Of a DNA stretch of 64,000 bases, positions 1-64,000 are shown piece after piece. The stretch spans positions 19,201,546 through 19,265,545 of the forward strand of contig JASCQW010000162.1 in the NCBI GenBank assembly GCA_030264375.1, given 5' to 3'. Made by a program: the position numbers and the translations under genes. How positions within the stretch are numbered: the first letter of the stretch is position 1; every line of letters starts with the position of its first letter. Below the pieces are notes generated by a model. The model saw only the letters and a list, made by a program, of their open reading frames with translations, did no database searches and had not been told where the DNA came from. Origin of the DNA: Carcharhinus longimanus. Taxonomy: Eukaryota.

Positions 1-78
1 TAGGGCCTGGGTGGGATTGTGTTCGGTGCAGACTCGATGGGCCGAAGGGCCTCTTTCTGCACTGTGGGGTTCTATGAA
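1..78 (+). mobile_element. 3' tail of an HE1-like SINE (truncated by the window edge)
   Basis: GGTGCAGACTCGATGGGCCGAAGGGCCTCTTTCTGCACTGT...TTCTATGA matches the CR1-type tail seen on the fuller SINE copies at 32814-33178 and 38307-38648. Confidence 0.75.
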
Positions 79-1622
79 TCAACGACTGCAGTTTGCGTGT
101 TCTATCCCACATGCTATTAGATAGTGGATTGCAACATTGTTCAAACTTTAAAGGGACGCCATAGAACTTCTGCACACGTCCACGTTTACCTACTTTCTGA
201 AATACGTACTCGAGTTTATACAGAATACAATCGCAAATAGTATTGGAATATTAGAAGTTGCGCAAGTGCAGATGCCAGTTATTGTTAAATTCATTTTATT
301 CCAAGGAGCAGAAACCCAATCCCTTGGGGCGGGGAGTGGGGGACTGACATAATAGAACATGTTAAAATATTTTCACAACCTCGTCGGATATTTTAACCAG
401 AAAAATTGGACACGTTGGAAATTGCCAGTCCATGGATTCTGTGGATTCTGTAGTTTCAATGAGACTGGGTCTTTATGGTTCTCGGTAGGTGGCAGTAGCA
501 TGGTAACATTACACTTCAGCCGCAGCAACATGGCACTGCATCACTTTAAAAAAACAACTAAATGGAAACTGGCTTGATTTTTAAAAATTTATTATTTTCT
601 ATTCACTGTTTTCGCGTTGACTCTAGATGTGGTGGTCGTCGAGATGATGTGGTGGCACTGATGATGGTGGGAGGGTGGGGAAGGGGTTGTGGGGTCGAGG
701 ACAATAGCGCGGGTGATTATTATTTTAAGCTGTTAATTTAAAAATCTACAATTGGCATCGATGTTTCAGAAAGTTTAAAATATCACTGGTGTTTTTCTGC
801 ATCCCAGCTAATTATAAAGGATGCCCCCCACCCTCTACCGCTGGCCATCAAATAGAATAATCCAGGGACTCCTGCTTGTCAGCACAGATGTTGTTTACAA
901 CGATTCACGGATGGACGAAACATGCTGAGTCTGTGCTTCCTACAATCACTGTACGTTTCTGAATTCCAAATCAGTTCTGAATAAATTATTTGATGCAATT
1001 CAGCCCCTTCCCCCTCAATCGAAACAAGAGTGTTGGAATTTAATTACTTGTAAACATGCCCGCTCGCCTTTTCCATGCGGTTTCCTGCTCCAGCAGCTGA
1101 ACATTTACACCTGAGTGTGAAATATGTGATATTTACGGAATAGTTCCCCGAAAAAAAACATACGTACGGGGTAACGTGTTGTTTTTTTTTGCGAATTTCA
1201 AGAACATCGTGATGACACCTGGGGTACGTGCAATGCAGAGAAAAATGCGGAGGTTGGGATTTGAATGTTAAACCCCGCAGTTCTGCATCACAAACTTGCA
1301 GCATTGCTTTTTTTCTCTCTCTCAAGAGATAGCAACGTGCAAACATTATTGGGAATAATATCAATAAACGAGGCAAGACTGCATCGTCTGAACTTGCGAG
1401 GTGATTTGGAACATTCTGCTTCTCACCCTCACCACCCCCCCCCCCCCCAACACTGGAAGTTACAGCCATCTATTTATTTTACACACAGGCAAATCTATTC
1501 TGGGCAGTTCCTATTTTTTAAATAAAAATTGAGTCCAACTACTTTGGTTTATTTTGAGACAGATTTTGTAAATGGTCTTAAATTTAGCTACATGGCATGT
1601 CCTTGCAAGGGAAGAAAGCATC

Positions 1623-1860
1623 TTAAAAGAAATGCGTTATGATTCCGCAAAGAAAAAATAAAGTGCAATTGGAGGGGGGAGGGGGAAAATTCATGTTAAA
1701 GAAATGCATGATGTGCAGAGAAAAAATAAAGTACAACTGGTGAGGGGGGGAATGCATGTTAAAGAAATGCATGATGTGCAGAGTAAAAATAAAGTACAAC
1801 TGGAGAAGTATGTTAAAGAGATGCATTCTGATGTGCAGAGAAAGAAAATACAAACCGGGT
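1623..1860. repeat. Minisatellite, ~4 degenerate copies of a ~58-65 bp unit
   Basis: The unit ATGTTAAAGAAATGCATGATGTGCAGAGAAAAAATAAAGTACAACTGG recurs at ~1623, ~1692, ~1756 and ~1810. Confidence 0.85.
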
Positions 1861-1879
1861 GGGTGACTGGGGGGGTGGG

Positions 1880-3398
1880 GAGAACACACGGCGCGGGCTG
1901 TGCGAATAGTAATGAATGGCGGCGACATCTCTCCTTTACTACGTTGCGCAGCCAGGGGGGACTCGCTCGCTTATCTAAGGAGAGGCAAGGCAGTGAGTGA
2001 GTGGACAAGGGGAGTGGGAGTGAGTGAGAGTCTGGAGAGGAACCCAGCCTGGGAGAAGAGGTGGGGGGTAGAGGGTAGGGGGCGGCGGGGGGGTGGGTGA
2101 GGAGGGGGAAAGAGGAGGAATGATTGACACCTTATCCAGGGGGGAGAGAGAAGAGGGGGGGGCAGGAGGAGGCAACAACATTCCAAAATAGAACGTAAAC
2201 AAGAGAGTCGGCGGCCAATGATCGGCGGGGGACGGGAGGGGGGGCGGGGTCGTGGGGGGGGGGGGGNNNNNNNNNNNNNNNNNNNNNNNNNNNNNNNNNN
2301 NNNNNNNNNNNNNNNNNNNNNNNNNNNNNNNNNNNNNNNNNNNNNNNNNNNNNNNNNNNNNNNNNNGGGGTGAGGGGGGGGTGAGGTCGGAGGGGAAGGC
2401 CTCCGCATGGACACCTTGTCCAAAGACCACACTCCGGGCACTGCAGCACCGGGGTGGGGGGGGGGGGCGGCGGGAGGGAGGATTGAAGATTCCCGTGTGG
2501 GGATAACACGTCTTTTTATGTTTGGAGTGTGTTGCCCCCCACCTCCCCCCCACCCCCCCACCACCACCGCCCCAATCCCACGCAGAGAAACTCTCACCCA
2601 CCTTATTTTTTTAAAATTTTAAACACTTGGTTCCTTCAAGCTGCCTCCCGTTGGGGGCGTCTTTATCTGGGAGCCTACCGCGGGACGGGCAGAGGATCCA
2701 GTTAGCAGCAGTTGCTTTGCGATGCCACCTCTTAATGTCTGCCATCTTGGCACCGGTGGCATCGAGCGAATGCTATAGTCTGCAGCGTTTCATTTGTGCG
2801 TCGATTTTTTTTGTGTGTGTGTGTTTTTCTTTCCACTCTTGTGCGTCGCAAGCCTTAGTGGCCTGGCTGGCACAGGTTTGCCAAGGCGCTGTAGGGTAAC
2901 TAATGTATTTGATCTGATGGTGGGTGCAGGTGGCACGAGAGATGGTATGCAGGAGCTAATCAGGTTTGCCAGTGCCATCTGTCAGTGCCAGAACATCTGC
3001 TGTGAAGGTGACCCTGTCGCCCTTTGTTAAAGTTATGAGTTTGGCATTTATATCAGCGACACCAGCGCAGATAGCAGGCAGCGTGGAAGAGAGGGGGGGG
3101 GTTTGAGGAGGGGGGGAGTAGAGTTTTTTTTACTCACATCGGGCTGCGCGCTTCTTGTGGCTGGGTTATTGGAGGCGGAAAAATTAACAGGCGGTTTTTC
3201 CAAATATATATATATTTACATTAATAAGGAGAACTCGGTAAAAGTCGCCCCGAGTGTGTGGGTTTTTTTAAAAAAACAATTTCTTTCTCTCCGTCGTTCG
3301 GAGGTTTTTTTATTTGTTTTGTAATTTAATTTAATTTTTTCTCTGTCAGGGTTGTCCGCTCTCTCTCTCTCTCTCTCTGTGTCTCCTCACACGGCACG
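1880..3398 (+). promoter_or_regulatory. IRS1 promoter, CpG-island region and long 5'UTR
   Basis: GC- and CpG-rich with G-runs. Contains GTAAACAA (FOXO element) at 2195-2202, CCAAT at 2215-2219 and a GC box GGGGCGGGG at ~2241-2249, all directly upstream of the IRS1 ATG. The TSS cannot be fixed from sequence alone. Confidence 0.6.
3359..3378. repeat. (CT)n microsatellite in the 5'UTR
   Basis: A run of about 10 CT units about 20 nt before the ATG. Confidence 0.9.
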
Positions 3399-6300
3399 AT
3401 GGCGAGTCCGCCTGAGCCCAGCTCGCCGAGCGCCGACAGCTNNNNNNNNNNACAGCTTCTCGGACGTGCGGAAGGTGGGCTACCTGCGAAAGCCCAAGAG
3501 CATGCACCGGCGCTTCTTCGTGCTGCGGGCGGCCAGCGAGCTGGGTCCGGCCCGTCTCGAGTACTACGAGAACGAGAAGAAATGGAGGCACAAGGCGGGC
3601 GCTCCCAAGCGCTCGGTGCAGCTGGAGAGCTGCTTCAACATCAACAAGCGGGCCGACTCCAAGAACAAGCACCTGGTGGCCCTCTACACCCGCGACGAGT
3701 ACTTCGCCGTGGCGGCCGAGTGCGAGAGCGAGCAGGAGGGCTGGTACCAGGCGCTGCTGGAGCTGCACAACCGCGNNNNNNNNNNNNNNNNNNNNNNNNN
3801 NNNNNNNNNNNNNNNNNNNNNNNNNNNNNNNNNNNNNNNNNNNNNNNNNNNNNNNNNNNNNNNNNNNNNNNNNNNNNNNNNNNNNNNNNNNNNNNNNNNN
3901 NNNNNNNNNNNNNNNNNNNNNNNNNNNNNNNNNNNNNNNNNNNNNNNNNNNNNNNNNNNNNNNNNNNNNNNNNNNNNNNNNNNNNNNNNNNNNNNNNNNN
4001 NNNNNNNNNNNNNNNNNNNNNNNNNNNNNNNNNNNNNNNNNNNNNNNNNNNNNNNNNNNNNNNNNNNNNNNNNNNNNNNNNNNNNNNNNNNNNNNNNNNN
4101 NNNNNNNNNNNNNNNNNNNNNNNNNNNNNNNNNNNNNNNNNNNNNNNNNNNNNNNNNNNNNNNNNNNNNNNNNNNNNNNNNNNNNNNNNNNNNNNNNNNN
4201 NNNNNNNNNNNNNNNNNNNNNNNNNNNNNNNNNNNNNNNNNNNNNNNNNNNNNNNNNNNNNNNNNNNNNNNNNNNNNNNNNNNNNNNNNNNNNNNNNNNN
4301 NNNNNNNNNNNNNNNNNNNNNNNNNNNNNNNNNNNNNNNNNNNNNNNNNNNNNNNNNNNNNNNNNNNNNNNNNNNNNNNNNNNNNNNNNNNNNNNNNNNN
4401 NNNNNNNNNNNNNNNNNNNNNNNNNNNNNNNNNNNNNNNNNNNNNNNNNNNNNNNNNNNNNNNNNNNNNNNNNNNNNNNNNNNNNNNNNNNNNNNNNNNN
4501 NNNNNNNNNNNNNNNNNNNNNNNNNNNNNNNNNNNNNNNNNNNNNNNNNNNNGGGGAGGCGGTGGAGGAGGAGGAGGAGGAAGCGGCGGCTGCCGCCTGC
4601 ACCCGCCCCTCAATCACAGCCGCTCCATCCCCATGCCGTCCACACACTGCTCGCCGTCGGCCACCAGCCCCGTCAGCTTGTCCTCCAGCAGCACCAGCGG
4701 CCACGGATCCACCTCGGACAGCCTGTTCCCCCGCCGCTCCAGCGCCTCCATCTCCGGCTCCCCCAGTGACGGGGGCTTCATCTCCTCGGACGAGTATGGA
4801 TCCAGCCCTTGTGATTTCAGGAATTCCTTCAGAAGTGTCACTCCAGATTCCTTGGGGCACACTCCTCCAGCAAGGGAGGAACAGGAGTTAAATAATTACA
4901 TCTACATGGGCAAACACTCGAGCCTGGCTCCCAATTGTCAGAACAGGGGAACTCAAAGGTGGACCCCTACTAAAGCTGAAGATGCAGACTCAGATAAAGG
5001 GTTCAGGAAGCGAGCTCATTCATCAGGTACTTCGCCACCCACAGTGATGCACCAAAAGACGCCATCTCAAACTTCCACTGCCTCCTTTGAGGAGTACACA
5101 GAGATGACACCCTCTTACCCCAGCAACCGTCTGTCGTCCAGTAAAAATTCTGCTTTTGTACCTACACGTTCGTACCCCGAGGAGTGTTTGGATCTGCAAA
5201 TTGGGGAAGGCAGGCGTTACAGCCAAATGGATGATGGTTATATGCCCATGTCACCTGGAGTAGCCCCTGTGCCCAGTAAAAATGACTACATGCCAATGAG
5301 CCCTAAAAGTGTTTCTGCCCCCCAGCAGATTATTAACCCGCGCCAGCACTCTCGAAAAGATGGTTATATGATGATGTCACCCAGTGGCAGTTGCTCACCA
5401 GAAAATGTGAATTATGGAAAAATATGGACTAATGGAGGGAATTCTAAGCTGTCTGTTGAGAGCAATGATGGGAAATTGTCCTGTAGCGATTATATAAATA
5501 TGTCCCCTGCAAGTTGCTCAACAACAAGCACTCCACCAGACTGCTTCTTCAATCCAGTTGAAGAACCTCATAAACCTGTTTGTTCGTACTTCTCATTGCC
5601 TCGCTCCTTTAAACATGTACATAGAAAAAATGATGAGTCCCCTTTACGAATTGCTGTAAATTCAGGCCGCCTCTTGTATGGTGAGGATTCTTCTTCATCC
5701 ACAAGCAGCGATAGTTTAGGAGGACAGGATGGCGGGCATCATACAGTTAACCCCGTTAAAAAAGAATTGTATGTACCAATGAAAGGTAAACTTGTGCGGC
5801 CCACTAGGCTATCACTTGATAATACTAAGGCAAGTACGCTGCCCAGAACACGAGAGCATCCCCTTCCTCCAGAGCCAAAAAGCCCAGGCGAATATGTAAA
5901 TATTGAATTCAATGACAAAACCTTTTCTTCTAGTTCATTGTCTCTTGTTGAGTCCTCTTCAGTTGGAGGCATTCATCCTGTTCAACAAAGGCCACCCATG
6001 TCTGAATACATGAATATGAATTTAAGAATAGATGCATCCAAGTTTGGCTATGTATCAAAACCCACAGTGGACATCACCAGCTCTGCAACTGCCTGCAAAT
6101 CCAGCACTTGCAGAAAAGATAGAGGGCAGTCGAGCTGTGATTATGTTAGTATGCAGCTAGTTACCACCTGCCCAGACTTACTGGATTCATCAGTGAGTAA
6201 CTATACGGAAATGACAGTTGGTGGAGGTATAACGTCTTCCATTTCCGTTCTACCTCGGGCAGAAGAGAGCTCTTTGAGCACTGTTTCTGATGTTGTGACT

Positions 6301-6752
6301 GGTCCAATGATCGACCAGATCCCTGGGAGGAGTGCCTTTACCGTGCTTAATCTTGTCCCCAATCGGAACCAAGGTGCCAAAGTTATCCGTGTTGATCCTC
6401 AAGGAAGAAGAAGACATAGTTCAGAGACTTTCACTTCCACAGCCAATGTGACTGGCATGACATTATCTTATGTTGATCACATTAAACGACAAACCAGGAG
6501 AGTCTCTGGCTTCAAGTGCCAAAGACCAGCCAAATGATGCCACAGTGCAGAAAAATGATTGTGAAAATGGTATGAATTATATCGATTTGGACTTGGTAAA
6601 TGATTTTAATAACAAAGACTGGACCTCCTCTCAGCATGTAACCGCTCATCAACCTCATGGAAGTACTTCTGGTGGTGATGATGATCTGAATTCATATGCA
6701 AGCATTACCTTCCAGAAGCCAGATGAAATCAGTAAGCCTACAGAAAGGGAAG
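3399..6752 (+). CDS. IRS1: Insulin receptor substrate 1, coding exon 1 (10-N gap shifts the frame at 3442-3451; PTB domain lies in the N gap 3776-4552; +1 frameshift at ~6490)
   Basis: ATG 3399 is in a strong Kozak context (ACGATGG) and begins MASPPE. The PH domain FSDVRKVGYLRKPKSMHRRFFVLRAASE...WYQALLELHNR is nearly identical to mammalian IRS1. Further IRS1 hallmarks are RLHPPLNHSRSIPMP...GSPSDGGFISSDEYGSSP, PI3K motifs YMPM/YMPM/YMMM, the Grb2 motif PKSPGEYVNIEF and RRRHSSETF. The +1 frame continues with NYIDLDL and YASITFQK (SHP2 motifs). Donor AG|GTAAGG lies at 6752/6753. Confidence 0.97.
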
Positions 6753-7359
6753 GTAAGGACACAGATCAAAATGCTAATAGTCATTTTGCTAATATTTTAC
6801 TTCACAAATAATGTTTTGTTCCTTATCTAGCATTCAGAATTCCATGTTTCGCCCATTCTATATGTGAGGACACACATATTTATGGTAGAATTTTAGCTGC
6901 TGAAGTTGCTTTATTACCCAAAATTTGTGATTTCTTGTAAAAATTTGAAAACTTGATTGAATAATTAATGAAATTAAGTTTGTTGAAAATGTAGAATTTT
7001 CAGATAACCATACAGAGTATCTAAAGCTTTACTTACAGTTTTAGTAAGATCACCCCTTGTCCAATCTTTGAAAGTTTGCGCAGTTTCATTTGAATGGATG
7101 AGCCTAGTTGGAGGTTGTATTTCATCATCGTCGGCATCCTTTCTTCTATGTAAGACGTGCAAGCATCAGACTCAATTGGGGTTGGGGCATAGTAGCTTCG
7201 TATGGTGCACTTTTGCTAATGGCTGAAGATCCCTATGGGGCTGGTCCTGCCACAAGTGCCACATCAAATGGTTATCAGGTGCTGCTGTGGGCTGTTTTTG
7301 GTGTTCACACCGGATATTAAGCCACTGTAGCCACAAGTCATCATGGTGACCCATGCCGG

Positions 7360-7755
7360 CCCACAGGTGATGTCGCTATTTTCCTCTTGTTAGCTAGCAT
7401 CTCCCAAGTATGGGAATAAATGTTTAGGGCCTTCATGTCACACTTGGAGGCATCCTTGAGGAAGAGCTTTGAGTGTCCTACTGGCTCCAGTTACCTTACC
7501 GTATATAAAATCCTGCGGCTGTGCAGCTATCTTCAATCTTGCAAACTGCTTAAGGCGTGAAGTTGTCTTTGCTTAGTGAGTGCCAACATACTTGGGAGGT
7601 TTGCCTTTGAGGGGATAGCCACATTTATGATTTTGTCCTACTGTGGGATGTCCAGAATGTGCTGCAAGCAGCAAAGGTGAAAGCTGTTGAGCTTCCTTTC
7701 TTGATAGCTGTACATTGCCCATGCTTCAAAGCCATATAACAAGGTGTTAGGTTGT
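7360..7755 (-). mobile_element. RTE-clade LINE fragment, decayed
   Basis: The minus strand translates to KLNSFHLCCLQHILDI...DKIIN and FLKDASKCDMKALNI, resembling the RTE C-terminal motifs LNAFHLRCLRRIL and RFKDVCKRDMK. Confidence 0.6.
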
Positions 7756-7838
7756 ATTTACATTATATATAGAAAAGGTTAAATATATTTTTTTGAAAAC
7801 TCATCTTGATGATGATTTATTGAATTTCAGTATTCTGT

Positions 7839-8950
7839 TATAGAGTCATAGTTGTACAGTGCAGAAAAGGCCCTTTGGCCCATTGCAGCTACATTGACAA
7901 CTACCACTGAAGTCGTGCTAATCCCATTTTCCAACACTTGTCCCATATCCTTGAATGTTATGATATTTCAAGTGCTCATCCAAATACTTTTTAAAGGTTG
8001 AAAGGTTTCTCGCCTTGACTATCTTCCTAGGCAGCGCATTCCAGATCTCACCACACTCCTGAGTGAAAACGTTTTTCCTCAAATCCCTTCTGAATCTCCT
8101 GCCCCTCTAAAACTATGCCCCTCGTTATTCACCTTTCAAATAAGGAAACAGCTGCTTTCTATTCACCCTATCCATGCTCCTGAAGCTTATACACCTCAAA
8201 CGTGTCCCCCTCAGTCTACTCTGCTCTTAAAAAAAATCCAAGTGTATCCAGCTCTCCTATAGCTCAAATGCTCCATCACAGGCAACATCCTGTACCTCCC
8301 CTAGTGTAGTCACATCCTTCCTATAGTGAAGTGATCAGAACTGCTCACAGCCCCAACATAACCTCCTTGTTCTTATACTCTGTTCCACGACTGATGAAAA
8401 CAAGTGTTCAGTAAGCTGTCTTAACTATCGTGTTCACCTGCTTCATGGACCTGTACCCTAAGGTCCATCTGTTCCCCTGAGCTTCCAAGTGTCCTGCCAT
8501 TCGTTAAGTACTCCCTTGTCTTGTTACTACTTCTAAGGTGCACCATCTTGCACTATTAGGGTTAAATACCATCTGCCACTGCTCTTCCCATCTCTACCTC
8601 CTGTAACCTATAACCTCCTTTACTATTAACCACCCTACCAATCTTGGTGTCATCTACAAACTTATCTATCATTTCCCCCCACATTCTCATCCTATGTCAA
8701 ACAGCTTAAGATTTTCACGCTCTTTTTCTGAATCCTGCACCTGTGTTCTCCTTTTCCTGAGTGAAGACCAATGAGATGGATTCGTTTAACACCCTTCCAA
8801 TGCCCTGTGGCTTCACACACACATTGCCTCCTTGGTCTTTAATGGGCCCAACTCTTTCCTTGGTTAACCTCTTCCCTTTCAATATACTTATAGAATATCT
8901 TGGCATTCTCCCTCGTCTTGTTCCCAAGTGCTTTTTCATGGTTAGGCCAT
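7839..8950 (-). mobile_element. CR1-clade LINE, 3' part of ORF2 and tail, decayed
   Basis: Tail TAGAGTCATAG...GGCCCTTTGGCCC. ORF2 remnants include FFTQ-like and IKDQGGNVCVKPQGIGRVLNE..VFTQE segments. Confidence 0.75.
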
Positions 8951-11900
8951 CTAATTCTTGTGTGGAAGTAAAGCAGTTTTCCAAATAACAATTCTGTGGG
9001 ATACGTTTCTCCCAAGATCTGAGATTTGAATTTTTTGTACAAATTCTGCCTCCTCAACTGAGCCGGAGAAACTTGAGCTTCGGGAATTGGTTGTTTTGGT
9101 TGAAGGAATTGTTTTGCATTTGAGAATATGCATTTTCCAGTCTGATCTGTCAGTGGAATTTTTAGTCCTCAGCAAGAGTTGGTTTAGGACCAGTCAATTC
9201 CAATGAGAGTTGCTATTTTGGCATCCCGGCGTGAAAAGGGAACAGCATTATATTAAGGACCAATGTCCTTGACTTATCAATTCAGCTTCATGATCAGAAC
9301 TATGGAGTTTATAAGGAGTTTATAAAAGATTTTGATAATTAGAAAGCAAGACCTGGTAGTTCCAATCGTCACTCCCTGTGACTTGGCAGGAACACAGTGG
9401 AGCCTTGTAGGTTTCCTTGTATCATACTTATAAAAGTAGTGAAATGTCTGCAATATTTATTAAATATTTTGGAGAAATTCATGGAGCCACTGAGCTGCCT
9501 TCATGGTTTGGCAGACTGTTATTTCACCACAAACACACGTCACCTAACCTTTTTGACAACTGAAGCAACATTATTGTAGCAAAATAAGTTGCCTGTTTGT
9601 TCAGCAAATGTGAATTAAGATGTTTCCCAAATCCATACATTTCTCAATGCAACAAATCAAGGGGAGCGTAGGCTTCAAGAATATATCATTGAAAACATGA
9701 TTCGGGGCACAGTTGAAGTTCTTATAGAGTAAATCATATCTTTTGGAGAGATTTCAAAGGATATGTTTGGAATCTGAAGAGTACTGATATTGATGTTTGT
9801 GGAACGTAGCCTACATTTAATGAGGNNNNATTGTTATTTGTGAAGAAGGAAACACAAGTGAATTTTTCAGCACAGCATGATACAGCTAGTATGAAGAGGT
9901 GCTGGGGGAGAAAGAATGAGCCAACTTGTGCATTAAATAAAGGCCTCGTACCAGGAAATTACAATGGGGTGTGTGTGTGTGGGCATCTGAATAGAGGATA
10001 TGGAAAGAAGGAACAAATCCACAAATATCCAGTCCTTTGCTACACTTAAATCTTTTAATATAAATGTTTATTCTGAAAGGTAATAGGCAGAAAATGCGCT
10101 AATGTAAATATTACTACTTTTCTGATCAAGTTAATCCCCAGCACGTGCATGTCAAGTTGGAAAGGGGCTGCCATATGTGGATGGTTAATGTCATCCTGTC
10201 ATTTGCTTCGGTTTTTTTTGTCTGCAAATACTGGATTTTCGCTGGTCATGCTGCAGAAATTATGCATTCAAACTGCTACTGTCTACTGGTAAATAATAGA
10301 TCAAAGATATGATTGTGATGCCCTGTAATTGTCACTTCCACAGGTAGGTATGAACTAAAAATATTGTTGAGGGGTTGGTGAGCAAAGAAACATACATGTG
10401 ACTTGTACATTAAACAGTGACCTGTTGGTGATTGGTAAAAATGCATGTGAAGAGGTCAGTACCATAAAATATGCAAACTGTAGATTGCGTTGCATCAGAG
10501 AAAGACACTGATTGTGTTTATTTTTTTGATGGCCTTATTGTTTAACCTTGCATGAAAGGTATTTCACTCTTAGAATTTTGAAACTTTAATTAAGATCATT
10601 TATCATTTTTGGACATGGAAATCGTGTATGTCAAAGCATTCTGCAGAAGTTTCCAAACTGGGTCTGAAGCAATAGAACCAGACCTGTAAAGCAGGAGTTA
10701 AATAATTATAGCTGAGTATAAAGTATATAGTTTTCTTCAAGATCAAGTGTGTGATTACAGTCCCATTTGTTTTCAGTAAGTGTTCTAAGTTAAAAAGACC
10801 ACATGTATTGCATAAATTATGCTGTTGATATAAGGATTGCCTGCAGATGAAACAAATAAAAAAACCTACATAACTGTTTTAGGCAAAAACAACTAATATC
10901 TCAGCGGTAAGAATTTTACATATTTTTAAGTATTCTGAGAATTTGGCCGTCGTCTGAGAAGTACCTGTAATTATAATTGTAGAACAAGGCTTCAGTTTGC
11001 TTGTTTAAAATTAGGAGATTGAAGGTAATAGGGATTATTGTTTGAAAATTTACAAGAAAATAATCCCCATTTACACTTCCCTTTTTTTACCCTGAAAATG
11101 ATTTGTTTAAAGGACATCTGTTGTGTTCACTGGATTCGTATTTATGAGAATCAGTTTGTTTTATATACTGGTATGCATTATAACAGTCCAACAAACTTCT
11201 TTCATGAATATTGGTTGCATTAGTGGTCGGTGATTCCCTTTATTATGTGGATTTGCTTTATAGAAAAATTATGGAGAAATTGTAGTCCTCAAATAAATGC
11301 AAATGTAGCAGACTTTGCCATTTTGTTACTAAAGGAACCTTGTTTGTACACGTGTAGGCTTGTTTGTTAATGCAAGATTGCTAACATCAATATAGTTAGA
11401 TCTTCATTTTGCATCTTCATGGAGGATGTAATTTTGTTTTGTCAACAAAATGTTTTCAGATGAGAAAAACCTGTTACACCTTTTCTGCTCACTATTAATG
11501 CTGTTTGGGCATCTTATCCTCACAAAACCCAAGTGCTATTTGATAGGCAAATCTGCATTCCTGAAATTATCTGAATTCTTTGAGGACATGACTTTAATTT
11601 GAAGGAGGGGGTTGAATTTAAGGAGTGGTTACTGCATGTAACAGGAGTACTCTTTGTGTGATTGCATAGTATCTTTACAATAGTTGCCTCTTTTTATCTT
11701 TCTCCTCTCCAGTGTACCAAACCCCCCACCGCTTACACAATTTCAAAATATGGATTAAATTTTTTTTTAGTAAATGCAATTGTGTTTGAATATAACATTC
11801 TGTTGCTGAAATCTCAGTGCAAGCATAAATACCTAACCTTCCAATGATTTTAAACTTCTCCAGACTTAAGATAATTGGATTATTTGTGGAGTGTTAGTAA

Positions 11901-14339
11901 TTGATGTATAACCCGCAGTCATTACTGTACATATCTACTTTCGAAACTAATTTTCTCATTGTTGCTATAGTGCTTTCTTTGTAGTCCTGTATCCATCGTA
12001 ACACTCGGCCTGCTGTTCGATCCAAAAATGGTGTAGAGCTTGACCTAAATAATTTAAGTAGAGGTTCCACCAGTAGTCAGGTCATTACATTAATAGTAAA
12101 GCTGTAAAGTCTGTGGGAAGTTGTGAAGTAAAACGGATGAGGAAATCCTAAGTACATCTGATGACTTTTGGAAAAAAATGAAGGGTGTGAAATACAGCTG
12201 TCAGAGAAATTTTAAGATATGTTTTGCTCTCAAAACAGTGAAGTGAGTCTTTAGCTGGTATTTCCTTTGGTAGAAAAATGTTTCCAGCTGTGATACATCT
12301 GCCTATTTTTCTTTGTTCCACAATAAATGAACATTATGGGGGTCAGGGATTAATTAGACATTTTGTCAGAGGAGGGGGATGAATCTACTTCCAGATGCTC
12401 TTTCACAAGGGATCCAGATATTTATTTCTGTTTTCCATTTGGGTCTTTGCTTAAATTGTCCTTAAAACCAATAAATATTTTATGAACAAATGTGCTTGTG
12501 TAAGTTCTAAAAGTGGATAAAAAGCTTCTAAATCAGTTAGGTACTTGAATATATATGCATACAGCTAGGTGGTAGAGGAAGAATAAGGTAAGTTTCAGAG
12601 ATGGAAAAGAAAGGAATATTCAAAGATGAATTACAGTAAGGAAGCTACTCCATTAGGGGTGTGAAAGGGACTAGATGATGGTGGTTGTAATGTACAGTAG
12701 ATTTCTGAAAATTTTGAAACTTGTTCACAGAACTGTCTGCTAATTTTTGACCGTCTTTAAATTATGATGAGAAAACCTTGGTCTTCAAGAAATTTTCGAT
12801 AAACCACTGTTTGAGTTAAGACCCCAAGAAGTTTTGAGCACTTTTTTAAAAGCATCTTTGACAATGAAGTGAAGTTATACACTGCATGACAACTTATCAA
12901 GAGCATCTATTGTTTGAGGGGTGCAGGCTTGTTGCACATTGTGTAGTTTTTGAACAGAGATAAAGGAAAATGAATGACCTTTCAAACTGAGATGTGCAAG
13001 CAAATAATTGCTGTCAAATACAGTTTCCTTGTGTAGACCTGTCAAGTTACAACCATTTTTATTTTGTAAGACCGTATCCTGTGCCTCATTCAAAAAAAGA
13101 ACACCTGTTTTCATTAATATCTGGTCCTGATCCTAATTTGTATGTCTGTACATATATCTTCTTTTTTGTCTCAAAACTTCTTTCAAGCAGTTTGACCACA
13201 GAAGACTTGAGGAGGAGTAGTGGGTAGATTGTCAAGAAGAAATATATTACTAGAATGATGTAAGAGAGAAGTTTGCTAATGATGGAACTATTTTTGCAGT
13301 TGGTTTCAAACATTTTTGCAGCATCAAAATCTTGACAGCAAGCATGTCTCTGCAGGAAGGCCTTTTTCTTGAAGCAGGTGCTTAGTTGTGTGATGGGGGA
13401 AGTGACTCATGCAGTCTTTGAACTGGATCAGGAATGTGTCTGGGGAGAAGAGACTGAATGATTGTTTGCTGCTACAAGCCTCAGGGTCTGAACTGGCGAG
13501 GAGGAATGTTATTGTGTCTTTTAAAGCAGGTTTTGCACATGTCTTTGAGGTAGGGTCCCTGGGGAGTACCCTTCAGTAGCCAGCATAACAGTGGCTGCCT
13601 GGCCATCCCGATCTGATTGGATAGCAATTGTTTGTCCGGCCAAGAGATGAGGGGCCACTGGAATGTTCCATATTGCATCTACTTTGACCACCAAGTGGAG
13701 CTCACAAGACAGCGAGAGGAGTAACTCTAAATGTTTATAGATTCTTCACTAGAAATTGGACTGCATAGTGTGACCAGGGCGCAGTAAATAGTTTTGTTTA
13801 CAAGGAAATATTAACGTTACATTCCTGCTATTCAACCAGCTCAATGTTTATATTTTTTTAAGATTTTCATTTAATAAAAGAAAGGAAATTGAGAGTCTGA
13901 GTACTTCTCAAATCATGACTGTATTTCTCTCTCACTGATGTTATTTCTATGTATATATCATGTGTCAAATTAATATTGTGAAGAATAAATATGTACTGCT
14001 CCTTTCTTGATTCTGTGAAGCATGAAGAAGAGAGTTTTCAGTGCTATAAATCTTGAGAGCTCTAGCACCTGTTTTTGATCCAGAATCAGCCACTGTTGAT
14101 TGACTGTTGTAATGAAAGGGTGAGGTAGTTAAAGAAATTCTGCAATGATACACTTTTGGCTCCATGTTAGGCATTACAACGGTATCCAGGAGAGTAAGGT
14201 CAGTGTGCTGTTGTCCAATTTTTACATTCTTAATTCCAGAATCTAGAAGGTTATGGGTGATTTGGTATGCTGGTTTTAGAGATTTGAAATGAACTGAAAG
14301 GGTAAAGTGTGGGAAACTTTTTCTGTTGCTGTTGGTACC

Positions 14340-14936
14340 TTGGACAAGAGAGATTCCAGGATGCCATGTTGCCTCCCTGATGCTAGGATCAAGGATGTCT
14401 TGGAGTGGTTGCAGGATATTCTAAAAGAGGAGAGTAAACAGCCAGCTGTTGTGGTACACGTTGGTACAAACAACATGGGTCTTGAAAAAAGGAATGAGGT
14501 CCTAAAAGCAGCACTTAGGTGTGGAGAAATTCCTTCATCCAGAGAGTGAACCTGTGGAATTCACTACTGCAGAAAGTAGTTGAGACCAAAATGTTGTGTG
14601 ATTTTAAGAAGAAATTAGATATAGCTTTTGGCTCCAGGGATCAAGGGATTGGGCCGCAGGGGGGGTGGGGGGGGGGGGGCGTCAGTAGTNNNNNNNNNNN
14701 NNNNNNNNNNNNNNNNNNNNNNNNNNNNNNNNNNNNNNNNNNNNNNNNNNNNNNNNNNNNNNNNNNNNNNNNNNNNNNNNNNNNNNNNNGTAGTTCTTGG
14801 CTACAGGGATCAAGGGATATTGGGGGGGGCGGGGGTCAAGGTCTTGAATTTGATGATTAGCCAGGATCATAATGAATAGTGGAGCAGGCTCAGAGGCTGA
14901 CTGGCCTACTTTTTTTTTCTATGCATGTTTTTATGT
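14340..14936 (+). mobile_element. Internally deleted CR1 LINE (ORF1 esterase-like fragment joined to the 3' end)
   Basis: CCLPDARIKDVLEWLQDIL..QPAVVVHVGTNNM is a CR1 ORF1 SGNH-like motif. It is followed directly by RNSFIQRVNLWNSL and a CR1 tail. An N gap lies inside. Confidence 0.75.
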
Positions 14937-16239
14937 AAAATTGAGCCTGGAGAAAAGTTTGGAAATACTTCTTTGTGCAAAAGATACAACTGTGGAACTC
15001 TCCTATAAAATGTGTTAAATGCTAATTTAGATTAATTTTTAGATCTGAGTTTTTTGCGTTATCAAAAAAATATAGAACTAAAGAGATAGAGTTAGGATAT
15101 AGATATTGATCTCATTGAATGGCAGGACAAGCTTGAGGGGCTTCATGGTCTACTTCAGTTCCAATGTCCCTTTACGAACATTGGGCTCTATTTTTGCAAG
15201 GTGGACCTACTGACAGAAAATACTGTGATTCACTGCCTTATCCTATCATCCAAATTCTAGATGTGCAATTTAATGGAATAGCAGAGTAATTGGAATAAAG
15301 CTTGCTTGTATTTCGGATGCAGGGGACAGGAGGACCATGTGTCAACTTTTCGTTAGATTCAGTTATGGTGCTAAAGTGGGATTTTCTGATTCTGTTGCTG
15401 TCAATGAAATTTTCTCATTGGCTGCAGGGAACTTAATTGGTGGGACCAGAAGATCCATCGGCTTGAACAGCAAAAACATTCCGCCCGTGGAGTTTTTAAA
15501 GCGAAGTGTATTCACAGTTTTAAAAACTTGGAACTAAAATAGTAGCCTATTAAAATAGTAATGAGCTAGCTTTGTTTCCCTATAGACTCTAAATAATAAG
15601 TTAATTGTTTCAGGCATCAATAATTGCCCCGTGCTCATTATGTTGTAATGTCTCTATTTGTTCTACAGCCTCTACAGTGAGCAATTCGCCATTTGCAGTG
15701 ATTTCAATTGTCATCACATCTCCCCCGCTCCCTTCTTCTGAATTCAGTATCCTTGTGTCCTGTCTAAACTTCTCTCCTGCCTCATAAATTAATTTAATTC
15801 ATGACCAACCCTCTCAGCCTTGCACCTCCTATGGTTTAGGTCAATGCCAGGGCCATCACTGATCATTTTATTGTATCTATCACCACTACACTCCCCTTCC
15901 AATATTTTCTGTCATTTGAAGGGGCCAGGGGAGACTTTCCCTAAGACAAAGCACTTTACAGCCAATGAAGCGCAAGCACTGTTGTGATATAGGAAATATG
16001 GCAGTCAAAAAGAAGGCTACCTACCCAGGCTCCTCCTTATTATCTCCAAGGTTATTTCATCCATCACATTTTTCGGTTACTCCCTCAGCCCTATTCTCTC
16101 TAAACCTACTTATCACCCAACGTTTCTTTCTGGCTCCCAAGCTTACCAACATTATAAATGGTTCAGTCTCCTCAAGTACTGATTACCCTCTTTCAAATTT
16201 GCTGCCATCAACCACAAATAAAACATCCATAACTCGATG

Positions 16240-16545
16240 AATAGGCTCCACCTATGAGATTGTTAATTCGAGTTCCACCTCAGATCTTGAACACAAAAAC
16301 CTTAACGATCTTGTGCACTATTCGAACAAGAGCAATGGAGTTATTTCCAGTATCCTATTTAATATTTATTCCCCAAATACTACAGAATAGGCTATTGGGT
16401 CATTATCACAATGCTGTTTGTGCAAGCATACAATGCACAAATTGACTGCTTTATTTCTTATATTACATTACCTGCATTTCTTTGGCTTTTAAGTGTTTTT
16501 GAGATATCATATGGTTATCAAAGGTGCTATATAAATGCAAGTATT
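16240..16545 (+). mobile_element. DeuSINE (SacSINE1/AmnSINE1-like), decayed
   Basis: Deu-domain-like GGTCATTATCACAATGCTGTTTGTG...CACAAATTGACTGC and tail AAAGGTGCTATATAAATGCAAG. Confidence 0.6.
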
Positions 16546-16685
16546 TCAGTTTTCTTTCCAAGCCACTCAGCTGCTCTTAAACTCAGCCAACTCGAGTTTG
16601 ACCTTTCCATTTGTTGTGATACTTGGATTGGCTTAATTACTACTTCATCTTCATGTTTGATGCTTTTACCCTTTGCAAACCCTTT

Positions 16686-16964
16686 GCGGTGGCACAGTGG
16701 TTAGCACTGCTGCCTCACAGCACTAGGGACCAAAATTCAATTCCTGGCTCGAGTCACTGTCTATGTGAAGCCTGCATGTTCTCCCTGTCTGTGTGGGTTT
16801 CTTTCCTGGGTGCTTCTCCTCTCCTAACCAGCACTCCGAATGATGTGCTGGTTAGGTGCGTTAGCCATACTAAATTCTCCCTTAGTGTACCCGAACGGGC
16901 GCCGGAGTATGGCAACCAGGGGATTTTCATGATAACTTCATTGCAATGTTAATGTAAGTTTTAT
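16686..16964 (+). mobile_element. tRNA-derived V-SINE, tail type B
   Basis: A box TGGCACAGTGGTTAGCAC, V-domain TGCATGTTCTCCCTGTCTGTGTGGGTTTC and tail GGATTTTCATGATAACTTCATTGCAATGTTAATGTAAG. Confidence 0.8.
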
Positions 16965-17558
16965 NNNNNNNNNNNNNNNNNNNNNNNNNNNNNNNNNNNN
17001 NNNNNNNNNNNNNNNNNNNNNNNNNNNNNNNNNNNNNNNNNNNNNNNNNNNNNNNNNNNNNNNNNNNNNNNNNNNNNNNNNNNNNNNNNNNNNNNNNNNN
17101 NNNNNNNNNNNNNNNNNNNNNNNNNNNNNNNNNNNNNNNNNNNNNNNNNNNNNNNNNNNNNNNNNNNNNNNNNNNNNNNNNNNNNNNNNNNNNNNNNNNN
17201 NNNNNNNNNNNNNNNNNNNNNNNNNNNNNNNNNNNNNNNNNNNNNNNNNNNNNNNNNNNNNNNNNNNNNNNNNNNNNNNNNNNNNNNNNNNNNNNNNNNN
17301 NNNNNNNNNNNNNNNNNNNNNNNNNNNNNNNNNNNNNNNNNNNNNNNNNNNNNNNNNNNNNNNNNNNNNNNNNNNNNNNNNNNNNNNNNNNNNNNNNNNN
17401 NNNNNNNNNNNNNNNNNNNNNNNNNNNNNNNNNNNNNNNNNNNNNNNNNNNNNNNNNNNNNNNNNNNNNNNNNNNNNNNNNNNNNNNNNNNNNNNNNNNN
17501 NNNNNNNNNNNNNNNNNNNNNNNNNNNNNNNNNNNNNNNNNNNNNNNNNNNNNNNNNN

Positions 17559-17641
17559 GACTTCCCCTTAACGAATCCGTGCTGCGTCTGCTCTATCAAA
17601 CAATTCTTCTCAAGATGCCTCGCTATTTCCTCTTTCCTCAA
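17559..17641 (-). mobile_element. CR1 LINE ORF2 fragment running into an N gap
   Basis: Translates to IARHLEKNCLIEQTQHGFVKGK, the QHGF motif that precedes the CR1 RT domain. Confidence 0.7.
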
Positions 17642-17689
17642 CTTTTCTGCAACTCCCTGTTTGAGTTTTCTGCCTCAGTCGTAACACCG

Positions 17690-19080
17690 AAACAGCCCTA
17701 ATCAAATTGCAAATTAACCCTCTGTGATTGTAACCATGGTTTATTATCTTATGCTATCTTCTCTACAGCCTTTGACTTAGTTGACCACACCTTATCTTCC
17801 AGTACCCCTCTTGTCCACTTCAGTAGGATTACTTTGTTACTTGTTCCTATGTGATTTTGGTTATTACGGCTCCAGCAATGACATTTGTTCCTAAACCCAC
17901 ATTGCTAAGTTTGGAGTATGCCAGGGATCTTTCCTTTCTGCATCTCTGCATCTACACCCCATTCTAATATTCACTCTGACCTTTGGTAACATCATCCACA
18001 AATATGGGATCAGATTTACACACTTACACAGACGACACTCAGCTCAACCTCTCCCTCAGCTTTTCTTGACCCCTGTATTAGCTCTGTAGTTAACACTGTT
18101 TAATATGCAGTTTGGATGAACCACAATTTGTTCTCATTAAATATCTGAAGGATAAAAGCCATTACTATTAGCTATTCATTATGGCATCATTATGCTTGAC
18201 ACAGATTTCATTAACCCCCCGGCCACTCCTCAGCCATTATCTCGGATGTCTTGGACAATTTGCAGCCTTAGTGTCTTATTTACTGGAGCTAAGTTTCTAA
18301 CACTACATCCTAGCTATTTGACCTCTGTCACATCACCCAATGATGTTGGGAAGCTGACTCCGCTCATCTGTTAGTGAAACCATTATCCATGTCCTTGTCA
18401 CCTCTAGACCAGACTGTTAAAATGCCCCCGATGACTTTCCATTCTCTACCCTATGTAAGTTTAATCATATCTAAAACTTTGTTACCTGTATCCTATCCTG
18501 CTGACCCATGTCTGTGCTGACTACATTTGCGTGTTTAAACTGCCTCATTAGTTTGTTGCTTCCTTTCTCTGTAGCTTCTCCAGCTTTGTAATCTCTCCCA
18601 GGCATCCACACCTCTGGAGTTGGCTTCCTCTACATCTTGTTCTGCCTTCGCTCTGCCATTGGCAGTAGGAATGCCTTCATCCACTGAACCCCAGCTCTGG
18701 AACATAAGAACATAAGAAATAGGAGCAGGAGTAGGCCATCTAGCCCTTCGAGCCTGCCCCGCCATTCAANNNNNNNNNNNNNNNNNNNNNNNNNNNNNNN
18801 NNNNNNNNNNNNNNNNNNNNNNNNNNNNNNNNNNNNNNNNNNNNNNNNNNNNNNNNNNNNNNNNNNNNNCACCCTTTGAGTGAAGAAGTTCCTCCTCAAC
18901 TCCGTTCTAAACTGCCCCCTTATCTTGCCCCCTAAACTGCCCCCTTATCTTGAGGCTGTGCCCTCTAGTAATTGCTTCCTTTGCCCTCTGCTTTTGCAGC
19001 TGCCTTTTTTCCCCTTCTGATCCTCAGTAAAACATATTTCTTTAAGGAAGCTTTTTAGTTGCCCCTTCTAATGTCCTCTA
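17690..19080 (+). mobile_element. L2-clade LINE RT region, decayed, interrupted by a younger CR1 tail
   Basis: Motif remnants include LSTAFDLVDH (LSAAFDTVDH), GVCQGS (GVPQGS), YTDDTQL (YADDTQL) and IHVLVTSRPDC (HAFVTSRLDY). Confidence 0.7.
18701..18968 (-). mobile_element. Young CR1 3' fragment
   Basis: AACATAAGAACATAAGAAATAGGAGCAGGAGTAGGCCATCTAGCCC tail and RRNFFTQRV. Nearly identical to the copy at 43188-43490. Confidence 0.85.
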
Positions 19081-22000
19081 CTTTGGTTCATTATCTATTT
19101 TAGTACTGCATGTGCAGTACTTAAGGACATTCTTGTAAAGGTGCAAAATGAAATGTGGTGTTGCATGATGCTCAGCCATTAGAATGGCAAACACTGCAAA
19201 ACCAGAGAGAGAGATTTCAGCCAAGCATCTAAACTTACAAGGTCTTTGAGAATTTCTGCATCAGAAATTATCCAAATATGTTGACTGGCAGAGTGTATGT
19301 TTAGTTCTACAATAGAATTACTGGTCCATTAACCAGTCATACACTCAGATCAGTGTTGACATTTATTTTGTGTAGGTGTTTATTTGAAGCTCTGTTAAAG
19401 GATGTTTACTTTTAAATTCACAGTAACTACCGAGGCAAGTGCATGAGTGGGTTTTAAACCTTAAAATCTTATTAGCAAATCAGTGAAGTTGTTTTCAAGA
19501 AGATACATTTATTTTCATTGGTATCAGTTGGCACTAAATTTTGTTGATCATAACATTATATAAGTGACCCATAACATTAGAATTATTTGTAAAATGAATT
19601 GCTCCATCAGCAAATGACAGGTCCTTTAGGAGTCTCAGTAGATGTATTTTTTAATATTTTAAGTTAGTGTTACTTTTAAACATTTATTGTATCCATGACA
19701 CTAGTATTTATACAAATCAAAACTCATTTGGATGAAAATGATATTTTGAGCAGTATGCAGTTACATTTTTGTAGGCCACAGTATATTTTTATATTACTTA
19801 GGAATATTATTTTGTAATACTGATGAAAGTCTGTTTAATTCTGATACAAGTTTATTCCCACACTTGCTGATGCATCATTTTCTTTGTTTGACAGCCGGCA
19901 TGGTGGTAGTTGTTTCTTACATATTGGATCAGATTCCTATTTTTCTAATTAGGATTATGAAATGGCAGTAATTTTAGTGAGAAAATTGAAATGCAAAATT
20001 AAAACAAAAAGCTAAGTGCACAAGGAAAATCCCTTCTTATTCACCTTGCTGAATGTATAAAGGGTTTAAAAAAGGCTTTCCTCAATTATATGTGAAGTAC
20101 AAATTAATTTGCTTTCACTGCTGCCAGACAGCTGTATTTGTAGACTCTTGTGTGGTATCTGATTTAAAAAAAAAATATTGGTAGTCTCTGTTCCTATACA
20201 TTTCCTTTTCATTTCAGTGATTGCATGTTATGTGAATATCANNNNNNNNNNTGCTCACACAAGGAATCTTTGAGATTATCTGCATTGTGGTAAAAGAGAT
20301 GAAATGGGAGAGTTATCAACTAAAATAACAACAATATTTAATAAACTTGCCCAGCTGTGGAAATGTTGAATAGCATCGGAACAACTGTTTCAGTGCTTGT
20401 TGAAATGTTAATAATGACTGAGAATAAAAAAGCAAGGCATTGGATAATATTTAGGAGGCATTTCTACACTTAAAAGTGGAGTGAAATTAGCAGATATTGC
20501 TCACTCGCTGCCCACTTCCTTGCATGGCTGTATTGCCCAGCTGCTATGATGATTCACTATCATATTCGCTTATATTTTCTAATGGTCTGGCATTTTTGCT
20601 TTTATGTGGCAGCTTGCAGTCACCCACTCTGAGATCAGTTGTAACCATATCCGCCTGGTGGGAATGAGGCAAGTGGGCAGTTTAAAAACAAGGTGGTTAA
20701 TTACCTTCATAGATCCCAACCATTTCAGATATTAACTCGCAATCTTAAAGCAGATGGGAGACTTGATTTGTGCAAATCTATTGTGCTATTAAGACTCAGG
20801 ACCTGAGCAGGGGAGCCACTCTGGTTGCTTGGGCTTTCCTGCTAAGAATTAGATCTGCAGCTGTTCTGAATGAAGACAGAAGCGATTCTTCAGTCAAGTT
20901 AAAAATGTTCTGTTGTGGGGCCAGGAGAAGCAGAAGTGTTCTTTGGGGCTCCCCAAAGGAAGTCCAGTCGTCTTCGTATTAGAAACTGTCCCCAAGAACC
21001 CTGTTATATCCTCCTTTCAGTCATTAACCTGGAAGCTGGCAGTCAGTTGAGGGTTGCTTAAAATTTGTCTGCCAGAAGCCTTATTGCGCTCTCTTCACAT
21101 GCAGGAAGTGAACTGGTGGCATTTAATTGAAGCCTAGTGGTTAACATCACTGTGGCCTCCTGGCATGTGTTCTGGCTTGGAAATAAACTTTCCAGAGCGG
21201 TTTGCTGCTGAAAACCGTTTTTGCTGTTTGTGTACTGACTTGTCTCTTTCTGTTTTGTTTTCTCTCTGCCACCCCAGAATTCAAAACAGATCAGAGTGCT
21301 GTACATAGAGCTTCTCAAATTGTACAAGTGAAGGATCCTAGAGTCAAAGAGACCTTGTGTAGAACCAAATTAATTTCATTAATTCAAACCACATTTTCTA
21401 GATTTTTGTTTGTTGCACTAACCATTGGTTTGAAACCTCTCTAACACAGGATCTGCTGATTTCACAGAGCTCTTGGAGTCAGTTGCTGCTGTCCTTGTTT
21501 CAACTTGATTCCCAGCCTTGCTTGGCACTGTACTGAGTGCTGGTTAAAGGCCAGTACAAACACACTGGGGACTTGGAGTGGGTTAGTTTATCATGCAGTA
21601 AGTGAAAAGTAAAAGGTTGAAGAATGAATGCGGATTTTGAGGCAAGTGGAAAAAATAGAATAGCACCATTAGTTGAAAGGATGTGGAAAATTAACTGTTG
21701 AATTCTGAAGTAATATCTCTTATTTGATTAAATATAAAGGCAAAAAACATCAATGACAGAAAATGGAACCTGTCACCTGTTGACTTCACATTGAGTAGCT
21801 AGAGAGAAAGGTTTCTATGATGAGAATAGCATACGAAGATTTTTGCTCATTAAGATTGCATCTTGGATCTTGCGTTTTCCCCCAAATACTCAGTGAAGGT
21901 GATATTGATGTCAGTAATTATTTTGTAATGGTTGCCATTGTTCAGTAACTGCTGATGCTTTCTAATCTGGAAAACCTATTTTCCTAATTATAATTGCAAA

Positions 22001-25000
22001 AAATGCTATATTTTCTGCAGGTTTGCTAAAAATTTTCTCAAATATTTCAAGAGACTCCACATGCTCCATTTGGACATTTGTATTATTGCACTTGAACTTT
22101 CTCTGCGTTTGACTTTTTTTCTCAATTGTTAGAAACTTGTGTGTGAAAAGGCTGTACAAATTGTACAGCATCAAAACTATTTCTGAATGCTAAAAAGGAT
22201 AGATGGGATACAAATTGATTGGGTTACCACTTATATTAATAACTGATGAAATAGGGGTATGTTCTGAATTAAGGTGTACAATGGAGCATCTTATATTATT
22301 TCCTTTGCTGCTGAGGGAATTCCAAAGTTGGTAACAAATTGAGAAAGTAAACTGTGTGATGTGGGCCAACAAATGAGACAATTTTGTGTGTATCCAAAGG
22401 AATTGGAATATTAAACAGGTAGTCCCACTTTTAAAAGGTCTCTGTTGGGTTAAGCAGCTGAAGCACAATACTGACTATTGAAGTAAATTTCCACCTACTT
22501 TTAATTGGATTAAAAATGACAACCTGTTGTACATTTGCACCTTTTGTTATGTGGTTGTCCAGTTTGTTAGTAACAAGGGTTGCAATAAGATAAACTGGTA
22601 AAATTATGAGTAGAAAGTACAGAATTGAGAAAAAATACATTTTAAGTGGGGTAACAGCTAAAGTAACTTGAGAATCTTGAAATAATTTAGTTTTCATTCT
22701 TTGATGACTTACCCTAGTCAACCATAATCAGTTTCACCGAGCTTTCAGTGCTTGCGTTTTATCTGTAAATAACCTTCTGGATTGCACATGTTTGGCTTGT
22801 TGCATAGGTACAGTAGCTGTGGGCCATTATGGCTAGAATGTAATGTCCTTAAAATCGAGGTCATGGATTTTATAACAGCTGGGCTTTATTTAAAAAAAAC
22901 ACCTACCATTATTTCCATTTTTATTCTGTGTGCAAGTATTGTAATAGCACTAAATGAAGGGATTTCAGAGTATTAAAATGTCATGTGCTATTTGAGGGTG
23001 GGGAAAGCCATACCATTTCAAATAATCTATTTATATTGGAGAATAATAAAATCCTAGCAAAAGCTTTGCTTTTTTAGGTACAGTAACTGGTTACTTCATA
23101 GTGACAGTTTATGGTATCTTATACAAGTTCTCACTTGATTGCCTTTTTCTTGGACTTCAGTGAAAAGACTGCCTGCTGAATTGTCTTCCACACTGCTAAA
23201 GGTGCTGGTGCCTCCTAAATAATATTGCAGGCTGTCTCTTGTGGTAGCATTGTACATAAATTCAACTGCAGAGAGCCTAGATAGCTCCAATTTTTGTGAG
23301 GCACCGAATTTTTGCTGTTTCTGTCTTTATGGGATGAGTAACCCTTTATATTACCATAAAACTTGTCAATAATCTAAGATTCATAGCGAAGTGTAGTAAT
23401 TTCTGTTTAACATTTTTTCAGATGTTTCTTCAACAAAGGAAGGATGTTCAAATTAGATATTTCTATTCAGCCAGTAGTTGCCCAAAGTTCGTGAAAGACA
23501 GAGCTATAATGTGGTTGTAGTGGAATAGTGTTATCTATAGATAGCTCTAAGATTTTCTCAAGTCTTAAAATAGAAATTTTACATTTTCAAATGATTTGTG
23601 TTGTTTGTATCTTTCTTGCCAACCGAAGATGTTAAAACATTTGACAGCAGGAAGTGTTCTTTTTCAGCAGTTGCTAAGCTATAGAAACTGATCGCTAAGC
23701 GACACAGCAATGCAGACCATTCTTCTTTTAGTTTTTCTGGCTTTGTATATAGCAGTTTCAGGATGTGTTGACTTCCTGAAATTTGATAAACCTCTTGATG
23801 CTACAGAGCTAGTTAAAACTTCCAGTATACTTAAATTGGATGAAATAGGTCTTAATTGTACTATACTTCAACTTGCCAACAGTATCAAAGAATTTGAAGC
23901 CATTAAATTAATGTAGATAGACATGATATGCTGCACAGATGGAGGCTATTTAGCTCATCATACCTGTGTCAGCCAAAACAGAGGAAAAAAAGAAACTAGC
24001 CAATCATTTTAATCTCACCTTTCAGCACCTGATCCGTAGCTTTGCAGATAAAGTTTTGCTTCTATAACATTGTGATAGAAAGTCTCCAGTAAGGGAAGCT
24101 ATTGCAGGACATCACATTTTGGGGTAAGGATATAATTTTAATAAAATATATTCAGCATGTCAGATGCCCATTTTACACCTTTCAATTTTAAAAGATTTGC
24201 ATTCAACATATTTGTGCTAATCCCATGAACTGTAATTTGATGATGCAATATACGACATTAAAACAAGGTCATCCTGGCTAAAGGTGTTTACTAAGCTTAA
24301 AATTGACTAAATTACAGAATTTTATGCAGAAATGCTTTTGGTGGTTTTAAGAACGCAATTATTAAAGAGGTGTCTCTAAATTATTTGCTGTTGTATATTT
24401 TTGTGTACGCACTTAGAGTTGTGTGCTTTCATGAGCTTCACCATGAAGAAGCATGTGTACAGTATATACTCATGTAAAAGTTGACCCCATGACTTTTAGC
24501 CACCAAAATGTAATTTCACATTAACTTGTGTACAAGTTGACTTAAAGTTGCAGGGATCAAAACATCTTACGATAATTGTTCATTAAATATAAAAGTATGC
24601 GCAGGAACCTTTAGATTTTCCTTCTGTCAATTCTAGAAGCAGTCTCCCAACCAATCAGCTAATGTGGTACTACAAGATCCATCACAATGTATCTGAGAAA
24701 AAATAACAAGGATGCAGCCTACAGGAAAAGTGGCAGAATGAGTTGATGAGCATTCCCAAAATGGTCGTCATTTGATCTCTGTCCTCAGAGGTGAAGAAAG
24801 GTGGCATTTCAGCATTCGAAGTCAGTGCCTGGTGGTACACAGGATTCATGAAAAAGTGTGATTTGACTTTCCATCAGAAAATGAAAATTTCTGTCACCTA
24901 ACTCCAATGATAACATTTCAAGTTTCAATGATTTACCATCTGACATCAAGAGAAGAATGCATATCCATTGGCTTGCACTGGAAATGTGGATGAAACACTG

Positions 25001-25544
25001 ATTAACATCCACATATTAGCAAATGAGACTGTTACCAAGACTGATATTAAAAAAGATGACTGGCCATGAGAAGATGTGATTCACAGTGGTTCCATCTTGT
25101 GTGACAGTTAGCACAAACTAAAGCTGATGCTGATATCAGAATGCAAACCTCTCCCCAGAGAGAAATTTCAATAGGGCTTTGTCAGCCCCGTTTACGAGAG
25201 AGGCTGGAAGGATGATGGCAGTTGCAAGAAATGGATCATGCTGTGGATCTTGAGATCAGGAGACTAAGAAAAACACTTGTTCACATCCCACCTGCTTGAT
25301 GATGTGAGATCCACCAACATCAATGTAGCATTTATTCCAAGTGGTCCTACAAGTGTTGTTCAGCCCTCAGATGTCTGAATAAATAAACCTTTGAAGGACA
25401 GTATTCAAAAGATGGTGAAAAAGAAATTTAACCAAAGGTAGAAATATGCAAGCACTCTCACAAGCAACATTGTACCAATGGGTCACAGATACATGGAATG
25501 AACTCTATCCTAATATTGCCAGGCCGTTTCAGAAGACAACTAAG

Positions 25545-26060
25545 AGTCACCTGCATTGTTGAGGGTCTGAAGTCACATGCAGGCCAGATCAGGTAAGAAG
25601 GACAAATTTCTTTCCCTAAAGGACTTTAGTGAACCAGATGGGTTTTTTACAATAATCAACTGCCGGGATGACACAGTAGTTAGCACTACCTCTCAACGCC
25701 AGGGACCCAGGTTTGATTCCTGGCTTGGGTCACTGTCTGTACGAAGTCTGCATGTTCTCCCCATGTCTGCATGGGTTTCCTCCCACAGTCCAAAAGATGT
25801 GCGGGTTAGATGTGCTAGCCACGCTAAATTCTCCTTCAGGGTACTTGAACAGGTGCTGGAGTGCGGCAACTGGGGAATTTTCACAGTAACTTCATTGCAG
25901 TGATAATGTAAGCCCATTTGTGACTCTAATAAATAAACTTAAGCAATAGTTTCAAATTCCAGATTTTTGGCTCTGGTGGAATTTAAACCAGGGTACAGAC
26001 AGTATTACTCTGGGTCTCTAGATTGCTACTGTAGTGACAATATCACTATTCACCACCTCC
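25545..26060 (-). mobile_element. Older tRNA-derived SINE (same family as 44135-44472), split by a V-SINE
   Basis: GTCACATGCAGGCCAGATCAGGTAAG...TCCCTAAAGGACTTTAGTGAACCAGATGGGTTTTT matches 44245-44320. The head remnant follows 25945. Confidence 0.6.
25664..25940 (+). mobile_element. tRNA-derived V-SINE, tail type B
   Basis: ACACAGTAGTTAGCAC...GGTTTGATTCC (A and B boxes), a V-domain, and tail TTTTCACAGTAACTTCATTGCAGTGATAATGTAAG...AATAAATAAAC. Confidence 0.85.
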
Positions 26061-27274
26061 CCAAGTTATACTGCCAGTGATGATGATAAAGGCCATCAGG
26101 TGAAGTAATTTGGTGGTTCAAATAATGATCAAATTTGTTTCACAGGATTTCAATGTGAAGTGCTGTAGTTAATCTGTTAGGTTATATATTTATTTTGTGT
26201 TAGATGAAGTGTATATAGTTGCTAATGTTTTAAATGTTAGAGAATTAATATAAATCCNNNNNNNNNNNNNNNACAAACGTTTTTGGGCCCAAATCAAGTG
26301 TGTGTGTACATCCCTCAAAAACATTAGCTGTGTAAAAGTCAACCCTATGACTTTTTGCCTCAGAAGTTGGCCTCAAAAATTTGATTTTTACATAAGCATA
26401 TATGGTAGGTATAAACTCAGCTCACTGTATGTATATTTTGGGGTGAAGAGATAATTTTAATGGAATACATCCAGCATGTCGGATGCCCATTTTGCACCTT
26501 CCAATTTTAAAAGATTTGTGTTCAGCATATTTGTGGTAACCCCTTGAACTGTAATTTGATGATGCAATATTGCATATATGACATTAAAACAAGGTCATCC
26601 TGGCTAAAGATGTTTGTTTACCAAGTACCCATACAGTAACTGTGCTGGGTCATAAATATTTGATGGAGAAATTTGACAAAAACCAAATATCCTTGAGGTA
26701 ATGTTTGTGTTTTCATGTTGATTTCTGGATTATTTCTGATCGAACAGGTTTGCTTTGAATTTTGTATTTTGCCTTTGTGAAAATGGGAAAGACAGCATCT
26801 CTCCTAGTGATGCATAGGAATGCCATTTAGGTAACTGAGAAGCTGTATTCCAATTTATATTAGCAGCTGGTCTAGAAGAGCTTTGTACAGTGGAATGTGA
26901 TTAATAATTGTCAGTTACACATGGGATTTTGAGAGCTGTAATGACTTGTAACATTATAAGAAAACTCTGCAACCTTTTGAGCTCAAGGTTGCTGGTTTTG
27001 TTTATGTCGTACAACCAACAGTCAACCTAGTGTGACTTCCTGTTGTTTCCCTGTTCATCCAAATGCATGCACACTGATTCCTGTGTGGCAGAAATGAAAG
27101 GATCTTTGGTAATTACTTTATATTTGGAGAAGGCTACAAATGTTTTTGTCTTGTCTTCATTTAAGTTAACTTGAAAATGATGGATTGGATGGGAACCTAC
27201 AATGTTTTCTTGTCCTTGGTCACGTAGTGGTAATAAACTTAGGTGATAACAAGGACAGTGTTTTTTTTAAAATT

Positions 27275-27565
27275 TGACATTATTGTCACATGTATTAGTA
27301 TACAGTGAAATGTATTGTTTCTTTCCTGCTATACAGACAAGGCATACCATTCATAAAGAAGAAAAGGAGAGAGTGCAGAATGTAATGTTAAATCATAGCT
27401 AGGGTGTAGAAAAAGATCAAATTAGTCTGAGATAGGTCCATTTAAAAGTCTGATGACAGCAGGGAAGATGCTGTCCTTGAGTCAGTGGCACATGACCTCA
27501 GACTTTTGTATCTTTTTCCCGATGGAGGAGGGCGGAAGAGAAAATGTCCGGGGTGCTTGAGGTCC
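27275..27565 (-). mobile_element. Rex1/Babar-like LINE 3' end
   Basis: The minus strand reads RYKSLRS and LKDSIFPAVIRLLN, typical of the Rex1 ORF C-terminus. The tail ends ...ACATGTGACAATAA. Confidence 0.65.
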
Positions 27566-28194
27566 TTTTACACAGGAGGAGGCAACTGGCCTGAATCAGT
27601 CAGACAGAGGGCTTTGTGGAAGAAGATCCAGGAAAGATGCTGGTATCTTAGGCAGAATGAAAGGACTATTTTAGGTTAACCACCAAGGAGGAAGCTGGTG
27701 AGGATAGATTCCAGGTTCAAAGAACCAAAGCCATTGGAGGTCTGAAGACCAAACAGTCGCCAGAGTGTGCTCTCCTACTGGAAATTCATTTGACAATGTT
27801 CAGTAGGATTGAATGAAGGCACTTCGTTTAAATGGACTCTGGAAGTTACTCGAGCAGAAAGGAGGAGAGCCTGTGAAAATGAGGAGGAATTTAGGACACT
27901 GGTCTACAGTTCTGCAGAGAGTGCAGTGTAATGTATAAATATGCTGTGGGGTTTTTGTTTGTGTTAAGAATTTAACGATGATCCCCTTTTCTGTAATTTA
28001 CTTGGTTGCTACCAGATAATGTTTAATCAATACTGATTTTAGTTTGTTTGTTGCAGCAAAAGTATTAGAATATGAAATCTTTTTGGATGCTCTTTGCACG
28101 TATGCACAACGGTAATTTATCTTCCTAAAACCTTCGAAAGTGATAGTATTATGACACCCTCAGACTTCTTTTGACATCAGAAATTTCCCACTTG

Positions 28195-28545
28195 TCTTAA
28201 TCAATCGAGGCATAGCCTACAGAAGCAGGGAAATCATGTTGGATTTGTATAGAACTTTGGTGAGGCCACGACTAGAATACTCTGTCTTGTTATAGTGGCC
28301 ACGTTATAGGAAGGATGTGATTCTACTAGAGAAGATGCAGAGGAGATCCACCTGGATGCTGCCTGGGATGGGACATTTATGAAGTGAGGTTGGCTAGGCT
28401 TGGATTGTTTGTGTGTTGGAGCAGAGAAGACTGAGGGGTGACCTGATTGAGATCTACAAGATTGAGAGGCATGAACTGAGTGGCTAATGAGTGGCTGTTT
28501 CCCTTATTTGAAGGGGACATAGGTTAAAGGTCTGGGGCAGGAGGG
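28195..28545 (+). mobile_element. CR1 LINE ORF2 C-terminal fragment
   Basis: LYRTLVRPRLEY, LEKMQRRSTWMLPG and RRLRGDLIEIYKI motifs. Confidence 0.8.
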
Positions 28546-29711
28546 TTTGTGGAGGAAGGGGTGGGGGTGGGGGTGGGGTGGCGGTGAGTTCNNNNNNNNN
28601 NNNNNNNNNNNNNNNNNNNNNNNNNNNNNNNNNNNNNNNNNNNNNNNNNNNNNNNNNNNNNNNNNNNNNNNNNNNNNNNNNNNNNNNNNNNNNNNNNNNN
28701 NNNNNNNNNNNNNNNNNNNNNNNNNNNNNNNNNNNNNNNNNNNNNNNNNNNNNNNNNNNNNNNNNNNNNNNNNNNNNNNNNNNNNNNNNNNNNNNNNNNN
28801 NNNNNNNNNNNNNNNNNNNNNNNNNNNNNNNNNNNNNNNNNNNNNNNNNNNNNNNNNNNNNNNNNNNNNNNNNNNNNNNNNNNNNNNNNNNNNNNNNNNN
28901 NNNNNNNNNNNNNNNNNNNNNNNNNNNNNNNNNNNNNNNNNNNNNNNNNNNNNNNNNNNNNNNNNNNNNNNNNNNNNNNNNNNNNNNNNNNNNNNNNNNN
29001 NNNNNNNNNNNNNNNNNNNNNNNNNNNNNNNNNNNNNNNNNNNNNNNNNNNNNNNNNNNNNNNNNNNNNNNNNNNNNNNNNNNNNNNNNNNNNNNNNNNN
29101 NNNNNNNNNTACTTCAAGTAAGTAGACTATGGTTGTTTGAGGCTTTCTTTGTAACAGAGTTTGCATAGTGCGCTTGAGGTTAAAGATGCTTTTGGGTAAA
29201 GAATAGCCTGCAAGCATTGTTATGGCAAAAGTCCCAAAATTATCAAGTTTATATATTTTATTGTTCAAAATTGGCATTGCATATAAGTGCAATTTCTGCT
29301 AATACTCGATGTTCACTATATTTACAATTGCAGTCAATATTTACAACGTTCATTACATGTCAAACATTTCATCTGAAGGGTTTCTCCCAGCTTACAGCCC
29401 CTAGGTGTGCTATGGTTGAAGGGTCTTAGTGGCCTTACCCTAATGTTGCAGTTGCCCCAAGTTTGAATGCATCTCTCCGTACATTATCCTGTACTTGGCA
29501 TATGCAGGTCTGCAAAACTTGGTCAGGGAAGTGTCTTTGCTCTGGCAGACCAAAGAACATTTTTCACTGATGGTCCACTAGACACAGTTGATATTTTATT
29601 GTGTGTCCCTGGGAACCTATAGAGCACAGAATACTGCAATACCAAACTTCTCTGGGTGAACACCATACAAGAAGATGCACAGTTGTGCATGCCCAGATAC
29701 ACACAGCACAG

Positions 29712-30023
29712 AATTCCTGCAGTGTAGTGCAGAAGGAGGCTATTTAGTCCATCGAGTCCACACTGACTTTCTGAAAGTGCGTATTACCCAAGCTCCCCCC
29801 CCCGCCACTCATCCTATCCCTGTAATCCTGCACATTTAGTGTGGTTGACGCTAAGGGCCAATTTACCTAGCATACACATCTTTGGATTGTGGGAGGAAAC
29901 TGGAGCACCTGGAGGAAACTCATGCAGGCATGGGGAGAATTCGCAAATTCAGACAGTCACTCAAGGCTGGAACTGAATCCAGATCCCTGGCTGTGCCTGG
30001 CAGCAGTGCTGGCCACTGTGCCA
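29712..30023 (-). mobile_element. HE1-like V-SINE
   Basis: Reverse-complemented V-domain (GGGAGGAAACTGGAGCACCTGGAGGAAAC), a CR1-type tail, and a tRNA-like head ending ...CCACTGTGCC. Confidence 0.8.
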
Positions 30024-31802
30024 GACCTCAACAAGAACCACAACATCCTTTTGCAGACCTGCTTTGCAAACGCATATTCCAGAGGGAAGTGTACGGTTGT
30101 ATCTTTCCCGCTACAACCATCTTGAGGACAGTGTGTAGAGAAGGTGAAACCTGCTTGATTGAAACTACCGGTGATGTCTGTACAAAGATTTGACAGGATC
30201 ACTTTTTTTCCTGCAGATGTTAATGGAGGTTATGTGCAGACTACTGTCTGGTGGATTTGTGGAGGTCAAAAGTTGCTTTTCTGCATAAACCTTTCCATGA
30301 CGAACAGGTGGTTTGGTGGTTATGGCATGGTCCAACTGAACGAAACAATTAAAAATTACTATCAGATCTCTGATATACGGACTTACTGAACATCATTCAC
30401 AGCTGTTTGAGGCTCCGAACACTTGCGTTCCTGGACAATGTTGATAATTAGCAACCAGGTTGAAGTTGAATTGGGTATCGAAATACTTCTGGTTGAGTAC
30501 AAAGGTTCTCAGCTTTGTCATAAATGGCAATTTTCATATGTATCTATTTTATCTGTTCAAAAAGAGTAATTGCATTCCTCAGTGATTCGCTTGCATCTCC
30601 AGGATCATCATTGCTTGCTGTTGTAAGTGACCATGTGTTTCCGCTGGGTGAGCTGAGTGAAAGAAGTAAGCACGTTAGTACTTTGCAAGGCATCAAGATA
30701 TTTCATTCAAGTGGTTTGCTTGATACGTTACCAGCCATTCTGGAAATTAATGACTGTGAGCGAAACATTTTTTGTATTAATTAAATGTACATCTATTGCT
30801 AAGAAAATGGCGCAGCTTTAAAGTGACTTTTTCTGATACCTGAAATTTAATAGATACCTTCTCAGAAATCTCTGTAGCATTGCGTCAGTGGAGTGCATGG
30901 GTGTTAAGAAATGTGCCATAAATAAAAATGATTAAAGTATTTATGAATGGTCGTAAGTAGAGCTTGATCGTATTGATTTAGACTAAGCTGTTGAAAGGGA
31001 ATCTGGGATGGAAGGGCAAAGCATATGTTTGGCTGCAGTTGTTTCTTGAGAGGTACCACTAAAACTTGTAAATACTTGAGAAAGGAGCTTTGAGTAGCCA
31101 TTTCTGTTTGACCTAATGTGAAGCCTTTGAGATGTCATGAAGGCATGATAAGGCTTTATAGAGAAAGCATGTTGATTTCTATATTTTACATTCTTGTATT
31201 TCTGTGCATCCTTAGTTTTTGCTCAGTTTTCAGAGGAAAAAAGTGGTTGTGTATATTCAGAAAACGAAGAATCCAAGTTGAGTACTTCGTTTGCATAAAA
31301 AATTGTGTCCATACTTCACTATTGTAATCTTTGTGGCAAGTTTTAAACTTAAAAGATAAAGTTCTGTATTGGAGAATCAGCTACATAAGACATGAATGGA
31401 GTTAAAGCACGCTTGTATTTATGTCTATAAAAAGTCACTTGAATTTCAAATTCATGTTCTTGTAATTGATAACAGCAGCCATCAAGCCATTTCCCATCAA
31501 GTAGTGAGTCTGTCATAAGTATAATAACTCCCTAATATATTTTTTGGGGCATTCTTCCCAAAGACCCCATGCATTCCAGGAATGCCCGTTCAGTCAAAAG
31601 TGAAACCAAATGTCAGTTCTGTAATCCTAAAACCACTGTGCTGTTCCTGTAGGCAAGATGGCTATAACACAGATATGGCTTGATTGGTGTAAGTGCATCA
31701 AACTTTCTTTCTGGACAAGTTTTATTGTGATTAAAGCAAAAGGTAAGTGGGGAAGAAAAAGTCATTGTGAATTGATATACAAAATGTATATATTATATAT
31801 AT

Positions 31803-33910
31803 TCATTGGATGTGGGTGTCACTGGAAAGGCCACAATTTATTGCCCCACACCTAATTGCCCTTGAGAAAATTGTGATGTGTTGTCGTCTTGAACTACTTC
31901 AATGTGTGCTTTGAAGGTTCTTCCGCTATATTGTTAGCTAGAGAATTCCAGGATTTTGACTCAGTGACAAAGAAGGAACTATGTTTCCAAGCCAGGATTG
32001 TGCATGGATTGAAGGTAGTAATGGTGTTCCCATGCCCCAGCTTTCCTTCTCTTTCTAGCTGGTGGTACAGGTCACAGGTTTAGGTGTGCTGTTGAAGAAT
32101 CCTTGACTAATTGCTGAATTGCATCTTGCAGTTCGTATACATGGCTGCCATTTTGTCCTGGTGTTGGACCAGTTGGTGATGAGGTAAGTTGCTTTGGCCT
32201 GGATGATGTCAAAGCTTCTTGAGTGTTGTTGGAATTGCACAAATCCAGACAAGTACAGAGTATTTTATTGCATTCTTGATTTGTACTGAGTAGATGGTGG
32301 AATACCCAGTTTCTGACCAGCTCTTGGTAGACAGAAATATTTAAATGGCTGGTCTCGTTAAATTTCTGGTTACTCTCCATTTCTCTCTAGGATGTTAATG
32401 ATCGGGGTTTAAATACAGAACATCAAAGGGAGTAGGTTAGAATTTCTCCTGTTGGAGATAGTCATTGCCTGGCACTTCTGTAGTACAAATGTAACTTTTC
32501 ATTTGAGTTCATACGTAAGTGTTGTTCAGACCCTCCTGCATTTGGGATGAAACATAAGATGAGCTCCTTCAGTATGCGAGAAGTTGTGAAAGGAATGGGA
32601 CACTGCAATCATTAATGAGTAGTGAACTTCTATCTGTACAATGGAATGAAGAACATTGGTGAAATAGCTGAAGATGTTTGGGCCCAGAAACTAGCCTACG
32701 GAACTCCTGCAGTGATGTCTGAGGCAGAGAGATAATTAGCCCCTCAACACCTACTATTATCTTTGTTTCTGCTATGTAAGTGCAGAGTTTTCTCCTGATT
32801 TGTAATGATAAATGGGGTGGCATGGAAGCACGGTGCTTAGCACTGTTGCTTCACAGCTCCAGGGACCTGGGTTCGATTCGCGGCTTGGGTTGCCGTCTGT
32901 GTGGAGTTTGCACATTCTCCTCGTGTCTGCNNNNNNNNNNNNNNNNNNNNNNNNNNNNNNNNNNNNNNNNNNNNNNNNNNNNNNNNNNNNNNNNNNNNNN
33001 NNNNNNNNNNNNNNNNNNNNNNNNNNNNNNNNNNNNNNNNNNNNNNNNNNNNNNNNNNNNNNNNATGTAGGGATATGGTGGGGAGTGGGGGGGGGTACGC
33101 GGTTAGATTGTATTTGGTGCAGACTCTCTGGGCCAAATGACCTCTTTCTGCACTATAGGGTTTCTATGATTCTATGACTTATTAGGTCCAATGCCTGATG
33201 TTGAGGGCAGTCACTCTCACTTCATTGCTGGGATTCAGCTTTGTTGTACATGTTTGGACCAAGCTGCAATGAGATCTGGAGCCAAGTAGTCCTGGCAGAA
33301 ACTAAATTGAGATTAGTTTAAATTGAGATTTGTTTGCAAGTTATTGTTGACTAAGTGCCATTTGACAACACTGATGACACCTTTCTTCACTTGTTGATTG
33401 AGTGTAGGCTGATGCTGGGGTAATTGGTTGGGTTGGATGTGTCCCAATTTTTGTGGATGGGTTACACCGGAACAATTTTCCTTATTGTTTGGATTACTGT
33501 TGTTATAGCTGTACTAGGACAACATGGCTAGAGACATGGCTACTTCTGGAGCACAAGTCCTCAACATACAGCTGATGTGTTGTCAGGGCTCATAGTCTTT
33601 GTTGTATTAGGTGTGCTGTACTGTTCCTTGATGACATAATGTGTGAATCGACTGGCTGAAGATGGGCCTCGAGAAGAGACTGAGATGTATCATCCACTCG
33701 GCAACTCTGGCTGTGAATCATTATATAAAATACAGCCTTGTCTGATGCACTATTACTGTGTTTTAGCATTGTTTAAGGTGGGCATGTCTGTAAAACGCTG
33801 GCTCCTGTTTATACATCACCATTCATGCCTGGATGTGGCAAGACCCCAGAGCTTTGATCTGAAATGATGATTATGGGATTGCTTAGTTCTACCTAAAGCA
33901 TGCTATTCTG
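31803..33910 (-). mobile_element. Decayed non-LTR LINE (CR1/L2 group) with a nested SINE
   Basis: The tail shares TTTATTGCCC...AATTGCCCTTGAGAA with 44135-44200 and 55860-55950. RT remnants resemble ITAGVP.GSVLGPNIFSCFINDL (32620-32720). Confidence 0.6.
32814..33178 (+). mobile_element. HE1-like V-SINE
   Basis: GCACGGTGCTTAGCAC...GGGTTCGATTC (Pol III A and B boxes), a V-domain, and tail CTGCACTATAGGGTTTCTATGATTCTATGA. Confidence 0.85.
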
Positions 33911-35071
33911 TTTTAAAATGCATATAGTCCTGTCACTGCAGGAGTTCCACAAGCTAGTTTCTGGGCTCAACATCTTCAGCTGCTTCACCAATGACCTTTG
34001 TTCCATTGTAAAGTCAGAAGTTCACTATTCAATAATGCAGTGTTTCATTCCATTCACAACTACTTATATATTGAAGGAGCTCATCGGGTTGGAACCACAT
34101 TTTCTGTCTCACCTGGTAATGTTCCTGGCATGCCTATTGGCAGTAAATTGAAAATCTACTTCAGCATGTCTACACCACTGAAATTTAACTTGTCAAATTG
34201 GTACTGTGATCACTAATTAGCTGATGTAAATACTTATTGCAAATATATAATTCCCATTATTAGCCCCAGCATTGTTTCTGCTTAAAATCTGAATGTTTAT
34301 TGATGTGTCTGTTAACTTTACTGAGAAACTATTTGCTATGTTACGTAAACCTATATTTTTTGTGTTAGATCTAGAAATTTTCCAGATAGTACCTCATACT
34401 TTTTGGAAAAACAATCTTATCAGTCTTTGTGTGTATTTGGTTTTTGTGTCCTGGCAAATTAAATTCTTTGTTTTCCTGATCTTTCAGTACAAATAACCTT
34501 GTGAAAAGGAGATTACGTAACATTACTTAGGCACACATTCCATTCATGCACAGCAATAATGGCTACTTACTATATCTGACTCTTCTGTCTGGCACACAGC
34601 ATAGAGTCTGACCTCTTAGTACAACTGTCCATTGAACTTTATGCTTCTGATAAGCTGAACGCAAGTTTACTGCAATGAGTGAAGTTAGAGTTGGCACACA
34701 GTTCTAAGAACTATCAAACAAATTCAAAACATCATTTTGACTTGGTTACATTTTTTTCTGTGCAGTCTTTCAAAACTTTGCCAGTTATGTAGGTGGTTTT
34801 CCTTCCTGGACTGCCAATTGCTATCAGAAAAAGATCTTTTGGAGTTTCCTGTGCTACAGCAAGAAAGCTTTGAGGTTGCAAACTTCTCCCCACTTCCTTC
34901 ACCAATGAAACCAAAATAGGTTTTATTCTGTCCAGTAATGCCATTATTCACTGAGCAAGTATAGCTAGCCTTAGAATACATTCATTAAATCCAGTCAGTC
35001 TTTGCATAGAACAAGATTTTGTTTTTCCTCCTTTTAATATAACTAAACTGAAGTTATTTGCCTTTTTATAT

Positions 35072-35191
35072 TCACCTGATGAAGGAGCTGTGCTCTGAAA
35101 GCTTGTGATTCCAAATAAACCTGTTGGATTTTAGCCTGATGTTGAGACTCTTACTGTGCCCATCCCAGTCCAAAGCCGGCTTCTCCATATC
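35072..35191 (+). mobile_element. Penelope-like short repeat (family 1) carrying a minimal hammerhead ribozyme motif at 35072-35108
   Basis: TCAC-CTGATGA-A-GGAGC-TGT-GCTCT-GAAA-GC-TT-GTGA, followed by CCAAATAAACCTGTTGG...CCAGTCCAA. The same family occurs at 53760-54008 and 55383-55583. Confidence 0.7.
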
Positions 35192-37017
35192 CTTTTTAAA
35201 GATTGGCAAATTTAAAGTGTTGCTTGAGCGTGAGTTGATCCTGTCATTGCACATACTGTATCCATTTTTCAAACTCTTGTTCAGTGTCCTGGTCAATTTA
35301 AAATTACTCTGTGGTGAGATAATTAAAAAGAATTACAATCACGTAATGTATTTCTTTTATATGTAATTTATTTTTGCAAGTAATTTCTGCTAAGAATGCA
35401 CACATCTGCACATATCATACAGTATTTCATTTTTGAACTGAATTTGAATAGGAATTGAACTGTGGCTTTAACATTGATCCCTATGGGAACCCGTGATTCA
35501 CTTAAAGTCATTTCAATTAAGTCATTTTACTTAAAGTTATGATTTTCAGCAGCCTCAACTTTGTGAAGATTCCCTATACGCTTGCTGAAAAATGAATTTG
35601 ATTTCTGTCAGATTAGATATTTGCATTTGTGCTGCTTTAACTCAGATTCTGGGAGACCGTGTCTTCTGATATCTGTGAAAACCAGTGATCACCTGATGCT
35701 GGTAGATTTTTAGAGCTACTAAAAAAAACTTGTATACTACTGGAGTATGGAAGGAATTTATATAGATACCTAGAATCTCAATCAATACAATTGATTCTGA
35801 TACTTAGAATCAGAATCAATACGACATCCAGATGAAAATGATGTAAATTACAGTCTGTCTTTACAACAATCTTGGGGTGAATTTATTAGTCACACGCTGG
35901 CAGGAAAGCAGGAGGGTGGACCCGTAAATTAGGGTATGTGAGGGTATGTGCTGTTGGTGACATGCAAGCCCTGCATTCTCCCATGCTGTGATTTTACCTA
36001 TGGTAAGTGAGGCATTGAATTGGGTGAAGTGAGATCTGAGGTACACATGAATATGTGTCTAATGCTGAATGTCATTTACTTAGCCTAGCTGCTGCACAAG
36101 CAGTGTCCAATGCTGCTGGCACTGCTGGTGTGCAGAACTACTGGCTTCGGATTGGCAACTCCGTGAGGTGAGACTTCCTCCTGGAAATGGACAGAAGTCC
36201 TGCCTCGTACTAATTGAAGGGCTGTTGGCTAGAAAATTAGAGCAGGATGGGCTGGCTAAGCAGACGTGTGTGCCACCACCACCATTACCCGCCTACCTCC
36301 TCCCATTGCTCATTTACTCTGGAGTGTGAGCAGCCTGCCTTTGTTAATTTACATACAGATCAAATATCTGACTGAAGTAAAACTACCTGAAATGTCAAAT
36401 TGTAAACTTCAGATTTGTTTCTTGTTGACACAAATCTGAAAGAATGTTGACTAAGTGATTGAAATTTAGACTTCTAGTATATTCTTTGACATTCAGCAAT
36501 GTGCATATTGTTTAAATGTAATGCAGTTTTACATGATTGAGTTTCTTCTGTTTGCTGCATTATTTCTCAAATATTTTATATCTTTTCAGATTCATTTTTC
36601 TCAATGTGATTCTCAATGATCGTTTCTGAAAATCAAATGGGTATAAAATTAGCAATTCGATTCTTTTATTTTTGAATATTTTTGTTCGCTGAGTGCTGGC
36701 TTGAAAAAATAATAGCCTGACAGCACGTGAGCTATGTTAATGTTGGCAGGTAGCCAGTAAATTAAACGTTAACCGTAAGGTACTTCAACATTGTTGGGCT
36801 CAGTGTCCCTACAAAGGCAGAAATTTCTGACATATTTTCAAAAAACTACAAGGTTGAACAGTACACTGATAAGACAAATTGATGTGGTTGTAACTGTCAT
36901 AGAGTAACCAAGATAGATTGACTATTTCCAGGGATGGTTTGCATGTACCCATCATCATTTTCTCTCTCTGTACCAAGAAGAACTTAAACTTTTACTTTTG
37001 GCTTTCATGTCTCCTAA

Positions 37018-37298
37018 TGTAATAATGAAAATTATATTCGAGGTGAGAGATTTGAAATGTTGAACCTGTGGTGACCTCATGCCCCCTTGTTCGATGAGAA
37101 AGGGGATAGATGACATTATTGTGGGTCACATGAACCATTGAGCCAATCATGGAGAGGCGATTGTTTGGCAGTTGGAGTCTGAGGGATCATTGAGTTTCCA
37201 GTCTTTCTTATCACTGTCCTATGTTTATAATTGTTTTCCCCAATAAATCTCCTGTTTGTTTATCTGCCTCGCTGTTCGTCAATTCCTCTGTTGTTACA
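37018..37298 (+). repeat. 5' LTR of a Gypsy-type retrotransposon
   Basis: TGTAATA...TGTTACA termini and AATAAA at ~37242. It is followed by TT-TGGTGAC (PBS-like) and then gag. Confidence 0.6.
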
Positions 37299-38306
37299 TT
37301 TGGTGACAAGGTAAAGAGAAACTTGCTTCTGTCTTCTGCTGCAAGTGGGGAGAATAGTCCTTGAATTACATTCCTTGTGAGAAATAATATTGCAACAACT
37401 TGATGTTAAAATGCCTTTAAGTGGGAAGTTGGAACCATTTGACCAGGAAACCAAGCTATGGACCAATATGTGGAGCGTCTTTAATTGTTTTTGAGGGCCA
37501 GTAAAATCCAGTGAGGGGAGGGAAAGCAGAAGTTAATCCTTCTAAACCTGCCGGTCACAAGCTTATCATCTAATTCGAAGTCTGACTTCTCCAGAGGTCC
37601 CAGATGCAAAAACATTCGACAAGCTCCTTAACCTGGTCGAAAAGCACTATCACCCAAAACAATCTTGTGATAATGCAGCAATATAAATTTAGTTCTGCAA
37701 TGAAAAACCCAGGGGAGACATTAGCAGCATACGTGACACAGTTAAGGCAGTTAGCTGAACGTTGTGAATTCGTATCGACAGTCAGCAAGATGTTAAGAGA
37801 TAGGTTAGTTTGTGGTGTGAATAACCTCCCCATATCAAAAGAACTATTAGTACAGACAGACAAGTGTGCTTCAGGCTACAGAAAGCACTGAAAAAGATGT
37901 ATTAGATTTGCAAAGCATGCAGCTAGGTGAGATTAACCAATTTAGGTGGGAAACTTTGGAGTCAGGGATGAGGGTTTGCAAAGCTGAGAGTCAAAGAGCA
38001 GCAAGCAAGATGGGACAGAGATACAGAAAATCTGGTTTACAAACCAAGAACTTAAAGGGAAGCACCCCCAGGAGAGTAGTCAATTTAAAGGTGCAACTTA
38101 TTTTGCTTGTAACAGGAGCGGGCAAATTAAGATTAAAAGTAGAGCAAAACAAAGCCTACCAAGAGCCAACAAAAAGGGTATATAATACTAGTGCATTGTT
38201 CAAAAAACAATTCTGAAAAAGAATCTGAAACTTAGAGTAAACAATAGTAAAGTGAACATGTAAACCCCAATTATAATTGTGTTAATGATGAATGTTCAAT
38301 CACTTA

Positions 38307-38648
38307 GAATCATAGGAACTCTACAGTGCAGAAAGAGGCCTTTTGGCCCATCGAGTCTGCACCGACCGCAATCCCACCCAGGCCCTACCTCCATATCCCT
38401 ACATATTTACCCCCTAATCCCTCTAATCTATGCATCTCAATACACTAAGGGGCAATTTTAGCATGGCCAATCAAACTAACCTGCACATCTTTGGACTGAG
38501 AGAGGAAACTGGAGCACCTAGAGGAAACCCATGCAGGCATGAGGAGAATGTGCAAACTTCACACAGAGTGTGACTCAAGCTGGGAATCGAACCCAGGTCC
38601 CCGGAGCTGTGAAGCAGCGGTGCTAACCAGTGTGCTGCTGTGCCACCC
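38307..38648 (-). mobile_element. HE1-like V-SINE inserted into the Gypsy protease region
   Basis: Full head, V-domain and tail. CACTTA occurs on both sides as a probable target-site duplication. Confidence 0.85.
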
Positions 38649-39319
38649 ACTTAAAATAGAGGTGGATACAGGAGCCTCTGTTACTGTCACATGAGAATAT
38701 ACATATCGGTATTTACAAGGTGGGGTCCAGCACCTTAAATTAAAAGCATAGCAGCCAGCCTGGCCACTTGCGTGCGGTACCACAGCCAGACCAGCAATCT
38801 ACCAACATCAGTTAGCCCAGTTACCGATCATTGTAGTCAAGGAACAAGACTCATTGGCTGAGATTGGCTCAATTGGATCCTGTTGAATTGGTTGGAGATT
38901 TTCAGCATTATTGAAGGTGGTGGAATATGAAGAAAATACCAAGAAGTATTTCAGAATAACTGGGCAAGATACAGGATATCAGGCAAAGGTCTACGTTGAT
39001 CCTGAGGCAACACCCAAGTTTTGCACAGCTTGCCCAGTGCCCTATGCTTTACACACAAGTAGAAGTTGAGCTCAAGTGGCTGGAAGATTTAGGAATAATT
39101 AAACATGTATAATTTTTTTGAGTGGGCTGTCCCCATCGTCCCTGTTATTAAGCCAGAACGGACTGTTGGTATTCAGAGATTGATGGTCACCTCACAATCA
39201 ACCAGCAAAACTAGATCGGTACCCTATATTGAAAATCGAAGATCTGTATGCCAGGTTGGCTGGAGGGTTAATGAAATATACAGAACTCATCACAAGTCAC
39301 GCTTATCAGCAGAGGCATT

Positions 39320-39818
39320 AAGGGAATCTAATCTGAGGGTGATTTAGCAGTTTGGATCAGGAATTGGCGAGCTGATTGAAGACAGAGGGTGGTAGTTGAT
39401 GGGAAATATTCAACCTGGAGTGCAGTTACAAGTGGGTGTACCTCAAGGATCTGTTTTGGGGCCACTGCTGTTCGTCGTTTTTATAAATGACCTAGATGAG
39501 GGTGTAGAAGGATGGATTAGTAAATTTGCTGACAACTCCAAAGTCGGAGGAGTTGTAGACAGTGAGGATGGATGTTACAGTTTGCAGAGGGACATAGATA
39601 AGCTGCAGAGCTGGNNNNNNNNNNNNNNNNNNNNNNNNNNNNNNNNNNNNNNNNNNNNNNNNNNNNNNNNNNNNNNNNNNNNNNNNNNNNNNNNNNNNNN
39701 NNNNNNNNNNNNNNATAACATTGGAATAGTTTAGGTTAGAGGGTCATTAGATTGGTTCCACTGGTCGGCGCAACATCGAGGGCTGAAGGGCTTGTTCTGT
39801 GCTGTTATGTTCTATGTA
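39320..39818 (+). mobile_element. CR1 LINE fragment inserted into the Gypsy RT
   Basis: [21 protein letters not shown]...[11 protein letters not shown] and a tail ending TTATGTTCTATGT. Confidence 0.85.
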
Positions 39819-40366
39819 ACAATCAACACCCCTAAAAGCTTATATCGATATACCTGGCTGCTGTTCAGAGTATCTTTGACGTGTGCCATATTGCAGTGTG
39901 CTATGGAAAGCTTCTTATAGGGTCTGCCCAAGGTAGTTGTCTGTTTGGACCATGTATTAATTACGGGGGCTTCTGCAGAAGAACATTTGACAAATTTGGA
40001 GGACACGTTGAAAAGATTAAAAGAAGCAGGGAGAAGGCTCGAGAGTAAAATTCACATTCCAAATCCATGCAGTAAAGGTATTTGGGATTCAGGGTTGATG
40101 CTCAAGGACTGCACCCTATGGTGGAAAAGGTTAAGACAATCCAGGGAACACCAGCCCCCAGAAGTTTCTCAGAACTTAAATTATTCTTAAGGATGGTGAA
40201 TTATTTTTCACTTCAAGAACACTAACAGACGCTGAGAGGGCCTATTCCCAGATCGAAAAGTAAGATTTGTCTATTATTTGTGAGGTGAGAAAGGGCCTCC
40301 TTTTCCAACTTGCATCATCATTTTTGCCTTTAAGCCATTTGTCCTTTCCCATTCTCACCCTGGGCC

Positions 40367-40415
40367 AGCCACCACGTATTAATACTAGAGCCACCACGTA
40401 TTAATACTAGAGCCA
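40367..40415. repeat. Perfect 22-bp tandem duplication
   Basis: AGCCACCACGTATTAATACTAG twice, followed by AGCCA. Confidence 0.9.
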
Positions 40416-42871
40416 TCAGCAGAGACCAAAACTGCAGGGAGAGAGCAATGCCTCAGATCCAGGAGCAGGAGTGCGGGGCAGGAGTCTGACCCAGATGCTT
40501 GGTTGGCTGGGATGGTTGAGGGGTACTATAAAGCTGTTGTTTGGGTGCTGGTGAGTAGCTAGCTGGCCCCTGCCTGGCTCATCTACCCCACTTCAATCTG
40601 AGAACTCCGCCTTGCTCAATCCACGAGCCTCCTTATCACCCGGCTCAATCCACGCACCCTTTCCCACTGCTCAATCGGTGGGAAGGCATCTAAGCTCTGG
40701 AGATGAAGAGAGTGGCAGAGAGAGAAAGGCATAAGGAGAGAGAGAGCCAGAATGGGAAAGGAAAAAAATAGGGACAGATAGGGTGGGGAAGGTAAGAGAG
40801 AGAATCAGTGAGAAAGAAAAACGAGCAAGAAGTTGAGCTTCAGGAGGGTTGTAGATAAGAGTCCAGAGCTGTGCTCCTCCGGGATTGTTTGGGCAATTCA
40901 TGTTATCTAAGTTGAATTTATACAGTACTTTTATATTGTGATTTACTTGGTAATTTATTTCATTTAGGAATGCACATACCTGGTACAGTATAGCAACTTG
41001 TACGTTGGTTTTTCAGGCAAGAAATGTCCAAAGGGACTTAACCCAGCTTTAACATTGATTTCTGTGGGAACCAGTGATTCACTTCAAGTGAGGACTAAAA
41101 AGTAATATCAAAAACGATCTGTATAGTTCCTCTAATTTTTCTGCTGCAGGTGAGAAGGATGTGTGCTTTTCCCAATCACTTCTGATGAAATCTGTTTTTA
41201 AAATATTTGTATGCATAAATTTGATTTCTCTCTCTCCCCAGGCCATAAATGATCATTTTTTAAAAAGTCATATTTCATTTTGGTCAATTCCATTTGCTGG
41301 TCTGTAAGCTCTATTATTTCAAACTCTATGCAAGCTGACCTTTCCATAGCAGCATCGCTGTGGCTGAGAGTGTCCCTGTTAAAATCAGTAATATTAAGAA
41401 AACCCTTCTCAGTGATGTCAGAACAATAATGCTGTTATGTTGTGCCCTATGTAACTAATGGTTAGATATTATAGCAGCATTTTTGGGAGTTGTTTTATTC
41501 TGGCTGATTCATACATGCTAATCAGGCAGAGAGCTTTATCTTTCAATGATTGTAATAGGACAGGTAAATTGATTTTACTTTTTCCCCCAGTCAATAGCAA
41601 AAATCTTATGTTCAGTTAAATTTCTGCAAATTTTAGCAACATCCTTCACTCTTACTTTACGTATATTGAGAATGAATGTGTTTCCGAAAAAAAATTGCAT
41701 GATGTGTACTACGTGTTTATGAACAGTAGAATGAAATTAGAGTCTACACTTTTTAATAAATGTACTGTAGTTGGCAAACATTCAGAACCAAAATTCTATT
41801 CAAGCTGCACTGTGTTGGAAATGTACATATTAGAGGATGATTTTATCTTAGGTTTCCGGCTAAAGTTTAGATAACTCAAGTCTCTCTGTGATTTGAGACA
41901 GAATAGAGCTATTTGATATTGTTAAAGTGGTTTTAATGAAATTTAATTATGGTCGCCAAACGAGATCCTTTGTCTGAGGAAGGGTGCCAGGGATTGTGAT
42001 TGGCAGGGCAACTTGCAAGTGCAAGTCTGGGTGACAGTTGGTGCAGATGAAGTTGTTCCACGATTGATAGTGTACTTTTAAAGTTTATCCCTGTTGTAGT
42101 GACTGATATCTGTGGTAAGGTATATTTTTTGGCAGATTTAATTGTCTGTAACAGTATTAACACTGTGAATATCTTGTGGATGAAAATTACTAATTAGCAA
42201 TAACCAACTCAGTGTTTGACTTTGATACCATTACGTTGCTGATTCTGTTTTAAGAAAAGTCATTTGAAAAGAAGGCTTGGGGGTAAAACTATTCAAATGT
42301 ATACAGAAAGTATTCCTGGAAAATACTGAGCTTGGGTTGGGTGTGTATCAGTGAATTTCTGGTTAGTGGCTTTGCACCATGTTTTTCAATAGAGCTACAT
42401 AGTCACATGATGAAAAACCATAAGACAAATTGCACAATCTAAAATTCTGCTTGTAAAATAAGTACATTCATAAGTTAGAATTAATTTATTTTTGACTTTA
42501 AGATACCAATCAGTCGATAGTAGAAGTTTTAAACTTAGATACGTACAGCTAAAAATCTAATGTTACAGGATTGAATTCAGTGGGCACAGATGGAAGACCG
42601 ATTAGTCTTTCAAGTCTCTTAACAGAAACATTTCCTTGTCTGTGATACTTGTGGCGATGGAATAGACTATTTTACCCCATTTCTCAGCACAAGATGGTGA
42701 CTGTCCTTTCAACAATTATAATTTCAGTTTTCTCCTTGCCTTCTGAAGCACTGACTTTGTTGGGCTCTTGTTCTTAGATGTCACACATTTCCTCCATACA
42801 TTTGAATAATCAATGTTTTACTCTCAAGCTGTCTTTTCAAATCACTGGTTCTACAGAATAAACCACAGAGT

Positions 42872-43101
42872 TTAAAGTTTTTAAGTTTATTTATTAGTGT
42901 CACAAGTAGACTTACATTAACATTGCAATGAAATTACTGTGAAAAACCCCTAGTCTTTTGGACAGTGGAAAGAAACTGGAGCATCCGGATAAACCCATGA
43001 AGACACGGGGAAAATGTGCAGACTCCACACTGATCCAATTCAGGAATCGAACCTGGGTCCCTGACACTGTGAGGCAGCAGTGCTAATCACTATGCCACTG
43101 T
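42872..43101 (-). mobile_element. V-SINE, tail type B
   Basis: TTTATTATTAGTGTCACAAGTAGACTTACATTAACATTGCAATGAA...GGAATCGAACC...GCTAATCACTATGCC. Confidence 0.8.
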
Positions 43102-43187
43102 GAGTGGTATCAAAGTCAAGCATCTGCGTTCATTATGGTTGAATAGTAATTTTCATCCACAATATATTCATGGTTTTAATGTTGTTA

Positions 43188-43490
43188 CATAAGAACATAA
43201 GAAATAGGAGCAGGAGTAGGCCATCTAGCCCCTTGAGCCTGCCCCGCCATTCAATAAGATCNNNNNNNNNNNNNNNNNNNNNNNNNNNNNNNNNNNNNNN
43301 NNNNNNNNNNNNNNNNNNNNNNNNNNNNNNNNNNNNNNNNNNNNNNNNNNNNNNNNNNNNNCCCTCTCTTATCAAAAACCCATCAACCCGCGTCTTAAAA
43401 ATATTTAGCGAGGCAGCCTCCACCACTTCAACGGGCATAGAATTCCAGAGATTCACCACCCTTTGAGTGAAGAAGTTCCTCCTCAACTCC
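43188..43490 (-). mobile_element. Young CR1 3' fragment
   Basis: Translates to ELRRNFFTQRVVNLWNSMPVEVVEAASLNIFKTRVDGFL, with a CATAAGAA tail repeat. Confidence 0.9.
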
Positions 43491-44134
43491 ATTGCAGATA
43501 ATTAAATATTAATGTGTGAATCGTGGTATTAATTGTCACCATTGTTGAACCATTGATTGTGTATCTCTCATGCACACTTGCTTTTTCTCGTTTGTGCAGA
43601 CGTTCTGTCTTGCTTGCTAGCTCATATGCTGTCTCTTTCTGCTTTTCTCATTCTCTGACCTGCTAGTTCATACCTGATATTTGTCTGTTCAAATTTGCTC
43701 TGACTCTTTCACAGTTGGAGCTGGAAATTGCTAAAAATATCTGGAATGCCAACAGAAAAAATAGGATTGAAACCACGCTAGACAGTTGCTGCTGCATACT
43801 AGGTCATTTGGGACTATGGTAATATGAAAATTGAAGGAGCCTATAATTTTATAGCCCTGGATTAAATTGGGGAAATGTGTGTTTCTCATATCTGCAGTAT
43901 TTTTTATCTGATTTAGTTTCTTTTTATCAAATGAAATCCTCCCATAGAGCTATCAGTCAGTGTTTATGCTGTAGATACCCTATTGAAAAAAGAGAAGGAC
44001 AACATTTCTCATAGCAATCATTGCAGATTAATGCACTAACCTCATTGCACCTTTGGGAAATAAACCATTCACTGTCTGAAATCCAGTGTGCCAGACAGTA
44101 ATAAAAAGACCCGCAGCATAGACTGTTTATTGTT

Positions 44135-44472
44135 TTTTTTTCATTCGTACGTGGGACATGGGCATCGCTGGCTGGCCAGCATTTATTGCCCATCCTTTGT
44201 TGCCCAAGGGCAGCTGAGAAACAACCACATTGCTGAGCTCTGGAGTCACATGTAAGCCAGACCAGGTAAGGATGGCAGATTTCCTCCCCTAAAGGACATT
44301 AGTGAACCAGATGGGTTTTTCTGACGATGGTTTCATGGTCACCAGGTGGTTCTTAATTCCAGACTTTTTTTTATTCAATTCAAATTCCACCAGCTGCCAT
44401 TGTGAGATTCGAACCCAAGTCCACAGAACTGAGTTTCTGGATTAATAGTCTAGCGATAATACCACGAGGCCG
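44135..44472 (-). mobile_element. tRNA-derived SINE with a LINE-shared tail
   Basis: Minus-strand head GGCCTCGTGGTATTATCGC...GGGTTCGAATCTC (A and B boxes) and tail GATGGGCAATAAATGCTGGCCAGCCAGCGATGCCCATGTCCC followed by an A-rich end. Confidence 0.75.
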
Positions 44473-47400
44473 TTACCTACTTTAATTAATAGAAGGTAAT
44501 AGCTGGTATTAAATGAAGTTCGCTTTCCCATTTCTGTCTTTCTCCTGTACTGCATGGTTCTTGGGTAAAAGATGAAGATGCATTACATAACCATTTAAAA
44601 CTGTTGTGTTTTATATCTAGTTACAAATAGTTATTGACAAATTATTGAACCACCTGCAAAGAGCATAGCATTTTAATCCTTTATGTAGTGAAACAGGTCT
44701 TGTTTTAAAAGTTGAATGCTATGCAGAATCACTAAGTATATTTTCTCTTCCACTTCAAATTACTGCTTCAAATTCTGATGGTATTGAATTTTGATGAAAG
44801 GTTGGCTTAAGTAATATATATTTTATCTTTGACTTCAGGTGTTTTATTAGTGGTGTGACATGTGCAATAATCCCCATTCCCATTTGCAGACTTTGTGCAC
44901 TCTGTGATAGTAGAGGAGCGGAGGGATGTAATACTTTTGCATTATTTAAATCTAAATCGCTTTCTTGGAATTTTTTTTTAAATTGTGAAAATATTTATAA
45001 CAGCAGGCCATTTTCACTTCAATGTAGTGTAATCTCTAGGCTGCATAAAGTTGACTTTTCAAGGCTGCCTTGACCTCATTGCAGAACTCTCTTGATCATG
45101 TGGCTCACGTTGATACACTGGTACTGTACTTATTTACTTAAAGTGCTGAAGTTTGCTGGGTGGTTGTAATGATTTGTATTGTCTTGATTTGTTAACTGTT
45201 AAAAAGTATGTTGTGTAATTACTCGGATTCTTCATTGCATTTGCTTACTCATTTTGGGGATCCTGGATAAAATGAATTAATCTGACACAAATTGTAGCCC
45301 TTCAGTATAAAAGTACTGTACTAATAATTTTGCATAATTGTAAATCAAATGAATTATATTATTATTTAAATACTAGTCAGAACAGTCAGTCTAAAAGTTT
45401 GTGGTCACACACAACAGTTCCATTTCTTTGATTAGTGCCTTTCAAAGCAGACTGGAGTGACCCTGTGTACAGTATAGTTTGCTTTTCTGAGCTTGGATAA
45501 TTTATTTTGTTCACAGGAGATGTTCACAAGGCTGCATTTATTATTGATCTGTAACAGCCTTGAATCGCATCTGTATACCTGGTTGAAGTTGCAGATTCTC
45601 AAGTGAACTTAGTTCTCTGCCAGTCAAGTGTTTGCCTCTTGTTTTCGTTATGTTACTTCCGTGATATGATTTGGACCATTAAGCCATTGTTCCATCATAT
45701 CCTCTCAAATTATTTGGAACAGTGGAACTACAAATGCCCTGTACCATGTTCTTTGTTAGTGATTCTCTAAGATGCATTGTTTTTCCATAGAAGAAATTTT
45801 GTGGCCTCAATCTTCTGGTCAGTGGTGGCAAGAATGCATCCATCGCTGATTGTGATTTAATCTGCACACTAGACACTTATGCTGGAATCTTTGCACCTTT
45901 GGTTTCGCTCCTGCTGGTTTGCAGTGATGAAGTGGTGAACAGAATTGGGAGGTCAGATGGTGAATGTGAAACAGCTTTTTTGTCATCATGGACAAAAGGC
46001 ATGCTTCTTCATAGAATTGTCACTGGGACTGAACAATGCTTATCCTTCTCCCTCACCCCTGATGCTCTCTCTCCCCAGTAGTTCTCATACCTTCCCTCAG
46101 CCATTGACAGTGCTCGAATGCTCCTCCCATGCCACCCTGTCACAATGTTGACCCCTATCAGTGTTCAATCCCTCCTTCTTCACCTCCCCTCTCTGACTCT
46201 GAACTTGTTCAGCCCCATTCCCAGCAATGTTCGCTGTCACTCTCCCGTGCACTCCTTGACAATGCTAACTTTCTTGCCACTGAGTGGAGAAGAACTGGGG
46301 ATTCCAGAAGGTCAGTCAGAATGAGTAGTGCAGCGGGGAGTGAACATTGTAACGGGGTGAATGGGAATTGTTTGTGGTTGCTGCTGTACTTTGAAACTCC
46401 AGTTAATTTACCAAATCTGTGTTTAAAAAAAACAGGGCACGTATAGTGCAAAAAGCCCAAGTCTCTTGGTGGATCATGGTTCTAGTGATCTGATCCCACT
46501 GTCATTGGAATTGTGCAGTAGTTGAGGCAGGTTAAAACTGGCATTCGGTGGTTTAAACTTCCCACTGTTTGTGTGCATCAGGACTTTCACAGCGGTGTTC
46601 ACCGCTCCCTGTATCAAAATCCAGGCTGTTATTTTGTCATCTTTTGTGAATCTAATTTTGTCCCTGATTCTGCAAGGGTTGAAATGAAGACTCTTCTTTT
46701 GAGACCACCGGCTGAGAAGCCTGGCAGTCTGTAAAAAAGCAGGCCACGTTGTTTGATTTGATATTGATCAGATAAGGAGGTCCAATGTTTACATGATAAG
46801 TAGTTGCACACTGTCAGCATTAACATTTGCTCGGTATCAGGAGCACTGAGTGTCATTGCTTATTAACGTGATATACTACAATTATCTCTGATTTTGATTA
46901 ACAGTTCTGTAACTAGCAACTGCCTGAATAAAGGAGTAAATATGAATACTTCTGTTACTTCTTCAGTTTTGTCACGTGTCAGCCATTATGGAGGAAACGT
47001 AATGATGTATACCTACAGAAAGTTTTAAAAGTAAATTAAAAATGAGAAATTGTACTCCTGTTTTTATCAGTTGATTTTTTTTGTTGTATTATTTCACTCG
47101 ATAAAATTAATAGTCATTTTAGCTAAACCATAAGTTATGACCACGGTGGGGATACTTATGGAGGGCACTCTAGATTCACTACACAATTTCAGATGCATTA
47201 TACAATACTGGAACAGTTTGTTCTAGGGCCTGATACACAAGGTAGTTTCAGTTTCTAAGTACAGGCTTGCTTCCAGAAATTGGCTATTTCAATAAGCATG
47301 TGCCAAAAGTATTGGGAAGCATTGCAAATCATGGCAGTGTACAAATTGGAATGCCTGACGCTGGCACACTTATACTGCTAATTTACGTGGAATTTAATTT

Positions 47401-47721
47401 TAACCTAACCTGCCATAGGAAATTGGACTTCTCATAGAGCAATCAGCAAATCTATCCCATCAGTTTCGAACCATGGGAATTACATTAAGGTTACTCCCTT
47501 CCAGTTTGATAAAAATATAAACCCTGATTTTTTAACTCCCCAAAATGAGGGCTAGATAGCGATTTTAGTTTCTAAGCATCATCTCCAAAGCAACAAGTTT
47601 CTTAGCGGATGTGAGATTGGCACCAGCTGTATCTCACTAACAGGAAATGCCTGCCATATACATTTTGGCCATTGGTGGTTCTCAGTTCTCTGATGCTATT
47701 TTCAGACTGCTTCACTTCAAA

Positions 47722-47935
47722 ATTTAAAGTTGTTTTTATTAGTCTCAAATGAGGCTTACATTAACACTGCAGTGAAGTTACTGTGAAAGTCCCCTAGTTG
47801 CCACATTCTGGTGCCTGTTCAGGTAAGCNNNNNNNNNNNNNNNNNNNNNNNNNNNNNNNNNNNNNNNNNNACCCGAAGGAAACTCATACAGACATGGAGA
47901 GAATGTGCAAACTCCGCACAATCCGTGACCCAAAC
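47722..47935 (-). mobile_element. V-SINE, tail type B, 5'-truncated
   Basis: GGCTTACATTAACACTGCAGTGAAGTTACTGTGAAAGTCCCTAG and the V-domain GGAGAGAATGTGCAAACTCC. Confidence 0.75.
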
Positions 47936-47939
47936 TGGC

Positions 47940-49760
47940 AAGGAGGAGGCCATTTGACCCAACATACCTGCACTGGCTCCCCAAACAAGCAACTTAACCT
48001 AGTGCCATTCCCCTGCCCTTTCCTAGACCCCACACATTATTTCTATTCAAATAATCATCTAATGCCCTCTTGAATGCCTCAATTGAACCTGCCTCCACCA
48101 CACTTCCAGACTGTGCATTCCAGATCCAAATCACTGAAAAACAATTTTTCGGACATCATATTTGCATCTTTTGCAAATCATTAAGTCTGTGCTTTCTTGT
48201 TCTTGATCCTTTTAAGAGCAGGAACAATTTCTCCCTTCCTACTCTGTCTAGACCTTTATGATTTTGAATATCTCTATCGAATCTCCTCCAGGAAAGAAGG
48301 TGGCCAAGGAGAACAGCCTCAACTCCTCCAATCTATCCTCATAACTGAAGTTTCTCATTGCTGGTACCATTGGAGAGAGTGCAGAAGTTCACAACAATGT
48401 GTTCACAATCTACCTGTAGTGTGTCTCCTAGAACTGTACACAATACTCCAGCTAAGGTTGAACTAGTGTCTTGTTTAAGTTCAGCATAACCTCTGGGCTG
48501 TGATGAACAGTCATCCAGACTTGAAACATTAGCTCTGTTCTCTCTCCACAGACACTGTCAGACTTGCTGACATTTTCCAGCATTTTCTGTTTTGTTTCAG
48601 ATTCCACCATCAGCAGTAATTTTGCTTTTAACTGCCATGCTCTTGCACTCTACGCCCCTATTAATAAAGCCCAGAATTCTATTTGCTTTATTCACTTGCC
48701 TCTCCCATCTGTCCATACCTGCGATGATCTATGCACTTATACATCCTGGTACCACTGCTTCTCCAACCCCTTAAGAAATTTACCGTTTACTATATATTCT
48801 TCCTACCAAAATACATCACTTTACCCTCATTGACCTTCCATCTGCCATCTATCAGCCCATTCCACCAACTAATGTCTTTCTGAAGTCCTGCGCTGTCCTT
48901 TAGAAGCCCTGCACCATCCTCTTCACACTTCACAATGTTTTCAAGTTTCAAGTGTTGTTGTTCACAAGCTTTGAAATTATTCCCAGAACACCAAGATCTA
49001 GATCATTAACGTACATCATGAAAAAAACCTTTGGGGAACACCACTAAACACCTTTCTCCAGCCCTAAAAATATCCATTGACAATCATTCTCTGCTTTCTA
49101 TCTTTCACCCAATCTTGGACCCACTTTGCTATTATCCCTTTTATTCCATGAGTTGTATAACTTTTTTTTCAAGTCTGTTTTGTGGCACTGTATTGTATGC
49201 CACCTGAAAGTCCATGCACACCACATCAACAGCATTATCCTCATTGATCCTTTGTTACTTCCTCAAAAAAACTCCAAGTTTGTTAAACACAATTTCCCCT
49301 TTGGATATCCGTCTTGGTTCTTCCTAATTAACCCACGTTTTTCTGTGTACTAATTCTATCCTGAATAATTGTTTCTCGAAGCTTGCCCACTGTTAAGCTG
49401 ACTGATCTGTAATTGCCGAGGCTATTGTTGCAATCTTTCTTGAACAAGTTCGTAACATTTATATTTCCTCACCTCCTCCAAGTCTTAATATCTATCTCCT
49501 TTTTCATCCAGGGAGTACTTCGTTTTTTTGCCTTACCTTTCCCTTTTAGGAGAATATACCATGACCAAATCCAGACCATTTGTTTTGAAGGTAGCCCATT
49601 ATTTAGCTACAGTTTTTCCAGCCAACTTTATGTTCCAGTCTAACCAGCCCAGTTCCATTATTGTCCCATTGAATTCAGCTCTCTTGCAGTTAATTATTTT
49701 TATCTGGATTGCCTATTTTCCTTTATCTATCATCATCATAAACTTTATAATACAATGATA
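47940..49760 (-). mobile_element. CR1 LINE, fragmented and decayed
   Basis: Reverse-complemented CR1 ORF2 and 3' remnants, including a YMDF-like segment near 49210 and a QHGF-like segment near 49290-49310. Confidence 0.6.
48496..48630 (+). mobile_element. Penelope-like short repeat (family 2) with a degenerate hammerhead motif
   Basis: GGCT-GTGATGA-AC-AGTC-ATCCA-GACT-T-GAAA-CA-TT-AGCT, then CTCTCCACAGA...TTTCCAGCATTTTCTGTTTTGTTTCAGATTCCA. Same family as 57092-57232. Confidence 0.6.
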
Positions 49761-50874
49761 TCAGTTGAAGCGTGCAGATATTTGCAGTTTGTTGTGCTTT
49801 ATTTTGTTAACAAAAAAATTGTTTTCCTTCTGTAACTTCCAAGAAAATAACGGTAGCAAAGCAGCAACAGATCTGAAGGAACCTTTTAGCTAGTGAGTTC
49901 TAATACTATGATTAGACTTGAAAATAAAACCCAAAAATATAAGGGAACAGAAAGCAGCTAAAGTGAGAAAACTCCTTAAGTATTCCGTGTTGCCAGCTAT
50001 AGCTTATACATCAATTATGAAATTAAACTATTTCTTATAAAAAAAAAGGAGCATGGGGCATATTCAGCCAAAGAATTTTGTGAACCTCTATACTTTATAA
50101 TTTGTCTTTTAAAGCTGCAAAACATGAACATGCAGATGGTAAGCTACTTCAGTGTATTCTGCTTGCTTGTATCTTGATGCAGTTTTAGTTTTACTGCAAA
50201 TATGGCTACAAAAACTAGGTCTCTGCTGAACAGTCTGGTAAATATCTCTGTTATATTGGCGACTATGTAACACGAATGCTGAGAATTGATAGTGTTGTGA
50301 TTGTAAAAATGTCAGTCTTTCTGTTGAGAAGTCAAGTAATTGCACTAAAGATGCAGCAGCTTCATAGTTGTGCACAAGATTATTTTATTGTCAGCTTAAA
50401 GTTGAGCTGACTCTTTACTTACAAAAACAATATTTAGTGCTCCAGCTCATAAATAGCTCATCTTGGGGAGTTAAAATTTTATTGGCAATCTCTCCCACTT
50501 CTATTTTCAGCGCAATTCAGTGCATTCCATTGAGATTGGACACCTCCTAGATATCTGCCAATTCTCTACATTAACTATCTCAATCCTTAGATTGCAGCCT
50601 GCACATCACTGTATCCATTTATTGCTTGTGGATGCAGGAAAGTTGGAAACTTAGCAAAGTGGAGTCAAAAGTAGATGATACCCACTCCGTTTGGTGTAAC
50701 GTTGTCAAGTCAAATTCTGTTTACTAAATTGGATCCTAGGATTTTATCAGTATTTTGGGATTCCATTGGTTTTTCTGTGAAAATGGAAAACCAATACCAA
50801 CTAGCTATTAATAAAATGTTTTTTAGCAATTGCATACGAATTTTGCCTTCCAGTGGTAAAGATGAGGCAAAACC

Positions 50875-51042
50875 ATAGATTTCTACAGTGCTGAAGGAGG
50901 CCATTCAGCCTGTCAGGTCTGCACTGACCACAATCATACTCAGATGACCTTACCCCATAACCCCATACATCTAACCTAGCTCGTCCCCCTGACACTAAGG
51001 GACGATTTTGCATGGCCAATCCACCTAACCTGCATATCTTTG
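50875..51042 (-). mobile_element. HE1-like SINE, 3' half
   Basis: CTACAGTGCTGAAGGAGGCCATTCAGCC...GACACTAAGGGACGATTTTGCATGGCCAATCCACCTAACCTGCA. Confidence 0.75.
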
Positions 51043-52636
51043 CGATATAAAATATAAAGAGAGCGAAAAATGTCTGTGCACGTTGTCCTCTTTATGAACC
51101 CTGAACAACTTTTCCTTCACATGAAATCTTATTTAATTAACTCTACTGCACCGTATTGTCAAAACTTGTTGATCAATCTGGATTAGAATTTGGAACTGAT
51201 CAGATCTAATCTTTTATTCTAAGTTCCCTTGATTCTGAAGAAATTCTCTGCTTGCTTTGTTTCACCTTTAGTTCTGCAGTGTATAACAAACTTCTGGTTT
51301 TCTATCACAATTGTGCTTTAACAATAAATTGAGCTTTTAAACCCTTAAGAATAGTAGGTAGTTTGTTTCTTGTTGAGTAACTAACTCTAGGAATCAAAAT
51401 TAAAAATGTGTTAGGTGCCAGCACTAGGTCATGAGTTTTAAAATCAAAGTGCCTCCATCTGAGAGCTCACTGAAGACCTGATTGTTGTCTGTTTCTCATC
51501 AAAATGATGTGTTTGTGTATTTGCTGACTAACTAGAATTTTTTTTGTGTCGCTGTATACTAATGGAAAATTAGTTTTGCAATGATAGCATTGTTTTGGTT
51601 AACTCACAATGTCTTTCAAACATTCAGTTGGGGAGTTCCTGGGAAAGTAACAATGTTCCCATTGCGTTTCCCAGAGAGGGTTGAAAACTCGTACAGGATA
51701 TGCCAAAGTAGTTGGACTGCAGTCATAATTAAATACTTGAAGATGCTAAAAGACATGGGAAATTCACAAGGAAATTGGCTTAAAGTAGGTGCTCTGGTAA
51801 AAGTACTACTAATATAGGCATAGGCCTAATGACTTCCTGTATTGAGATTTTTTTATGGAAGTTTAGTGGCTTGGTGGTGTTCAATAAAAAATATATTCTT
51901 GCAATTCACTTAAAGATACCAGATATAAATGTGACTAAATAGCCTTTTTTCTGACTGCAATTAATGCTCCCTACAAAAAGTTCCCTCATTGATAGAATTA
52001 GTCATTGGTCTGTCATTAATCTGCTCTTAACTTCATTGACTGTGCCTGTGGTTGAAAACCTGCTGTTGCTAGTATATAGAATTGAATTGCTGTGCTACAA
52101 CAACAGTCCACCATGAATTGCTGTGCTGCTGGAAAACATGCATGTTAAAATTGAAGGATTGGGTTTGGGCACCATAGAATAATATGACCAGTATATATTT
52201 GTAAATCAGTGCGTTTTTCAAAAAATATTCTGATTAATGCATCTGCTGATCGGAAGTGCTAGAGAAAAAACACACGTAAATGAACACAAACTTTTAACAC
52301 AATATTATGGCCAATCTTTATATTTATATAGAGCTGTGTCTAAATATTACCACAAGTTTTGATTTGATTTTGAGATGTGCTCAAAAGAATGTGCTCATCC
52401 TTGTTGTTAGGCATTTTTGCTTATTGGGGTTTGCCTCTTGACCCATGGAGGTTATTCACATCTTTGTACTTTCTTCAAGCTAGATGAGATATAAACTAAA
52501 CAGCCAAAAACAATTATGAAATTACTAAAAATGTGTATTCCACTGGTGAGAAACTGCTAGGAATCAGGATTATCATTTTATAAAGTTAAAGAATGTACAT
52601 CCTTTAAAGTGTTGTTAAAGGATTAAAGATTTTCAT

Positions 52637-52948
52637 AGATTAGAATCATAGTCTCATCTGCACTGTAGGGATTTTTTTCGGCTCATCGAGCCTGTACTGA
52701 CAACAATTCCACCCAGGCCCTATCCCCATAACCCCATTTATTTATCCCAGTAATCTCCCTGACACTAAGGGGCAATTTAGCATGGCCAATCAACCTAACA
52801 CTGTGACGTGGGAGGAAACTGGAGCACCCAGAGGAAACCACATAAACACAGGAGAATGTGCAAACTTCACACAGACAGTGACCTGAGACCAGAATTGAAC
52901 CCAGGTTCTTGCGCTCTGAAGCAGCAACGCTAATCACTGAGCCACCCA
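52637..52948 (-). mobile_element. HE1-like V-SINE
   Basis: Head, V-domain and tail are present. The tail segment TCTGCACTGTAGGGATT is locally inverted. Confidence 0.8.
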
Positions 52949-53426
52949 TTGGAGAGGATATATGACCAAGAGAAATTGGGACCTGATATGGAGTTTGTGT
53001 GAATCCAGCAAGGAGAGTTGAGAAATCAAGACTGGAGGTGACAAAAACGTATGAGGTGATGATGAGATTGCTTTTGTTTCAACTTAAAGTTGTGGAAACA
53101 GGAAGATGCAACTATGTAAAGAAAAAGAAATCTAGTGGGACTCTAGGTGCATAATAGATCTGGTTTTCTTCTGAATCTTCAAATTACCTTGCTTTACCTT
53201 GGGTTGGAGGAATTACCAGGTTGGCTTCACGACAGATGACCAAGTAGACCACACAGCTAGCATCGTGTAAATCTTTCTTTGTTCTCCCAGCCTTTACGGT
53301 GACTGAACACTACATATAGTTTAATATCTGGAACTAGTGAGTCATAGAGAAACAAACTAAAATTCCAACAAGTTCCTGTGACCTTACTGTACATGTTAAC
53401 TTAAATGCTGACCATCACAGAAGGAT

Positions 53427-53735
53427 TAAAAGTTTAAAGTTTAAGTTTATTTATTGGTCACAAGTAGAAATATATTAACACTGCAATGAAGTTACTGTGA
53501 AAACCCCCTCGTTGCCACACTACGGCGCTGGTTTGGGTACACTCGGAGAATTTGGCATGGTCAGTTCAGCTAACCTGCACATCTTTGGGCTGTGGGAGGA
53601 AACCACAGCACCTGGAGGAAACCCATGCAGACACAAGAAGAATGTGCAAACTCCACACAGACAGTGACCCGACCCGGGAATCGAACCCAGGTCCCTGGAG
53701 CTGTGAAGCAACAGTTCTAACCACTGTGCTGCCAA
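53427..53735 (-). mobile_element. V-SINE, tail type B
   Basis: AACACTGCAATGAAGTTACTGTGAAAACCCC...GGGAATCGAACCCAGGTCCC...TAACCACTGTGC. Confidence 0.85.
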
Positions 53736-53759
53736 GCCACCCCACAGTATCGACAATGT

Positions 53760-54008
53760 GAGAGGAGAGGTACATTATTTGTACCTTTAAGACTTGATTA
53801 GCTGTAAAGACTTGCATTCCAACCATTACCTTGTAAATTAAGTTTGTGTCTGTATATGCTCTGGTTGTGAACACAAGCCTTCACTCACCTGATGAAGAAG
53901 CAGTGCGCCGAAAGCTTGTGCTGCCAAATAAACCTGATGGACTTTAACCTGCTATTGTAAGACTTCTTACTGTGTTTATTCCAGTCCAACGCCAGCATCT
54001 CCACATCA
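53760..54008 (+). mobile_element. Penelope-like repeat (family 1), longer copy, with a hammerhead motif at 53885-53920
   Basis: TCAC-CTGATGA-A-GAAGC-AGT-GCGCC-GAAA-GC-TT-GTG, then CCAAATAAACCTG...CCAGTCCAACGCCAGCATCTCCACATC. Confidence 0.65.
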
Positions 54009-54009
54009 C

Positions 54010-54295
54010 TGATTAATGGACAGGGAGCAGAGATTAAGGATAAGCAGGGAATTTTCAAGTTGGCAGGCTGTAAGTAGTGGTGTTGCAAGGATCAGTGCTG
54101 AGGCCTCAGCTATTTGCAGGCTATATCATTGATTAGCCAGAGAGATTGAGAGCACCGTATCCAAGTTTGCTGATTATACAAAGTCAGGCGAGAATGTAAG
54201 CTATGAGGACCACATCAGGAGATATAAACACATGGATACAGAGAAATAGTACATGGATAACATGATAACAGATGGAGCATAATGTGGGTCATGTA
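54010..54295 (+). mobile_element. CR1 RT fragment
   Basis: WQAVSSGV.QGSVLRPQLF and SKFADYTK remnants. Confidence 0.65.
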
Positions 54296-54319
54296 TGGTT
54301 ATTCACTTTCGTAGAACAA

Positions 54320-55376
54320 TGAAGAACAGAGAACAGTAAAGTACAGGAACAGGCCCTTTGGCCCTCCAGGCCTGTGCCAATCCTGATACCATCCTAAACC
54401 AAAACCATATGCACTTATGGAGTCCCTATCCTTCCATTCCATNNNNNNNNNNTCATCCAGATGCCCCGTAAATGCTGCTATCATACCAGCTGGGAGCTCC
54501 CTGAGCAGTGCGTTCCAGACATTCACCACCCTCTGCATAAAAAAACCTGCCTTGTACATCTCTTCTAAACATTTCCCCACGCACTTTAAATCTATGTCCC
54601 CTTGTATTTGACTTTTCTACCTAGGAAGGAACATCTGACTATCCATTCCGTTCATGCCATTCATAATCTTGTAAACGTCTATCAAGTCACCCATCAATCT
54701 CTGTTGTTCTAGTGAGAAAAAAGTGAGTTTCTTCAACCTCTCCTCAGAGGCAATACCCTCCAGACCAGGCAACATCCTGGTAAACCTCTTCAGTACCCTC
54801 TCCAAAGCATCCATGTCCTTCTGGTAACGTGGTGACCAGAATTATATGCAATATTCCAAATGAAGCTTAACTAAATTCTGCACTGTTGCAGCACAACCTA
54901 TCAAATTTTATACTCAATGCCCTGACAAATGAAGGCAAGCATGCCATATGCCTATTTGACTACCTTATCCACCTGCATGGCCACTTTTACTGACCAGTGT
55001 ACATGTACGCCCAGATCTCTGGCTGACAATACTCCCAAGGGTTTTGCCATTTACTGTATAATTCCTACATGCATTGGACGTTCCAAAATGCATGACATCA
55101 TATTTGTCTGGATTAAACTCCACCTGACATTTCTCCACCCAAGTCTCCAACCGCTCTATATCTTGCTGTATTCTCTGACAATCCTCTTCATTATCTGCAT
55201 GTCCACCAATTTTTATGTCATCTGTGAACTTACTAATGAGGCAGTTAAATTTTCCTCCAAATCATTTATATATACTATGAACAACAGAGATCCCAGAACT
55301 GATCCCTGTGGAACAATGCTAGTCACAGCCTTCCATTCAGAAAATCACCCCTCTACTACTACCCTCTGCCTTCTAT
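54320..55376 (-). mobile_element. CR1 LINE, 3' ~1 kb
   Basis: ORF pieces ALERVLKRFTRMLPGL, FFMQRVVNVWNAL and QVEFNPDKYDVMHFG, a reverse-complemented VPQGSVLG motif at ~55290-55315, and a CR1 tail. Confidence 0.9.
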
Positions 55377-55382
55377 GCTCCA

Positions 55383-55583
55383 TAAGACATCTCACAACAC
55401 TAGGTCAAAGTCCAATAGGTTTATTTGGTAGAACAAGCTTTCAGAGTGTCACTCCTTCTTCAAGTGAGTTTTCAGGTGACACTCCGAATGCTTGTGCTAC
55501 CAAATAAACCTGTTGGACTTTAACCTGGTGATGTGAGGCTTCTTACTATGCCCACCCCAGTCCAATGCCAGCATCTCCACTTC
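55383..55583. mobile_element. Penelope-like repeat (family 1) in an inverted (fold-back) configuration
   Basis: 55383-55467 is the reverse complement of the family-1 unit, including a hammerhead-like motif. 55476-55583 is a forward, 5'-truncated copy. Confidence 0.75.
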
Positions 55584-55779
55584 ATTTTACAGTAGGGCAG
55601 ACCGTGGACTTTTGACAGAATCATGGCTCAGTTAAGGACTATAAATGGCCAGTCAATGGCCCCCTAAGGGCCTTTCCCCACCCAGTCTCTATTTTTGATG
55701 GTGGGAAATAGGAAAAGTTCTCACGCTTGGGCTGGAAGGCGGAGGGGGGGCTTAACTGGCAGGCCCCTTCCAACTGGGG

Positions 55780-55960
55780 GCTCCCTCTGGGACTGAAGAA
55801 CTGGAATCCTGGAACTCCCTTCCTAAAGGCACAGTGGTGCATCTACACCACATGGACTGTAGTGGTTCAAGGAGGTGGCTCATCACCACTTTCTCAAGAG
55901 CAATTGGAGATGGGCAACAAACATTGGCCTTGCCAGCGATGCACATATCCTATCAAATAA
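55780..55960 (+). mobile_element. LINE 3' tail fragment
   Basis: TGGAACTCCCTTCCT...GTGGTTCAAGGAGGTGGCTCATCACCACTTTCTCAAGAGCAATTGGAGATGGGCAACAAAC. Confidence 0.6.
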
Positions 55961-57091
55961 AAACTTGTCTGATATACTGCTGACTGGCAGGGTTATAATC
56001 TCCCTTGATGTGTCAGTTGAGCTTTCGTCACCAGCCTCCTTATGTTTTGAAAGCTTTGAAATAACAATCTGAGTTATATGCGCAGATATTGCTTTCTTTG
56101 ATTAAGGTATGGGCAGCAGTTATTGATAGGTTTAGTGTACAAGAATGGAAGTCACTCTTAGTGACAATCAGTCAAAATACACTCGTGTTCTTGACAGAGC
56201 AGTTCTATGGAACAATCAGCACTGTGATTTATGGAAAGACCATGGGTGGAGAAATCATCAATATTTTTGACAGAATGGATGGGATAGGCAGCTTTAAATT
56301 GTGATTGAATGAGTAAAGCTAAATTCATTCAAATGGAGCAGTTACAATGCAATTAAAAAAAGCTCTAGGCAAAAAGTTCTCAAATAGCACCAAGTGATTT
56401 ATGTGACGTGTGAAATATTGAAAGAATGGTCATTGTATTGAGCAGTTTAAAACTATTAACAATAAAGAAATACATAGGGGATAAGGCCTAAGGTCATTTC
56501 ACTCAGTTATTAGACTCATCCAAGTTCCAATATAAAAGTAAGTGATGTAATATTACAGGACAGCTTTTGTTATTTTCACCAGGATTTATAGAATTAGAAG
56601 CAGGAGTAGGCCATTCAGCCTTTCAAGCCTGCTCTGCCATTCACCTCTATCATGGCTGATCATCGAATTCAATATTCTTACGCCCCGCCCCCCTCATCCT
56701 GGATTTTCCTCCCACAGATTGAGAGGAATTTGCTCTGTCTTGCCCTTGATCTTATCAGGAGAGTGGGGAGGTGACCAAGATGAATGGAGAAAAAGCTTCC
56801 AGTACACGTGCTTTCTCACTGGAGACAACAGAGACTAACACCAGAAGGGCAGGGAGTGTATTCTAAATTGGGGCACCTCAATGCCAATTTATCACATATA
56901 GCAGATGTTGTTCTGGGCATCAAGGTGGCATCATGGAGTCGATCAGCTTTGCCTTTGGGGGCCACAGTCTCTAACTACTGAAAGTAGTGATGAAGGTTAA
57001 ATAAGATCGTTAAAAAGCACAACTGTTTGGGATCAAGTTGAGAAGTGTTTGCTCGTGCAGATCCTTGATTAGACCACATTGCTGTGAATAG

Positions 57092-57232
57092 TGGATAAAA
57101 ACAAATTACTGCAGATGCTGGAATCTGAAACCAAAAGAGAAAATGCTGGAAAATCTCAGCAGGCCTGGCAGTATCTGTAAGGAGGGAAAAGAGCTGACGT
57201 TTCGAGTCCAGACCACCCTTTGTCAAAGCTGT
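57092..57232 (-). mobile_element. Penelope-like short repeat (family 2) with a U3-A8 variant hammerhead motif at 57192-57230
   Basis: Minus strand reads AGCT-TTGACAA-A-GGGT-GGTCTGG-ACTC-GAAA-CG-TC-AGCT, then TTTCCAGCATTTTCTCTTTTGGTTTCAGATTCCAGCATCTGCAGTAATTTG. Confidence 0.7.
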
Positions 57233-59470
57233 AAATAGTTCTGCTCTCCAGATTACTAAAATAATATTGAAGAAGATATAACAATGACATATCAGGAAGA
57301 TACTGAAACTGAAAGTTTATATCCATCAGGGCAGAATGAATGGACTGGGATTCTTTAGAATAAAGGAAACTGTAGAGCGACCTCATAAGAGTCTTTATGA
57401 TTGTAATGGGTTTGCTAGGATCAACACGTAATGAAGTTGTTTCTACTAGAACCAGATACCAGAAACCAGAAACTCCTTATCCAAAGAGATTATCTCTCTC
57501 TCTCTATGACATAGTCATTGTTTTACAACTGCAAAATGCCTTGGGACATTTTGTTATGATAACGGTACAATATAAATGTAAATCATTATTGTTGCTGTTA
57601 GAATGTGGGACTTGTGACCATAGGAGTGGTTCAGTTGAATAGCATTTAAGAGAATTCAAATAGACACATGCAGGAGAAAGGAATGGAAAGGTATGGTGAT
57701 GGTGGGTATTTCAGATGAAGAAGGGTGAGAAGTGCTTCAGGTGAATCAGAAACACCAGGATCACCAGTTGGGCTGAATGGCCTGTTTCCATGCTGCAAAG
57801 ACTATGAGTGGCATTTAATAAAAGCATCAGAGATTTCACCTCCCTGCTCTCGGGAATCCTGCCGAGTCACCTCCTTTTAGGAAGGCCAGCAGAACTTAGT
57901 GCCAGTCAGGCACTCAGTGGGGCAATGGCAAGCCTTTGCTGGGTCAAGGATCCCAGGGTGGAACTGATGCTCTCCCAAGAGCCANNNNNNNNNNNNNNNN
58001 NNNNNNNNNNNNNNNNNNNNNNNNNNNNNNNNNNNNNNNNNNNNNNNNNNNNNNNNNNNNNNNNNNNNNNNNNNNNNNNNNNNNGTGCTAATCACTGTGC
58101 CACCGTGCTGCCCATTGCTTTCATCTTTGAATCTTACATTCAAAAGTGTGTTTGTCATTGTGCTTCAGTCTAACAGTCATGTTTCTTCGAAGTCTGCTTA
58201 CAATAAAGTATCATTCTTTTTGCACAATTTTATAAGTTTTTAAAAATTCTCACTGACAAGCGTATTCTATGATTTTTGACCAAATATTTTGGAATCCTGT
58301 ATTCTTTATTCTGGTGAACTGTACTGTACTGATTTTTATAGAGACCTAACTCTAATGTGAAGTCCATGGTGTTCTGAAGAAAGTTTTGTGAACAATGCAA
58401 AATCATACAGAAAGTTGGTGCACACTCAATATTGTCGGAATACACAATTTATTCCTGTTTATTCTTCAATTTGTGGTGTCAATTGTACCTTTGTCCTCAA
58501 CAGATCAATTAACATTGTGACCCACTAGATACCTCCCTTCCAGATTTTTGAATTTCTTAGATGGACCAATCCAGACTCACTCTCTCTCTCTCTCTCTCCN
58601 NNNNNNNNNNNNNNNNNNNNNNNNNNNNNNNNNNNNNNNNNNNNNNNNNNNNNNNNNNNNNNNNNNNNNNNNNNNNNNNNNNNNNNNNNNNNNNNNNNNC
58701 CCCCCTCAATACTCCTTTTATGCCCTTAACTATTTGAAGCCTTTGTACAGATGCTGTGGTGGGATAAAGACCATTCGTTCAACATTAGCAAGAGACAGCA
58801 TATATCTTGTATGGCCTCATCGAGATGTCCATGTACATTTTTCCTTCATTATTTCTACTACATTTGACAGTTTGTATATTGAAAAATTAGTTGCTGCATA
58901 ATGGTTGTCAGGTGCTGATGGAAATGCAAACTATAGTAAATATTCTGTCTTGGCTCGTCCTGAGAAATTGCATATGACTGCCATTTAATTTGCTTTCCTT
59001 CCTGAGTACTATAATTATATGTAATTAGGTACATTATTGAAATGACACAACCTGATTTGGCTGCTAAAAAAACTATTGACCCTAGTTAAACTCTTTCATT
59101 CTACAAACTCATTTGTATTATAGAGCAACCTTTCAGAGCTGTTGTACACTGAGTTCCATCGCCTGCTGATAAAATGAGCCCAATAGCAAAGGTATAATGA
59201 AATAGAAAAACAGGGTGGAAATAGGATCAGAAGTATTCATAGCTACCTCTTGCCTCTGCTTTCTGACCTTGTCAAACTTTTGCATTTGTCTTTAGTAGTA
59301 GTTAGCAAAACTACTACTAAAGCAAAAGGCCTAGCCCAGAGCAAAATAATTCATAAAGCCCTACATGTGCACTGGTGATCTAATTATTTTTGACCAGTAT
59401 TACTCTATTGGGTCCAAGAACTGCAGTTCTGGAAGAGATCTGAAGTTGCAGTCAGAATTAAACGAAGATA

Positions 59471-59915
59471 GACTTGCACATATGTGGTGCCTTTTGCAAC
59501 ATCAGAAGTCTCAAAGTCCTTCCCAGCTAATTAAGTACTTTTGAAGTATAGTCACTCTTGTAATAAAGGGAACACAGCCGCCAATTTGTTCACACAAGGT
59601 TCTACAATGTTATAATGACCAGATAATGTTTTTGTGATGTTGATTGAGGGATATATACTGGCTAGACTTGGGAGGTAACTCCCCTGCTCCTTGAAACAGT
59701 CCAACACTGGCATCCCACACTTTGAAACAGTGCCGTGGGGCCTTTTATATCCATCTGAGGGCAGATGGGATCTCAGTTTAATATTCCATTGGAAAGATGG
59801 TATCTCCGATAATACAGCTTCCTTAGTACTGCACTGAAGTGTCAGCTGTAAAAATTTGTTTTGTGCTTGAGCCTACAACCTTCTGATTCAGAAACAAAGT
59901 GTGACTGAGTCATGA
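59471..59915 (-). mobile_element. DeuSINE (SacSINE1-like)
   Basis: Reverse-complemented Deu-domain (CAAATTGGCGGCTGTGTTCCC...AGTGACTATACTTCAAAAGTACTTAATTAGCTG) with a tRNA-like head remnant near 59870-59915. Confidence 0.75.
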
Positions 59916-60077
59916 CTGAAATTTTTGCTTTGCTTTCATTATTGCCACAGTTTAGTGATAGGAATAAATGGCTTCTGGTTTCTTGATGGGGGAAAATTAT
60001 CAATATTCATTGTTGATCATTCAGTTCTGTTTTTAAGTGGAAAGTGGAGCTCAATACATAACAGCATGCAAGCCAAA

Positions 60078-62565
60078 TTAATGTATGTCTTGTCTGGCTT
60101 GCCATATTTTGCAAGCCAGTGCATTATGGGATCACAGGATCCACGTTTTCTTAGTTTGGTTGCTAAAGCAATAAAAGATAGTTGCCGTGTTAATCACCAC
60201 CTGTGTCTACATGGTATTGATTAATCTTTGAAGGATACCAGGACCAAAACAGAACAAACCTTTGTGGTAATGCTACTCAAAATGAAACTAAAGTAACAAA
60301 ACTTAATTTTTCAATTGAACCACATGTTGGATTTGTACTGCATGGTATAAAAGGGCCAGCAGTGAAAAACAGGGATCTGCAGAATTTGGAGCAAAAGGAA
60401 ATCTACAGCCTTTAAAACTAAAATGAAACTGCGGTATAATTTGTAAAGAACTGCAATTGTCATTTTTCTTTTATTTTTAAATTTACTGAGCCATCAGAAG
60501 TGCTGTTGCTTTAAGTTTTTAAAAAAAATCAGAGGGACACTCATAAAAATGGAAAGGAGTTAGGAAAAAGAAATAACTGGTGAAAGAAAGCTGGTCCCGA
60601 TTGGACAGTTAATCCACCAGGATCCTGAAATGCTCTACAACTTGCAAATTGTGAAGTTAGGGCTCAAACATGCCCTCTGGTGTGGAGAGACCCAAGGCAT
60701 TTGCTAAATGGACTTTATAAGTAAAGCCGAGAGCTGATATACTCCAAATAGAAGGTGAAGCAATGGGGATCATTTTCAGAAACTGGAAATTTCGTCTATA
60801 CCTGTTTGGATAGAAATTCACACTCCTGACTGACCAGCGACCATTCACCTCTGTATTGGGACCACACACGTACCTAATGAAGGGATACGAGTAGGATATA
60901 ATGTTGGGCGTTGATGTTGAATGCTCGTACGTGACAAATACCAAAAATCTTGCATGGCATTGCTGATGGTCTTTTGAGGCTGCCCCTACCAGTCAACTAT
61001 AGGGACACTGCTCAAAAAAGCATCACCTACGTTGCACACATGGAGAACACATCCGTCACTTCGGTCCAAATTGAGAAGGCCATTTGAATGCACCCAACAT
61101 TGTTCGTAATGGCCTTTCTGATGCGTGGCAACTCTTCCCTGGACTTCCAAGTCTCACCTTCTTCATCCTTATGTTTCCAGAAAGATGGAGGTTAACAGTC
61201 ACTTCAGGATGTTTGCTTTGGGACAGCGTTGGACCAATTGTATTCGAAATACTGGAATAGTTCACGTGAAGGAAGTCTCAAGAAGCTACTTCCATTAGCC
61301 TGGCCAGGACTAATACATTGAAGCTAAGGAAGATCTGTTCTTTGTCAGAATTTGAAAAACATGGTTCAATCCCTCCATCCATGGGATTGTCTGGAAAACT
61401 CTTGGCAGTGCGTCCATGTCAGTCTTGCTGGTCCATTTGAAGTAGTGATGTTTATGGTGGTTATGGGTGCTTTTCCAAATGGCCAGAAGTTTCTGTGATG
61501 TCCTCAGTGCTGAGTGTACAATTCAAAGGCTAAGAAAAATTTTGACTCATCATGGTTATCAGAAGAATTTGTGACAGCCAACGGACTTCAATTTGTCTGT
61601 CAGAAGTGTGAGAATTTTTTGAGATGGAGTAATGGAATTCACCACATCATTTCAGCACATACCACCCATCCAACAATAGAGCAGCAGAGAGATTTGTTCA
61701 AACCATGAAACATGCTTTAAGGGCATTATAAGGACGTTCCTCAATTTGAGGCCTTCTGGACATGTTTCTCCTGGCATACAGAAACATGCCACATGCTACA
61801 ACTAAAGCATCTCCAGCATTCCTATTAATGGAATGGCAACTGGGAACTTGCTTTGATCTGTTGAAACCAACAAAAACACGACAGATTATGCAAGATCATT
61901 AGCACGACCAAGTGGAACGAAGAGCGCAAAGATCAAAGCCAAGAATATTCTGTTCAGGACAAGAGGACCCAGCTCATAATTATGCTACCGGAACTAAATG
62001 GGTTCCTGCTGCTGTGATTGCATAGACAGGATTTGTTTCGAACACTGTTCAAACAGCAGATGATCTCACCTGGTGGAGAAATGATGACAAACTGTTGCCA
62101 AGTCGAGCATCATGTAAGGATACACCTCTAATGAAAGAGCCTGATTTCATCACTTCCAGTGATCTCCAAGTCATGGAATGCCGACTCCAGCTTCACCTCA
62201 GTCTAGTTGAAGTTATTGCATCTTCAGCATTAGACATAACTTCAGATTCAGCTACAAGTCTTAAATTGTCATCAGTCTCCAGTGAGCATTCCTCTGTAAA
62301 AGCACCAGATGTCCCAGAAGCAAAGAAAACCTCCTGAGTCTTGAATCAGAACATGTTTTGTTAAGCTGACATTTTCAGGCTGGAGGAATATGTTATGCAT
62401 TGTATACCTTGTCTGACTTAGTGTACTTTGCAAGCCAGTGCATTATGGCATCGCAGGATCCATGTTTTCCCGTTCGTTCAATTGCTGAAGGATAATTGCA
62501 TGTTAATCACTTCCTGTGTCTATGTGGTTCTGATTAATCTTTGAAGGGTACCAGGATCAAAAACA
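60078..62565 (+). mobile_element. Internally deleted Gypsy-type LTR retrotransposon with both LTRs and an integrase remnant
   Basis: Direct repeats at ~60078-60257 and 62391-62565 (TTTGCAAGCCAGTGCATTATGG...GATTAATCTTTGAAGG.TACCAGGA.CAAAA). A PPT-like GGAGGAA precedes TG at 62391. Integrase remnants are LAGPFE, FSKWPEV, VTANGLQF, AAERFVQTMK and FLLAYRNMPHATT. Confidence 0.85.
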
Positions 62566-63387
62566 CGGTGCATGCTCTAACTGTATATCCTCACTATAAG
62601 TTACCCCACTTAGGACATTGTTCTTTAATGTCCTTCACTGTTTTAGCTTTTTTTGTTTGATGTTGCCATTTTCAATTATAAGTCATCTGCACTCTACCTC
62701 CTCACCCCCACCTCGTGCTGCATACTGGGCTAACTACCATCATATTCAGGGGCTGGTGCTGCTGCCACAGTCATCCGAAGCCCACGCTTTGGGGAGAGTG
62801 AGGCGTGCGATTCAAGAGCAGGAGTGCAGGCAGGGATGGGAAACTGCCACTGTTAGTTATGTAATGACCGAGACATTGGGAAAGGAGGAAGAGCGATGCA
62901 GAGTGGGAGGGACAGCTGGAAGGGGAAAGGTGGGGGGGATGGGGGGCGAAAGGGAATGTGAGAGTGGAAGAGGGAGGTTCAGGAGTGCTGCGGGTGAGAC
63001 TCAGAAACTGTGCTGCACAGGGCTCGTTTCGGGCAGAAAATTAAGTTAAGGACATAGTCGGGTCAGCCACAATTCTGTTGAATGGCCTAGTCCTTTTTTT
63101 TATGTATTGTTATGAAAATGCAGTTGTGTACTTTGGAAAGCACTGTATAAAAAAAATTAATGACATTCATTTGCTAATAATGCTGGTTCTTGAAAGGCAA
63201 GGTTAAAAAGATTTCACTTTTTCATTCTCAGTGTTTCNNNNNNNNNNNNNNNNNNNNNNNNNNNNNNNNNNNNNNNNNNNNNNNNNNNNNNNNNNNNNNN
63301 NNNNNNNNNNNNNNNNNNNNNNNNNNNNNNNNNNNNNTCAGTGTTTCACGTAGATGTGCATAACTTTGATTATATGTAACTTATAAA

Positions 63388-63535
63388 AGAAAATGTTGGA
63401 AATACTCAGCAGGGCTTGCAGCATCAGATAGACTATTGTTCATCTCTCCATAGATATTGCCTGAGATGTTGAGTATATACAACAATTTCTGCTTTTATTT
63501 CAGATTTCCACCACCACGCAGTGTTTTGCTTTTGT
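63388..63535. mobile_element. Penelope-like family 2 remnant in fold-back form (hammerhead deleted)
   Basis: TGTTGGAAATACTCAGCAGG..GCAGCATC is followed by its approximate inverse GATATTGCCTGAGATGTTGAGTATATACAACA and TTTCAGATTTCCA. Confidence 0.55.
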
Positions 63536-63624
63536 TTATACAGAAGTTGGCAGTGTTGCATATTCTGATTTTTTTTTGACATGAAAACATCCTAATTTGA
63601 TTTGTTCTTCTGTTTGCATTTCAG

Positions 63625-63629
63625 AATGA
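63625..63629 (+). CDS. IRS1: IRS1 exon 2 coding bases (complete the final Glu codon and the TGA stop)
   Basis: Exon 1 ends ...AGG GAA G| and exon 2 begins |AA TGA, giving a C-terminus of ...KPTEREE*. Confidence 0.8.
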
Positions 63630-64000
63630 CATCTCCTTAATCCTCGGCAAGCTTTGCACGGACTTGATGAGTACCTAGGCTTTCAATAATTTGTACAGTA
63701 CAACTAGGACCTCATGCTCTTTCACATAAAGAATGGTACGACAGATCAAAATCACTCCAGTTAGCTGCAAAAAAACCTCAGGACATAATTTTCTGACTGG
63801 ATTGCATTTTCGCCCATGTATATGTCAGTGAGGTGCACAGTGTGCGCTGCGACACATGCACTACAGCGAATCTGCCTTTCTTCCCTCATCAGCACATTCT
63901 ACTTCAACAATCTCCGTAAACAGAAATGGAAAGACTGCCAGCAATGCAATTCAGATGCCTAACCTGGACTGGAAACACACAAGCATTAACCTTGACTTTC
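63630..64000 (+). other. IRS1: IRS1 exon 2, 3'UTR (continues beyond the window)
   Basis: Non-repetitive sequence after the acceptor. It contains CAACTAGGACCTCAT and ATGGTACGA, blocks I recall from the proximal 3'UTR of mammalian IRS1. Confidence 0.8.

Follow-up and report, generated by a model that had tools for sequence, protein, structure and literature searches.

The window, i.e. the whole 64,000-nt stretch of the Carcharhinus longimanus draft assembly analysed here, is filled by the IRS1 gene, so that the Rhbdd1, Col4a and Nyap2 neighbours expected of an IRS1 orthologue would lie outside it. We searched proteins with main-frame residues 620-1055 as query and found that the large coding exon of the window is closest to chondrichthyan IRS1, with identities of 82-95% to elasmobranch IRS1 versus 43-46% to chondrichthyan IRS2. 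Judged by these matches the gene is IRS1, as the original prediction had it, and is nearer to IRS1 than to IRS2. Coding exon 1 (3399-6752, plus strand, as are the other parts of the gene below) extends from the ATG at 3399 to a splice donor, and its top matches are chondrichthyan IRS1 proteins. The Pfam search recovered the N-terminal PH domain (PF00169, 3490-3762) with an E-value of 5.2e-08 and 33.8 bits, the cut-off being 25.1. The PTB (IRS) domain is expected after the PH domain, where the draft has a gap of 777 N (3776-4552); its length is frame-preserving, and the span between the flanking motifs comes to 279 codons versus 241-268 in five sharks, i.e. 11-38 codons above the matching stretch. 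Twelve YxxM motifs and one YVNI follow in the main frame (4897-6213), all upstream of the break described below.

Exon 1 is followed by a GT...AG intron of 56,872 nt including gaps (6753-63624) and by exon 2 (63625-64000), which finishes the last Glu codon, supplies the natural stop TGA at 63627-63629 and continues as the 3' UTR. The junction at 6752/6753 is backed by a spliced contig of sequencing run X9 that leaves the window at 6752, and the loose end of this contig matches the window from 63625 onward at 27 of 28 letters, after a polypyrimidine tract and AG. No RNA run is on record among the listed runs carrying the stretch; the label of X9 as RNA is a guess.

The reading frame of exon 1 is broken near its 3' end. 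The main frame, which starts at 3325, reads DHIKR with the R at 6487-6489, continues as the 15 out-of-frame residues QTRRVSGFKCQRPAK (6490-6534) and stops at a premature TGA at 6535-6537, as given by the ORF translation. The +1 frame reads KPGESL...NYIDLDL...YASITFQK from 6491 and represents the true C-terminal tail (6491-6752), with the SHP2-type motifs YIDL (6578) and YASI (6695), which we take to correspond to Y1172/Y1222, where SHP2 docks. There is no N in 6478-6500, which reads ...ATT AAA CGA C AAA CCA GGA G, and the tblastn match of Mustelus IRS1 passes from frame 1 (4570-6495) to frame 2 (6488-6751) at the break. The premature stop lies 215 nt before the end of the exon. The original prediction had described a frameshift without an N gap, a stop soon after DHIKR about 215 nt upstream of the exon junction, and an open, conserved downstream frame that leaves both SHP2-type tyrosine motifs out of frame, and all of these points are borne out.

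The closest cluster member is IRS1 of Mustelus asterias (XP_078062305.1, P0121), with 98.8% identity, a similarity that points to a carcharhiniform shark. The window agrees with it at 107/107 residues in the PH part, at 632/640 upstream and at 86/87 downstream of the break, and, with exon 2 supplying the last residue's codon, it ends in EREE as Mustelus and the other orthologues do. The two differ in that the PTB region of the window is N, hence unsequenced, and in that the window is without 35 nt (Mustelus residues 1015-1026), which shifts the frame. After the break the lone difference from Mustelus is E for D at 6500, a position at which the relatives are not listed as differing.

An alignment with other chondrichthyan IRS1 proteins had been proposed as a check, and in it KR and K[PS]G are separated by the 12 residues HSSVSFENVWLN in 27 of 27 rows from 22 species. 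Left out of these 27 are one gappy Rhincodon gene model (P0132), in which the region is absent through a longer skip, and six Logan ray fragments, in which the HSSVSFENVWLN motif is present. Twelve residues without a counterpart, minus one nucleotide (36-1), give a loss of 35 nt, one codon more than the ~32 nt estimated earlier from mammalian IRS1. At the breakpoint (6489-6491) the window has a single ACA, where relatives have two copies of ACA 35 nt apart. If 35-nt deletions were placed at random in this exon, only 3.6% would be expected to show microhomology of at least 3 nt; that found here suits template switching in the library and real slippage equally well. The site has a GC content of 0.40 (6400-6599), and we found no long repeat there, only short repeats at chance level.

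We found no further lesion or decay in the tail, the splice sites or the natural stop. None of the proteins recovered by our searches (30-1155 residues searched) carries the aberrant tail; the 8 + 1 matches all cover the part before the break only, and a PDB sequence search with the tail gave no match. Two ways of reading through the break were rejected. Rescue by splicing does not apply, as there is no GT at 6485-6495, the one donor-like site in 6001-6560 is at 6191, and the relatives' 35 nt are present in DNA-type contigs; programmed frameshifting is ruled out since the 12 invariant codons are physically absent.

Twenty of the 24 listed sequencing runs, all stored as contigs, carry the stretch, and four of them (X1, X2, X6 and X9) were aligned to 5000-7050. 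Three runs, X2, X6 and X9 (studies P2, P3 and P6), have contigs that jump back from 6491 to 6489 across an identical insert of 32 letters, which gives the 35 nt directly: there are 35 extra nt between two ACA copies and, read by eye, they encode HSSVSFENVWLN in frame. Their other letters differing from the window number 8, 10 and 5, respectively, with identities of about 99.5-99.7%; in addition, X2 has a single gap of 2 nt, which lies within the intron. The organism codes of X6 and X9 differ from that of X1, while X2 has no code. The joint of the window is found in none of the four aligned runs, three being intact and X1 having no coverage of the site. The original prediction had held that reads with an insert restoring the missing segment would mark the break as an assembly artefact; such an insert is present in these three close relatives, whereas X1, possibly the source sample, has no contig over the site.

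Run X1 is identical to the window wherever it covers it (1,954 letters in three own-locus contigs, no differences, 0.93 of words), and it may be the source sample and hence not independent. Its contigs leave a hole between 6484 and 6524, where they stop and start again, and a further one at 5728-5785, a stretch over which the window and the other runs agree; the two holes explain the share of words (0.934 expected). Contig ends at 6491 and 6489, as a clean heterozygous bubble would give, were not seen in X1. Words seen only once are dropped in such contigs, according to the part of PMC12424806 consulted, and the records are filtered, so we set the hole of X1 aside as evidence. We also set aside a joint from 5321 to 6379 and an A>G change at 6411, which come from short and less similar pieces of another contig and were read as a paralogue.

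The draft itself is gappy, with 18 N gaps in the window, two of them inside exon 1. The smaller of these two is a 10-N gap (3442-3451) whose sides repeat the same 6 nt (exact overlap 6), with 16 nt added. With its repeated flanks it occupies 3436-3457, just after the start codon, and it plainly gives this exon another frameshift, an artificial one; the orthologues are continuous across the site (MASPPEPSSPSADSFSDVRK in Mustelus). End overlaps of 5, 6 and 10 nt were left unmerged at 3 of the 18 gaps, with a chance expectation of 0.3% per gap. The other two are 100-N gaps (14690-14789 and 63238-63337) whose flanks overlap by 5 and 10 nt, respectively, and which probably have zero true length. 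The unmerged overlaps can be read in two directions: they show that the joins of this draft cannot be relied on, yet its overlaps are marked with N and not merged. As the pipeline marks overlaps of 5-10 nt with N, simple merging on 3 nt does not suggest itself as the mechanism of the loss.

The original prediction allowed for a lesion that is very recent, heterozygous or an assembly error. This choice was rightly drawn, and the evidence favours the last of the three. We consider it likely that the 35-nt loss is an assembly or library artefact and that the animal carries a normal IRS1, a weight given because of the state of the draft and the constraint on the gene; our weighting of this and of the two readings below is a judgement and was not computed. 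The draft would have dropped 35 nt at the 3-nt microhomology (ACA), and we infer that sequence support was thin here and that either a mis-join or one deletion-bearing library molecule determined the consensus. The intact IRS1 would function normally, docking through its PH and PTB domains on the insulin or IGF receptor, recruiting PI3K by its YxxM motifs and SHP2 by YIDL and YASI. In favour of an artefact are the 35 nt in three near-identical runs, the absence of the window's joint from all four aligned runs, the motif in 27 of 27 rows and the second false frameshift in the exon, as are the undecayed tail and an aberrant tail that is in no protein returned. Against it, the joint has no N, a 3-nt merge is not the habit of this assembly, and no read or contig of the sequenced individual was seen to cross the site. 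The 3-nt microhomology is as compatible with real slippage or end-joining, and the site is neither GC-rich nor endowed with a long repeat, unlike the typical error sites in the portion of PMC9516821 consulted.

Documented errors of vertebrate draft assemblies include a class of false frameshifts (PMC9516821, in part). The likeness to the cases presented there is that a conserved gene is broken in a gappy draft, with gaps falling in the gene's GC-rich 5' part, while relatives have it intact. The difference is that the frameshift class in that part of the source consists of indels below 10 bp with a GC-rich 5' bias, confirmed by reads, whereas the window has lost 35 nt at 40% GC, unconfirmed by the animal's own reads.

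An alternative, which we hold to be rather unlikely, is a real, private loss-of-function allele, most likely heterozygous, that slippage at the two ACA copies, or their microhomology-mediated end joining, would have produced and whose haplotype the assembler emitted. The clean joint in ordinary, unique sequence without N and the 3-nt microhomology are what such an event would leave, and an undecayed tail is expected if the allele is young, but the joint is absent from all four aligned runs and the same exon has one demonstrable assembly frameshift. Heterozygous IRS1 nulls are viable, as the mouse (PMC13138160) and human (PMC10985017) accounts, each in part, indicate; however, the strong conservation of IRS1 in cartilaginous fish implies that such alleles should be rare. 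The transcript would be either degraded by NMD, its stop lying 215 nt before the last junction, or translated into an IRS1 with all PI3K motifs and without the SHP2 docking sites.

A fixed truncation or loss of IRS1 at the species level, removing SHP2 feedback or the whole gene, is highly improbable: the three intact runs may come from a species other than that of the window, and other fish lineages have lost Irs1 (PMC5482937, in part), but relatives at 99.5-99.7% identity are intact and leave little time, neither tail nor donor nor acceptor has a second lesion or decay, the new tail is in no protein among those searched, and mice homozygous for Irs1 S57X die around birth (PMC13138160, in part). 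We would likewise give very little credence to the idea that one carcharhiniform species has recently fixed an NMD-escaping IRS1 with every PI3K motif and no SHP2 docking sites.

If the frameshift were real, the protein would keep the 12 YxxM motifs and YVNI and drop the SHP2-docking tail. Degradation of the transcript by NMD is expected under the 50-55-nt rule, and long exons weaken NMD. The original prediction had called the allele a likely NMD target; this is plausible, but it is not assured in a very long exon. In a human IRS1 frameshift case the authors state, in the part of the report consulted, that the variant is not subject to NMD (PMC10985017).

The claim that an S6K/Akt-type serine site is lost was overstated. 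The documented S6K1 site on IRS1 is Ser1101 (PMC10814773, in part). Opossum IRS1 (1243 aa) has RRRHSS at 1094-1099 and KRHSS at 1138-1142, and by this numbering Ser1101 is most likely the RRRHSS retained in the window at 6406-6423. The equivalent of Ser1101 thus appears to be kept upstream of the break, while the missing KRHSS, which is indeed gone, is probably a different, second basophilic site. Our literature search for the motif context of Ser1101/Ser1143 found nothing.

Two known mammalian variants, human p.His598Alafs*13 and mouse Irs1 S57X, resemble a heterozygous version of the window's break in being heterozygous premature stops in the single large coding exon, as far as the parts of PMC10985017 and PMC13138160 consulted go. 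The human frameshift was heterozygous in two insulin-resistant relatives, a father and his son, whereas in mice heterozygous for S57X, which is lethal around birth in homozygotes, weight and blood values were no different (same sources, in part). Both variants remove most PI3K motifs, whereas in the window's version all 12 YxxM would survive and the loss would be confined to the SHP2-docking tail, i.e. the equivalents of Y1172/Y1222, sites at which SHP2 is described as attenuating insulin signalling in the part of PMC8191236 consulted.

The break is most likely not a real biological feature, and only a fixed truncation would be notable. As an artefact it would serve as a caution: the draft would give a false loss of IRS1 in comparative screens, and even its ungapped sequence can be wrong. 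A private heterozygous allele would count as a rare loss-of-function variant of an ordinary kind. What would make a fixed truncation notable is the dampening of insulin signalling that PMC8191236 (in part) ascribes to SHP2 bound at the pair of C-terminal tyrosines, and that we found no report of IRS1 loss or frameshift in a shark in the largely open-access literature searched; if true, it would be an experiment of nature showing how IRS1 signals when SHP2 feedback is gone. According to the part of PMC5482937 consulted, some bony fish have lost Irs1, and the gene is present in the elephant shark.

Three minor features were also observed in the window. A run of about nine glycines followed by SGG lies at 4555-4587, ahead of CRLHPPLNHSRS; Mustelus has seven glycines there and catsharks and lamniform sharks two, and by this comparison the tract seems to have expanded in this lineage. 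Upstream of the gene, a tandem repeat of ~40 nt (1700-1960) gives repetitive ORFs on both strands. An extra Lys (VQKND, 6548-6553) is common only to the window and Mustelus among 26 aligned rows, and is a possible clade marker.

Follow-up and report, generated by a model that had tools for sequence, protein, structure and literature searches.

The window analysed here, a stretch of 64,000 nt from the genome of Carcharhinus longimanus, carries at its start a long open reading frame (ORF) whose N-terminal domain is that of IRS1 (match to PDB entry 1qqg, E 2e-59). The coding part of exon 1 is followed by a very long intron, which holds three insertions of one element, and by the start of exon 2. 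A minimal hammerhead ribozyme motif forms the head of the first insertion. The features of the window are the following.

3399 to 6752, plus strand: coding part of IRS1 exon 1, from the ORF, the PDB match and the contig joins
6753 to 63624, plus strand: IRS1 intron, 56,872 nt, GT..AG, containing all three element insertions
35072 to 35191, plus strand: 5'-truncated fragment of a Penelope-like element, with hammerhead, leader and pseudo-LTR tail and no ORF remnant
35072 to 35108, plus strand: minimal type I hammerhead motif, with a helix I of 4 bp, a helix II of 5 bp and AGCU instead of helix III
35114 to 35119, plus strand: AATAAA hexamer of the leader, 10 nt past the predicted cleavage site, a possible polyadenylation signal
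35157 to 35191, plus strand: terminal tail of about 35 nt, which only part of the copies possess
53772 to 54008, plus strand: another fragment of this element, longer than the first, with part of the 3'UTR, hammerhead, leader and tail
53885 to 53921, plus strand: second hammerhead motif, core letters intact, 3 of 5 pairs in helix II and 3 of 4 in helix I
55383 to 55469, minus strand: third insertion, inverted tail-less piece with a broken hammerhead core
55481 to 55588, plus strand: third insertion, sense piece truncated inside the hammerhead, the other half of the inverted pair
63625 to 64000, plus strand: start of IRS1 exon 2, which completes the last codon, with the stop at 63627-63629 and then 3'UTR
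53607-53744, 38513-38648, 32813-32930, 52823-52942, 25672-25783, 16692-16801, 42991-43095 and 29904-30021: pieces of a SINE-size repeat
24116-24289/26435-26615, 32558-32715/33933-34085 and 60082-60249/62401-62562: local two-copy repeats

The limits of the intron are given by contigs from sequencing runs. In three of four runs (X1, X15 and X2, from three studies, the RNA nature of the runs being guessed or not on record) the contigs depart from the genome at 6752 and rejoin single-site sequence at 63625, and the contig of run X16, which is DNA-like, reads through into the intron. In contigs of three runs, from three studies, exon 1 is directly followed by exon 2; the IRS1 intron is therefore spliced, which leaves room for its partial cleavage. 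The 56.9-kb intron interrupts the last codon, and the stop codon lies in exon 2. In the human gene, the entire coding region lies within exon 1.

In the assembled sequence, the reading frame of IRS1 shifts and meets a stop at 6537, the remainder of the expected C-terminus being encoded in a different frame that runs up to the splice site. At 6489-6491, contigs of three runs contain about 35 letters that the window lacks, and coverage by the DNA-like run X16 is interrupted at 6484-6524. The discrepancy is most likely an assembly deletion and not a real frameshift. Upstream of IRS1, a GC-rich region at 2446-2571 consists of G-rich and C-rich runs flanking a gap, and its Rfam matches to miRNA families, far below threshold, are due to chance. 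The SINE-size repeat, which is dispersed and not related to the element, is present in the window as at least nine pieces that are 72-89% alike, and the local two-copy repeats of the intron measure 150-180 nt, are 78-86% alike and stand in direct or inverted orientation.

A preliminary description of the window had placed a sense-strand, dimer-type minimal hammerhead ribozyme (min-HHR) of type I topology within the IRS1 intron, and both the sequence and the mapped intron confirm that placement; an antisense or intergenic position is ruled out. The core at 35072-35108 comprises CUGAUGA (C3-A9), GAAA (G12-A15.1) and a UH box in type I order, with all catalytic nucleotides kept, while helix I is formed by 4 bp (UCAC/GUGA). 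One extra nucleotide after A9, A35083, is also an A in 89 of 91 aligned family copies, and GAAA is followed by GC, U16.1 and U17 (35104), so that the palindrome AGCU at 35100-35103 stands where helix III would be. All of this reads as had been claimed. Helix II does form its five pairs (GGAGC/GCUCU around a UGU loop), but its closing pair is a G10.1-U11.1 wobble produced by a CpG-type change, instead of the conserved G10.1-C11.1. The scissile bond is predicted to be 35104/35105, and the copy lacks the stable helix III that enables cleavage as a monomer.

Folding models treat the motif unevenly across contexts. The minimum-energy structure of the 37-nt piece holds helices I and II (-8.9 kcal/mol), and in a 146-nt context the model predicts the hammerhead fold as the structure of minimum energy; in a 237-nt context, the helix probability is 0.04-0.05. 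The 37-nt fold is not better than that of shuffled sequences (z -1.15, with 27 of 200 as good), and the folding z-scores are significant neither for this copy nor for an intact copy of the family. Likewise, a loose core pattern occurs in the 64-kb window at the level of chance (3 matches against 1.93 expected), and a scan of the window with Rfam returned no hammerhead family at E<=10, all 10 matches lying far below gathering scores. The significance of the motif therefore comes from its family and not from the single locus.

The family is very large. A strict pattern of the intact motif has 2,545 exact matches genome-wide (reversed control 0), a pattern of the short-helix class has 4,621 (control 1) and a pattern of the tail has 20,840 (control 0), the first two counts ruling out a chance motif. 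Sixty stretches of 10 kb (600 kb) at arbitrary positions contained 37 pieces, about one per 16 kb, which would extrapolate from these 600 kb to some 1.6 x 10^5 pieces genome-wide. With a 136-nt query, 2,196 candidates came up at first look across the 2.68-Gb genome, of which 40 were scored, and a 63-aa piece from the endonuclease end gave 20,891 candidates. Read depth over the repeat is about 74,000 times that of the flank in DNA-like runs, a figure to be taken as an order-of-magnitude hint and not as a copy number. The element comprises tens of thousands of copies, and the preliminary description had not recognised the motif as part of it.

The motif stands at the head of a 120-nt repeat, 35072-35191, which is the end of the pseudo-LTR (pLTR) of the element; likeness to the second copy extends to 35191 (82% over 123 nt). 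The layout of the parent element is best seen in the long copy L068, chosen among eight longer stretches in which copies read broken or partly unreadable. Here, the hammerhead and leader lie at 4720-4593 on the minus strand, upstream of broken frames for reverse transcriptase (RT), thumb, linker and YIGET, and the full order is a copy of the 3'UTR, hammerhead, leader, RT, thumb, the linker CHSNLCKTC (CX4CxxC) and YIGET. The tail reaches up to the apparent ORF start in this copy. At 1700-1730 (minus) the 3' end of L068 stops within hammerhead helix II, and its 5' repeat is without G12; this near-complete element is a copy dead at both ends.

An RT followed by a GIY-YIG endonuclease at the C-terminus is indicated by the order and motifs of L068 and L067, and several other copies run upstream into reading-frame fragments with GIY-YIG-endonuclease-like ends. 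The RT piece of L067, one of three pieces, has a weak RVT_1 match in Pfam (E 0.0023, below the cut-off), while Pfam gave nothing for two L068 pieces or for the C-terminal endonuclease piece, and a PDB sequence search with a 343-aa piece gave no match. In the Atlas, the C-terminal piece resembles clusters that carry HTH_animal and GIY-YIG families (score 0.96). As Pfam and PDB are otherwise empty, the identification as a Penelope-like element (PLE) rests on motifs, architecture, the one weak RVT_1 match and Atlas. A tblastn search of the 64-kb window found no PLE ORF remnant, and inspection by eye showed no target-site duplication at the borders of the 35072 copy. Twelve of the 37 pieces in the sixty stretches, which were placed at round-number positions, occur in inverted pairs, and the 3' ends of copies form two groups about 35 nt apart in a sample that includes tail-anchored loci. 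Inverted pairs and the two 3'-end groups match the anatomy of PLE insertions described in PMC8557442, and the 35072 copy is therefore read as the 5'-truncated end of a Neptune/Nematis-type PLE, the type to which the element belongs as judged by its motifs and architecture.

The leader carries AATAAA in sense orientation, at 35114-35119 and again at 53927-53932, followed by a GU-rich stretch, and many of the copies without a tail end about 35 nt past it. This hexamer may be the polyadenylation signal of the element. It is well kept in the family, yet no better than the adjacent leader positions.

Two levels have to be kept apart in judging whether the ribozyme matters, namely the active elements and the copies they leave behind. 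Among active elements, a helix II that changes in a compensatory manner between subfamilies suggests that the fold was likely kept under selection. The pair 10.2-11.2 is G-C in 18, A-U in 9 and other in 3 of 30 loci of the short-helix class; among 100 motifs listed, it was counted by eye as G-C in 74, A-U in 20, G-U in 4 and mismatched in 2. These G-C/A-U changes are inherited by subfamily and represent few events, not independent ones. In other subfamilies, the sequence of helix II is different and its pairing is retained. At least three further subfamilies with distinct helix II and a common leader were observed (L196-L225; L062, L066, L036), having a helix II of 4 bp with loops of 3-4 nt, or an extended form that may contain a bulge. 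The short-helix class seems richer in retained CpGs and may be younger.

Inserted copies, on the other hand, likely decay like neutral DNA. Among 113 motif-spanning pieces, taken from 197 not picked for the motif and including 3 window pieces, the core is broken in 62 and a helix or the palindrome in 27, while 14 are intact with G-C and 10 intact with G-U; the state of the 35072 copy, with all catalytic nucleotides and both helices, is therefore shared by 24 of the 113. A check for core conservation beyond background among copies, as set in the preliminary description, gave no significant excess: 32 of 724 non-CpG core cells (4.4%) deviate from the commonest base against 185 of 3,099 cells (6.0%) in the leader, a slight trend towards a better-kept core (p=0.11; 81 of 91 rows, the 10 rows of minor subfamilies being dropped).

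The CpG formed by C11.1 and G12 offers a further view of this decay. G12 is the general base of the hammerhead, and the CA state removes it. Genome-wide, the CG state, with the G10.1-C11.1 pair, is the commonest (3,158), followed by TG (2,508) and CA (2,054), and among 91 aligned copies TG and CA number 26 and 25. The loss of G12 is genome-wide rarer than that of C11.1 (ratio 0.82, binomial p 2e-11), which could reflect a slight protection of G12. CpG mutation rates depend on sequence context, and we would attribute the ratio to differences of this kind.

Compared with the commonest base of 23 same-subtype copies, many of them retrieved through similarity to it, the 35072 copy differs in 16 columns. 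Three of these lie within the motif, one of them in the loop and the other two, C11.1 to U (35096) and C17 to U (35104), being CpG transitions. G10.1-C11.1 is highly conserved in min-HHRs according to PMC4209133, and U17 is described as unfavourable in PMC1636495. Most loci of the short-helix subfamily (23 of 30) have U17, which by itself is therefore no sign of inactivity.

A related organism (run X19, flank divergence about 3%) also carries the 35072 insertion, and its orthologous contig shows at most one difference within 35072-35099 (28 nt), against 41 differing letters over the 1,438 nt, almost all flank, that two contigs cover. Such near-identity is expected under neutrality, and it neither shows nor excludes constraint. 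Purging of sense copies was approached through the strand skew of the flanks, which is +0.015 +/- 0.019 around 59 intact-type copies against +0.106 in the IRS1 intron (18 bins), a rough proxy that assumes other introns to be skewed like this one and draws its loci from one contig. The flank skew being near zero relative to that of the intron, there is no sign of purged sense copies.

Taken together, we consider it highly probable that the 35072 motif is the min-HHR of a PLE pseudo-LTR, and that this 120-nt truncated copy is decaying neutrally and does not cut IRS1 RNA. According to a published model, the min-HHRs of two pLTRs act as a dimer in processing PLE RNA (PMC4209133). In an active element, two repeats on one transcript would accordingly form a dimeric ribozyme and process the retroelement RNA. 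Reverse transcription would begin at the tail, copy through the hammerhead and stop just 5' of helix I, the halted reaction leaving the 120-nt fragment as a by-product; methyl-CpG deamination would afterwards have turned C11.1 and C17 into U. As integrated copies span the scissile bond, their templates were presumably uncut or religated there.

Among the other readings, the one that survives best holds that the 35072 copy is a weak ribozyme which occasionally cleaves the intron of IRS1 after pairing in trans with some other RNA of the abundant family and leaves the host largely or wholly unaffected, and this we regard as unlikely. Every catalytic nucleotide is present, and family sequences occur in contigs of the runs X15 and X6, which are probably RNA; the unique intron flanks around 35072 are uncovered in these two runs, which have no bearing either way on the locus itself. 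According to PMC4209133, single min-HHRs showed no detectable cleavage in vitro, while tandem (dimeric and trimeric) constructs were cleaved at a low level. The modelled complex of two 35072 copies is also more stable than two monomers (-23.7 against -17.8 kcal/mol), though it forms by swapping helices I and II and not through helix III. Against trans-cutting stand the intermolecular helix III itself, an AGCU duplex of just 4 bp and about -2.5 kcal/mol in the model, the closing G-U that departs from G10.1-C11.1, and the unfavourable U17; moreover, even the constructs with an engineered helix III were cleaved mostly at non-physiological Mg2+ (PMC4209133). A wider form of the idea, in which thousands of intact intronic min-HHRs, the 35072 copy included, dimerise in trans with family RNA and nick pre-mRNAs such as that of IRS1, appears decidedly improbable. 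If true, it would amount to a retroelement-derived, concentration-dependent cleavage network.

Very little credit can be given to the reading in which any effect on IRS1 arises not from the ribozyme but from the leader, with AATAAA and the GU-rich stretch serving as a cryptic intronic polyadenylation site. Both hexamers, at 35114 and 53927, are in sense orientation and well kept in the family, and polyadenylation within the intron would alter the IRS1 C-terminus because the stop codon is in exon 2. However, the hexamer is no better conserved than its neighbouring leader positions, and the strand-skew proxy gives no purge of sense copies.

The second sense copy had been presented as a partner for the first, and part of that account stands: it lies in the same intron and the same orientation, with intact core letters and AGCU. 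Its helix II, however, is broken by adjacent A-C and A-G mismatches beside the closing pair, and in the folding model it adopts no hammerhead fold. The two copies are 18.8 kb apart, and AGCT tetramers number 229 in the IRS1 intron. With a piece roughly every 16 kb, chance alone would place two sense copies in 57 kb. A dimer of the two copies, joined through AGCU and cleaving the intron as it is transcribed, is left unsupported by the broken helix II and missing fold of the partner, and the distance, the weak duplex, the in vitro results for min-HHRs and the lack of a significant excess of core conservation also speak against it. That the pair would assemble into a dimeric hammerhead on a single IRS1 pre-mRNA and cleave its intron as a regulatory device of the host, a reading favoured by two sense copies with AGCU and core letters in one intron and by an insertion common to a related organism, is extremely unlikely given the mismatched and distant partner, a spacing expected by chance, a core without significant conservation among copies and an intron that is spliced in the contigs of three runs, partial cleavage being still compatible with the last point.

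The evidence thus points away from an intronic copy that cuts IRS1 pre-mRNA, which, if true, would be a case in which a signalling gene of a vertebrate is acted on by a dimer-type ribozyme. On the preferred reading, that of a neutrally decaying PLE remnant, the single locus has little weight, as one retroelement tail among tens of thousands. The family offers natural variants, with a covarying helix II and hundreds to thousands of copies per subfamily, which are useful for studying the role of minimal hammerheads in Penelope-like transposition and are of modest value in this regard. No report of PLE hammerheads in a shark genome was found in the literature on Penelope/Neptune hammerheads, Repbase, where the family may be catalogued, being outside the search; the supplementary files of PMC4209133 covered by the search name no shark taxon, and no literature was found on an intronic hammerhead ribozyme in IRS1.

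The closest known systems are the min-HHRs in the pLTRs of metazoan PLEs, described by Cervera and De la Pena in 2014 (PMC4209133). The 35072 motif belongs to this class and is most likely inert in its present position; as read from the letters, its testable features agree with those of min-HHRs save for the decayed closing pair. Shared with that class are the type I topology, the 4-bp helix I, the extra nucleotide between 9 and 10.1, G10.1-C11.1 as the commonest state in the family, and the palindromic 15.2-16.2 without loop 3, as well as the location in pLTRs, the mostly dispersed single copies, the pairs on opposite strands and the existence of several consensus families with compensatory changes. 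Differences concern the host, here a cartilaginous fish, the G-U at 10.1-11.1 of the 35072 copy, and helix II, which measures 4-5 bp in this family against 7-8 bp in Schistosoma; the counts exceed the 4,000-9,000 of coelacanth and Xenopus only when the pattern classes are summed.

At the level of the whole element, the RT, the CX2-5CxxC linker and the GIY-YIG domain are shared with Neptune/Nematis-type PLEs that have a C-terminal endonuclease, as are the pLTR, the 5' truncation, the adjacent inverted copy and the tail of 30-40 bp (PMC8557442). Non-LTR retrozymes are likewise HHR-bearing, non-coding repeats derived from PLEs; such repeats have been described in one chondrichthyan, and about 43% of the Xenopus copies are intronic (bioRxiv 10.64898/2026.07.22.740005). 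Retrozymes, however, are built of tandem units (mean 363 bp in the chondrichthyan, same source), and a tandem retrozyme is ruled out in the window, where the copies are solitary or in inverted pairs and form no head-to-tail units. Unlike retrozymes, the window copies are solitary truncation products of 120-237 nt, left by an element that bears ORFs.

Follow-up and report, generated by a model that had tools for sequence, protein, structure and literature searches.

The window analysed here, a stretch of 64,000 nucleotides from Carcharhinus longimanus, carries on its minus strand (57192..57230) a minimal type I hammerhead with a U3-A8 core, recognised from the letters of the window together with the state of its repeat family. 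To judge from these sequences, the motif most probably is the hammerhead of a Neptune-type Penelope-like retroelement, a ribozyme that was likely kept and whose U3-A8 pair became fixed in one subfamily; the lone copy in the window is likely inert, a side product left by reverse transcription.

Minimal hammerheads of metazoan Penelope-like elements were defined by Cervera and De la Pena 2014 (PMC4209133), who described them as inactive as monomers and weakly cutting as dimers. The same paper reports U3-A8 in the Schistosoma mansoni Penelope element Cercyon (about 1,300 hits). Several scattered natural hammerheads with U3-A8 cores were described by Perreault et al. 2011 (PMC3088659), which also cites work reporting that such cores are active in vitro. 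The novelty of U3-A8 that a first-pass annotation of the window had implied is therefore not supported, because these natural U3-A8 cores were already in print. PMC4209133 is not known to name sharks, and its supplementary file 1 may list fish motifs. Our literature search, which covered mostly open-access journals, found nothing on the shark U3-A8 subfamily or on transcripts that start at helix I. The swap leaves our knowledge of hammerhead chemistry unchanged, and what it contributes is a single high-copy example from a vertebrate. Of more use is a side result, in that the ends of the copies map the likely start of the RNA and point to an uncut template.

The motif, its parent element and the window copy

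Read from 57230 to 57192, the minus strand matches the first-pass annotation letter for letter. The motif opens with the 5′ arm of helix I (AGCU, 57227..57230), which is also the 5′ end of the copy and the inferred start of transcription, and continues into the core U3 U4 G5 A6 C7 A8 A9 (57220..57226). Helix II and its loop follow (57204..57218, with arms at 57218-57215 and 57207-57204). The GAAA (57203-57200), a palindromic ACGU that stands in for helix III and the GUC triplet together occupy 57196..57203, and the letters of the 3′ arm of helix I (AGCU) lie at 57192..57195. Counting the first A as +1, U3 is at +5 (57226) and A8 at +10 (57221), and the predicted cut falls between 57196 and 57195, following +35. 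U4, G5, A6, A9 and GAAA are all intact. An extra A sits between positions 9 and 10.1 (57219), and it is A in all 45 copies that cover both core positions among 100 copies collected through an anchor downstream of the cut. In the window copy, helix II has four base pairs, one of them G.U, as was first read, whereas the family state is five base pairs with a 5-base loop (C at +17 in 39/45 copies); the window copy lacks the fifth pair because of a private C-to-G change at 57214. Among the same copies, the ACGU palindrome (15.2-16.2) decays as a CpG does (C in 35/45, G in 20/45). The Watson–Crick 3-8 pair, the short helix I (4-5 bp) and the closure of helix II by G10.1-C11.1 are features of Penelope-type minimal hammerheads, and this anatomy, together with a position in a pLTR, bears out the earlier assignment to that type. 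A search based on CUGANGA would indeed miss the motif, as had been anticipated, and ribozyme surveys should permit U3-A8 cores. An Rfam search of window positions 52000-62000 (E up to 10) gave 11 weak matches, none of them to a hammerhead family.

The motif forms the first 39 bases of a solo copy of 138 bases (57093..57230, minus strand) that comprises the 5′ leader and tail of the element. In longer copies, the sequence continues upstream with a TATA box and the remnant of a GIY-YIG domain. The full Penelope layout is seen at one locus (L122), which has an inverted copy, an upstream pLTR with the hammerhead, ORF remnants and a downstream pLTR, whose hammerhead copy follows the upstream one by 3.2 kb. 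The unit of the window copy forms the end of these pLTRs, in a tandem element with reverse transcriptase (RT) and GIY-YIG remnants. At a second locus (L246), a frame of 433 residues lies ahead of a U3-A8 motif and comprises an RT, a CX2CxxC linker and the start of a GIY-YIG domain. In Pfam, this frame matched RVT_1 (E 1.5e-4) and GIY-YIG (E 0.008), both below the curated cut-offs, and seven shorter frames of L122 gave no Pfam matches. A sequence search of the PDB with the 433-residue frame gave no relevant match. At E up to 1e-10 the frame has 314 relatives, of which many carry RT or GIY-YIG domains; the closest named ones come from sharks and rays (49-58% identity), in keeping with the shark retroelement family that was first proposed. 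None of 150 scored matches contained an intact ORF. A CX2-5CxxC zinc finger within the linker that joins RT to endonuclease is described as marking Neptune and Nematis and as absent in Penelope/Poseidon (PMC8557442). The CX2CxxC motif can be read in both L122 and L246, and L122 shows the Neptune layout of a partial tandem, an inverted 5′-truncated copy and a 30-40-base tail. We thus label the element Neptune-type, a label that draws on the linker motif and the vertebrate host. In inversion junctions of the family (L004, L011, L018, L023 and others), the point of joining is often the self-complementary AGCT of helix I, which looks as if a new DNA end folds back and self-primes.

The shark motif resembles Cercyon-type hammerheads in many ways: it has no true helix III, a palindromic 15.2-16.2, the extra base 9/10.1, G10.1-C11.1 and a helix I of 4 bp, and it shares with them the location in pLTRs, the predominance of solo copies, inverted pairs and the U3-A8 swap (PMC4209133). 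It differs in its host, which by its protein relatives is a cartilaginous fish, in being Neptune-type, and in a helix II of 5 bp rather than 7-8 bp. Perreault's variants show the same 3-8 covariation as scattered examples, whereas in the shark it characterises a high-copy retroelement subfamily, whose motif is minimal and lacks helix III (PMC3088659). Non-LTR retrozymes (bioRxiv 10.64898/2026.07.22.740005) also combine a type I hammerhead with a short non-coding unit and are kin to Penelope pLTRs. They are described as tandem arrays, whereas the window copy stands alone, dispersed and flanked by a target duplication. No tandem repeat, and with it no retrozyme-type array, was found at its locus.

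The window copy includes an optional tail of ~37 bases (57093..57130, minus strand), which lies between two preferred 3′ ends of the family, and it has no TATA box. It is flanked by a target-site duplication of 12 bases, whose upstream copy (57228..57239, minus strand) overlaps the element start by its last 3 bases and matches the downstream copy (57081..57092, minus strand) at 11 of 12 positions. One DNA sequencing run contains the junctions of the element with both flanks, at ~2-3% differences, and the insertion is therefore not confined to this assembly; no empty insertion site was seen among the sequencing-run data. The search of the shark's own genome gave 3,071 candidates, of which 40 were scored; the 39 best-scoring other copies are 92-96% identical over ~140 bases (query bases 21-174). 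As these were chosen by likeness to the window copy, they were not used to judge the core. No hammerhead partner was found nearby: the window plus 10 kb on each side gave only a copy at 48497 and a fragment at 63385-63427. Taken together, the window copy is likely inert. The copy at 48497 is a decayed solo of the C3-G8 sister subfamily with a G at position 3 (48497-48630, plus strand), and decayed inverted fragments of an older related repeat occupy 63385-63533. The window also contains a large IRS1-like coding exon with assembly gaps and a PH domain (3325-6537, plus strand; match to human IRS1 at E 9e-59), on the strand opposite the window copy. The remainder of the window is probably a long intron of this IRS1-like gene.

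The U3-A8 pair within the family

Within its subfamily, U3-A8 is the rule rather than an oddity of one copy. A pattern search of the genome that left positions 3, 7 and 8 free found it in 313 of 333 copies, and every one of the 45 anchored copies covering both positions carries it. U3-A8 is therefore the state of a subfamily and not decay. The first-pass annotation had proposed to ask whether U3 and A8 co-occur as the majority state, which they do, and had named decay from a CUGAYGA consensus as an outcome that would overturn its reading, which these same counts refute, as nearly all copies share both changes. We accordingly give next to no weight to the idea that the changes are private decay of the window copy, for which only the general CpG decay of such repeats could be cited, or that the motif is a chance match. 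In the latter case, a descriptor of the motif matched the real window twice, and a set of 300 random sequences with the window's length and dinucleotide frequencies once in all, with the reservation that it had been written to fit the window motif and so favours it. A looser pattern gave 2,808 matches, the first 100 of which comprise, by hand count, 62 with U3-A8, 23 with C3-G8, 12 with C3-A8 and 3 with U3-G8.

A sister subfamily retains the canonical pair. Among the first 100 of its 315 matches, counted by hand, C3 is present in 93 and U3-A8 in only 1, and positions 7-8 read CG in 31, TG in 29, CA in 32 and otherwise in 8. The nearly equal numbers of TG and CA are the signature of CpG decay, which argues that the sister master was C3-G8 and that the C3-A8 copies arose from it by such decay. 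The older families in the tree are also C3-G8; a pattern search for one older family returned only 6 copies. The tree comprises 56 copies, namely every one of the 28 rows that are not U3-A8 and 28 of the 138 that are, and was built with the two positions 3 and 8 masked. It recovers a clade of 32 rows that contains 25 of the 28 U3-A8 rows and no C3-G8 row, with 100/99 support that is rough given the few columns. The masked tree and the C3-G8 of the older families therefore indicate that the swap is derived and took place once in the lineage. Two copies with the sister backbone (L071 and L251) are also U3-A8.

The two subfamilies differ at six of the 39 bases, and all six differences fall where change is tolerated: both bases of the 3-8 pair, two bases in the loop, position 17 and one base of helix I, where G.U has become A-U. 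Across the families, helix I also shows a C-G/U-A double change. The covariation signal itself is modest: its score, which comes from 9 distinct rows, is equalled in 28 of 500 shuffles, and 2 of the 9 rows are unpaired at 3-8. G8 has changed to A in about a third of the sister copies, and the sole A8 lineage that spread also carries U3. U3-A8 was likely selected. The selection claimed by the first-pass annotation is to this degree upheld, with the qualification that the swap is a single event in the lineage; the modest covariation and the two sister-backbone copies with U3-A8 also tell against it. Among the sequencing runs listed as carrying the sequence, none was recorded as RNA. In contigs of four sequencing runs whose RNA status was guessed, no other letter occurs at either core position among the matches listed, and there is a weak hint that other organisms share the U3-A8 subfamily. 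In run X5, which holds another organism's contigs, most depth at position 17 of one copy (L002:1535) is U rather than C, hinting at an intermediate or a different subfamily there.

Copy ends and the start of the RNA

The 5′ ends of copies probably record where the RNA began. Of the 100 anchored copies, 21 were dropped for a run of N at the junction, leaving 79 informative ones. Copies that start at -5 to +5, where helix I begins, number 29 against 6.25 expected (P about 3e-11), and 19 of the 79 reach at least 10 bases upstream of +1. A peak of 5′ ends was also sought at the cut site and is absent, with 4/79 within 3 bases against 4.0 expected (P 0.56). The clustering at helix I and the background level at the cut together indicate that uncut RNA is likely the template. 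An absent peak does not amount to absent cutting, because cut molecules may be broken down or turned into circles. TATAAA is retained in 27 U3-A8 copies, and in 22 of them it stands exactly 30 bases before +1; three C3-G8 copies with a diverged spacer have it at 29-31 bases before +1. The transcript thus likely starts with helix I of the hammerhead. The 3′ ends of 88 gap-free copies fall largely into two clusters ~36 bases apart, with 32 at +100/+101, which coincides with the edge of the anchor, and 29 at +134 to +137. Seen from both ends, reverse transcription appears to start inside the RNA at two sites and to run off an uncut 5′ end.

This arrangement resembles that of PAc, a Poseidon element of Anolis carolinensis, whose hammerhead was reported to cut only with its protein, and for which uncut RNA is the main template and there are two internal start sites (Frangieh et al. 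2024, PMC11167929). Both elements have two internal RT start sites bounding an optional 30-40-base tail, both appear to use uncut RNA as template and in both no RNA ends lie at the cut site. The core of PAc is C3-G8 and overlaps the start codon, whereas the shark U3-A8 core lies at the inferred RNA start, well before the ORF remnants. An uncut template fits the findings of this study, the sole one carried out in vitro on an element of the kind, and narrows the range of purposes that these hammerheads may serve.

A canonical C3-G8 minimal hammerhead at 35072-35108 (plus strand), in a repeat that extends to ~35190, belongs to an unrelated and far more abundant Penelope-like family, with 17,273 exact matches of a 30-base word from its tail. 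Its copies, too, tend to have their 5′ end at helix I, with a TATA-like box ~30 bases upstream, and show the same pattern more weakly: of the 54 that were informative, 14 have their first base at -5 to +5 and 4 have it near the cut. A head-to-head inverted pair of this family lies at 55411-55580, with its hammerhead partly deleted; weak Rfam microRNA matches at the same place are explained by the inverted repeat.

Cleavage, competing readings and a possible role

Structure predictions do not favour the active fold. The 39-mer alone is predicted to keep helices I and II with a probability of about 0.9. In the lowest-energy monomer fold, G5-A6-C7 is paired with GUC, and for leaders of 100-138 bases the hammerhead fold is not predicted, with helix I at a probability of 0.01-0.04. 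The dimeric double hammerhead is predicted to be less stable, by 8-13 kcal/mol, than the dimer of lowest energy. For the hammerhead to be active, some help would thus be needed. An alternative hairpin created by the core changes (CUUU with AAAG) was considered as the reason for the swap and discarded, its predicted probability being 0.00.

On the reading that we prefer, a kept ribozyme in a Neptune-type element, the first transcribed base would be the one with which helix I opens, 30 bases past the TATA box of the upstream pLTR, and the monomer would fold its core onto the cut site and stay uncut. The enzyme of the element would nick the target and begin reverse transcription from an internal site of the RNA, near +100 or +138, and on reaching the 5′ end of the RNA would leave solos of 100-140 bases such as the window copy. 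Cutting after GUC would need a second copy or the protein of the element. In tandem or protein-bound transcripts, the hammerhead would cut at +35 and trim long precursors to unit length. A8 may have arisen at a hypermutable CpG, and would have spread only together with U3.

The U3-A8 hammerhead might instead be a relic without a useful cutting rate, in an element whose transposition needs no cleavage and whose double change was fixed by drift, through CpG decay at position 8 and a chance transition at position 3. We regard this as unlikely. In its favour, the swap is one event only, G8 has very often become A among the sister copies (32 of the first 100) and uncut RNA is the likely source of the genomic copies; moreover, insertion of the anole element in vitro is reported to be unimpaired by hammerhead mutants (PMC11167929), and Naiad elements are described as multiplying without canonical hammerheads (PMC8557442). 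Against drift, all six subfamily differences are compatible with the structure and the invariant core bases are untouched, no C3-A8 master lineage is visible although the C3-A8 change is common, and the same pair swap recurs in unrelated hammerheads (PMC4209133, PMC3088659). Less likely still, and in our view quite improbable, is that cutting is not the main task of the motif and that it acts at the RNA's 5′ end chiefly in a structural or promoter capacity (as a start site, a site of protein binding or a 3′ splice site). Helix I does begin at the inferred start, after a pyrimidine run and AG in both subfamilies; in Drosophila virilis, an intron end is reported to map to helix I (PMC4209133) and the promoter to be internal (PMC2377424). 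Such a role is harder to reconcile with the retention of the 3-8 pair, which catalysis needs. Furthermore, the solos have no upstream exon in common and some target duplications abut A+1 (as at L165), so the AG belongs to the RNA.

Within the kept-ribozyme reading, we tentatively suggest, as a possibility that we still consider doubtful, that a hammerhead at the start of the RNA is a self-decapping switch in shark Penelope-like elements. If the transcript begins with the hammerhead, a cut at +35 would remove the cap. Uncut, capped RNA would be translated and would also be the source of the strong-stop-like solos of 100-140 bases that fill the genome, while cut RNA would be destroyed, or circularised to make full-length copies. 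The layout with the hammerhead at the start is seen in three families here. If the switch were true, the U3-A8/C3-G8 sister pair would be a natural test of whether core strength tunes it. Separately, three sites with a pyrimidine run and AG that resemble splice acceptors can be read at 57230-57120 (minus strand) and, in longer copies, upstream of it: one at +2, one ahead of an ATG at ~+57 and one in the tail.
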